A DNA stretch of 39,236 nucleotides from an uncultured Candidatus Saccharibacteria bacterium (GTDB lineage: Bacteria > Patescibacteriota > Minisyncoccia > Phycocordibacterales > UBA9973). Positions 1 to 39,236 of this stretch are shown here, one piece after another; the stretch's first letter is position 1; every line of letters starts with the position of its first letter. The stretch is taken from NCBI GenBank assembly GCA_964398205.1, contig CAYNLU010000006.1, positions 1 through 39,236 on the forward strand. The letters are read 5' to 3'. The translations under genes were made by a program, and so were the position numbers. Below the pieces are notes generated by a model, which was not told where the DNA came from, did no database searches, and saw nothing but the letters and a program-made list of their open reading frames with translations.

Positions 1-124
1 CAGTTCCACCAGCTATTTCTATGTTTGATTGTTCACCTGGCATTGAGGCCATATAGAGAGCCGAAAAACTCTTTATTTGATATACAATAGGGTTCCAATT
101 TGATATAATTAAGGTCACAGCGTT

Positions 125-152
125 AAAAAAACAGCACTTTCGTGCTGTTTTT
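125..152. terminator. Terminator-like hairpin readable on both strands (A6-ACAGCAC-tttc-GTGCTGT-T5)
   Basis: Perfect 7-bp stem 131-137/142-148 flanked by A-run 125-130 and T-run 148-152. Confidence 0.4.
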
Positions 153-256
153 AGCTTTGATTGGCGGAGCTTTTTATCTGTATAAATAATTTATTTTATT
201 TGCCTCTAACTTCCAATAAATTGTATAATTAATATATTACAAATAATTTAAAAATT

Positions 257-649
257 ATGGATTATATTAAAAAACCTTTTGTTAATTATGCAAATTTTAA
301 AGGACGAGCAAGCCGTAAAGAGTTTTGGTATTTTACTTTGTTTAATCTTTTAGTAACAACCTTTCTAGTTGTTTTAAACGTCGGATTATTAATTTTTATT
401 TATTTTGCTATTGTATTTATACCTTCTTTATCTGTTTCAGTTAGGAGACTACATGATGTGAATAAAAGTGGTTGGTGGATTTTACCTGGAGTACTTATTA
501 ATTTTTTTCAAGGCTTTATAATTAAATTAGCAGAAAATAAAGATCCAAAAGCCTTTTTTATAATAATTCCTTTTTTTGTTTATACAATTTGGATGCTTTA
601 TTTGAATTTGAAAAAAGGAGATTTATTTCCTAATAAATACGGAGTTTAA
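257..649 (+). CDS. DUF805 (YhaH-like) membrane protein
   Basis: GRASRKEFWYF and RRLHDxNKSGWW signatures plus hydrophobic helices typical of DUF805. Confidence 0.85.
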   Translation: MDYIKKPFVNYANFKGRASRKEFWYFTLFNLLVTTFLVVLNVGLLIFIYFAIVFIPSLSVSVRRLHDVNKSGWWILPGVLINFFQGFIIKLAENKDPKAFFIIIPFFVYTIWMLYLNLKKGDLFPNKYGV

Positions 650-671
650 AAATTTATTTTAAAATAAAAAT

Positions 672-699
672 GAGGCTATTGGTAGATAGCCTCTTTTTT
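672..699. terminator. Bidirectional intrinsic terminator between convergent genes
   Basis: GAGGCTAT-tggtag-ATAGCCTC (672-693) followed by T6; A-rich on the other side; overlaps the last codons of the minus-strand gene. Confidence 0.6.
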
Positions 700-1281
700 C
701 TTTGCCTTCAAAATTAATATTATTACTAATAATGTTGAAGGTACTGCTCGGAAAATATAAATCCAAGCTTCTATATCGTTTTTCAAATAAGCTGCATAAG
801 ATGCAGTCATTGAAGAAAGCATTAATGAGCTCCAGAATATTATAGATTCCGAATTCTTTTTTGCTTTCCAAAGTTTTTGGATAACCGGAATATATCCGAT
901 CAGGGCTGATATTTGTAGCATTATATAAGATATAAATGCATTATCAGTTATTAACCATACTCCAAAAATTATTGAAACCATTATTAATGAATATTTCTGC
1001 CATTTATTTATAGATAACAAAAATTTTTTTTCTAATAATAGTTTTACGCTTAAATAAATACAAATTATCCAAGCAGAGATAAATGCACTACTTAAACCTA
1101 TGTTGGCTAGAAATGACCAATTAGGTTTTTTTGTATACATAAATAATGATAAAGAAAATGTCCCTGCTATGATGATAAAAGTTGCAGGGGCTGGATTTAT
1201 TATACCTCTTTTTATTTCAGTACAATAATAAATTGCCCCCATTATCATTACTAGGGAAGTTACTATTATTGATAATTCCAT
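676..1281 (-). CDS. Polytopic membrane protein, unknown function
   Basis: 201-aa ORF with about 6 hydrophobic helices; the antisense 659..871 track ORF is a shadow. Confidence 0.75.
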   Translation of the reverse strand: MELSIIVTSLVMIMGAIYYCTEIKRGIINPAPATFIIIAGTFSLSLFMYTKKPNWSFLANIGLSSAFISAWIICIYLSVKLLLEKKFLLSINKWQKYSLIMVSIIFGVWLITDNAFISYIMLQISALIGYIPVIQKLWKAKKNSESIIFWSSLMLSSMTASYAAYLKNDIEAWIYIFRAVPSTLLVIILILKAKKKEAIYQ

Positions 1282-1434
1282 TTTTTGATTGATTGTTTAT
1301 TATAAATTCTAGTATGAATACAAGAAACTATAATAAACAATCAATATTTTTTTAAATAACTATCTTTTTAGAATTAAAACATTATTTATTATAAAAGTCA
1401 ATAATACATAATATGTATTAGTTTTATATCTATA

Positions 1435-1443
1435 TGCTAAACT
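1435..1443 (+). promoter_or_regulatory. Extended -10 promoter TGcTAAACT, 6 nt before the ATG (leaderless geometry)
   Basis: TG 1435-1436, hexamer TAAACT 1438-1443, N6, ATG 1450. Confidence 0.5.
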
Positions 1444-1449
1444 TTATTT

Positions 1450-1671
1450 ATGTATCTCAAAGTTAAAGTCAAAGCGGGGAGTCGTAATGAAGAAATAGAA
1501 AGGGTAAATGAAAATACCTTTCATATTTCGGTGAAAGAAAAGGCAGAGAGAAATATGGCTAATAATAGAATACTAGAAATACTTAGTTTAGAGCTTAAAA
1601 TACCTATAAATAAAATCCGAATTATTAACGGGCATCAAAGTCCGAGTAAATTAATCTCTATTTTAGATTAA
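1450..1671 (+). CDS. DUF167/YggU family protein
   Basis: 73 aa; VKVKAGSRNEEI...ANNRILEILS...INGHQSPSK pattern of the UPF0235 family. Confidence 0.8.
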   Translation: MYLKVKVKAGSRNEEIERVNENTFHISVKEKAERNMANNRILEILSLELKIPINKIRIINGHQSPSKLISILD

Positions 1672-1673
1672 TC

Positions 1674-2618
1674 TTATTTCGTATGCAAATATAGATAGAT
1701 ATCTTCGAGGGCTTTTACGCCGTCGCCTGCGGCTATGTTGTTTTGATGATATAGAATATTAGTGCAATCTCCAGCCGCCCAGATTCCAGGACTATTAGTT
1801 CTATTAGTCCAAGGATCGATTTTAATTCTACCGATTTGATCTATTTCTACTACTTTGCTAGCGAAAGTTGTATTTGGAATTTGACCGATTTCTACGAAAA
1901 TTCCCGAGACAGCAAGTTCGTTTTCAGTATTAGCTACTGTATCTTTATATTTGATTCCAGTTACGAATTTCTCACCCAAAACCTCGGTGATAATAGCGTT
2001 TTTAATAATTTTAAATTTAGGATTTTTCGAGATTTTTTCTACAGTAATTTCGTCAGCTTTAAAGGTTTCAGTACGATTTATTAAAGTCACTGATTTACAA
2101 TAAGCGAGTAATTGCGCAGCAGACTCAAACCCGGCATTACCTCCTCCAACTACTACAACATCAAGATCAGCAAAAACCGGCCCATCACAAGAAGCACAAT
2201 AAGTAAGGCCTTTGTGTTCTAATTTATCCGCATTTAAAGCGTCTAATTTACGACGAGAGCTACCTGAAGAAATAAGTATAGTCTTAGTTTGAAAAACACT
2301 ATTCATATCAGTTTTAACAGTAAAAATATCATTAGTTTTTTCTATAGCTGTAACTTTCTCACCCTCTTTAGTTTCTAAAGTAGAGTTAGGGTTTGTATCA
2401 TTTTTAGCATTCGCGAGTACGTGAGCCTTAAAGTCTTCTGCGAGTTTGGTTCCAGGAATAGAAATATGACCTATCCAATTATAAATCTCCTCAGAAACTA
2501 TACTTTGACCGCCCCATTCAGCTAAAATCATTAAAGTATTGAGTCTTTTGCGAGCAGCATAAACCGCAGCCGAAACTCCAGCCGGGCCACCACCTATAAT
2601 TATTAAATCGTATATCAT
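1674..2618 (-). CDS. trxB: Thioredoxin-disulfide reductase
   Basis: IIGGGPAGVSAAVYAARK FAD motif, CASCDG redox centre, GGGNAGFE NADPH motif. Start moved to MIYDL (2618) because a TGtTATAAT box lies 6 nt upstream. Confidence 0.9.
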   Translation of the reverse strand: MIYDLIIIGGGPAGVSAAVYAARKRLNTLMILAEWGGQSIVSEEIYNWIGHISIPGTKLAEDFKAHVLANAKNDTNPNSTLETKEGEKVTAIEKTNDIFTVKTDMNSVFQTKTILISSGSSRRKLDALNADKLEHKGLTYCASCDGPVFADLDVVVVGGGNAGFESAAQLLAYCKSVTLINRTETFKADEITVEKISKNPKFKIIKNAIITEVLGEKFVTGIKYKDTVANTENELAVSGIFVEIGQIPNTTFASKVVEIDQIGRIKIDPWTNRTNSPGIWAAGDCTNILYHQNNIAAGDGVKALEDIYLYLHTK

Positions 2619-2624
2619 AAGTTT

Positions 2625-2633
2625 ATTATAACA
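2625..2633 (-). promoter_or_regulatory. Extended -10 promoter TGtTATAAT for trxB (leaderless geometry)
   Basis: Minus-strand TGtTATAAT, N6 (aaactt), ATG at 2618-2616. Confidence 0.5.
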
Positions 2634-2637
2634 TAAA

Positions 2638-2752
2638 AAATATCTAAAATTAGCTCTTTGCGAAATACACACATAATTTTCTGTTGAAAATTTGCTCTGC
2701 TCGGCTCGTCAGCCTGCGCAAGGTATTTCTTAAAGACTAATTTTAGATATTT
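2638..2752. repeat. Long-range perfect 16-bp inverted repeat enclosing a GC-rich core
   Basis: AAATATCTAAAATTAG 2638-2653 pairs with CTAATTTTAGATATTT 2737-2752, extendable by about 5 bp with one bulge. Core contains gctctgctcggctcgtcagcctgcgcaagg. Confidence 0.6.
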
Positions 2753-2760
2753 AATTTAGC

Positions 2761-4002
2761 TTATTTCTTATTTCTTCTTAGAAAAGCTGGTACAGCAGAC
2801 CAATCGTCGCCGTCATCATCGATAATGATTTCTTCTACTGGTTCTGGTTTTTTCTCAATCTTTTTTATGAAATCGTTATTGATTGGATTTGTATTAATGT
2901 TGATATTTGGATTTAGGGAATTGTGGATTCTACCTTTATCGATAACACTTTCTACTTTTTCTCTAATTACTTCTTTTTTCTCTTCAACAACTTTAGGTTT
3001 TTCTACGACGTCAGGCATAGCGGTAAATAAAGTTTTCTTTGGTAAATCAGTAGGGAAGTTAGTAGCAATAACTGTAACCTTGATTTCACCTTTCTTTAGT
3101 TTTTGATCATTAATAGTACCGAAAATAACTTTTGCGTCTTTATCGATAGATTCAGTAATCATTTTAGCTGCTTCTTGAATTTCGTGAATAGTTAAGTCGT
3201 CTCCTCCAGAAATAGCAAAGAGTACTCCTTTTGCTCCATGAATAGAAACTTCGAGTAGAGGAGAATTAATAGCTTGAACAGCAGCCTTTTCAGCACGATT
3301 TTCGCCTGAAGCAAGCCCAATACCCATAAGCGCACTACCTGCATCAGACATAACTGCACGTATATCCGCAAAGTCTACGTTGATAATACCTGGAGTAGTA
3401 ATAAGATCTGAAATACCTTCTACGGCTTGACGTAATACGTCGTCACAAATAGCGAAAGCATCTTTGAAATTTGTACTTTTTTCTGAGATTTGAAGTAATT
3501 TGTCGTTAGGAATAGTGATAAGCGCATCTACTTCATGAGCTAATTCTTCAATACCTTTTTCAGCTAAACGTGAACGATGTTGCCCTTCGAAGAAGAAAGG
3601 TTTAGTAACTACGCCTACAGTTAATATTCCTTGTTCTTTTGCGCAACGTGCGATAATTGGAGCGGCCCCTGTGCCTGTACCTCCACCCATACCACAAGCG
3701 ATAAAAATCATATCAGCACCTTTGATAACGTCTTGAATTTCTGCTTTAGTTTCTTCGGCAGCCTTTTTACCAATTTCAGGATTCATTCCAGCACCGAGAC
3801 CTTTAGTTAAATTTTTTCCAATATGAATTTTTTTCTCTGCGAGAGAGTTGTGCAAATCTTGAGTATCAGTATTCATCGCAATGAAGGTCACACCTTTTAC
3901 TTTTGAGTTAATCATATGATTAACAGCATTCTTTCCAGAACCTCCAACTCCGATAACAACTATACGAGCAAAACTTTCTATTTCAGGGTTTACTTTAGGC
4001 AT
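2761..4002 (-). CDS. ftsZ: Cell division GTPase FtsZ
   Basis: [21 protein letters not shown] tubulin signature, long low-complexity C-terminal tail. Confidence 0.97.
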
Positions 4003-4118
4003 TTTTTTAAAAATTAATTAAATACTAATATAGAGTTATCATATCAGAAAAAAAAGAAAAGCGAAAGACTTCCTAAAGGACAAAAAAAGTGTTAAAAATA
4101 ATAAAATAAGCTTATTTC

Positions 4119-5279
4119 TTAAGGCAAAAATTGTTTTATATTAGATTTTATCGTATTCTTAAGGTCATTAAAAAAGGAAGCAAAAGAACCCTCTTCGTAA
4201 ACTTTTTCTTGACCTTTAAAAAGTAGTCCTAAAGCACCAAAATAATTGTTGTCCTTTAGTTTAGTTTTTGCATTTCCAAACATTTCAGTCTTTGCTAAAG
4301 TTGAAGGTAATTTCAAAATATTTTTTGAAAGTTCTAATAAATTTATAGTACTAGATCCACCTCCAGAAAAAATTATTCCTCCAGGTAATAATTCATTTCT
4401 TTTTATTTTTTTCAAATGATTTTCTATTAATTCAAAAATATCTTCCAATCTTGCATTAATAATTTCTTCTAGTTTTTTCTTTGAAATATTTTCGTTTAGG
4501 TTTCCAAGTTTTATATTTTCTGCTTCTTCTAAATTAGTTTTAAGTCCGAGGGCTATATCGTTGGTAATATCATTCGCACCAATACTAAAAGTATGAAGTG
4601 AAATCAAAATTTCATTTTCATAAATAGCAATTTTAGTAGTTTCAGAACCGATATCTACTAGCATCGAGCCTACTACTTTTTGCTTTTTAGAAAGCGCAAT
4701 TTCGCTGATCGATAGGTGAATAGGTAAAACATCAATAACTTCTACTCCTGCATTGGTAACTACTGCTATTAGGTCTTCAAAGTGTTGATTTGAAACTGTA
4801 ATAATAAGAGCTCTAACTTCTAATTTATTTCCAATATTGCCTTCAATTCGTCCAAAAATTTCTTTCCCATCTAATTTATATGCAATAGGTGAGGCTAATA
4901 AGACTTTTTTGTTTGCTAGATTTAGATTAGTGGTCGCTTCTTTTAAGGCTTTCTCAATATCTAAAGATGTAACTTCACTATCAGCTTTAGAAACTATAAC
5001 ACTACCGACGCTATTTTCTCCTTTTACCGTAAAACCACCAATACCTAAAAAGGCTTTTCTGATTTTGATTCCTGAGCTTTCTTCGGCTTTTAGAATAGCT
5101 TTCCTAAGAGACATGCTAGCGTCTTTGACTGATACTACGTAACCTCTACGCATACCAACAGAGTTAGCTTCACCAACTCCAATAATATTAGGAATTTCTT
5201 TTCCCTTTTCGAATTCGCCCACCAAGACTCGAACTTTTTCCGAGCCTAGGTCTATAGCTACTGAAATATTTCTCGTCAT
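4119..5279 (-). CDS. ftsA: Cell division protein FtsA
   Basis: Actin-fold motifs AIDLGSEKVRV, VDIGSETT, FSGGGS; directly upstream of ftsZ. Confidence 0.93.
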   Translation of the reverse strand: MTRNISVAIDLGSEKVRVLVGEFEKGKEIPNIIGVGEANSVGMRRGYVVSVKDASMSLRKAILKAEESSGIKIRKAFLGIGGFTVKGENSVGSVIVSKADSEVTSLDIEKALKEATTNLNLANKKVLLASPIAYKLDGKEIFGRIEGNIGNKLEVRALIITVSNQHFEDLIAVVTNAGVEVIDVLPIHLSISEIALSKKQKVVGSMLVDIGSETTKIAIYENEILISLHTFSIGANDITNDIALGLKTNLEEAENIKLGNLNENISKKKLEEIINARLEDIFELIENHLKKIKRNELLPGGIIFSGGGSSTINLLELSKNILKLPSTLAKTEMFGNAKTKLKDNNYFGALGLLFKGQEKVYEEGSFASFFNDLKNTIKSNIKQFLP

Positions 5280-5649
5280 ATTTTTCTTCTCTTCTTTCCA
5301 TTATACTACCATGTTCCAAACCTTTCAAATGAAGCATGCCGTGTATAAGTAAAAACCCTAGAAATTTTGAAGGTGTCTTATTGAAATTTTTAGCTTCTTT
5401 CTTTAGGACATTTTGACAAATTATAAGTTCCCCAACATTTTCGCTAACATTAAAAGATAAAATATTAGTAGGGTTATCTTTACCTCTATATTCTTTATTT
5501 AATTTTTGTGAAAGTTTTGGTCCTACGTAAACTATCGATAATTCATAATCTTTACCTAAAATTTCATTTTTAATTTCTTCTACAACCGAAAAAGACAAGG
5601 CGAGCGCTTTGTCTTTTGTTTTATTTATAATTGAGACTTTATTATCCAT
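5188..5649 (-). CDS. ybeY: rRNA maturation endoribonuclease YbeY
   Basis: HGMLHLKGLEH zinc motif (HxxxHxxxxxH); its 3' end overlaps the ftsA start by 92 nt. Confidence 0.88.
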   Translation of the reverse strand: MDNKVSIINKTKDKALALSFSVVEEIKNEILGKDYELSIVYVGPKLSQKLNKEYRGKDNPTNILSFNVSENVGELIICQNVLKKEAKNFNKTPSKFLGFLLIHGMLHLKGLEHGSIMERREEKYDEKYFSSYRPRLGKSSSLGGRIRKGKRNS

Positions 5650-5651
5650 TG

Positions 5652-5879
5652 TTATCTAACTTTACCAAGTTTGCGAAGTTTTTCGATTTCTTTTCTTCTA
5701 GCTAATTTTTTTAGAGTTCCTTGCTTAACTTTAAGTTTAGATAAAGCACGTTCGTTATAGCGGTTCTTTTTAACCTTTTGAATTATGCCTGATTCTTGAA
5801 CTTTACGAGAAAAACGGCGCAATATACTTGCATTGTTTTCGTTGTTATTTTTACTGATTTCTATTACTGTTTTTGCCAT
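5652..5879 (-). CDS. rpsU: 30S ribosomal protein S21
   Basis: MAKTVIEI...ILRRFSRKVQESGI...; basic 75-aa protein. Start set at MAKT, downstream of TTGCGA-17-TAATCT. Confidence 0.88.
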   Translation of the reverse strand: MAKTVIEISKNNNENNASILRRFSRKVQESGIIQKVKKNRYNERALSKLKVKQGTLKKLARRKEIEKLRKLGKVR

Positions 5880-5923
5880 ATTCATATAGATTATCATAAG
5901 AATATATTTCTCGCAAGTGTTAT

Positions 5924-5952
5924 TTGATTTTTAACCCCAAAAAAGTTATGAT
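5924..5952 (+). promoter_or_regulatory. greA promoter TTGATT-17-TATGAT
   Basis: -35 at 5924-5929, -10 at 5947-5952, ATG 5960 lies 7 nt after the -10. Confidence 0.5.
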
Positions 5953-5959
5953 ATGGATT

Positions 5960-6427
5960 ATGGATAAAACAGCAGATTATATAACAAAAGAAAAAAAATT
6001 GGCCTTAGAACAAGAACTTGAAGAGTTAAAAGGCCCAAAAAGAAAAGAAATTATAAATAGATTAGAATATGCAAAATCCCTTGGAGATTTGTCAGAAAAC
6101 GCGGAATATCATCAAGCTCGTGAAGATCAAGGAGTATTAGAAGAGCAAATAAAGAAAATCGAACATATCTTAAAAGTTTCTCATATCGTAGAAGCTAAGC
6201 ACGGAGATACTATTTCTATAGGTTCTAAAGTTACTGTTACTAAAGAAGATTCTAAAGAAAAGTTAGTTTATACTATAGTTGGTTCTGAAGAATCAGATTC
6301 ATCTTCTGGTAAAATCTCAAATCGTTCACCTTTTGGTAGCGCTCTTTTCGGTAAGAAAAAAGGAGATAAAATTGAATTTAAAACTCCGAAAGGAATAGTG
6401 CATTATAAAATTATTGATGTAGCTTAA
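5960..6427 (+). CDS. greA: Transcription elongation factor GreA
   Basis: Coiled-coil N-domain with DLSENAEYHQAREDQ, and C-domain SNRSPFGSALFGKKKGDKIEF. Confidence 0.9.
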   Translation: MDKTADYITKEKKLALEQELEELKGPKRKEIINRLEYAKSLGDLSENAEYHQAREDQGVLEEQIKKIEHILKVSHIVEAKHGDTISIGSKVTVTKEDSKEKLVYTIVGSEESDSSSGKISNRSPFGSALFGKKKGDKIEFKTPKGIVHYKIIDVA

Positions 6428-6435
6428 AAATTAAT

Positions 6436-7899
6436 ATGTCTACTATACAAGAGTTAAGAGATGCTCGTTTAAAAAAATTAAATCTTTTAAAAGAAAGAGG
6501 TATTAATCCTTTTCCAGCAAATACTAATCGCGAACTTTATATCAATGAAGTTGTGAGGGATTTCGAAACTTTAGAAAATACTAAAGACAAAAAATGGATC
6601 GCAGGTAGAATCATGTCTATTCGTGGGCAAGGAGCTATTATGTTTATTACTCTTTACGATGGAACAGGATCTTTTCAAGGTGTTTTAAAGTTAGATGTAC
6701 TAGGCGAAGAGAAATTAAATTTTTTTAATGAAGTTATTGATATTGGAGACTTTGTAGAAATTAATGGAACTTTTTTTACCACTAAAAGAGGTGAGAAGAG
6801 TTTAGAAATTAACGATTGGAATATCTTAACTAAAACTTTACTCCCGCTTCCTGAAAAATGGCATGGATTAGTAGACGTAGATGAGCGTTTTCGTAAACGA
6901 TATTTAGATATCTTAATGAACGAAGATATTCGTGATACTTTGATGAAGAAAATGAAATTTTGGGAAGTTACTCGAAATTTTATGAAAGAAAGAGGATTTT
7001 TAGAAGTTGAAACTCCAACTCTCGAAGTTACTACCGGAGGAGCAGAAGCAACTCCTTTTAAGACTTACAACGAAGATTTCAAACTACCATTATATATGCG
7101 TATTTCTATCGGTGAACTTTGGCAAAAGCGACTTATGGCTGCGGGTTTTCCTAAAACTTTTGAAATCGGTAGAGCTTATCGTAACGAAGGTTCCGACGCG
7201 AATCATTTACAAGAATTCGTAAATATGGAATTCTATTGGGCTTATGCGAATTATAAAGACGGTATGAAACTCGTTGAAGAGCTTTATAAGAAGATAGCAA
7301 ACGAAGTTTTCGGTAAAACTGAATTTGAAACTCGGGGTCATAAATTCGACCTTGGCGGAGAATGGAAAATTATTGATTATACTGAAACTGTTAAAAACGA
7401 AACCGGTATTGATTTGTCTAATACAACTTATGAAGAAGTTAAGAAAACTTTAGAAAGATTAGAAGTTAAATATGACGGGGATACTATGGAACGCCTCGTG
7501 GACACTCTTTGGAAGTATTGTAGGAAGAAGATAGCTGGTCCGGTATTTTTAACTGGTCATCCAAAACTCGTTTCTCCGCTTTCAAAATCTATGCCTAGTG
7601 ATACTGATAAAACTGAAAGATTTCAAGTTATCATAGCGGGATCCGAAGTCGGTAACGGTTTTTCTGAGCTTAACGATCCTATTGATCAAGCTGAAAGATT
7701 TCAAACTCAACAAGATTTACTAAATGCGGGAGATAAAGAAGCTATGATGCCGGATTTAGAATTCGTAGAAATGCTCGAGCACGGTATGCCTCCAACTTGT
7801 GGATTCGGATTCGGAGAGATGTTCTTCGCATTCCTTGCTGATAAACCTATCCGCGAGACTCAATTCTTCCCGTTGATGAGACCAAAGCATAACGAATAG
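6436..7899 (+). CDS. lysS: Lysine--tRNA ligase, class II
   Basis: OB-fold N-domain; class II motifs RKRYLD, FEIGRAYRNEG, GFGFGEMF. Confidence 0.97.
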   Translation: MSTIQELRDARLKKLNLLKERGINPFPANTNRELYINEVVRDFETLENTKDKKWIAGRIMSIRGQGAIMFITLYDGTGSFQGVLKLDVLGEEKLNFFNEVIDIGDFVEINGTFFTTKRGEKSLEINDWNILTKTLLPLPEKWHGLVDVDERFRKRYLDILMNEDIRDTLMKKMKFWEVTRNFMKERGFLEVETPTLEVTTGGAEATPFKTYNEDFKLPLYMRISIGELWQKRLMAAGFPKTFEIGRAYRNEGSDANHLQEFVNMEFYWAYANYKDGMKLVEELYKKIANEVFGKTEFETRGHKFDLGGEWKIIDYTETVKNETGIDLSNTTYEEVKKTLERLEVKYDGDTMERLVDTLWKYCRKKIAGPVFLTGHPKLVSPLSKSMPSDTDKTERFQVIIAGSEVGNGFSELNDPIDQAERFQTQQDLLNAGDKEAMMPDLEFVEMLEHGMPPTCGFGFGEMFFAFLADKPIRETQFFPLMRPKHNE

Positions 7900-7927
7900 T
7901 TGCAAAATAAAATTTTTGTGTTATACT
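7900..7927 (+). promoter_or_regulatory. Strong promoter TTGCAA-16-TGtTATACT abutting the lysS stop codon
   Basis: -35 at 7900-7905, TG 7919-7920, -10 at 7922-7927. Confidence 0.5.
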
Positions 7928-7976
7928 ATAATATAGAACTGTTTCATTTTTAAATACATAATTTTTTAACCGATCG

Positions 7977-8009
7977 AGAGTTTTGCGAAAAGTCGCAGAA
8001 CTCTTTTTT
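7977..8009 (+). terminator. Intrinsic terminator
   Basis: AGAGTT-T-TGCGA-aaag-TCGCA-G-AACTCT followed by T6. Confidence 0.6.
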
Positions 8010-8032
8010 ATTTGTGTTATAATTAAAGTATT

Positions 8033-8374
8033 ATGAAAATCATTTTAAATTGGTTAATAGGTGCTGGGGCGGTGTTGCTTGCTGCTTACGTTGTGCCGGG
8101 AATATTAGTATCTAGTTTTTATATTGCATTAATAGTTGCTTTTATTTGGGGAGTGATGAGTTTTACAATAAAACCTATTTTAAATATTTTGACTTTACCT
8201 ATCAATATTTTAACTTTAGGAATTTTTTCTCTAGTTTTAAACGGTTTACTATTTTGGTTCATTGCGAGCTTTGTGCAAGGTTTTGAAGTAGATGGATTTA
8301 TATCTGCATTCTTAGGAGCTTTCGTAGTAGCTATAACTTCAAGTATTTTAAAAGCAATATTGATTAGAGATTAA
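8033..8374 (+). CDS. DUF360 / holin family IV-like membrane protein
   Basis: 113 aa, 4 helices, IKPILNILTLPINILTLGIFSLVLNG core typical of DUF360. TGtTATAAT at 8015-8023. Confidence 0.8.
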   Translation: MKIILNWLIGAGAVLLAAYVVPGILVSSFYIALIVAFIWGVMSFTIKPILNILTLPINILTLGIFSLVLNGLLFWFIASFVQGFEVDGFISAFLGAFVVAITSSILKAILIRD

Positions 8375-8413
8375 AAATTAGGTTCTAGTTTATAGGGTTT
8401 AGTTTCTAATAAA

Positions 8414-8441
8414 AGCGTTAGGTCTTGCCTAACGCTTTTTT
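8414..8441 (+). terminator. Intrinsic terminator
   Basis: AGCGTTAGG-tcttg-CCTAACGCT followed by a T-run. Confidence 0.65.
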
Positions 8442-8477
8442 GTATTTACTTATCCACAGATTTGATTGATTTAGGGT

Positions 8478-8530
8478 TTGTATAGTGGGGTAGAGTGGAG
8501 TATAATAAATATGAAGTGGGAAAAAGTGGG
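8478..8530 (+). promoter_or_regulatory. mraZ promoter (TTGTAT-17-TATAAT) with four AGTGG(G/A) boxes
   Basis: -35 at 8478-8483, -10 at 8501-8506. Boxes start at 8484, 8494, 8515, 8525 (spacings 10/21/10). Confidence 0.6.
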
Positions 8531-8563
8531 ATGAAAAAATCTCAAGTTTTTATCGAATAATTT

Positions 8564-8998
8564 ATGCTAATAGGAGAATATACACACAAAATAGATGAAA
8601 AAGGAAGAATTTCTTTACCTGCAAAGTTCCGCAAGGAAGTAGGTAAAAAAATTATCATTACTCGCGGACTTGATAACTGTTTGTTTATTTTTACTATGAA
8701 AGAATGGACTAAACTTTCTACTGAATTATCTTCTAATCCTTGGCTTCGTGCCGACACACGGGCTTTCAATCGTAGAATTTTCGGAGGTGCAACCGAAGTC
8801 GATATCGATAAGGTTGGCCGTATGCTAATACCAGAGTTTTTGAAAAACGAAGGTGAGTTAAAAAACGAAAATGAAGCAGTCCTAGTCGGAGTAGATAATC
8901 GCATCGAATTATGGAATAGCAAAACTTGGTCGGAATACAAAAATATTACAGATAAGAAAGCAGATGAGATAGCTGAAAAGTTATCTTTGAATAATTAA
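8564..8998 (+). CDS. mraZ: Transcriptional regulator MraZ
   Basis: Two SpoVT/AbrB-like repeats: DEKGRISLPAKFR and DKVGRMLIPEFL. Confidence 0.93.
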   Translation: MLIGEYTHKIDEKGRISLPAKFRKEVGKKIIITRGLDNCLFIFTMKEWTKLSTELSSNPWLRADTRAFNRRIFGGATEVDIDKVGRMLIPEFLKNEGELKNENEAVLVGVDNRIELWNSKTWSEYKNITDKKADEIAEKLSLNN

Positions 8999-9883
8999 AT
9001 GATTACAGTTCACAAGAGTGTTCTTTTAAAAGAAAGTATAGAAGGTTTAAATTTGATGGATAATGCTCTTTATATTGATGCAACTTTTGGTGGCGGCGGT
9101 CATACTAAAGCAATTTTAGAAAGTACTAAAAATACAAAAGTAATTGCTTTGGATCAAGATAAAGGAGCTTTAGATAGAGCTCAAAATAATATCAAAAATT
9201 TTGAAGATAGATTGATTTTTAAAAATTTAAACTTTCGAAATATTGATAAGGTTTCAGTAAAAGAAGTTGACGGGATTTTATTTGATTTAGGTATTTCTTC
9301 TGATCAATTAGATGTCGTCGATAGAGGTTTTTCTTTTTTAAGAGATGAGAAATTATTAATGACTATGAAAGAAAACCCTACCGAAGAAGATTTAACTGCT
9401 CATGAAATCGTTAATACTTGGGAAGAATCTAGTTTAGCGGATATTATTTACGGTTATGGAGAAGAGAAGTACGCTCGCCGTATTGCTCGAAATATTGTAG
9501 AAGCTAGAAAACTAAAACCTATCGAAACTACTTTTGATTTAGTTTCAATAATTAAATCAGCAGTACCGATATCTTATCAAAAAGGTAAAATCCACCCAGC
9601 TACTCGCACCTTTCAAGCTTTAAGAATCGCTACCAATGATGAATTGCAAGCTTTAAGTGAAGGTTTAGATAAGGCTTTCGGTTTATTAAAATCTGGAGGG
9701 AGGATGTCCGTAATTACTTTTCATAGCTTAGAAGATAGAATTGTAAAGAATTTTTTTAGAGATAAATTAAAAGAAAATAAATTAACTTTAGTAAACAAAA
9801 AACCAATTATTCCAAACGACGAAGAAGTTAAAAATAATAAAAGAGCAAGAAGTGCAAAATTAAGAGTCATACAAAAATTATAA
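8999..9883 (+). CDS. rsmH: 16S rRNA (cytosine1402-N4)-methyltransferase
   Basis: DATFGGGGHT, FDLGISSDQLD, FHSLEDRIVK motifs. Confidence 0.95.
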   Translation: MITVHKSVLLKESIEGLNLMDNALYIDATFGGGGHTKAILESTKNTKVIALDQDKGALDRAQNNIKNFEDRLIFKNLNFRNIDKVSVKEVDGILFDLGISSDQLDVVDRGFSFLRDEKLLMTMKENPTEEDLTAHEIVNTWEESSLADIIYGYGEEKYARRIARNIVEARKLKPIETTFDLVSIIKSAVPISYQKGKIHPATRTFQALRIATNDELQALSEGLDKAFGLLKSGGRMSVITFHSLEDRIVKNFFRDKLKENKLTLVNKKPIIPNDEEVKNNKRARSAKLRVIQKL

Positions 9884-9900
9884 ATTAATATATTAAAAAT

Positions 9901-10266
9901 ATGAAAGAAGCAAGTATAAAAGTAAAAAATTATGTTAAAAAAGTCGAAACTATTGATCAAGCAATAGATTTAAGAGGTAAAGTTCTTTATTTCTTGATGA
10001 TTGGTTTCGGAGTTTTTGCACTTTTGTATGTACTTGTTTTGGGTAATATGGTTTTCAATATAATTGAACGTAAAACCCTAGAAGCTAGTACTAGAGATGC
10101 TCTAAATGAAGTTGCAGACCTTGAAGCTTCTTATATGACCCTTGTAAATAATATCGATAAAACTTCTCCTTTAGCTTTAGGCTTAGTAGAAGTTAAACCA
10201 ACTTATGCAGTGAGATCTAACCTAGTATTAGAAGAAAACACCTTACTTGCTTTAAATGAAATCTAA
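9901..10266 (+). CDS. FtsL-like single-pass membrane protein (assigned by position)
   Basis: 121 aa, one TM helix then a helical region; sits between rsmH and ftsI as FtsL does. No sequence-level proof. Confidence 0.55.
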   Translation: MKEASIKVKNYVKKVETIDQAIDLRGKVLYFLMIGFGVFALLYVLVLGNMVFNIIERKTLEASTRDALNEVADLEASYMTLVNNIDKTSPLALGLVEVKPTYAVRSNLVLEENTLLALNEI

Positions 10267-11968
10267 TTTTACTTTTAGATTAAGAATAGTTTCTTTATTT
10301 ATTATTGTTATAGCTTTTGTTTTTGTTGCTAGACTTTTTTTAGTTCAAGTAGTTAAAAAAGAAGTTTTTGCAGAACGTGCCGATAGGCAATATGTCACTC
10401 CTTCAAGTGAGATTTTTGAGCGTGGTAGTATTTTATTTACTCGTAAAGACGGGGAATTAGTTTCAGGGGCGTTGCAAATATCCGGATTTAAACTTGCTAT
10501 TAGTCCATATAATATTAAAAATATTGAAAATACTTATGAAAAATTAAACGCTATTGCTCCTATTGATAAAGAAGATTTTTTACTTAAAGCTAGTAAAAAA
10601 AATGATCCTTATGAAGATATCATAAATCATCTGACTAAAAAGCAAGCTGATAGCATTAATGCTTTAGATTTAGATGGGGTTGAGATCCATAAAGAAAAAT
10701 GGCGTTTTTATCCTGGAAATAATACCGCTTCTCATACTTTAGGGTTTGTGGGTTATCAAGGAGATTCTCTCGGTGGGCGGTACGGTTTAGAACGTAAATA
10801 TGATGAAGTTTTGTCTCGGGATAAAGATAATCCTTATGTAAATTTCTTTGCAGAAGTTTTTACAGATCTTAATGATAATTTTTTTAAAAATAAAGTTAAA
10901 AAAGGAGATATCGTAACTACTATAGAACCAAACGTTGAAGCTTTTTTGGAAAAAGAAATTAGTGCCGTTAAAGCTCGTTATAATGCAGATCAAATCGGAG
11001 GAATTATTATGAATCCTGTTGACGGGTCTATTTATGCTGTATCTTCAAAACCGGATTTTAACCTAAATGATTTTCGTAGCGTGGAAGATATTTCAGTTTT
11101 TAGAAACCCTATGGTTGAAAACGTTTTAGAATTCGGTTCGGTGGTTAAGCCTCTCGTTATGGCCTCTGCGCTTGATGCAAAGGTTGTTAAGCCTACTACT
11201 TCATACACTGATGAAGGTTTTGTTACTGTTGAAGGTAAACAGATTTACAATTTCGACAAAAAGGGTAGAGGTAAAAATACCACAATGCAAGATGTATTAA
11301 ATCAATCTTTGAATACTGGTATGGTTTTTGCTTATAAAAAACTTGGCAAAGAAAAATTTCGAGATTATATGCTCTCGTACGGAATCAAAGAAAAAACCAA
11401 TATTGATTTGCCAAACGAAACCGGTAGTCTTATCTCAAACCTTTATTCACCTCGTGAGCTCGAATACGCTAACGCCTCTTTCGGTCAAGGTATAGCTTTG
11501 ACACCTTTTCAACTTATTCGCGCGTTGTCGAGTTTAGCGAATGGAGGGAATCTAGTTACTCCGCACTTTGTAAAGCAAATCAAATACGACGATTCGACTT
11601 TCAAAGATATAATTTACGAAACTAAACCTACAAAAATCTCTAAAGAAACTAGTCGAGAAATTAGTGAAATGCTTGTGACTGTTATGGATAAATCTCCAAA
11701 GGGCGGAACCGCAAAGATGGATCATCATAGTATTGCCGTTAAAACCGGTACAGCTCAAGTTGCTCGACCTGACGGGAAAGGGTATTATGATGATCGCAAT
11801 ACACATTCATTTATCGGATATTTCCCAGCTTATGATCCTAAATTTATAGTTTTGCTTTATGCAGTTAACCCCAAAGGTAGTCCTTATGCATCTGTAACTT
11901 GGGCTGATCCTTTTTTGAATATTGCGAAATTTTTGCTAAACTATTACGAAGTTAAACCAGATAGATAA
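10256..11968 (+). CDS. ftsI: Class B penicillin-binding protein (transpeptidase)
   Basis: N-terminal TM anchor; SVVK (SxxK), SLN (SxN), KTGTA (KTG) motifs. Confidence 0.88.
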   Translation: MKSNFTFRLRIVSLFIIVIAFVFVARLFLVQVVKKEVFAERADRQYVTPSSEIFERGSILFTRKDGELVSGALQISGFKLAISPYNIKNIENTYEKLNAIAPIDKEDFLLKASKKNDPYEDIINHLTKKQADSINALDLDGVEIHKEKWRFYPGNNTASHTLGFVGYQGDSLGGRYGLERKYDEVLSRDKDNPYVNFFAEVFTDLNDNFFKNKVKKGDIVTTIEPNVEAFLEKEISAVKARYNADQIGGIIMNPVDGSIYAVSSKPDFNLNDFRSVEDISVFRNPMVENVLEFGSVVKPLVMASALDAKVVKPTTSYTDEGFVTVEGKQIYNFDKKGRGKNTTMQDVLNQSLNTGMVFAYKKLGKEKFRDYMLSYGIKEKTNIDLPNETGSLISNLYSPRELEYANASFGQGIALTPFQLIRALSSLANGGNLVTPHFVKQIKYDDSTFKDIIYETKPTKISKETSREISEMLVTVMDKSPKGGTAKMDHHSIAVKTGTAQVARPDGKGYYDDRNTHSFIGYFPAYDPKFIVLLYAVNPKGSPYASVTWADPFLNIAKFLLNYYEVKPDR

Positions 11969-11971
11969 AAT

Positions 11972-13318
11972 ATGAAAAAAACTTTTAAAAAAATCATTTT
12001 AAATATATTAAGAATTGAAGCGGAATTAGTATTAAAGAAATACAAACCGCGTATAGTTACTATTACCGGATCGGTAGGTAAAACTTCTACTAAAGATGCT
12101 GTTTATGAAGTTTTGTCTAAATTTTACTATGTACGTCGTAGTGATAAAAGCTATAATAGCGAGATAGGATTACCTCTTACGATTTTAGGATTACCAAATG
12201 CTTGGAATAATCCTTTACTTTGGTTAGTGAATATTTGGAAAGGTTTAAAACTAATTTTATTTAAAAATAAATATCCAACTTGGCTTGTGCTCGAAGTTGG
12301 TATAGGTAAACCGGGTGATATGAGAAAAACTGCTTCTTGGTTATCTTCAGACGTAGTTATCATCACTACAATACCCGAAGTGCCTGCTCATGTAGAGTTT
12401 TTTAAATCTAGAGATCATTTAGTCGAAGAAAAAAGTAGACTTATTGATACTTTGAAAAAAGACGGTTTTTTAATACTTAATCGCGATGATGAAGACGTTT
12501 TTAATATGAAAACTAAAACCAAATCTCGGATTATGACTTACGGTTTTAATGAAGAAGCTGATATCGCTGCTAATAATGAAAACATATTCTACGTTCATAG
12601 AAATTTAGAAAATAAAAGTATAGTAAACGATATAGATAGTATTTTAGAAGATACTATTCCAAAAGGAATTAGTTTCCATATTAATGTTAAAGGTGCGAGT
12701 TTCCCGGTTATTATCGAAGGAGTTTTCGGTAAAAATCATATTTACGCTGCTTTAGCTTCTTTGTCCGTAGCTCATGCGCTTGATTTGAATATGTTAAATT
12801 CTATTTCGGCTGTTAAGAATTATGAAGTTCCAAAAGGACGGATGACTTTACTTACAGGAGAAAATAATACGTTAATTATTGATGATACTTATAATGCTTC
12901 ACCGTTTGCTGTAGAGTCTGCATTACGAACCTTAAAAGATATTAAAAGTAATAGTAGGAAAATTGCAGTTTTGGGAGATATGCTCGAATTAGGGCGTCAT
13001 ACCGAAGAAGCTCATAAGCATATTGGGAAAGTGGCTAGTGAGAATGTAGATATTTTGATAGTTGTCGGCCCACGTGCGCAATTTATTAAAGACGGAGCTC
13101 TCGAGCAAGGAATGCAAGAAGAAAATATTCATGAATTTGCAAACTCAACTTTAACTGGAGCTTTTCTTAAGACTTTTATAAAGCCTGGAGATATTATACT
13201 CGTTAAAGGTTCTCAAGGTGTTCGTATGGAACGCGCCGTAGGGGAAATCCTTGCTGATAAGAAAAATAAAAAGAATCTCTTAGTTAGGCAAGAGAAGGAG
13301 TGGCTAGAGAAAGAATAA
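11972..13318 (+). CDS. murF: UDP-MurNAc-tripeptide--D-Ala-D-Ala ligase
   Basis: ITGSVGKTSTKD P-loop, DDTYNASP, GDMLELG motifs. Confidence 0.9.
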   Translation: MKKTFKKIILNILRIEAELVLKKYKPRIVTITGSVGKTSTKDAVYEVLSKFYYVRRSDKSYNSEIGLPLTILGLPNAWNNPLLWLVNIWKGLKLILFKNKYPTWLVLEVGIGKPGDMRKTASWLSSDVVIITTIPEVPAHVEFFKSRDHLVEEKSRLIDTLKKDGFLILNRDDEDVFNMKTKTKSRIMTYGFNEEADIAANNENIFYVHRNLENKSIVNDIDSILEDTIPKGISFHINVKGASFPVIIEGVFGKNHIYAALASLSVAHALDLNMLNSISAVKNYEVPKGRMTLLTGENNTLIIDDTYNASPFAVESALRTLKDIKSNSRKIAVLGDMLELGRHTEEAHKHIGKVASENVDILIVVGPRAQFIKDGALEQGMQEENIHEFANSTLTGAFLKTFIKPGDIILVKGSQGVRMERAVGEILADKKNKKNLLVRQEKEWLEKE

Positions 13319-13344
13319 AAACGCTGTGGAAAAGCTCGCTTAAC

Positions 13345-13392
13345 TTTTCGGTATATTTTCGGTTATAATATATTTGTAGCAAAAAATTTGCT
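13345..13392 (+). promoter_or_regulatory. Promoter/operator region of the LexA-methyltransferase gene
   Basis: Direct repeat TTTTCGGT at 13345 and 13356; TATAAT 13364-13369; palindrome AGCAAA-AAA-TTTGCT 13378-13392 between the -10 and the ATG. Confidence 0.4.
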
Positions 13393-13398
13393 TAATTT

Positions 13399-14976
13399 AT
13401 GTCAAACCTTACAAAAAAACAAAAAGAAGTTTTTGACTTCATAAATATTTATATATCTGAAAATGGTATCTCTCCAACTATTGAAGAAATTAAAAAAAAA
13501 TTAAAATTAAAAGCAGTTTCTACTGTTCATGAACATATTAATTCTCTTAAAAAACAAGGCTATTTATTTAAATCTGAAAATTCTTCAAGGAGTTTGAAAT
13601 TAAAAAAAGAAATAAAGTCAATTGTAGAAATCCCAATAATCGGGAGCATAAAAGCGGGATACCCTTTGCCTGCAATTGAAGAAAGAGATGGTTCTGTTTC
13701 TGTAATAAATTCTCAAATTAAAACAGCAGAGGGTTATTATGCTCTCCGTGTTGTAGGTGATTCCATGATAGGTGACGGTATTTTTGACGGTGATATTGTT
13801 GTTATTAAGCATCAAACATCAGCAGAAAATGGACAAACCGTTGTTGCTATTATTGATGATAACGAAGCTACTCTTAAAAGAATTTATAAAAAAGGAAAGG
13901 GTTTTGAACTTGTAGCAAGAAATCCTAAAATGCCGACACTATTTAGTACTGATGTACAAGTCAGGGGAGTCGTTATTCAAGTTATTAGCAACCCAAATAA
14001 TGAATCTAAAGAAACACATAAAAATAATAAAAAACATGGATTTAAAACAATCGATCTTTTTGCTGGTGTTGGTGGAATTCGTATCGGTTTTGAAAAAGCG
14101 GGTTTTAAGACTGTTTTCGCAAATGACTTTGAAGCTCAATGCAGAGATACTTATGATTTAAATTTTAAAGATTCAAAATTAGTTGTTGAAGATATAAGAA
14201 AAATTGATGTAGATGATTTACCTAAATTTGATTTTCTTTTAGGTGGTTTTCCTTGCCAGGCTTTTTCTATTGCAGGATATAGACAGGGATTTAATGATGA
14301 AAAAGGTAGAGGAAATTTATTTTTTGATATTGTTCGTATTTTGAAAGCAAAAAAACCAGAAGGTTTTCTTTTAGAGAATGTAAAAAATTTAAAAAGCCAT
14401 GACGGAGGTAAAACTTTTGAAATTATAGAAGATGCATTAAAAGATCTTGGTTATCATGTAAAAGTTAAAGTGTTAAATACAATGGAATATGGAAATATTC
14501 CTCAAAATCGTGAAAGAATTTATATTGTCGGTTTTAGAAATAAATTGTATTCAGATAGATTTGAATTTCCTGGTCCAATTAAATTGACTACAAAAATTAC
14601 TGATTTGCTCGAAAAGAATGTTTCGGAAAAATATTATTACAATAATAAACCTTTATTTGAAAAACTTAAAAATTCAGTAAAAGAAGAAGGAAAAGTTTAT
14701 CAATGGCGTAGGCAGTATGTTAGAGAAAATAAGAGCGGTGTTTGTCCAACATTAACTGCAAATATGGGAACAGGAGGACATAATGTTCCAATTATTAAAG
14801 ACAAGAAGGGAATAAGAAAACTAACCCCTTTAGAGTGTTTTAAAATTCAAGGTTTTCCTGAAAACTATATTTTACCAAAAATTTCTGATTCTGCTCTTTA
14901 TAAACAAGCAGGAAATTCTGTGAGCGTCCCCGTTGTTGAGGCTGTAGCAAAGCAAATGATGAAAGCTATGGAGTAG
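13399..14976 (+). CDS. Fusion protein: LexA-type repressor (wHTH + S24 autopeptidase) and C5-cytosine DNA methyltransferase
   Basis: aa 1-197 LexA-like (A86-G87, S122 in GDSM, K160). aa 215-525 carry MTase motifs DLFAGVGG, GFPCQAFS, ENV, QNRERIYIVGF, GNSVSVPV. One uninterrupted ORF. Confidence 0.9.
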   Translation: MSNLTKKQKEVFDFINIYISENGISPTIEEIKKKLKLKAVSTVHEHINSLKKQGYLFKSENSSRSLKLKKEIKSIVEIPIIGSIKAGYPLPAIEERDGSVSVINSQIKTAEGYYALRVVGDSMIGDGIFDGDIVVIKHQTSAENGQTVVAIIDDNEATLKRIYKKGKGFELVARNPKMPTLFSTDVQVRGVVIQVISNPNNESKETHKNNKKHGFKTIDLFAGVGGIRIGFEKAGFKTVFANDFEAQCRDTYDLNFKDSKLVVEDIRKIDVDDLPKFDFLLGGFPCQAFSIAGYRQGFNDEKGRGNLFFDIVRILKAKKPEGFLLENVKNLKSHDGGKTFEIIEDALKDLGYHVKVKVLNTMEYGNIPQNRERIYIVGFRNKLYSDRFEFPGPIKLTTKITDLLEKNVSEKYYYNNKPLFEKLKNSVKEEGKVYQWRRQYVRENKSGVCPTLTANMGTGGHNVPIIKDKKGIRKLTPLECFKIQGFPENYILPKISDSALYKQAGNSVSVPVVEAVAKQMMKAME

Positions 14977-14979
14977 ATA

Positions 14980-15813
14980 TTAAAGTTTGTTTATTAAATC
15001 TATCCAATCTTTATCAGAATTATGTAATTTACCAACAGATTTTACATATCTATGACCATTACTAAATTCTTGTCCAGGTATAGAAGTTACTTTTTCTAAT
15101 TCATTAACATAAGCAAAACCACAAATCCATACAGGTATATTTTCAAGCTTTTCTATTTTCTTGAATTTATTATTAGTCTCAAAAAATTTTCTGACTTTAC
15201 CGAAGAAAGAATGATCTCTAAGAATTCTAAAAAGATGGTCGCTAGGTAAGCCAACTCTAGCAAATAAATAAACATCACTTTTTCTTTCAGAAAACTCAAC
15301 TTCATTTGCACCTAAAACTAAATAAGCACTTTTCATTTTACTTGCTTTTATTCCAACCCCGAGTTTTGGTGTTCTAAATTTTCCATTTTTCTCTATTTTA
15401 TCAAAATCTTGTGGAGTTATATGTTCTGGGTGAACCTCCTCATCCAGTTTAATTTTTGTTTTAAATTTTTTGCCTAAAAGATTTTTAATTGCATGTTCTG
15501 CAAGTATTCCAAGAATCACATCATCAGCCGCTTGGACTTCAGTTCTTTGTCCTCTTATTCCATTTAGAGAAAGACCACCATATACCATTTTTATCGCAAA
15601 TTCAAAACAAGTTTCATATTCTGACATTGTTAGATGAATAGTTCTCTCTTCCTTTAATTTTTTCCATTCAGAAATTTTTGTTTTATCAAAATACCAACGA
15701 CCACCTATTTTTTCACCTTGGATTTCTTTACTAAATTCAAAATAATTTTTGAAGTCTTTTTCTGGGATTTCTAAGAAATCAATTACTTGTCTTTTTGTTA
15801 GTTTATTTTCCAT
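14980..15813 (-). CDS. Putative type II restriction endonuclease with N-terminal excisionase/MerR-like HTH
   Basis: Convergent with the MTase (3-nt gap) and 1 nt downstream of a C-protein gene. N-terminus LTKRQVIDFL...KIGGRWYFDKTKISEW resembles HTH_17. Nuclease family not recognised. Confidence 0.55.
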   Translation of the reverse strand: MENKLTKRQVIDFLEIPEKDFKNYFEFSKEIQGEKIGGRWYFDKTKISEWKKLKEERTIHLTMSEYETCFEFAIKMVYGGLSLNGIRGQRTEVQAADDVILGILAEHAIKNLLGKKFKTKIKLDEEVHPEHITPQDFDKIEKNGKFRTPKLGVGIKASKMKSAYLVLGANEVEFSERKSDVYLFARVGLPSDHLFRILRDHSFFGKVRKFFETNNKFKKIEKLENIPVWICGFAYVNELEKVTSIPGQEFSNGHRYVKSVGKLHNSDKDWIDLINKL

Positions 15814-15814
15814 C

Positions 15815-16036
15815 TTATTTAACGAAAAAATTTAGAGACTTTTTATAAATTTTTGCAAACTCCTTGAGTTGTAAAACATCAAATCTTCTTTGGCCTGATT
15901 CTATTTTAGAAATATAAGATTGACTCTTTCCCAGTTTTTTAGCAACTTCAATTTGACCCAGACCAGACTTAATTCTAGTTTGTTTTAAAAGTTCTACAAT
16001 TTTTTTATGCTCATCTTTATAAATTGCTCTAGGCAT
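15815..16036 (-). CDS. XRE-family HTH controller (C) protein of the R-M cassette
   Basis: 73 aa; GLGQIEVAKKLGKSQSYISKIESGQR HTH; immediately precedes the endonuclease gene. Confidence 0.75.
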   Translation of the reverse strand: MPRAIYKDEHKKIVELLKQTRIKSGLGQIEVAKKLGKSQSYISKIESGQRRFDVLQLKEFAKIYKKSLNFFVK

Positions 16037-16257
16037 ATATAAATATAATATATTCCATTATGTATTATTCCAAATTGTCATATATAAAAATTATTATAGA
16101 ATTAATATGTTTTTACGCTTGTGGCCACAATAATTTTCTTTTCGTCAAAAGAAAATTTTCCAGCCCCGGACGTGAACTATTTTTATTGCTATAAAAATAT
16201 GCTTCCGTCTTCACATTTCGCTCGTATGCAAAGCAGTTTGCATACTTTTCGCTCATG

Positions 16258-16329
16258 TGACTCTACAGGGAATCGAACCCTGATTACCGCCTTGAGAAGG
16301 CGATGTCCTAACCGTTAGACGATAGAGCC
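16258..16329 (-). tRNA. tRNA-Glu: tRNA-Glu (anticodon CUC), no encoded CCA
   Basis: GGCTCTA acceptor pairs with TAGAGTC; anticodon arm TCGCC-TTCTCAA-GGCGG; T arm CAGGG-TTCGATT-CCCTG; close to canonical tRNA-Glu. Confidence 0.93.
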
Positions 16330-16337
16330 ATTTATAA

Positions 16338-16365
16338 AATATAACAAAAATAAACTTTTTTGCAA
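16338..16365 (-). promoter_or_regulatory. tRNA-Glu promoter TTGCAA-16-TGtTATATT
   Basis: Minus-strand -35 at 16365-16360, -10 at 16343-16338; only 8 nt separate the -10 from the mature tRNA 5' end. Confidence 0.5.
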
Positions 16366-16399
16366 AAAAATAGCCCTTTTCGTCTTTACGAAAGGGCTA
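16364..16399 (-). terminator. Intrinsic terminator of the 63-aa gene
   Basis: Minus strand: TAGCCCTTT-CGT-aaag-ACG-A-AAAGGGCTA followed by T7. Confidence 0.7.
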
Positions 16400-16444
16400 C
16401 ACTTACAATAGTCAATTCCAAATGAGGAACTAATTTTTGGGGTT

Positions 16445-16636
16445 TTATGCAAACCCCGAATGTTTTTTTGACCTGGTAATACCAAGCTCAGTCTTTAAGT
16501 TTTGAAGATCTTTTTTATGATTATCTATTTCGTGTGTAAGGTTAACTCTGGCTTCACCAGTAGCATTTGCTCTTTGAGCTTGTAGTTGTCGAATTGATTT
16601 TTCATATTGATCAACATCTGGATGATTTTTTTCCAT
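16445..16636 (-). CDS. Small helical protein, unknown function
   Basis: 63-aa charged, helix-prone ORF with its own terminator; no family recognised. Confidence 0.55.
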   Translation of the reverse strand: MEKNHPDVDQYEKSIRQLQAQRANATGEARVNLTHEIDNHKKDLQNLKTELGITRSKKHSGFA

Positions 16637-16742
16637 AAGTACAAAATTTAATTATTTAATAAATTTAAAATGAAAATAAGAGGTTTTTGGGATGTTTTCA
16701 ACAAAACTAAGGTGGTAAGATCATAATGATTTTTTTAAAAAC

Positions 16743-17243
16743 CTAAGCCGTTTGCAACTGCTTTTGGTTCTCATTTTTGAAAATACCTTTGGCGAGAGAA
16801 TATGGTTCTATCTCCAAAATTTCCCAATGAATCATTTTTCCAGTATTGCGACAAAGGTAAGAACCCTTGTCTCCAACTTTTTTGCCCAGTATAGCTTGCG
16901 CTAATTGGCAACTTACAGAAACACTTGCACTTTTGCCAATGCAAGCAGCATCAATAAAAATTTTCTTACGTTTACCATTAACTAGAAGTAAGACCCCGTT
17001 TCCCAATAAACATTGCTCAGACTGGTCTTTAATCTGGGCGATGGGTGCTTTTAACAATAAACTAAGCTGTATTGCTTCATTGTGTAAAGCAATTTTTCTT
17101 AATCTGTATTCTTCGAAAGTCTGAGAATGGGGATCTGTGGTCTCCATTGCTTCTCCTATTTCTGCTTCTTCTTTTAAAGTTGCCTCCAACTTTTTTAGTA
17201 AGAATTTGTGAGTGTTTTGTGGTATAGCTTTGACGATACTCAT
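16743..17243 (-). CDS. GreA/GreB-family paralog (Gfh/Rnk-like)
   Basis: C-terminal SVSCQLAQAILGKKVGDKGSY...WEILEIE matches the Gre C-domain; N-terminal helical hairpin. Confidence 0.7.
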   Translation of the reverse strand: MSIVKAIPQNTHKFLLKKLEATLKEEAEIGEAMETTDPHSQTFEEYRLRKIALHNEAIQLSLLLKAPIAQIKDQSEQCLLGNGVLLLVNGKRKKIFIDAACIGKSASVSVSCQLAQAILGKKVGDKGSYLCRNTGKMIHWEILEIEPYSLAKGIFKNENQKQLQTA

Positions 17244-17358
17244 GCTATTAAACTTTTTTGTGTAAATAAAAAATTGTGCAATCGTTATAGGATTTTTTTG
17301 TTTAAAAATTTTAGGGAGGTAAAATCATTTCTGTAATTTTTAATGTTAGTAAATAGGG

Positions 17359-17380
17359 AAAAAGGTTCACCGAAGTGAGC
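17359..17380 (-). terminator. Weak terminator-like hairpin downstream of the GATase gene
   Basis: Minus strand GCTCAC-ttcg-GTGAAC followed by CTTTTTC. Confidence 0.35.
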
Positions 17381-17451
17381 GAAAATGCTTTATTTCAATG
17401 AACTATACTTAATTAGAAATTCTACTCTTTTATGATTGAAAGTCAAACGAG

Positions 17452-18459
17452 TTATGCACTTTTTTCTTTATTATATTTTCCGGCATTTTTTAGAAATTCA
17501 ATAAAAAAATATTCTCGAGTTTTTTCTAAATTATTAGAAAAAATAATTTCTTTGTTATCATCTTTTTTATTTAAATCTAAACCTAAATCAAGCCTATTGG
17601 ATCCAACTTCGGGATGACCTTGAGTACACAAAGTATTTTCGTTTAGCATAAATACTTCGAGACCTTGATCTTTGTTTCTAGCAAGTATGTTTGGGTTTCC
17701 ATTTTCTAATATTATTTCTTGTGCGTGATTTTCTGCTATATAAAGCTTGTTCGGTAATTTGTTTTCATCGATAGATTCAATTTGGTAAACCCCCGTAATC
17801 CCTTGTTGTTCTTTCTTTTCTTCCGAAACCCAATCAACCTTAGCCCCGTCGATACTAGCTAATAATTGCGCTCCAAAGCAAATACCCAAGGTAGGGATAG
17901 ATTTTCTTTGTATTTCTTTAGCAATTTCGGTAGATTTAGATATCATTTCGATTCTTTTTGGATTTACTTCGTCTTTAATAAAAGCTTCTCCACCTGAAAA
18001 TACTACTCCGATGCAATTACTCAAATCTAAATTATTTAAATCATCATTATATGAATTAAAAACTTTAAATCTCGGATCTGTATTTTCTACTCCCAAACAA
18101 TACTTTATATTAGCAATATTAAAATTTTCTTCTGGATTTTTGCTTCCAGTTTCAGCTTCGTTGATTAATTCTAATCGATCTTTATCTATGTATTTTATAC
18201 TTTCATTTTGCATCATTCCTTTCTCGGTTTGATTTACGTAAAGTATAAATTTATCTTTAGGTATTTGCTCGAAAGATTCTTTAGTTTTTTGAAAAACTTC
18301 TTTAGATCTAGCTAGTGCTCTCAGATAACATTCTTTGAGAGTAAGTTTTTCTCCATCTATTTCTAAAAAATAATTAGGATCACGCCAGAATTTATTTAAT
18401 TCAGCTCTTTTTTGTTCTTCTAATTCTATATTGTTTTTAAAGTTGAAATTTTCTTGCAT
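17452..18459 (-). CDS. Class I glutamine amidotransferase-like protein with about 130-aa N-terminal extension
   Basis: Nucleophile elbow GICFGAQLLA and TQGHPE His-Glu motif. Confidence 0.8.
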   Translation of the reverse strand: MQENFNFKNNIELEEQKRAELNKFWRDPNYFLEIDGEKLTLKECYLRALARSKEVFQKTKESFEQIPKDKFILYVNQTEKGMMQNESIKYIDKDRLELINEAETGSKNPEENFNIANIKYCLGVENTDPRFKVFNSYNDDLNNLDLSNCIGVVFSGGEAFIKDEVNPKRIEMISKSTEIAKEIQRKSIPTLGICFGAQLLASIDGAKVDWVSEEKKEQQGITGVYQIESIDENKLPNKLYIAENHAQEIILENGNPNILARNKDQGLEVFMLNENTLCTQGHPEVGSNRLDLGLDLNKKDDNKEIIFSNNLEKTREYFFIEFLKNAGKYNKEKSA

Positions 18460-18460
18460 A

Positions 18461-19510
18461 TTAATCAGACTCAGGTTTATTTAATTCTAAAGGAGAGAAC
18501 TCTGGAGAGGTACCGGTAATACGGAGTACGTCTTTATCTATTTTCTTTAATTCTTTATTAGAATAATTATAGTGATTTACTACCGTTCCTAGAGCGTTGC
18601 CTAGCTTGTTATGATATTCGTCATAGCTCTTTAGGTGCTTACCTAAGTCTTCAACTCTTTTGATGATTTCTTTTGCTCCTTCTTCGATTTGCAAAGCTTT
18701 TAATCCTTGCAAAACTGTTTGGAGATAAGCAAGGAAAGAAGTAGGTGAGGTTATTATAACTTTATATTTACCAGAAGCTCTTTGGATTAAGCTATCTTGA
18801 TCTTCTTCGTTTTGACTACTTCCTATCTTGTTTGTTATTAAATCGTAATAAATAGCTTCGTGTGGTATGAACATAAATGCGAAATCAGTAGTTCCTTTTT
18901 CTGGTTTGATATATTTTGAAGTTTCTAGAATTCTGTTTTTTAAATCATTTACGAAAATTGTTTCGAGTTTTTTCTTTTCGTTCTCGTTTTTCTCTTCGAT
19001 CATTTTGTTGTAATTCTCAAGAGAGAATTTAGAATCTATCGGTATGATTTTATCTTTAACGAAAACTACAGCGTCGACTATAGTTCCATCAGGAAAAGGG
19101 TATTGCATCTCATAACTACCTGGAGGTAGTACATTTTTTAAAACTGTTTCGAGATAGTATTCTCCTAGTATTCCTCTTTGTTTAGGATTTCTAAGTACAT
19201 CTTCCAAACTTTGGAGCTGATCCGCAAAAGAGATAACTTGCTTGTTAGTTTCATCAAGCTTAGTTAGTTTTTCGGTAACGTCACGAATGATTTTATTAGA
19301 TTCTGTAGAGTGAAATTGTAGACTTTCTCTAACTTGCTTGTGACTTTCACCGATTTTATTATCTACGGTTCGAGAAAGTTCATTGAGTTGTGTAAGTATA
19401 AGTTGCAATCCTGTATCATTGCCGTCTTTTTTAGAATTTTTGTTCATTAGAAAATAAACAAGCATAGCCCCTAATAGAATTCCTATAATAATCGTAAGTA
19501 TAATTTCCAT
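18461..19510 (-). CDS. rmuC: DNA recombination protein RmuC
   Basis: N-terminal TM helix, coiled coil, then RmuC nuclease-like core (DAVVFVKDKIIPIDSKF, FAFMFIPHEAIY). Confidence 0.88.
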   Translation of the reverse strand: MEIILTIIIGILLGAMLVYFLMNKNSKKDGNDTGLQLILTQLNELSRTVDNKIGESHKQVRESLQFHSTESNKIIRDVTEKLTKLDETNKQVISFADQLQSLEDVLRNPKQRGILGEYYLETVLKNVLPPGSYEMQYPFPDGTIVDAVVFVKDKIIPIDSKFSLENYNKMIEEKNENEKKKLETIFVNDLKNRILETSKYIKPEKGTTDFAFMFIPHEAIYYDLITNKIGSSQNEEDQDSLIQRASGKYKVIITSPTSFLAYLQTVLQGLKALQIEEGAKEIIKRVEDLGKHLKSYDEYHNKLGNALGTVVNHYNYSNKELKKIDKDVLRITGTSPEFSPLELNKPESD

Positions 19511-19511
19511 A

Positions 19512-20228
19512 TTATTTTCCTAAATGATGTTTTAATGTATAAATCCAATCTTCGTCTGGAGCTTCACCTTTTAATTTTTCATTAAGTAGCCATTCGAGAT
19601 AACCTCTATCGATACTTGCGATATCTTCTACTTTTTTACCAGCATATTTACCGAAATTAATAGTGCGCAATATTGAAGGATGAGAAGAAATCTCGATCAT
19701 TTTTCCTATCGCTTCTTCATCTTCGCAATTCTCAGTTTCTTTAATTTTAGTTTTAAGTCTATCAAAAAGTTTTTCCAAGACCATAACGTCCCCAAGAGCA
19801 TCGTGAGCTTGAGCTACGATATCGATATCGAGTAGATATCGTAGATATTGCAAGTTGTATCTATCGATTTTACCTTCTTTATCTAATTCACGAGCAACTC
19901 GCAGAGTACAGATAAAATTCGCTGGATTAATATTTTCTTTTTTCATAATCATTAGGTCAAAAGGTGCATTATGAGCTACGACGACGTTTTCGGGATTTTC
20001 GAATAGTTCTTTGATTTTTTGATAATCTTTACTTTCGCTAAATTTTTCTTTGCCTTCTATCATGCGATTTGAAATGTGATGAACAGCAGAAGCCTCAGGT
20101 GGGATTTTCATCCCAGGGTTATAAATTTCAGTAAAAGCTTCTTCGCCGTTTTTGTAAGCTATTTGGCAAAGGAAATCATTATTAGTATTTCCTGTAGTTT
20201 CAGTATCAAAAAAGATAATATTTTTCAT
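19512..20228 (-). CDS. DEDDh 3'-5' exonuclease, ExoX-like, with DUF3820-type C-terminal domain
   Basis: Exo motifs FFDTETTG, HNAPFDLMIM, HDALGDV; C-terminal FGKYAGKKVEDIASIDRGYLEWLL. Confidence 0.85.
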   Translation of the reverse strand: MKNIIFFDTETTGNTNNDFLCQIAYKNGEEAFTEIYNPGMKIPPEASAVHHISNRMIEGKEKFSESKDYQKIKELFENPENVVVAHNAPFDLMIMKKENINPANFICTLRVARELDKEGKIDRYNLQYLRYLLDIDIVAQAHDALGDVMVLEKLFDRLKTKIKETENCEDEEAIGKMIEISSHPSILRTINFGKYAGKKVEDIASIDRGYLEWLLNEKLKGEAPDEDWIYTLKHHLGK

Positions 20229-20234
20229 TTTTAT

Positions 20235-20243
20235 ATTTTAACA
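20235..20243 (-). promoter_or_regulatory. Extended -10 promoter TGtTAAAAT of the exonuclease operon (leaderless geometry)
   Basis: Minus-strand TGtTAAAAT, N6 (ataaaa), ATG at 20228. Confidence 0.5.
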
Positions 20244-20252
20244 TTTTTTACT

Positions 20253-20334
20253 AGAAAGCACAGTATTAAAAGCACGGATATTTTAAAGCTTTAAAATTCC
20301 TCGAGCTCGCAAGCCTTTTAATAGTGTGCTTTCT
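20253..20334. repeat. 20-bp inverted repeat (19/20) enclosing a perfect 16-nt palindrome
   Basis: AGAAAGCACAGTATTAAAAG 20253-20272 versus CTTTTAATAGTGTGCTTTCT 20315-20334; TTTTAAAGCTTTAAAA at 20281-20296; CTCGAGCTCG at 20300-20309. Confidence 0.6.
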
Positions 20335-20349
20335 GATTCTATTAATATT

Positions 20350-20358
20350 TGCTATAAT
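20350..20358 (+). promoter_or_regulatory. Extended -10 promoter TGcTATAAT (leaderless geometry)
   Basis: TGcTATAAT, N6 (atgtat), ATG 20365. Confidence 0.55.
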
Positions 20359-20364
20359 ATGTAT

Positions 20365-20814
20365 ATGTTACATGAACAAATAAAAAACGGTATTAAAGAG
20401 GCTATGATGGCTAAAGATAAGGTTCGCCTAGAAGTTATGCGTGGACTTTCGACGGCTTTTATGAATGAATTAGTAGCTAAAGGCAAAACTCCTCAAGATA
20501 TGCTTTCTGACGAGGAAGCTCTAACGGTTATTACTCGTACCGCTAAGCAAAGGAAAGACTCAATAGAGCAATTCAAAGCTGGAGGTCGCGAAGATTTAGT
20601 AGAGGAAGAGCAAGCTCAACTTTCAATTCTCGAGTCTTATTTACCGAAACTTATGGATAAAGAAGAAGTTTTGAAAATCGTTAAAGAAAAGCAAAACGAA
20701 TTAGGAATTACTGACGCTACGAAAAAGGGTATGCTTATGGCGGAGATTATGAAAGTTTTAAAAGGTAAAGCTGACGGTAGCGTAGTTAAAGAAGTTGTAG
20801 ATTCATTATTTTAA
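20365..20814 (+). CDS. yqeY: GatB/YqeY domain protein
   Basis: LHEQIKNGIKEAMMAKDKVRLEVMR... YqeY pattern. Start set at 20365 rather than the track GTG at 20326. Confidence 0.85.
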   Translation: MLHEQIKNGIKEAMMAKDKVRLEVMRGLSTAFMNELVAKGKTPQDMLSDEEALTVITRTAKQRKDSIEQFKAGGREDLVEEEQAQLSILESYLPKLMDKEEVLKIVKEKQNELGITDATKKGMLMAEIMKVLKGKADGSVVKEVVDSLF

Positions 20815-20819
20815 TTTAA

Positions 20820-21776
20820 ATGTCACAGAAAAAAAGATTAGTTACTCATAATGGTTCTTTTCATGCCGATGATTTGTTCGCTGCGGCTGTTTTAGGTTTG
20901 TATTTAGATAAAAAAGGTTTTGAATACGAAATAGTCCGAACTCGCGATATGGAAGTTATTAAAAATGCTGATTACGTTTTTGATGTTGGAGGTATTTACG
21001 ATCCATCTACAAATAGATTTGATCATCATCAGAAAGATGCTCCAAAACCTCGCGCAAACGGTATTCCTTATGCAGCTTTTGGTTTAGTTTGGAAAACTTT
21101 TGGATTAGAGCTTTGTGAAAATAATTCTGAAGTATTTGATTTGATAGATAAAGAAATAGTTTCTCCTATTGATGCCAACGATAACGGAGTAGATATTGTT
21201 TCTTTAAAATTTAAAAATGTTAAACCTTATATGGGTTCTAGAGTTTTTTCTATTTTTGAACCTACTTGGAAAGAATCCGAGAATTTCATAGATCAGATAT
21301 TTAAAGATCAAATTCCTAAAATTAAAGAAGTTTTAGCGAGAGAAATAAAGGTAGCTTTTGATGACGTTTCAGGTATCAAGATTATTAATGATTCTTATAT
21401 GAATTCACAAGATAAAAGAATTATTATTTTAGATCAACCTTTGCCTAGATACCTATATCAGCAAGTTCTATCCTCTTACAAGGAGCCTATTTATTTAGTT
21501 TTTCCTAGTCAGCATGGTAAAGATTATAAAGTTGAAGCTATAAGTTTAAGTCCGGAAAGTATGAAAAGCCGAAAACCTTTTCCTGTTTCTTGGCGTGGGG
21601 TTTTGAATATGAATTTTAATTTAGAAAATCATCCTAGTGGAATCTCTGGTGTTTATTTTGTTCACAATAGTGGATTTTTGGCAAATTTAGATACGAAAGA
21701 AAATGCTTTGAAATTCGCAGAGAAAGCTTTAAATTATAAAACTTCTTTTTGGAAAAAATTATTAAACTTTAAATAA
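20820..21776 (+). CDS. MYG1/UPF0160 family metal-dependent hydrolase
   Basis: THNGSFHADDLFA and FDHHQ motifs. Confidence 0.88.
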   Translation: MSQKKRLVTHNGSFHADDLFAAAVLGLYLDKKGFEYEIVRTRDMEVIKNADYVFDVGGIYDPSTNRFDHHQKDAPKPRANGIPYAAFGLVWKTFGLELCENNSEVFDLIDKEIVSPIDANDNGVDIVSLKFKNVKPYMGSRVFSIFEPTWKESENFIDQIFKDQIPKIKEVLAREIKVAFDDVSGIKIINDSYMNSQDKRIIILDQPLPRYLYQQVLSSYKEPIYLVFPSQHGKDYKVEAISLSPESMKSRKPFPVSWRGVLNMNFNLENHPSGISGVYFVHNSGFLANLDTKENALKFAEKALNYKTSFWKKLLNFK

Positions 21777-21782
21777 AAATAT

Positions 21783-22802
21783 ATGTCACTAATAGATGAA
21801 ATAAAATTTTATGCAGAAGCAGGTCGTGGAGGAGACGGAGTTATTCGTTGGCGTCAAGAAAAATTCGTACCAAAAGGTGGACCTGCGGGAGGCGACGGAG
21901 GTCGTGGAGGAGATTTTTATGCTGTTGCTATTCGTGATATTAGTATACTTACCAAGTATAAAGCTAAAAAAGAATTCAAAGCCGAAAACGGTGAAGCCGG
22001 AGGAAACAAAAGTCTACACGGTAAAAACGGAGAAGACTTTATTTTAGAATTACCTATTGGGTCTATCGTAACTAATATTGATACTGGAGAAAAATGGCAA
22101 TTGCTTGAAGAAGGTCAAAAGGTTTTGCTTCTTCGTGGAGGTTATGGAGGATACGGTAACGAGCATTTTAAAAGTTCTATAAATACTACTCCTAAAAAAG
22201 CGAACCCTGGAGCTGATGGTGAGTCAGGAAACTTTACTGTTGAATTAATGCTTTTTGCGGATATCGGACTTATCGGTTATCCGAATGCAGGTAAATCTTC
22301 TATGCTAAATATGATTACGAAAGCGAATGCAAAAGTTGGGGATTATGCTTTCACTACCCTCGATCCAAATCTCGGAGATTTCTACGGATACATTATCGCG
22401 GATATTCCGGGTATTATCGAAGGTGCGAGTGAAGGTAAAGGCTTGGGGCTTAAATTCCTTCGTCATATTAAACGTACTCAAATGCTCGCTCACTTGATTT
22501 CTTTCGAAAATAAAAATATGCTTAAAGCTTATAAAGAAGTTCGCAAAGAACTTGAACTTTTCGATAAAAAAAATCAATCTCTCGACGATGAAGGTATCGA
22601 AGAGAATAATCTCGCTGATAAAGAAGAAATTATAATTCTTACTAAAACTGATATTGTAGAAAATGAGAAGGTTGTTGAGAAAGCTTTGAAAGATTTTCAA
22701 AAACTTGATAAAAAGAAAAAAGTTTTTGTACTTTCTCTTTATGACGATAAATCTATCAAAAACCTAAAAGATGAATTAATAAAAATTTTAAAAAAGAAAT
22801 AA
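21783..22802 (+). CDS. obg: GTPase Obg
   Basis: Gly-rich Obg fold (GGDGG, GGRGGD); G1 GYPNAGKSS; G3 DIPG. Confidence 0.95.
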   Translation: MSLIDEIKFYAEAGRGGDGVIRWRQEKFVPKGGPAGGDGGRGGDFYAVAIRDISILTKYKAKKEFKAENGEAGGNKSLHGKNGEDFILELPIGSIVTNIDTGEKWQLLEEGQKVLLLRGGYGGYGNEHFKSSINTTPKKANPGADGESGNFTVELMLFADIGLIGYPNAGKSSMLNMITKANAKVGDYAFTTLDPNLGDFYGYIIADIPGIIEGASEGKGLGLKFLRHIKRTQMLAHLISFENKNMLKAYKEVRKELELFDKKNQSLDDEGIEENNLADKEEIIILTKTDIVENEKVVEKALKDFQKLDKKKKVFVLSLYDDKSIKNLKDELIKILKKK

Positions 22803-22803
22803 A

Positions 22804-24243
22804 ATGGAAAATAAATACTTTGTAACAATCGGACTTGAAATTCACGCAGAGCTTAATACTAAAACTAAGATGTTTTGCTCTTGTAAAAACGATCCCGAAG
22901 AAGAAAAGCCAAATACTAATATTTGCCCTGTGTGTATGGCATATCCGGGAGCTTTGCCTGTACCTAATAAAAAGGCGATAGAAAACGTTATCAAGGTTGG
23001 CCTCGCTATTGGAGCCGAAATTGCAGACTTCTCAGAATTCGATCGCAAGAATTATTTCTATCCTGATATTCCGAAAGGTTATCAGATTTCTCAACTCAAA
23101 TATCCGATAGTTAAAGGTGGTTCTTTAGCTAATATGAAAATAACTCGTATTCACCTCGAAGAAGATACTGCAAATAACAAGCACGATAGAGGAGATTTCT
23201 CGCTTATAGATTTCAATCGTGCAGGGGTTCCTTTGATGGAGCTCGTTACCGAAGCCCACACTTTTGAAAACGTAGAAGAGGCGAGTAAGGTAGCAAGTAA
23301 TTTTGCTCGCGAATATCAACTACTTTTGCAATATCTAGGAGTTTCCGGAGCGAATATGGAGAAAGGTGAAATGCGCGTCGAAGCGAACGTTTCAGTTTCC
23401 AAAGATAAAGATAAATTATCTCCTGTTTACGTTGAAGTAAAAAATTTGAATTCTTTTAAAATCGTAGAAAAAGCAATAGCTTACGAAGTAGAACGTATGA
23501 TAGAACTTATCGAAGAAGGTAAAGAATCTGAAATAGTTAAAGAAACTAGAGGTTTCGACGAGAGCAAGCAAAAGACTTTTTCTCAAAGACGTAAAGAATC
23601 TAGTGAAGACTATCGTTATTTCCCTGATCCTGATTTAGCAAAAATGAAACTTCACGAAGCATTCGATTTAGAAAAAATGCGAAGTGAATTACCTGAATTA
23701 CCAGAGCAAAGTCGTAAGTTTTTTGCTTTACATAATATACCTTCACAAACAATAGAGACTTGGATTTCCGCAGGCAAAGAAACAGTTTTTTGGGCTAAAA
23801 ATATGACTAAATACAGTGACAAGCCAGAATGGTCAACCATGCTTAATTTAATTACTAATGATTTAGTAGCTTTATCTAAATCAAATCTTATACATGAATC
23901 TCTTGGTGCAACTAATTTTGAATCAATATATCTACTTGCTAAAATGTATACAGAAGATTTGCTCTCTTCTCGTGGAATGAAAGATGTTTTAGCTATTTTA
24001 TACGAAAAAGGTGGTGATCCGAAAAAAATAGCCGAAGAGAAAAATTTAATTCAGAAAAACGACGAAGGTGAAATTAAGGCTATAATAGAGAAAATAATTT
24101 CTGAAAATCCTGAAGTTGTCGCTACTTATAAAGGCGGTAAAGAAAACGCGATTATGTCTCTCGTTGGCAAAGTTATTAAAGAATCCGGCGGTTCCGCTAA
24201 TCCTCAAATGGTTATTAAATTATTGAAGGAATTATTAGCTTAA
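22804..24243 (+). CDS. gatB: Asp/Glu-tRNA amidotransferase subunit B
   Basis: IGLEIHAELNT, CPVCMAYPGALP, and a YqeY-like tail. Confidence 0.96.
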   Translation: MENKYFVTIGLEIHAELNTKTKMFCSCKNDPEEEKPNTNICPVCMAYPGALPVPNKKAIENVIKVGLAIGAEIADFSEFDRKNYFYPDIPKGYQISQLKYPIVKGGSLANMKITRIHLEEDTANNKHDRGDFSLIDFNRAGVPLMELVTEAHTFENVEEASKVASNFAREYQLLLQYLGVSGANMEKGEMRVEANVSVSKDKDKLSPVYVEVKNLNSFKIVEKAIAYEVERMIELIEEGKESEIVKETRGFDESKQKTFSQRRKESSEDYRYFPDPDLAKMKLHEAFDLEKMRSELPELPEQSRKFFALHNIPSQTIETWISAGKETVFWAKNMTKYSDKPEWSTMLNLITNDLVALSKSNLIHESLGATNFESIYLLAKMYTEDLLSSRGMKDVLAILYEKGGDPKKIAEEKNLIQKNDEGEIKAIIEKIISENPEVVATYKGGKENAIMSLVGKVIKESGGSANPQMVIKLLKELLA

Positions 24244-24254
24244 AATAAATTTTT

Positions 24255-24941
24255 ATGAATTTACAAAACTTGTCTTATATATCTGAAATTGTTATAGCAT
24301 TAGCTTCTGTTGTTGCTTTAAAACAAATAGTTTTAGCAAAACGAGATATTAAAATTCGATCAAAAAGAGAAGCTATTACTTTGAGTGTTAACCAGGTAGA
24401 ATATTATAGATCTGAAATAATTAAGGAAATAATCATATTAGAGAATATATTAGGTGTTTTAATGAATAATGATAATATGAAAGAAGAATTAGTTTTTTTT
24501 AAATCAAACAAAGTTGATTTAGAGGATTTTACATTTCAAGAAATTGAAGAGAAAAACATGTTAGAAAATTGGAAAAGAAAAATGAATTTTTTAACAAATA
24601 ATAAATCTGTTTATATTAAAGTTCAAGATATCTCAAATAAAATAGAATATTTTTCTTTAGCTTTTGTTTCTGGTGCAGCTGAAGAAGAAGTTGCTTTTAA
24701 CCCAGTTGTAGATAGTTTCTTGGATTTTATTAAAAAAAATTACAATTTTTATTGTTTATTTAGAAAAGAAAATAACAGGTCTTATTCAAATACTATAACA
24801 CTTTATAAAATTTGGAAAAAAAAGATTTTAGAACAAGATATTAAAACTAAAATTAAAAGTTTCAATAAAGATATAGATGAGGTTAAAAATAAAATTAAAA
24901 AAATTAATCAAGAAAATATTGAAGTTATAGGAACAAATTAA
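24255..24941 (+). CDS. Hypothetical N-terminally anchored protein
   Basis: 228 aa, one N-terminal TM helix, Lys/Asn/Ile-rich; no family recognised. Confidence 0.6.
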   Translation: MNLQNLSYISEIVIALASVVALKQIVLAKRDIKIRSKREAITLSVNQVEYYRSEIIKEIIILENILGVLMNNDNMKEELVFFKSNKVDLEDFTFQEIEEKNMLENWKRKMNFLTNNKSVYIKVQDISNKIEYFSLAFVSGAAEEEVAFNPVVDSFLDFIKKNYNFYCLFRKENNRSYSNTITLYKIWKKKILEQDIKTKIKSFNKDIDEVKNKIKKINQENIEVIGTN

Positions 24942-24956
24942 ATTTATAAAAATATT

Positions 24957-25820
24957 ATGAAAACATTACGTGAATACATAAAAGAAGCAAGGGAAAAAGG
25001 TGTAGCGATAGGGCATTTTAATATTTCAAATTTAGAAGCTTTGCACGGGATTTATAATTCTGCGAAGAAATTAAATCTACCTGTGATTATAGGAGTTTCT
25101 GAAGGTGAGGAATCTTTCGTTGGAACTCATGAAGTCGTCGCTTTAGTGCGAGCTTTGCGTGAACGGGATAATTATCCGATATTCTTAAATGCAGATCACC
25201 ATGCTAGTTTTGAAAGCGTAAAGAAATGCATTGATGCGGGTTTTGATATGGTTATTATTGATTGTGCGAAATTACCTTATGAGGAGAACGTAGTTTTGAC
25301 GAAGAAATGCGTAGAATACGCGCGCGAAGTTGGGGCGAAAGAAAATCGAGAAATTTTAGTTGAAGCCGAGCTTGGATATATCGGGTCGGGTTCAAATATC
25401 AAAGATACTATACCTGAAGGTGCAGGGATTTTAACTGATGCAGAAGAAGCGAAGAGGTTCGTAGAAGAAACAGGTATTGATTTACTTGCGCCTTCTATCG
25501 GTTCAGTTCACGGGCTTATTAAATCTGGTAAACCTCATATCGATACTGAGAGGGCGAAAGCTATTCATCAAGCTTGCGGAATTCCTCTCGTGCTTCACGG
25601 CGGTTCAGGTTTGCGGGATGAAGATTTCGTAGGAGCTATAAAAAACGGAGTAAGTATAGTGCATATAAATAGTGAAATCCGTCTTGCTTTCAAAGAATCT
25701 CTCGTAGAATCTCTTAAAAATTCTGGCGAAGAAATAAATCCTAGTAAAATACTGCAACCAACTATCGACGCAATAGAAAAAGTAGTAACCAACCGTCTAA
25801 AACTTTTTAATAATTTGTAA
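24957..25820 (+). CDS. fba: Class II fructose/tagatose-bisphosphate aldolase
   Basis: GHFNISNLE, LNADHH, LVLHGGSG motifs. Confidence 0.92.
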   Translation: MKTLREYIKEAREKGVAIGHFNISNLEALHGIYNSAKKLNLPVIIGVSEGEESFVGTHEVVALVRALRERDNYPIFLNADHHASFESVKKCIDAGFDMVIIDCAKLPYEENVVLTKKCVEYAREVGAKENREILVEAELGYIGSGSNIKDTIPEGAGILTDAEEAKRFVEETGIDLLAPSIGSVHGLIKSGKPHIDTERAKAIHQACGIPLVLHGGSGLRDEDFVGAIKNGVSIVHINSEIRLAFKESLVESLKNSGEEINPSKILQPTIDAIEKVVTNRLKLFNNL

Positions 25821-25845
25821 AATAAATTAAAATTTATTTTTCTTG

Positions 25846-25854
25846 TGATATAAT
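25846..25854 (+). promoter_or_regulatory. Extended -10 promoter TGaTATAAT (leaderless geometry)
   Basis: TGaTATAAT, N6 (ttattt), ATG 25861. Confidence 0.55.
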
Positions 25855-25860
25855 TTATTT

Positions 25861-27627
25861 ATGCAAGAAGAGATAAAAAAGTTTTTTAAAGGTGACATAG
25901 AAAACTCTAATGAAGTTTTGACTAAATATTCGCATGATGCGAGCGTTTTAGAAGTTCGTCCTGAATTAGTACTTTTCCCGAAAGATTCTGAAGATGTTAA
26001 AAACTTAGTTAAATGGGTAAATGAAAACAAAACTCGTTTTCCAAACCTTGCGATAACTCCTCGGTCTGCGGGAACTTGTATGTCAGGAGGATCTATCGGT
26101 GAATCTTTGATTTTAGACTTTACTCGGTATATGAACAAGTTGATTAATTTTGGCAATAAAACTTCACCTGATACTTTTACTCAGGTCCTCGGGTCGCAAG
26201 CTCAACCAGACCATTCGCAAAAGTATACAGGTTCAGTTTTTGATAGAATCACCGTTGAACCCGGTATGTATTATCGAGATTTCGAGAAAATCACTTTAGA
26301 AAAAGGAATGATACTACCTTGCTATACAGCTTCTAAAAGTATTAATGCGGTTGGAGGTATGTATGGGAATAATTCTGCAGGAGAGCGAACTTTGTCATAC
26401 GGTAAAACTGAAGAATTCGTTGCCGAAGCGAAAGTAGTTTTTTCGGATGGGAATCTATATACGGTCAAGCCTTTATCAGAGAAGGAACTCGCGATGAAGA
26501 TTTTGAAAAATGATTTTGAAGGGAATTTATATAAAAAGATTCATGATTTAATTTTAGAAAATAAAGAAGAATTAATGAAAGCGAAGCCTAACGTTAGCAA
26601 GAATTCCGCAGGGTATTATCTCTGGAATGTTGTTGATTTCGAAGGGCGTAGAGGTGAGGGAGCTTATTTTGACCTAAACCGTTTGCTTGTAGGATCTCAA
26701 GGTACGCTCGGTATAACGACAGAGATAACTTTTAGATTAGTTAAAGAAGCGAATTATCGTAAACTACTCGTAGTATTTATGCGAGATATTGATTTGTTAC
26801 CAAATCTCGTTAATAAAATTTTGAAATATAAGCCCGAAACTTTAGAATCTTATGATGATAAAACTTTCTTGCTTGTTTTGAAATATATTTGGGATTTTAT
26901 AAAATTGCTCGGACTACGAAATCTTTTTAAACTTATATTTTCTTTTGGACCAGAAACTGTTATGACTTTGCGTCACGGTTTCCCGAAACTTATTTTACTT
27001 ATAGAATTCGCCGGAGATAGTAAAACCGTAGTCGACGCTCAAGCTAAAAAGGCTTATCAAGAATTAAAATTAGAGAAAAATATCGGAGTGCATCTAACTC
27101 GAGACGAATTCGAAGCTAAAAAGTATTGGACTATTCGTCACGAAGCTTTTAACCTAATTCGTTATCATTTGAAAAAAGTTAAATCAAAACCTTTTATAGA
27201 CGACGTCGTAGTTCGCCCCGAGAAACTTCCAGAATTCTTCCCGAAGCTTTATTCGATTTTAGGTAATTATAAAAAAGATATGACTTTCGCTATCGGAGGT
27301 CACGCAGGTGACGGTAATTTGCATATTTATACTCTCTTAAATCCGAAAGATAAAAAGATTAGAAATATTATCGAAGAAGTTTCCGAGAAAGTTTATACGT
27401 TAGTAAATGAACTCGGAGGATCGAATACTGCCGAGCATAATGACGGCCTCGTCCGGAGTGCTTTCTTGCCTAAGATGTATAATCCAAAAGTTATAGATTT
27501 ATTCCGCGAGACGAAAGAACTCTTTGATCCGAAATATTTCTTTAACCCTGGTAAAAAGGTACCTCTCAAAGAAGGTTCTCTCGGTAGCCGAACTTATCTC
27601 GATAATCATATTTCGATAGATAAATAA
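25861..27627 (+). CDS. FAD-binding (PCMH-type) oxidase/dehydrogenase, GlcD-like
   Basis: PRSAGTCMSGGSIG FAD_binding_4 signature; 588 aa. The antisense 25827..26156 ORF is a shadow. Confidence 0.88.
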   Translation: MQEEIKKFFKGDIENSNEVLTKYSHDASVLEVRPELVLFPKDSEDVKNLVKWVNENKTRFPNLAITPRSAGTCMSGGSIGESLILDFTRYMNKLINFGNKTSPDTFTQVLGSQAQPDHSQKYTGSVFDRITVEPGMYYRDFEKITLEKGMILPCYTASKSINAVGGMYGNNSAGERTLSYGKTEEFVAEAKVVFSDGNLYTVKPLSEKELAMKILKNDFEGNLYKKIHDLILENKEELMKAKPNVSKNSAGYYLWNVVDFEGRRGEGAYFDLNRLLVGSQGTLGITTEITFRLVKEANYRKLLVVFMRDIDLLPNLVNKILKYKPETLESYDDKTFLLVLKYIWDFIKLLGLRNLFKLIFSFGPETVMTLRHGFPKLILLIEFAGDSKTVVDAQAKKAYQELKLEKNIGVHLTRDEFEAKKYWTIRHEAFNLIRYHLKKVKSKPFIDDVVVRPEKLPEFFPKLYSILGNYKKDMTFAIGGHAGDGNLHIYTLLNPKDKKIRNIIEEVSEKVYTLVNELGGSNTAEHNDGLVRSAFLPKMYNPKVIDLFRETKELFDPKYFFNPGKKVPLKEGSLGSRTYLDNHISIDK

Positions 27628-27628
27628 T

Positions 27629-27653
27629 CCTGGGAAGGACGGTCCTTCCCAGG
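27629..27653 (+). repeat. Palindromic element copy 1 (CCTGGGAAGGAC-G-GTCCTTCCCAGG); probable terminator here
   Basis: 12-bp arms, starts 2 nt after the stop codon, followed by TTTGTGTTTT. Confidence 0.6.
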
Positions 27654-27669
27654 TTTGTGTTTTATAAAT

Positions 27670-27698
27670 TTGCATTAATTTTTTGCAATTTATATAAT
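27670..27698 (+). promoter_or_regulatory. Promoter TTGCAT-17-TATAAT
   Basis: -35 at 27670-27675, -10 at 27693-27698, ATG 27709. Confidence 0.5.
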
Positions 27699-27708
27699 TT
27701 AAGTATAT

Positions 27709-30700
27709 ATGTTTACAAAAATTCATTTGAAATTTTTGTGGATAATTATTTTCGCTTTAGCGAGTACTATTTTCTTCGGGCAAAAATCTTTTGCTGCAAC
27801 TTATATAACAGAATCAACTATTGATACAAATACAACGTGGACTAAAGAAAATAGTCCTTATATTATTTCTAGCTCTATTGCAGTTATGGAGAATGCAATT
27901 CTCACCATAGAACCAGGTGTTGAAATTAAATTTCAAAATTCATTTCAAAGATATAATAAATTTGGAATTTCAGTTTTCGGAAGTATACAAGCTTTAGGGG
28001 GCGAAAGTGCTCCTATTTATTTTACTTCAAATAATGATGATTTCCTTTCTAATACAGATGATGAAGAAATATGTAATATTGAGGAATACGACGAAGAAGG
28101 AAATCTGATTCTTAAAGATGAATGTGAATACTATGATTTTGATGATCCTTTTGCGGAAGATTGGAATGGCATTTATTTAAATAATGCTAGTGGAAAATCG
28201 ATATTTAATTATGTTGACTTTAATTATTCAAAAAATACTATAGTTTCTACTAATTCTCAGATTGAAATCAATAAAGTTAATATATCTAATAGTTATCAAG
28301 GATTGCTTATGTATCAAAATTCTTTTGGAACTGCAAAAGAATTAAATTTTTCTTATTTAGAAAGAGATGCAATAGTTTTGTTCAATGACAGTTTTTTGAA
28401 TTTCGAAGGAATAAATATTTCAAATATATATGATAACCCAATTTCAGTTTTTAATAATTCATCTTTGTCTGGTAAAACATTAAAATTTTACGGTGATTTG
28501 TTGTTTGAAAATTATTCAGATGCAATTGATGTTTTTAATGGATCTAGTCTTTCTTTAGAAGATTCTAATTTTAAATATTGTCCTACTGGAAGCTGTATCG
28601 CAATTTTTGACGGGAGAAGTTATACTAGTGAATCTTCGAGTTTAAATATAAACAGTACTGATTTTAAATTTGGATTAGGTGAAGGTATTAGTGTTTTTGG
28701 TGATAGCGAAATACCAATTAACGTAAACAACTCTTCTTTTGATGATTTTAATAATTATGCAATTTCTAACTTTTTAACAAATCAAAGTTTTCGTTTAAAT
28801 TTTGAAAATAATTATTTTGGAGATGCAACTGGTCCTTATCATGAGATATTGAATCCAGATGGCCAAGGTGAAAGAATTATTGGTAATATTGATTTTAAAC
28901 CTTATTTAGAAAGTAATCCTTTTGAAAAATGTATATCAGATTGTGTTTCAAATATTATTTTTATTCCGGGTATGCAGGGTTCGAGGCTATATGAACAAAA
29001 TGGAAATAAAGATAGAGAACTTTGGTTTTCTATAAAAGATTCTTATCATAAAAGTTTATTCTTAGACGAAGAGGGTAAAAGCTTAAATACTATTTATACT
29101 AAAAACGATACTCGAAATAACGGTGAAGCTAAAGAGACTGGTATTGTAGACGAAGCTATTTTTGGATTAAAGATTTATGATAGTTTTATTAACGAATTAC
29201 GTAATCTTAAATCTGAGAAAATTATTAATGATTATTCTTTGATACCTTATGATTGGAGGCTTTCCTTAGAAGATATTATTCGTAACGGTAAAACTTTTGG
29301 AGATAAAAATCAAAATCTTTCTTATTTAGAAGATCAGGCGCTCGATGAAAGTTTTATTATTAAAGAATTAGAAAACTTAGCTAAAAGTTCCAAAAACGGC
29401 AAAGTTTCAATAGTTGCTCATTCGAATGGAGGATTAGTAACGAAAGCCTTACTTCAAAAATTAAAAGATACTGAGAATCCTTTATACGATAAGATAGACA
29501 AGATTTTCTTAGTAGCCGTGCCTCAGATAGGAACTCCAGAGGCTATGATAGCTTTACTTTATGGTACTGGCATAGGACCAATGCAATTAATAATGGATAA
29601 AGATATTTCTCGAGGGTTAGCAGATAATATGCCTACAGCTTATAATCTTATACCTCGTCAAAGTTATTTTGATTTAGTACCTCAAGATAAAAAAGAAAAT
29701 AGACTAATAAATTTTATAGATCATCAAGATTTAAAAGATGCAGTAGAAAAATACGGACTTGAGATTGATAAGTTAAATGAACTCGAAGAATATTTACTTG
29801 GAGAAGAAGGTCGTGAAAAACCAGATATATATGATTTAAAGAAAGCTAATACTTTGAATATAAATCTTTATAATAATGCAAAAGAAGTTTATCAAATGCT
29901 TGATACTTGGCAACCCGGAGACAATATGCGAGTCATTCAGGTAGGAGGTTGGGGAATGGAGACAAAAATAGGGCTCGATTATAAAGAGTATAAAAATATT
30001 TTATTAGGTAAATATTTATCATATAAGGTGCGCGAAACTGTAAATGGAGACGGGACAGTTGTATTACCTAGTGCTTTATATATGAATGAAAGTACAAATG
30101 TAGAAAAATGGCTGGTGGATTTATTAGAATATCGTTCTTTTAGTGGTAAGATTTTACCTATTAAACATGCAGATATTTTAGAAATTCCTCAGTTATTATC
30201 ATTTATTAAAAGTAAGATTCAAAATATTAATTTTGAAGATAGTAATAAAATAATCCTTAAAGATAAATCTAATACTTTACCGAAAGATAAAAAGTTAATT
30301 TATACTCTTCATTCACCTTTATATCTAGGGGTTTTCGATTCCGAGGGTAAGTTTACTGGTAGAGACGAAAAAGGAATTCTTAAACAAGAAATACCAGGCG
30401 TAGAATACGATGAAGTAGGGGAAGTTCAAACTTTATCTATACCTATAGAGCTTGCTCATACCTTAAAACTTTACGGATACGAAGAAGGGGTATTTGCTCT
30501 TGATGTCGATTTATTCTTGAATGACAAGTATTCTAGTAATAATCTTTTTCAAGGGATCAAGACTGGACCTAATACAGTAGTAGAATTATCTTTTACTAAT
30601 GAAGATAGTTTAAAAAATTTAAAATTAGCTCTTGATTACGAAGGTGACGGTATTTATGAAGAAGAATTTTTACCAGAGAAAGAAGAGGTAATAGTAGAAG

Positions 30701-31077
30701 AAGTTAAAAAAGTAGAGAATCCTGGGGGAGTAGTTCTAACTCAATTTTTAAATCAAAATACTATACCTTTAATTTTAGGAGAAGCTATTGAAAATGTAAT
30801 ACCTGAAATTAAAATAGTTAAGGCTGAAGAAGTAAAAGAAGAAAATACAATCCAACAAGTAGAAGCCTCAGAAGAAAATCCTAAAAATAAAATATTTAAA
30901 TTAGAAAATGATAAAGATTTACAAATTCAAGAAGACCCTGCCTTTAATCAAAATAATGAGAAAGAGTTAATAAACGTTGAACCTATTAAAAAATCAAATA
31001 ATTATAAATTGCCAATAGTTGTAGTTATTATTAGTTTAATTTTAATTAGCCTTAAGTTTATTTTTAAGGTATTATAA
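27709..31077 (+). CDS. Large surface protein: signal peptide, parallel beta-helix repeats, LCAT-like alpha/beta-hydrolase lipase domain, C-terminal TM anchor
   Basis: Signal ...KSFA-AT; repetitive N/S-rich beta-helix-like segments (aa 30-400); IFIPGMQGSRL, PYDWRL, VAHSNGG (aa about 410-800); C-terminal LPIVVVIISLILISL. Confidence 0.85.
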   Translation: MFTKIHLKFLWIIIFALASTIFFGQKSFAATYITESTIDTNTTWTKENSPYIISSSIAVMENAILTIEPGVEIKFQNSFQRYNKFGISVFGSIQALGGESAPIYFTSNNDDFLSNTDDEEICNIEEYDEEGNLILKDECEYYDFDDPFAEDWNGIYLNNASGKSIFNYVDFNYSKNTIVSTNSQIEINKVNISNSYQGLLMYQNSFGTAKELNFSYLERDAIVLFNDSFLNFEGINISNIYDNPISVFNNSSLSGKTLKFYGDLLFENYSDAIDVFNGSSLSLEDSNFKYCPTGSCIAIFDGRSYTSESSSLNINSTDFKFGLGEGISVFGDSEIPINVNNSSFDDFNNYAISNFLTNQSFRLNFENNYFGDATGPYHEILNPDGQGERIIGNIDFKPYLESNPFEKCISDCVSNIIFIPGMQGSRLYEQNGNKDRELWFSIKDSYHKSLFLDEEGKSLNTIYTKNDTRNNGEAKETGIVDEAIFGLKIYDSFINELRNLKSEKIINDYSLIPYDWRLSLEDIIRNGKTFGDKNQNLSYLEDQALDESFIIKELENLAKSSKNGKVSIVAHSNGGLVTKALLQKLKDTENPLYDKIDKIFLVAVPQIGTPEAMIALLYGTGIGPMQLIMDKDISRGLADNMPTAYNLIPRQSYFDLVPQDKKENRLINFIDHQDLKDAVEKYGLEIDKLNELEEYLLGEEGREKPDIYDLKKANTLNINLYNNAKEVYQMLDTWQPGDNMRVIQVGGWGMETKIGLDYKEYKNILLGKYLSYKVRETVNGDGTVVLPSALYMNESTNVEKWLVDLLEYRSFSGKILPIKHADILEIPQLLSFIKSKIQNINFEDSNKIILKDKSNTLPKDKKLIYTLHSPLYLGVFDSEGKFTGRDEKGILKQEIPGVEYDEVGEVQTLSIPIELAHTLKLYGYEEGVFALDVDLFLNDKYSSNNLFQGIKTGPNTVVELSFTNEDSLKNLKLALDYEGDGIYEEEFLPEKEEVIVEEVKKVENPGGVVLTQFLNQNTIPLILGEAIENVIPEIKIVKAEEVKEENTIQQVEASEENPKNKIFKLENDKDLQIQEDPAFNQNNEKELINVEPIKKSNNYKLPIVVVIISLILISLKFIFKVL

Positions 31078-31081
31078 ATAT

Positions 31082-31459
31082 ATGAATTGGTTAAAAAACA
31101 AAAAGACTCAAATATTATTTTTTTTATTTAATATTGTTGTATTTTTAATATTAAAGAATTTACAATTTGCAGATTTATATTCTTTCTGGAATGATGCACA
31201 TGTTGCAGGTTTATTTATTTCTGGAATTTATAGTATTTTTTCTTTTTTATTTATTTTTATCAAATTTAAAACTTGGGTTAAGTGGTTGAAAACCATTACT
31301 ATTTTTTCTTTCATTAGTTTTTGGATTATTGTAGACACTTCTTCTACAGATGGTGATTTTTTTGTCTCATCACAAATATTATTTGCTTCTATTTTCATTA
31401 TTCTCTACTCTTTAATCTCTTTAGGTATAATAATTTACCAATATTTTAAGAAAAGTTAA
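31082..31459 (+). CDS. Small 4-helix membrane protein
   Basis: 125 aa, four hydrophobic helices, 4 nt after the surface-protein gene. Confidence 0.7.
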   Translation: MNWLKNKKTQILFFLFNIVVFLILKNLQFADLYSFWNDAHVAGLFISGIYSIFSFLFIFIKFKTWVKWLKTITIFSFISFWIIVDTSSTDGDFFVSSQILFASIFIILYSLISLGIIIYQYFKKS

Positions 31460-31463
31460 GTAT

Positions 31464-31516
31464 TTTTGCGGAAGTCTTGCTTCCGCAAAATAATCCCCAG
31501 GTGTTAAACACCTGGG
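31464..31516. repeat. Two adjacent strong hairpins
   Basis: TTTTGCGGAAG-tcttg-CTTCCGCAAAA (31464-31490) and CCCAGGTGTT-a-AACACCTGGG (31496-31516). Confidence 0.5.
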
Positions 31517-31630
31517 TTAAATTACGCAAAAACAAGTATTTACTTGATTAGTATTATTTGATATATTGATTATAGATTTAGTTCTATTATTAAAGATTTA
31601 TCACGTTTAAGAAGCGTCTTGGATTTGATT

Positions 31631-31658
31631 GCTCGGGGATTTTATTCCCGGGCTTTTT
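31631..31658 (+). terminator. Intrinsic terminator in a non-coding spacer
   Basis: GCTCGGG-gattttatt-CCCGGGC followed by T5. Confidence 0.6.
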
Positions 31659-31663
31659 ATTTT

Positions 31664-31682
31664 GGGAAGGACGGTCCTTCCC
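31664..31682 (+). repeat. Palindromic element copy 2 (GGGAAGGAC-G-GTCCTTCCC)
   Basis: Perfect 9-bp arms, 12 nt upstream of the TGtTAAAAT box. Confidence 0.6.
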
Positions 31683-31693
31683 GTGATTAATTA

Positions 31694-31702
31694 TGTTAAA
31701 AT
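31694..31702 (+). promoter_or_regulatory. Extended -10 promoter TGtTAAAAT (leaderless geometry)
   Basis: TGtTAAAAT, N6 (ttgatt), ATG 31709. Confidence 0.5.
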
Positions 31703-31708
31703 TTGATT

Positions 31709-31996
31709 ATGGCTTTAAAGAGGAATTTAAATATTGAAGCGAAGGTTTGGATTTATCCGGGCGACGGAGGGTGGCATTTTGTAACTATTCCTGAAGAGAT
31801 AAGTAAAGATATCCGGAAAGCTTTCCCAAAAGGTTTCGTAAAAGTACAAGTGAAAATAGGTAAAACGACTTTTCAAACTTCGCTTTTTCCTCATAAGCTC
31901 TCTAAAGGTTACATACTTTGCATAAATAAAAAGATTAGAAAGATAGAAGGAATTTTTGCAGGAGATACTATTAAAATTTCAATAAAGATTATTTAG
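31709..31996 (+). CDS. DUF1905 domain protein
   Basis: GGWHFVTIPEEISKDIRK...VKVQVKIGKTTFQTSLFP...GDTIKISI; ATG 31709 preferred to the TTG at 31703. Confidence 0.85.
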   Translation: MALKRNLNIEAKVWIYPGDGGWHFVTIPEEISKDIRKAFPKGFVKVQVKIGKTTFQTSLFPHKLSKGYILCINKKIRKIEGIFAGDTIKISIKII

Positions 31997-32025
31997 TTGC
32001 AAATTTAAATTTTTTTTGATATACT
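31997..32025 (+). promoter_or_regulatory. Strong promoter TTGCAA-17-TGaTATACT abutting a stop codon
   Basis: -35 at 31997-32002, TG 32017-32018, -10 at 32020-32025. Confidence 0.55.
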
Positions 32026-32059
32026 TAAAATTGCTTTATTGTGACTAATATATATTTTT

Positions 32060-32100
32060 AGCCCCTGCTCAAAAAGTTGAGTTTGGGGCTATTTTTTTTT
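32060..32100 (+). terminator. Intrinsic terminator
   Basis: AGCCCC-tg-CTCAA-aaag-TTGAG-ttt-GGGGCT followed by A then T9. Confidence 0.7.
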
Positions 32101-32109
32101 GCTCATTTA

Positions 32110-32118
32110 TGCTATACT
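32110..32118 (+). promoter_or_regulatory. Extended -10 promoter TGcTATACT of the metK leader
   Basis: TGcTATACT about 16 nt upstream of the riboswitch P1. Confidence 0.5.
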
Positions 32119-32133
32119 AGATTTACAACTAAA

Positions 32134-32262
32134 TATTATCAAGAGTGAGGTTACCTTTCGCAAACGCGAATAACGAGATTTGGCTCGGATCCTCCAGCAA
32201 CCCTGAAAAAATCAAATGGGTGCTAATTCCAACCGACGCATAAGCGTCAGGAAAGATACGTC
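32134..32262 (+). promoter_or_regulatory. SAM-I-type riboswitch aptamer
   Basis: TTATCAAGAG (P1/J1-2), CCAGCAACCC, GGGTGCTAATTCC, P4 GACGC-ataa-GCGTC, GAAAGATA closing P1; directly upstream of metK. Confidence 0.7.
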
Positions 32263-32325
32263 TCCTAGTCTAGTCAACAGAGAAAACTCTTTCCTTCATT
32301 ATTACAATGTAGGAATTTTTATTTT

Positions 32326-33327
32326 ATGATTAACAATATTAAAAAAGGTGTGCGTACTGCTGAATTTGTAAGTCCTCTCCATCCGGACAAGATTTGCGAT
32401 TTTATAGCCGACTCTTTGCTTGATTTATACTTGGCTTCGGATCCGAGTAGTCGAGTCGCGATAGAAGTTATGGGCGGGCACGATTTGATAACTATTAACG
32501 GCGAAGTAACTTCGAGTTTTTCTTTTGATATACCGAAAGAAGTTTTAAATATCTTATCACGTTTAAATATCAAGCAAGAGAATTTCAAAGTTATTTCAAA
32601 TATTAAATTGCAAAGCTCCGAGATTTCTCGTGGAGTAGATCTCGGCGGAGCCGGAGATCAAGGTATTATGCTTGGCTACGCTACGAACGAAACTGCGAAT
32701 TTTATGCCTTTAGAATACGAACTTGCGAGAGAATTAAATAGAACAATTTTCGAGATTTATCCTTATGACGGCAAGACGCAAGTTACTCTCGACGGAGCGA
32801 AACTCGTCGCCGTCGTTGCAAGTTTTCAAAATACTAAAAACCAAGATTTATTAAAAATAGTGAAATCCAAATTAGAATCTTTTGAAGGTTTAGATACTAG
32901 CGAAACTAAATACCTTATAAACCCTAGCGGAGAATGGGTAGAAGGAGGCTTCGACGCGGATACTGGACTTTCAGGTAGAAAGTTGATCGTAGATAATTAC
33001 GGTCCCGAAGTTCGCATCGGCGGAGGATCTTTCTCGGGTAAAGACTATACGAAAGTTGATCGTAGCGGAGCCTATATCGCTCGCAAGATAGCCGTAGATT
33101 TGCTCGCAAAATATTCTGCGAGCGAAGTTATCGTCAAGCTTGCTTACGCTATCGGGATTAAAGACCCCGTAATGCAAGTCGCAATAGTAGACGGTAAAGA
33201 GATAATTATTGAAGGTTACGACTTAAGTCCTAAAGGAATTTTTGAAACTCTAAACTTAGCTCAAGTATCTTTCGCCGAGACTTCAAAATTTGGACATTTC
33301 GGAAGGGGATTTAATTGGGATAAATAG
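32326..33327 (+). CDS. metK: S-adenosylmethionine synthase (short, 333 aa)
   Basis: HPDKICD, GAGDQGIMLGYA, DGKTQVT, DTGLSGRKLIVDNYG, GGGSFSGKDYTKVDRSGAY. Confidence 0.93.
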   Translation: MINNIKKGVRTAEFVSPLHPDKICDFIADSLLDLYLASDPSSRVAIEVMGGHDLITINGEVTSSFSFDIPKEVLNILSRLNIKQENFKVISNIKLQSSEISRGVDLGGAGDQGIMLGYATNETANFMPLEYELARELNRTIFEIYPYDGKTQVTLDGAKLVAVVASFQNTKNQDLLKIVKSKLESFEGLDTSETKYLINPSGEWVEGGFDADTGLSGRKLIVDNYGPEVRIGGGSFSGKDYTKVDRSGAYIARKIAVDLLAKYSASEVIVKLAYAIGIKDPVMQVAIVDGKEIIIEGYDLSPKGIFETLNLAQVSFAETSKFGHFGRGFNWDK

Positions 33328-33329
33328 AC

Positions 33330-33357
33330 TTGACTTTTGTTAGTTTTATGATAATCT
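33330..33357 (+). promoter_or_regulatory. Promoter TTGACT-16-TGaTAATCT, 3 nt after the metK stop
   Basis: -35 at 33330-33335, TG 33349-33350, -10 at 33352-33357. Confidence 0.5.
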
Positions 33358-33363
33358 AACTTT

Positions 33364-33528
33364 AGATTAAAGTTATTTGCAGTGGTCTAGGGGCCCGAAA
33401 AAAGCTATAAAGTGGTGAAATAAAATGCATCATCCTCGATGCATAGCGTAGCTTGCCGGGCCCCCTTTTAGAATATTTAGTTAATACAATTTTGCCCGGT
33501 TTCTCTTTTATAGAGGACCGGGCTTTTT
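33364..33528 (+). ncRNA. Candidate structured RNA A (sRNA or riboswitch-like leader)
   Basis: Bounded by a promoter and a terminator (GCCCGGT..CTCT-tttat-AGAG..ACCGGGC + T5, 33494-33528). Stems GGGGCCCG 33390-33397 / CGGGCCCC 33457-33464 and ATGCATC / GATGCAT 33425-33444. Confidence 0.4.
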
Positions 33529-33602
33529 ATTTGCTTAAATTTCATTTTTATCGTAATATTATTTTGATAAAAAATAGTTCATCACATTAAAAATTTAATA
33601 TC

Positions 33603-34289
33603 GTGGCAGAGACTAAAGATAAAACCCCAAACCTGTCTTGGGAAGCATTTCTTGATTTTGATAAAAAAATTCAAGGTCCAAAAATGAAGTTTACTAAAAT
33701 CGAAAAGAAATACTCTAAAAGAGATTTCGAGCGTTTAGGATTAAAAGCACCTCGCAAGATTGTCGGGCGAGAGACTGGATATTTCTTTGAAGCGAACGGC
33801 TACAAGGTAAAAGTTTGGACTACTATTCTCGAGGATCAGAAAAAACCTCGAGACAAGGGGACCGACGTTGGTTGGGTTCCAATTGTGAAGGGAGATAAAC
33901 CTGTCTATTATGCGAAATGCTTTTTGCGTATAGATGACGAATTTTTCACAAGGCTTTTGAAATATGCTTGGATTGCAAAAGAAAAAATTCTCAATATTCC
34001 TCTTTGCAGGGAATGTCAAAAGCAAATGGAGATAAAGAGAAATTCTAAAACCAATCAGACTTATTTTGCTTGCTTTCATAAAGAAGATCACGCAGAGGAA
34101 AAGAATGTTTATGAGGATTGGGATAAACCCTTAGAAGGTAAACCCATAGCTTTAAAATTCTTAGAAATTCGCAGGAAGCAAACTGCCAATTACAAAAAAA
34201 GAAATAAAAAGCTTGGATTAAATCCAACTCCTAAAGCGAAAATCCGTAAAAATTGGGAAATCGGACGACCTGAAAATCTTAAAAAATAA
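33603..34289 (+). CDS. Hypothetical basic protein with a Zn-ribbon-like CxxC...C...H segment
   Basis: 228-aa ORF, GTG start (alternative ATG 33684); CRECQKQMEIKR...YFACFHKEDH resembles a topoisomerase-type zinc finger; no family recognised. Confidence 0.65.
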   Translation: MAETKDKTPNLSWEAFLDFDKKIQGPKMKFTKIEKKYSKRDFERLGLKAPRKIVGRETGYFFEANGYKVKVWTTILEDQKKPRDKGTDVGWVPIVKGDKPVYYAKCFLRIDDEFFTRLLKYAWIAKEKILNIPLCRECQKQMEIKRNSKTNQTYFACFHKEDHAEEKNVYEDWDKPLEGKPIALKFLEIRRKQTANYKKRNKKLGLNPTPKAKIRKNWEIGRPENLKK

Positions 34290-34357
34290 AATCGTGGAAT
34301 TCAATACACAAAGGTGTATTGAATCCAAAAAAGAGTTTTTCTTATAAAACCTCTTTT

Positions 34358-34385
34358 AGCCCTGCAAAAGTGTTGGGGCTTTTTT
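34358..34385 (+). terminator. Intrinsic terminator
   Basis: AGCCC...GGGCT stem followed by T5. Confidence 0.5.
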
Positions 34386-34419
34386 GTTGATTTTTTGGGA
34401 TTTTTGTGATACTTTTATT

Positions 34420-34579
34420 AAAGTACAAAATGTTCATCCAGTTTGGGGGGTCCGACTTCTTATACATATGAAATTGGTTATTTTAATTTGTAAGTCGGGC
34501 CCCGTTTAAAATATAAACGGCATTTAAATTTTAAGCGGTGGTTCCCGGTTTCTCTTTCTATAGAGGACCGGGGCTTTTT
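34420..34579 (+). ncRNA. Candidate structured RNA B, sharing its terminator module with RNA A
   Basis: TGtGATACT box at 34405-34413. 12-bp stem GGGGTCCGACTT 34447-34458 / AAGTCGGGCCCC 34492-34503. Hairpin CCGTTTA/TAAACGG. Terminator 34544-34579 nearly identical to 33494-33528. Confidence 0.4.
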
Positions 34580-34590
34580 ATTGTAAATCT

Positions 34591-34609
34591 GGGAAGGACG
34601 GTTCTTCTC
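34591..34609 (+). repeat. Palindromic element copy 3 (GGGAAGGAC-G-GTTCTTCTC)
   Basis: Two C-to-T changes in the 3' arm, both leaving G:U pairs in plus-strand RNA. Confidence 0.55.
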
Positions 34610-34635
34610 AAGCACTTGCTATTTTTATATATATG

Positions 34636-34644
34636 TGATATAAT
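34636..34644 (+). promoter_or_regulatory. Extended -10 promoter TGaTATAAT
   Basis: TG 34636-34637, TATAAT 34639-34644, ATG 34669. Confidence 0.5.
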
Positions 34645-34668
34645 ATAGTTAATAAAAATTCTTTGGAA

Positions 34669-34956
34669 ATGTCAGGACACAGTAAGAGTCACGGATCAAG
34701 CTTAAATTTTTTAAGCATATTCCGTTACTTCGTAGGGTTTACGGAAAGATTTTTTATAAATCTTTTCAGAAACTTGAAATGGCTATTTAATAATAGCCGG
34801 ACTGCCAATAGTCATTTTGATAGTATCTTTTTAAGACACTTCTCAAATGATTATTTACTTCCCACAAAAATTTTAATAGTAGCCTTATTATTGATTTTTT
34901 TCTGGCAAGTTGTAGTATTTGTTCTGGTTCTTTGGACCATAGCAAAATCGATTTAA
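34669..34956 (+). CDS. Hypothetical tail-anchored small membrane protein
   Basis: 95 aa from the ATG; C-terminal helix ILIVALLLIFFWQVVVFVLVLW; no family recognised. Confidence 0.55.
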   Translation: MSGHSKSHGSSLNFLSIFRYFVGFTERFFINLFRNLKWLFNNSRTANSHFDSIFLRHFSNDYLLPTKILIVALLLIFFWQVVVFVLVLWTIAKSI

Positions 34957-34983
34957 AAAGCTTACTCGTTAAGCTTTTTTTTT
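34957..34983 (+). terminator. Intrinsic terminator
   Basis: AAAAGCTTA-ctcgt-TAAGCTTTT running into T9. Confidence 0.65.
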
Positions 34984-34994
34984 GTTGTATTTTT

Positions 34995-35013
34995 GGGAAG
35001 GACCGTCTTTCCT
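34995..35013 (+). repeat. Palindromic element copy 4 (GGGAAGGAC-C-GTCTTTCCT)
   Basis: Two C-to-T changes in the 3' arm, again G:U-compatible in plus-strand RNA. Confidence 0.55.
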
Positions 35014-35037
35014 AATATTTAAGTTTTTCCTAAAAAG

Positions 35038-35046
35038 TGGTATACT
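35038..35046 (+). promoter_or_regulatory. Extended -10 promoter TGgTATACT of the nuclease-helicase operon
   Basis: TG 35038-35039, TATACT 35041-35046. Confidence 0.5.
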
Positions 35047-35094
35047 TTTGATAGTTTATGCTTATAAAATTATTACCTAAAATTTAATAAAATT

Positions 35095-36246
35095 ATGGAA
35101 AAAGAACAATTAAAGGAAATATTTAATAATTTTCTTATTAATTATGATTTGGAAACAAAGGATATTATTTGGGAAAAGCAAAGCAATTTATTTAGGGATT
35201 TTTGGAATAATAGAGTAATGTCTGGTCAAAAAGAAGATTTAAGTGATTCTGAAATAGATGAAGTTGTTAAAATTCTTGATAGAAATGGAAAGGGTAATAC
35301 TTTTGGATGTGAATCTGTGGCTAAGGCAATGGTATCTCAAGGAGCGTGGAGAAGAATGTTTAATGAATTAAAGAATAAGAAAGATATAGGTCAATGTTTA
35401 GATAAAACTTTTAAAAGTTTAGGTGGAGATAGGATAAACGCAATTAATGAATTGTATAAAAAAAATGAAGGTAATAAAAATGGTTTAACTGGGCCAAGTG
35501 GAAATCCTGTAAATGCTATGATTTTTGCTTGGGATCCATCAAATAATTTAAGTGTTATTTCTCTTAAAGATCGTAAAAAAGTTATTGAGTATTTTAAATT
35601 TGATAATAATACAGATTTTGAAAATGATTCAATAGGGGAAAAGATAGTTAAATCAAATGAAGATATTATTAAAGGGTTTAAAAATTTAAATATTTATGGG
35701 TCTCCTAGAACTATAAGCAGTTTTTTATATTTTCAATTAGTTAAATCTTTGTGGAAAGATGAAACAGAAGCTAATGTTATCCCTTCGCAGGAAGAACAAG
35801 CAGAAACCGAACAAATCACGATAGAAGAAAAAAATAGTGGGGATAGAACACTTTTCTATATGGAAAAGGAGCTTGAAAATTTCTTAATAAAAAATTGGGA
35901 AAAAACAGAACTTGGTAAAAAGTATGACTTAATAGATGAAGATGGAAAGTTTAGCCAACAATATCCTACCGGTGTTGGCCCAATAGATATTTTAGTAAAA
36001 GATAAAAAAGATGGAACATATGTTGTTATAGAGTTAAAAAGAGATCAAACAAGCGACGTAACAGTAGGACAGTTAACTAGATATATGGGTTGGTTGGAAG
36101 AAAATAAAACAAATGGCAAGTCTACAAAAGGAATAATAATAGTTGGTAGTTATGATGAAAAGCTTCATTACGCTTCAAAAAAAATTGCCGGTTGTGAAAT
36201 TTTAATGTATCAAGTTGATTTTCAGTTAAAAGAATATAAGAAATAA
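35095..36246 (+). CDS. Two-domain protein: unknown N-terminal domain + NucS/DUF91-type PD-(D/E)xK nuclease domain
   Basis: C-terminus GVGPIDILVKDKKDGTYVVIELKRDQTSDVTVGQLTRYMGWL...KGIIIVGSYDEKL matches the NucS C-domain pattern (D...ExK). Confidence 0.8.
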   Translation: MEKEQLKEIFNNFLINYDLETKDIIWEKQSNLFRDFWNNRVMSGQKEDLSDSEIDEVVKILDRNGKGNTFGCESVAKAMVSQGAWRRMFNELKNKKDIGQCLDKTFKSLGGDRINAINELYKKNEGNKNGLTGPSGNPVNAMIFAWDPSNNLSVISLKDRKKVIEYFKFDNNTDFENDSIGEKIVKSNEDIIKGFKNLNIYGSPRTISSFLYFQLVKSLWKDETEANVIPSQEEQAETEQITIEEKNSGDRTLFYMEKELENFLIKNWEKTELGKKYDLIDEDGKFSQQYPTGVGPIDILVKDKKDGTYVVIELKRDQTSDVTVGQLTRYMGWLEENKTNGKSTKGIIIVGSYDEKLHYASKKIAGCEILMYQVDFQLKEYKK

Positions 36247-36249
36247 TTT

Positions 36250-39236
36250 ATGGATAAAAAAGTTGTAAAAATTGATAAAATTAATAATATAAATGAAACT
36301 TTTTCATATGTTATAATCTACGTATATTCTATTCCAGGAGAAACACACAAAGGTCGTCTTAAAATTGGTAAAGCAACCATGACTTCTCCCGATCCAACAC
36401 AAGAAGATATTGAGTTAGTTGCTCGTGAGCGCATAAAACAACAAACAAACACCGCTGATATTTCGTATAAACTTGAGCATGCTGAATTAGCTATTACAAA
36501 TGATGGTAAGTTTTGTTTTTTTGATACTGATGTTCATGATGTACTTATTCGCTCTGGATTTCCACGTAAATCTGAAAATACTAAAAATTCTCGATCTGAA
36601 TGGTTTGAAGTTAATTTAGAAGTAGCAAAGAATGCAATCCAAGCAGTAAAAGAAGGACGAAAAGCATTATTCACTGAAGAAAGAATTATCGCTAACGCCT
36701 ATCAATTTCCATTCCGCCCAAATCAATTAGATGCTATTAATAAAACTAATAAAGCTATTAAGAAAAACCGAAAACATTTTCTTTGGAACGCAAAAATGCG
36801 TTTTGGTAAAACATCTGCAGCTATGCAGGTAGCTAAAGAAAATAAAATGAAAAAAGTTCTGATTGTAACCCATCGGCCTAGTGTGAGGGTTGATTGGTAT
36901 GATGATTTTAATAAAGTATTAGCAGATGCAAATTACCAATATTCTTCAAAGACTGAAGGAGAAAATATTAAAATACTCAGCAAAAATGATAAGCCATTTG
37001 TGTATTTTGCATCATTGCAAGATTTACGTGGATCAAAGCGTGTAGTAGAAGATGATTCGTCTGGATCTAAAGCAGGAGGGTTTGATAAAAACGATGAGGT
37101 TTTTGACACTACGTGGGACATGTTAATTGTTGATGAAGCTCACGAGGGAACACAGACAGGGCTTGGTGATACTACTTTAGATAAAATTTCAAAAAATTTT
37201 ATGTTGCAACTTTCTGGTACTCCATTTAATATTTTACATAAACACGAGGAGGAAGATATTTATACATGGGATTATGTAATGGAGCAAGAACAAAAACTTA
37301 ATTGGGACCAACGAAACCCTGGAGTACCTAATCCTTATGCAGAATTACCAGTTCTTAGTATATTTACTTATGATGTAGATACATTCAAAAGTCACATCGG
37401 CAATCTAGGTGAAAATTTCCATGATTCTTTAGATGGTGCTTTTAAATTCCATGAGTTTTTTCGTGTTCATAAAGACGAAGAAGGAAATGATACTTCTGAG
37501 TTTGTTCATGAGGCTATGGTAAAAAAATTTTTAGATTTACTTGTAGATGATACGTTGCAAACCAAATTCCCTTACGCCACAGAACAATATCGTAACTATA
37601 ACAAACACTCTCTCTGGTTATTACCTAATCGTACAGAAGTAATTAAGGCAATGGAAAAATTACTTAAAAATCATGATGTTTTTGGTAAATTTGGTATCAT
37701 AAATATTTCTGGTAATAATTACGATGATGATGAGGATAGTGATGCTAAAAATCGGGTCACTAAATCAATAAAAGACAATGATTATACAATTACACTTACA
37801 GGTCAGCGTCTTACTACAGGAGCATCTATTCAGGAATGGACAGCGGTATTTATGATGTCTGATACTAGTTCAGCGACTACGTATTTACAAACAGCATTTC
37901 GTTGTCAAACTCCAGCCAAAATAGATGGGAAGCTAAAAACTCAAGGATATGTGTTTGATTTTGCGCCAGATCGTACTTTGAGACTTATTGCTGAAGCTAT
38001 AGAACTCAATCATAAATCTGGAAAAACTAACTCCCCTGAACAAAAAAAGGCAATGGAGGATTTTTTAAACTTTTGCCCAATTCTCGCCGCAAAAGGTGGA
38101 ACGATGAAGCCTTATGATGTTGGTGAAATGTTGGGTCAGCTAAAAAAAGCAATTATCGAACGAGTGAGTCGAAATGGTTTTGATGATCCAAAACTTTATA
38201 ATGATGAATTGTTAAAACTTGATGAATTAGATATGGCAAAGTTTAACCAACTTAAAGAAATTGTTGGAAAATCTACAGGTGAAAAAATAAATGAAATTAA
38301 AATTAATGAACTCGGTATGGATGACCTTAAGATGAAAAAAGCCGAGGAAGCTGAACGCAAGAAGAAGCAAGAGCTAACAGAAGAACAAAAAGAGGCTTTG
38401 AAAAAATTAAAAGAAGCTCGTGACCAAAAGAAAGCAGCTATCAGTATTTTACGCGCAGTAAGTATACGCATGCCAATGTTGGTATACGGTGCTGACGTAT
38501 CGATACGAGAAGATATAACATTGCAAAAGTTCATTGATATTGTTGATGAAGAGTCCTGGCAAGAATTTATGCCAGCAGGATTGACAAAAGAAGGCTTCAA
38601 GGAGTTTACCAAATACTATGATGAAGACGTTTTCAAAGGTGTTGCGCACAGTATCCGGGCTAAAGCTTTTGATTGTGATAATCTTTTACCAACAGAGCGA
38701 ATACAGGCGATTGCAGAAATATTTAGTACCTTCAAAAATCCTGACAAAGAAACAGTGCTAACTCCATGGAATGTTGTAAATAAACATTTAACACTAGCGT
38801 TTGGAGGTCATGATTTTTGTAGTGGAGTTACAGATAAAACAGGAAAACCAGAATGGAAAAGTCATGACGTTGATACAAATCTGTGGGATCAAGATGACAC
38901 AAAAATTCTTGAGATAAACTCAAAGTCTGGATTATATCCATTATTAGTATCATATAACATATATACAAGAAAACTCAGAAAAGAAAAAGGTAAAAAATCG
39001 GAAGAAAAAATATCAGTACAATTATGGAATAAAGCTCTAGAAGATAATATTTTTGTATTGTGTAAGAGCCCAATGGCAAAAAGTATAACATTTAGAACTT
39101 TGGCTGGATATAAAGAAAAAATAAAAACTAATATTATTTATATTGAGGATTTAATTAAAAAATTACAAAAAAAAGATAATTATAAAGATTACAATTTTAA
39201 AGTCGAATTATTAGAAAAATTTAATTTAGATAAAAA
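36250..39236 (+). CDS. Partial CDS (3' end beyond window): T5orf172/GIY-YIG-like domain + SF2 DEAH (ResIII-type) helicase + coiled coil + methyltransferase-like region
   Basis: Translated by hand: 995 codons with no stop, not in the ORF track. YVY..GRLKIGKAT...SEWFEV; AKMRFGKTS (GKT 36805-36813); DEAH 37132-37143; SGTP 37213-37224; QTAFRCQ 37888-37908. Confidence 0.85.
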   Translation, partial: MDKKVVKIDKINNINETFSYVIIYVYSIPGETHKGRLKIGKATMTSPDPTQEDIELVARERIKQQTNTADISYKLEHAELAITNDGKFCFFDTDVHDVLIRSGFPRKSENTKNSRSEWFEVNLEVAKNAIQAVKEGRKALFTEERIIANAYQFPFRPNQLDAINKTNKAIKKNRKHFLWNAKMRFGKTSAAMQVAKENKMKKVLIVTHRPSVRVDWYDDFNKVLADANYQYSSKTEGENIKILSKNDKPFVYFASLQDLRGSKRVVEDDSSGSKAGGFDKNDEVFDTTWDMLIVDEAHEGTQTGLGDTTLDKISKNFMLQLSGTPFNILHKHEEEDIYTWDYVMEQEQKLNWDQRNPGVPNPYAELPVLSIFTYDVDTFKSHIGNLGENFHDSLDGAFKFHEFFRVHKDEEGNDTSEFVHEAMVKKFLDLLVDDTLQTKFPYATEQYRNYNKHSLWLLPNRTEVIKAMEKLLKNHDVFGKFGIINISGNNYDDDEDSDAKNRVTKSIKDNDYTITLTGQRLTTGASIQEWTAVFMMSDTSSATTYLQTAFRCQTPAKIDGKLKTQGYVFDFAPDRTLRLIAEAIELNHKSGKTNSPEQKKAMEDFLNFCPILAAKGGTMKPYDVGEMLGQLKKAIIERVSRNGFDDPKLYNDELLKLDELDMAKFNQLKEIVGKSTGEKINEIKINELGMDDLKMKKAEEAERKKKQELTEEQKEALKKLKEARDQKKAAISILRAVSIRMPMLVYGADVSIREDITLQKFIDIVDEESWQEFMPAGLTKEGFKEFTKYYDEDVFKGVAHSIRAKAFDCDNLLPTERIQAIAEIFSTFKNPDKETVLTPWNVVNKHLTLAFGGHDFCSGVTDKTGKPEWKSHDVDTNLWDQDDTKILEINSKSGLYPLLVSYNIYTRKLRKEKGKKSEEKISVQLWNKALEDNIFVLCKSPMAKSITFRTLAGYKEKIKTNIIYIEDLIKKLQKKDNYKDYNFKVELLEKFNLDK

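What the first reader, a model, noticed from the sequence alone, without database searches (positions are those of the whole stretch)
13399..14976. Complete self-cleaving LexA-type repressor fused to the C5-cytosine methyltransferase of an R-M system
This is one uninterrupted 525-codon ORF.
- aa 1-70: LexA winged HTH (ISPTIEEIKKKLKLKAVSTVHEHINSLKKQGYL).
- Ala86-Gly87 in IGSIKAGYP (nt 13654-13659), at the position of E. coli LexA A84-G85.
- Ser122 in VVGDSM (nt 13762-13764) and Lys160 in EATLKR (nt 13876-13878), the S24 catalytic dyad.
- aa 215-525: a full C5-MTase motif set, with DLFAGVGG from nt 14053, catalytic Cys286 in GFPCQAFS at nt 14254-14256, ENV, QNRERIYIVGF and GNSVSVPV.
There is no in-frame ATG, GTG or TTG between aa 181 and motif I, so a separate MTase cannot be initiated. 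Short N-terminal HTH extensions that autoregulate C5 MTases are known (SsoII, EcoRII and MspI types). To my knowledge, a whole RecA-responsive LexA/CI module on an R-M methylase is not a described architecture.
Inference: DNA damage, including breaks from self-restriction, would trigger autocleavage, release the DNA-binding domain and derepress or free the methylase. That would link modification capacity to the SOS signal.
Basis: partly seen in the sequence, partly recalled or inferred. Interest (0 to 1): 0.85.

Follow-up and report, generated by a model that had tools for sequence, protein, structure and literature searches.

The report
LexA repressor fused to R-M methylase
One gene of an ultra-small (Patescibacteria) bacterium joins a complete DNA-damage-sensing LexA repressor to the protective methylase of a restriction-modification system; the same kind of fusion recurs in well over a hundred related genomes with at least five kinds of methylase, which suggests these cells link protection from their own restriction enzymes to the SOS response.

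Summary
Window 13399-14976 (+) is one 525-codon ORF with three parts:
- a full LexA (wHTH, Ala86-Gly87, Ser122/Lys160 S24 dyad);
- a 16-aa variable linker;
- a complete C5-cytosine MTase.

It is not an artefact. More than 120 protein clusters and at least 110 genome assemblies carry the same fusion. The cleavage site, the dyad and Cys286 are invariant in 66/66 orthologues.

It belongs to a Type II R-M module: a convergent REase (14980-15813), a C protein (15815-16036) and a C-box.

New findings:
1. Its promoter holds a direct repeat, TTCGG-N6-TTCGG (13347-13362), between -35 and -10. The same element precedes recA and standalone lexA genes of Patescibacteria, so it is the likely SOS box.
2. 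In this LexA clade, LexA is fused to at least five unrelated DNA-MTase families, and 57 of 57 long representatives keep the dyad.
3. Unfused LexA-like genes sit beside HpaII-, AlwI-, TdeIII- and NgoFVII-type R-M systems.
4. At least two MAGs with the fusion also have a separate housekeeping-type LexA.

Most likely mechanism (inferred): an autorepressed, SOS-inducible methylase that raises the M:R ratio after DNA damage. I found no description of this architecture in the searchable literature.

The parts
13325..13333 (+). DnaA-box-like 9-mer, TGTGGAAAA (one mismatch to TGTGGATAA, which is TTATCCACA on the other strand), upstream of the -35
   Evidence: A perfect 9-mer occurs at a fixed distance (-22/-25 from the first TTCGG) in 94 of 195 distinct SOS-box sites. 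Background is 0.0067 per 70 bp. Its function is not established.
13340..13369 (+). Sigma-70-type promoter: -35 TTAACT (13340-13345), 18-nt spacer, -10 TATAAT (13364-13369)
   Evidence: Best promoter-like match in the region, 10/12. The architecture is conserved in orthologous loci whatever the flanking genes.
13347..13362 (+). Putative LexA operator (SOS box): direct repeat TTCGG-N6-TTCGG with an 11-bp period, inside the promoter spacer
   Evidence: about 57 occurrences at a fixed position upstream of fusions and about none elsewhere in 808 kb (0.35 expected). The same element precedes recA (L100, L126), standalone lexA and other LexA-MTase fusions. In loci chosen by protein similarity it is present upstream of 33/52 fused, 16/30 S-type and 7/9 H-type lexA genes. 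Binding itself is inferred.
13370..13398 (+). Short leader containing a conserved TGTAGC element; no obvious Shine-Dalgarno sequence
   Evidence: Conserved as aTTGTAGCgcAAAt...GCAAT-ATG across orthologous loci. Function unknown.
13399..14976 (+). lexA::C5-MTase fusion gene (525 aa)
13399..13590 (+). LexA winged-HTH DNA-binding domain (aa 1-64), with recognition-helix motif S-T-V-H-E-H-I
   Evidence: Pfam PF01726, 3.9e-16. The ST(I/V)HEH motif is shared by fused, S-type and H-type Patescibacteria LexA proteins.
13654..13659 (+). Ala86-Gly87 self-cleavage site
   Evidence: Read directly. Invariant in 66/66 orthologues. Gly is invariant and Ala is at least 90% conserved in 57 diverse LexA-MTase fusions.
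13633..13977 (+). Peptidase S24 domain (aa 79-193) with Ser122 (13762-13764) and Lys160 (13876-13878)
   Evidence: Pfam PF00717, 7.9e-29. PDB LexA matches. Ser and Lys are invariant in 66/66 orthologues and 57/57 diverse fusions.
13993..14040 (+). Inter-domain linker (aa 199-214), Asn/Lys/Glu-rich
   Evidence: Mean conservation 0.25, against 0.64-0.84 in the domains; length 14-24 aa; no Met in 63/66 orthologues.
14041..14961 (+). C5-cytosine DNA methyltransferase domain (aa 215-521): motif I DLFAGVGG, PCQ Cys286, ENV, QNRER, GNSVSVPV
   Evidence: Pfam PF00145, 5e-93. TIGR00675, 348 bits. PADLOC MTase_II, 431 bits. M.HhaI, 207 bits.
14980..15813 (-). Type II restriction endonuclease candidate (277 aa), convergent, with its stop 3 nt from the MTase stop
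   Evidence: PADLOC REase_II PDLC03411, E=2.9e-11; no Pfam hit. In other loci the same slot is occupied by at least 7 unrelated families, including RE_Bsp6I and NgoFVII-like.
15815..16036 (-). Controller (C) protein, 73 aa, HTH_3
   Evidence: Pfam HTH_3, 3.1e-13. Weak PADLOC Control_protein hits. Orthologues at 74-83% identity sit in about 16 loci, directly upstream of the R gene.
16051..16073 (-). C-box-like repeat TTGGAATAATACATAATGGAATA in the C/R promoter region
   Evidence: Unique in the window. Conserved upstream of the C genes of 14 other loci. It overlaps a promoter-like site, 16073-16045 on the minus strand.
16257..16329 (-). tRNA-Glu(CTC) flanking the module; a possible integration or recombination landmark, not part of the system
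   Evidence: tRNA genes lie 0.6-2.3 kb beyond the fusion in about 16 of 50 loci.

Best explanation
The ORF encodes a bifunctional protein. An N-terminal LexA-type SOS repressor (winged HTH plus self-cleaving S24 domain) is tethered by a flexible linker to the C5-cytosine methyltransferase of a Type II restriction-modification system. The system's endonuclease and C protein are encoded convergently just downstream.

**Proposed mechanism**
1. As a dimer formed through the S24 domain, the protein binds the direct-repeat SOS box TTCGG-N6-TTCGG. This box lies between the -35 and -10 of its own promoter. Methylase synthesis is therefore autorepressed, and repressor concentration reports methylase concentration one to one. 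This is the logic of SsoII-type methylases.
2. DNA damage, including breaks made by the cell's own restriction enzyme at unmethylated sites, activates RecA.
3. The repressor cuts itself at Ala86-Gly87 and the promoter opens.
4. Methylase accumulates, both as newly made protein and as an S24-MTase fragment.
5. The R gene has no SOS box and is governed by its own C protein, so it is not induced.

The net effect is a damage-triggered rise in the M:R ratio. That would be a hard-wired feedback and a form of restriction alleviation for a Type II system.

**Shown:** the architecture, its conservation, the R-M context, the shared operator-like element, and the recurrence of the fusion.

**Inferred:** DNA binding to the repeat, RecA-stimulated cleavage, activity of the cleaved methylase, and the physiological outcome.
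For: - **Architecture.** Complete LexA and complete C5 MTase in one frame.
- **Selection on all activities.** A86-G87, S122, K160 and C286 are invariant in 66/66 species-level orthologues, while the linker is free to vary. G, S and K are invariant in 57/57 fusions with other MTases.
- **Single heritable unit.** The two halves co-vary (Spearman 0.82).
- **R-M context.** REase_II match for the neighbouring gene, C protein and C-box. Nearly every orthologous locus has a convergent gene 3-15 bp after the stop, from at least 7 families including RE_Bsp6I and NgoFVII-like.
- **Operator.** TTCGG-N6-TTCGG sits at a fixed place in the promoter spacer of about 57 fusion loci, with 0.35 expected by chance in 808 kb. 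The same element with the same promoter architecture lies upstream of recA (RecA Pfam 442-447 bits), standalone lexA and LexA fusions to other MTases.
- **Published motif type.** The Erill laboratory states that Patescibacteria LexA is one of the lineages that evolved a direct-repeat motif (PMC7739468).
- **R is not SOS-controlled.** No SOS box lies upstream of R or C.
- **Convergent evolution.** LexA is fused to N6_N4_Mtase (29), Eco57I-type (7), Dam/D12 (5), N6_Mtase (5), MmeI-type (4) and C5 (3) MTases.
- **Unfused associations.** LexA-like genes sit beside HpaII-, AlwI-, TdeIII- and NgoFVII-type R-M systems.
- **Precedent for the logic.** M.SsoII and M.Ecl18kI regulate their own R-M system through an N-terminal DNA-binding region (PMC3978073, PMC2760811). 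Unmodified sites arising after damage or recombination trigger restriction alleviation in Type I systems (PMC4231737, PMC11109961).
Against: - No experiment exists. DNA binding, RecA responsiveness and cleavage are inferred from conserved residues only.
- The published Patescibacteria LexA motif could not be read. Equating TTCGG-N6-TTCGG with it rests on my own comparative evidence.
- About 37% of fused genes in the unbiased sample lack a strict match to the repeat.
- A physical fusion is not needed for mere SOS-inducible transcription, since an SOS box alone would do. The fusion may therefore serve another, post-translational purpose.
- In E. coli the LexA fragments are degraded after cleavage (textbook knowledge). 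If that applied here, cleavage could lower methylase levels instead of raising them.
- The AF2 model was too poor to judge domain arrangement.
Confidence: 0.6

Rival explanations
1. Hostage or global-regulator model. The fused protein acts mainly as an SOS master repressor, perhaps the only one. It binds all SOS boxes (recA and others). The R-M module gains stability because losing it would remove LexA and unleash constitutive SOS. This would be a regulatory form of addiction on top of classical post-segregational killing.
For: - The same box and the same recognition-helix motif ST(I/V)HEH are found in fused and standalone LexA proteins and at recA.
- Fused genes are the majority of LexA loci retrieved in this clade: 52 of 80 and most of the top 70 representatives.
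- The module appears horizontally mobile. The fusion is 88% identical between the window and L003, whereas MurF is 46% and PBP 48% identical.
Against: - At least two MAGs with the C5 fusion also carry a separate housekeeping-type LexA with its own SOS box: UBA917 (L279 + L024) and Modern_marine.mb.172 (L285 + L226).
- MAG C21 has such a LexA plus an R-M-linked one (L282 + L076).
- My earlier impression that fused and standalone LexA were mutually exclusive was an artefact of peptide patterns that cannot see this LexA type.
Confidence: 0.15
2. Damage-triggered loss of protection (suicide or abortive-infection model). Self-cleavage marks the S24-MTase fragment for proteolysis, as happens to LexA fragments in E. 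coli. The methylase pool would then collapse during severe damage or phage attack, and the stable endonuclease would kill the cell. This would explain why a physical fusion is required and co-transcription is not enough.
For: - The fusion is physical and has been selected repeatedly with unrelated MTase families, which points to a post-translational role.
- R is not under SOS control.
- Post-cleavage degradation of LexA fragments by ClpXP/Lon is established for E. coli (my own knowledge, not tested here).
Against: - Cleavage simultaneously derepresses the promoter, so synthesis rises.
- The degradation signals of E. coli LexA are not shown to exist here.
- Unfused LexA-R-M arrangements cannot work this way, yet they show the same association.
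Confidence: 0.1
3. The LexA half is only a constitutive autoregulatory and dimerisation module (SsoII-like). Its self-cleavage chemistry is retained by descent and is not used in SOS signalling.
For: N-terminal DNA-binding regions that autoregulate C5 MTases are known without any protease (PMC3978073, PMC2760811). No cleavage data exist.
Against: - Ala-Gly, Ser and Lys are invariant across 66 orthologues at 47-85% identity in this half, and across 57 fusions with other MTases. That is strong purifying selection on the cleavage chemistry.
- The operator is the one found at recA.
Confidence: 0.1
4. Artefact: a sequencing or assembly error removed a stop codon or shifted the frame between separate lexA and MTase genes.
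For: An out-of-frame ATG at 14036 would read MDLK(T)IDLF... after a 1-nt change in an A-run, resembling a standalone MTase start (my reading).
Against: - More than 120 clusters and at least 110 assemblies from independent projects have the same uninterrupted frame.
- The junction ...KHGFKTIDLFAG... is conserved.
- 63 of 66 orthologues have no Met in the linker.
Confidence: 0.01

Closest known systems
SsoII-type C5 methyltransferases (M.SsoII, M.Ecl18kI; also reported for EcoRII and MspI types) with an N-terminal regulatory DNA-binding region
   Same: A C5 MTase of a Type II R-M system carries an N-terminal DNA-binding domain on a flexible linker. That domain binds an operator in the system's own promoter region, so the MTase level controls MTase transcription (PMC3978073, PMC2760811).
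   Different: - The SsoII region is about 70 aa of simple HTH with no protease. Here it is a whole 200-aa LexA with an S24 self-cleavage module and an SOS-box operator shared with recA.
- In SsoII, R and M are divergent and the same protein also activates R. Here R is convergent and has its own C protein.
LexA, the SOS repressor (E. coli, T. maritima; PDB 1JHH, 3JSO, 3K2Z)
   Same: Same domain order, cleavage site, Ser/Lys dyad and length of the LexA part. It scores above the NCBIfam equivalog cutoff. It has an operator in its own promoter that is also found at recA.
   Different: - It carries a 311-aa enzyme at its C-terminus; canonical LexA ends at about residue 200.
- It is part of a mobile R-M module.
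- Its operator is a direct repeat, not the classical palindrome.
- It co-exists with another LexA in at least two MAGs.
C-protein-controlled Type II R-M systems
   Same: The window's R gene is preceded by a small HTH_3 protein with a conserved repeat (C-box-like) in its promoter.
   Different: In classical C systems the MTase has its own simple promoter or is also affected by C. Here the MTase has a separate SOS-type control layer.
Restriction alleviation of Type I systems (ClpXP degradation of HsdR after DNA damage or recombination)
   Same: A device that shifts the balance from restriction to protection when unmodified chromosomal sites arise after damage (PMC4231737, PMC11109961). The proposed outcome here is equivalent.
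   Different: The Type I mechanism is proteolysis of the restriction subunit, not induction of the methylase. No comparable SOS-linked device turned up for a Type II system in my searches.
S24 self-cleaving repressors of mobile elements (phage lambda CI, ICE SXT SetR)
   Same: A mobile genetic element carries its own RecA-responsive self-cleaving repressor and so reads the host's SOS signal (my own knowledge).
   Different: Those repressors are separate proteins with XRE-type HTH domains, and they control lysogeny or transfer. They are not fused to an enzyme and are not part of R-M systems.

Membership tests
LexA (NCBIfam TIGR00498 equivalog) | N-terminal LexA winged-HTH DNA-binding domain | tested here: met
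   PF01726, aa 1-64, 3.9e-16. TIGR00498, 174 bits against a cutoff of 111, over aa 1-198.
LexA (NCBIfam TIGR00498 equivalog) | S24 domain with Ser-Lys dyad and Ala-Gly cleavage site | tested here: met
   PF00717, 7.9e-29. A86-G87, S122 and K160 are present and invariant in 66/66 orthologues. Full-length alignment to solved LexA structures.
LexA (NCBIfam TIGR00498 equivalog) | Stand-alone protein of about 200 aa | tested here: not met
   The protein is 525 aa. A 16-aa linker and a 311-aa MTase follow the S24 domain.
LexA (NCBIfam TIGR00498 equivalog) | Autoregulation through an operator also found at recA and other SOS genes | tested here: inconclusive
   The sequence element TTCGG-N6-TTCGG is present in its own promoter and upstream of recA and lexA elsewhere. 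Binding was not tested. recA of this particular genome is not in the window.
LexA (NCBIfam TIGR00498 equivalog) | RecA-stimulated self-cleavage | not testable with these tools
   Only residue conservation is available.
C5-cytosine DNA methyltransferase (PF00145 / TIGR00675) | Conserved motifs I (FxGxG), IV (PCQ, catalytic Cys), VI (ENV), VIII (QxRxR) and X (GNSV) | tested here: met
   DLFAGVGG, GFPCQ (Cys286), ENV, QNRER and GNSVSVPV are all present. PF00145 covers profile positions 1-323 of 324 (5e-93). TIGR00675, 348 bits.
Type II restriction-modification system with C protein | Adjacent restriction endonuclease gene | tested here: met
   The 277-aa convergent gene matches PADLOC REase_II (E=2.9e-11). 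The equivalent slot in orthologous loci holds RE_Bsp6I, NgoFVII-like and other REase_II families.
Type II restriction-modification system with C protein | Small HTH controller upstream of R, with a C-box in its promoter | tested here: met
   HTH_3 protein of 73 aa. The conserved repeat TTGGAATAATACAnAATGGAATA lies upstream in 15 loci. Binding was not tested.
Type II restriction-modification system with C protein | Defined recognition sequence shared by M and R | tested here: inconclusive
   GCNGC/GCSGC is suggested by the Bsp6I- and NgoFVII-type partners. Site-avoidance counts did not discriminate between GCNGC, GCGC and GGCC.
SsoII-type regulatory C5 MTases | Short (about 70 aa) N-terminal HTH region directly preceding the MTase domain | tested here: not met
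   The N-terminal part is a 198-aa LexA with a protease domain. The protein works like this family but is not a member.
SsoII-type regulatory C5 MTases | Operator in the intergenic region of divergent R and M genes, with the same protein activating R | tested here: not met
   R is convergent and sits behind a C gene. No TTCGG repeat lies near R or C.

The most novel reading that the evidence does not exclude
LexA-type self-cleaving repressors are the general control module of Type II restriction-modification systems in Patescibacteria, either fused to the methylase or encoded next to it. This would make R-M part of the SOS network. Under this reading the physical fusion turns self-cleavage into a post-translational switch on the methylase itself, changing its tethering, oligomeric state or stability. 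The result would be damage-triggered restriction alleviation, or conversely programmed self-restriction, for Type II systems. No such mechanism turned up for any Type II system in my searches. The fused proteins would also co-repress recA and other SOS genes through the shared TTCGG direct-repeat box.
Probability: 0.3. Interest if true: 0.9.

Novelty: new variant of a known kind. Interest (0 to 1): 0.8.

Why it matters
R-M systems must balance killing foreign DNA against cutting their own chromosome. Known controls are C proteins, short HTH extensions of methylases, promoter methylation and antisense RNA. For Type I enzymes only, there is also proteolytic restriction alleviation after DNA damage.

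A methylase fused to a complete SOS sensor would add a new control principle. The cell's DNA-damage signal, which self-restriction itself generates, would feed back directly on protective methylation.

The recurrence argues for function over accident:
- at least 135 assemblies in my sample carry a fused LexA;
- at least five MTase families are involved;
- unfused LexA genes also sit beside HpaII-, AlwI-, TdeIII- and NgoFVII-type R-M systems.

This is a prominent and apparently undescribed feature of Patescibacteria/CPR biology. These organisms are uncultivated, have tiny genomes, are reported to rely heavily on R-M for defence, and have a barely explored SOS network.

The hypothesis is directly testable in vitro and in E. 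coli. The finding also supplies a candidate SOS box (TTCGG-N6-TTCGG) and a linked DnaA-box-like element for reconstructing the regulon.

Tried and rejected
1. **Frameshift or lost-stop artefact.** I noticed an out-of-frame ATG at 14036 that could mimic an ancestral MTase start. This is rejected by the conserved in-frame junction in more than 100 independent assemblies.
2. **The fused LexA is the cell's only LexA.** I first inferred mutual exclusivity, because only one assembly showed two LexA contigs. I then found that the peptide patterns used cannot detect a distinct housekeeping-type LexA. That type co-occurs with the fusion in UBA917 and Modern_marine.mb.172. The idea is withdrawn as unsupported, but it is not disproved for other genomes.
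3. **The fusion sits at a conserved native lexA locus next to murF.** murF is nearby in only about 5 loci.
4. **Structure prediction of the whole protein.** Mean pLDDT was 63.7 and the S24 region was below 50, because only close orthologues were allowed in the alignment. It was not used, and no fold search was run.
5. **Recognition site from site avoidance.** GCNGC, GCGC and GGCC are all depleted by about 2 sd in the window, so this is uninformative.
6. **Phage origin.** No fusion was found in IMG/VR, only one standalone MTase at 53% identity.
7. **PDB sequence search for the REase.** No match.
8. **Reading the 2017 Patescibacteria SOS paper.** Not held.
9. **Pfam on the genes next to other fusion types.** No hits.

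**Caveats on the scans.**
- The loci were selected by the motif itself.
- The NJ tree is crude.
- Organism labels are taken from record titles. Several, such as 'Saccharibacteria' and 'Gammaproteobacteria' in TPA assemblies, look unreliable.
Full report
**1.

Window 13399-14976 (+) is a single ORF of 525 codons with no internal stop.
- Ala86-Gly87 at 13654-13659
- Ser122 at 13762-13764
- Lys160 at 13876-13878
- DLFAGVGG from 14053
- Cys286 at 14254-14256

The only in-frame start codon between residues 150 and 240 is Met178, so a separate methylase cannot be initiated.

Profile searches place three domains:
- LexA_DNA_bind on residues 1-64
- Peptidase_S24 on residues 79-193
- DNA_methylase on residues 215-521

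NCBI's LexA equivalog model scores 174 bits, above its cutoff of 111, over residues 1-198. The dcm model scores 348 bits. The N-terminal 200 residues align end to end with crystallised LexA proteins (E=1.9e-29 to Thermotoga LexA 3k2z, and similar to E. coli LexA). The C-terminal half is closest to M.HhaI among solved structures.

**2. It is real and recurrent**

A search of 5.8 billion proteins returned 120 listed clusters, 76-100% identical and about 525 aa long. All carry the three Pfam domains. Sources name them either 'transcriptional repressor LexA' or 'DNA (cytosine-5)-methyltransferase 1'.

In one genome per GTDB species, 160 stretches encode relatives. 67 of the best 80 are full-length fusions. 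Record titles assign them to many Patescibacteria lineages:
- Nomurabacteria
- Giovannonibacteria
- Falkowbacteria
- Uhrbacteria
- Staskawiczbacteria
- Vogelbacteria
- Moranbacteria
- Taylorbacteria

Across all loci fetched, 110 assemblies carry the C5 fusion and 135 carry some fused LexA.

In an alignment of 66 orthologues, Ala86, Gly87, Ser122, Lys160 and Cys286 are invariant. The linker (residues 199-214) has a mean conservation of only 0.25 and varies in length from 14 to 24 residues. The identities of the two halves co-vary across 2145 pairs (Spearman 0.82), so the fusion is inherited as a unit. An assembly artefact is excluded.

**3. The methylase half belongs to a genuine Type II R-M module**

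- Three nucleotides after the stop codon, a convergent 277-aa gene (14980-15813) begins. It has no Pfam hit but matches a PADLOC Type II REase model (E=2.9e-11).
- It is preceded by a 73-aa HTH_3 protein (15815-16036), the typical position of a controller protein.
- Upstream of that lies a repeat, TTGGAATAATACATAATGGAATA (16051-16073), conserved in front of the orthologous C genes of 14 other loci.

In nearly all orthologous loci a gene starts 3-15 bp after the methylase stop. That gene is drawn from at least seven unrelated families:
- RE_Bsp6I-like (24 loci)
- NgoFVII-like
- a PD-(D/E)XK family
- the family of the window's enzyme (8 loci)
- others without annotation

Bsp6I cuts GCNGC and NgoFVII cuts GCSGC (their commonly cited specificities, from my own knowledge), so a GCNGC-type specificity is the best guess. 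Site-avoidance counts could not confirm it.

Standalone orthologues of the methylase (61-68% identical), with the same partner families, occur in other genomes.

**4. The promoter carries the Patescibacteria SOS box**

The 80 bp upstream of the fusion are conserved across loci whose flanking genes differ. Anchored alignment gives this order of elements:
- a TGTGGATAA element;
- a -35 (TTAACT in the window, 13340-13345);
- the direct repeat TTCGG-N6-TTCGG (13347-13362), inside the 18-nt spacer;
- TATAAT (13364-13369);
- a short conserved leader.

The repeat occurs about 57 times at a fixed position upstream of fusions and essentially nowhere else in 808 kb, where 0.35 occurrences are expected.

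I then scanned all GTDB genomes for TTTCGG-N6-TTCGGTTATAAT. The genes downstream were:
- the C5 fusion (about 55 loci);
- standalone lexA genes of 203-213 aa;
- recA (L100 and L126; Pfam RecA 442 and 447 bits);
- a dinB-type polymerase (L188), in a MAG labelled Latescibacterota;
- LexA fusions to other methyltransferases.

In loci selected by protein similarity, not by the motif, the strict repeat lies within 150 bp upstream of 33/52 fused genes, 16/30 standalone genes of one type and 7/9 of a second type.

The Erill laboratory lists Patescibacteria among the lineages whose LexA evolved a direct-repeat motif (PMC7739468). I could not read the original paper, so the identity of my motif with theirs is inferred. 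No such repeat precedes the R or C genes.

**5. The fusion is one case of a general architecture**

I searched 1.84 billion cluster representatives with the LexA half alone. Most of the roughly 70 best hits are 300-890 aa long, with the LexA module at the N-terminus. 53 of the 151 sequences analysed (the 150 hits plus the window protein) have a C-terminal extension of at least 60 aa.

All 57 long representatives scanned have LexA_DNA_bind plus Peptidase_S24. Their C-terminal domains are distributed as follows:

| C-terminal domain | Members |
|---|---|
| N6_N4_Mtase | 29 |
| Eco57I-type | 7 |
| Dam (D12) | 5 |
| N6_Mtase | 5 |
| MmeI-type | 4 |
| C5 | 3 |

Gly of the cleavage site, Ser and Lys are invariant in all 57.

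A rough neighbour-joining tree of the LexA domains puts the fused forms mainly in two neighbouring groups, within which methylase families are intermixed. It requires at least 11 changes between the fused and unfused states. This implies repeated fusion or domain swapping.

Even a search seeded with standalone LexA returned 52 fused genes among the best 80 loci. Examples of other fusion types also have a small gene abutting their 3' end, although Pfam does not recognise those genes.

**6. The LexA-R-M link also exists without fusion**

- L076: a 194-aa LexA-like gene is transcribed divergently from a standalone orthologue of this methylase, followed by an NgoFVII-like enzyme.
- L177: a 204-aa LexA is divergent from a C5 methylase followed by RE_HpaII (356 bits).
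- L197: RE_AlwI, then an N6_N4 methylase, then LexA, all on one strand.
- L039: an S24 repressor heads an operon with an N6_N4 methylase and RE_TdeIII, 2.6 kb from the C5 fusion.

This association across unrelated R-M systems is the strongest argument that the repressor regulates R-M and is not there by chance.

**7. Is the fused LexA the cell's only LexA?**

I first thought so, because fused and standalone genes almost never came from the same assembly.

Following up the one exception (UBA917) revealed a distinct housekeeping-type LexA of 199-218 aa, with motifs such as LAGLITAGEPIEAIE and KGESMIEDG. Most examples have an SOS box. The peptide patterns of my earlier scan could not detect this type.

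It co-occurs with:
- the C5 fusion in UBA917 (L279 with L024);
- the C5 fusion in Modern_marine.mb.172 (L285 with L226);
- the R-M-linked LexA of L076 in MAG C21 (L282).

The fused protein is therefore, at least in these genomes, an additional R-M-associated paralogue. All three LexA types share the recognition-helix motif ST(I/V)HEH. Cross-binding at all SOS boxes is therefore plausible.

**8. Mobility**

| Gene | Identity, window vs L003 |
|---|---|
| Fusion (whole protein) | 88% |
| MTase half | 93% |
| LexA half | 82% |
| C protein | 78% |
| PBP | 48% |
| MurF | 46% |

The R genes of the two loci belong to different families.

- The window module lies between murF and a tRNA-Glu(CTC) gene. 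tRNA genes flank the R/C end within 0.6-2.3 kb in about 16 of 50 loci.
- GC content gives no contrast: 0.30 for the fusion against 0.32 for the window.
- No fusion was found on IMG/VR viral contigs.

The module thus appears to spread or recombine horizontally among Patescibacteria, with cassette-like replacement of the R gene.

**9. Mechanism**

The best-supported reading is an autorepressed, SOS-inducible methylase.
1. The LexA part binds the direct repeat in its own promoter.
2. RecA activated by damage, including self-restriction breaks, triggers cleavage at Ala86-Gly87.
3. The promoter opens and methylase rises, while R, under C control, does not.

This combines the logic of SsoII-type methylases (PMC3978073, PMC2760811) with that of restriction alleviation (PMC4231737, PMC11109961).

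What remains unexplained is why a physical fusion is selected so often. Transcriptional control alone does not need it. Possible reasons:
- one-to-one reporting of methylase concentration by the repressor;
- a cleavage-dependent change in methylase tethering, dimerisation or stability.

The last possibility could even reverse the sign of the effect; this is the suicide model. I give the induction model 0.6. The rivals score as follows: hostage/global regulator 0.15, suicide 0.1, non-SOS autoregulator 0.1, artefact 0.01.

**10. Novelty**

Full-text searches found no description of a LexA-methyltransferase fusion, with these term combinations:
- LexA, methyltransferase, fusion, Patescibacteria;
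- LexA, restriction-modification, fused;
- LexA-like, S24, DNA methyltransferase.

A 270,000-character 2025 review of R-M biology never mentions LexA. The proteins are present in public databases under generic names. The components are known, while the combination and the regulatory logic it implies are not. I classify it as a new variant of a known kind and rate interest at 0.8.

Noticed in passing
window 13325-13333; also L100, L146, L166, L282, L284 and most fusion loci: A perfect DnaA-box 9-mer (TTATCCACA, or TGTGGATAA on the other strand; either orientation) sits at a fixed distance (-22 or -25) upstream of the first TTCGG. This holds in 94 of 195 distinct SOS-box promoters (lexA, lexA::MTase, recA). 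Background is 0.007 per 70 bp. It suggests that DnaA or another factor co-regulates SOS promoters in Patescibacteria.
   Followed up: partly
window 14980-15813 and the equivalent slot in L001-L080: Downstream of nearly identical methylases (73-93% identity), the restriction-gene slot holds at least seven unrelated families (Bsp6I-like, NgoFVII-like, PD-(D/E)XK, the window's family and others), with or without the same C protein. This looks like cassette-style swapping of isoschizomeric endonucleases.
   Followed up: partly
window 16257-16329 (-); L003 8738-8810, L023 8863-8938, L031 9225-9297, L004 3464-3538: tRNA-Glu(CTC) flanks the C/R end of the module in the window and four other loci. tRNA-Gln, Ser or Lys do so elsewhere (about 16 of 50 loci). 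The window, L003 and L023 share the order murF - module - tRNA-Glu, although MurF is only 46-49% identical and the R families differ.
   Followed up: partly
L279-L288 (e.g. L282 2866.., L284 3492..): There is a distinct housekeeping-type standalone LexA family of Patescibacteria (199-218 aa; GESM in place of GDSM around the catalytic Ser). Most have the same SOS-box promoter. It co-occurs with the fused LexA in at least two MAGs.
   Followed up: partly
L039 340-3368 (-); L177 1104-3783; L197 138-3217; L076 197-2953: Unfused LexA/S24 repressor genes lie directly beside complete Type II R-M systems: N6_N4 MTase + RE_TdeIII; C5 MTase + RE_HpaII; RE_AlwI + N6_N4 MTase; C5 MTase + NgoFVII-like.
   Followed up: yes
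L188 (MAG labelled Latescibacterota) and L159 (MAG labelled Geothermincolia): The same TTTCGG-N6-TTCGGTTATAAT promoter precedes a dinB-type polymerase and a GC-rich lexA in MAGs not labelled Patescibacteria. Either the motif is used beyond that group or the contigs are misbinned.
   Followed up: no
L180 2353-3219; protein P0127 (777 aa): Two other LexA fusion types appeared. One is LexA + S24 + a C-terminal HTH_17 (excisionase-like) domain, in a Yanofskybacteria MAG. The other is a 777-aa representative whose C-terminal part clusters with the C5 MTases and also carries an NPPF motif, so it may hold two methylase modules.
   Followed up: no
window 16743-17243 (-) versus 5924-6427 (+): Besides a normal greA (both GreA domains), the window encodes a 166-aa protein that matches only the C-terminal GreA/GreB domain, below the Pfam cutoff. 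It lies just beyond the R-M module and the tRNA.
   Followed up: no
window 8450-8458 (-), upstream of mraZ (8564): One of the two perfect DnaA-box 9-mers in the window lies in the intergenic region about 100 bp upstream of mraZ, at the head of the dcw cluster. The overall count in the window is not above chance.
   Followed up: no
window 13370-13398 and orthologous leaders: The 5' leader between the -10 and the ATG is conserved at the DNA level (aTTGTAGCgcAAAtagaTTTTtaAtGCAAT). It contains a weak inverted repeat (ATTGyA...TrCAAT) and has no Shine-Dalgarno sequence. Its role is unknown; it could be a second operator, an RNA element or translation control.
   Followed up: no
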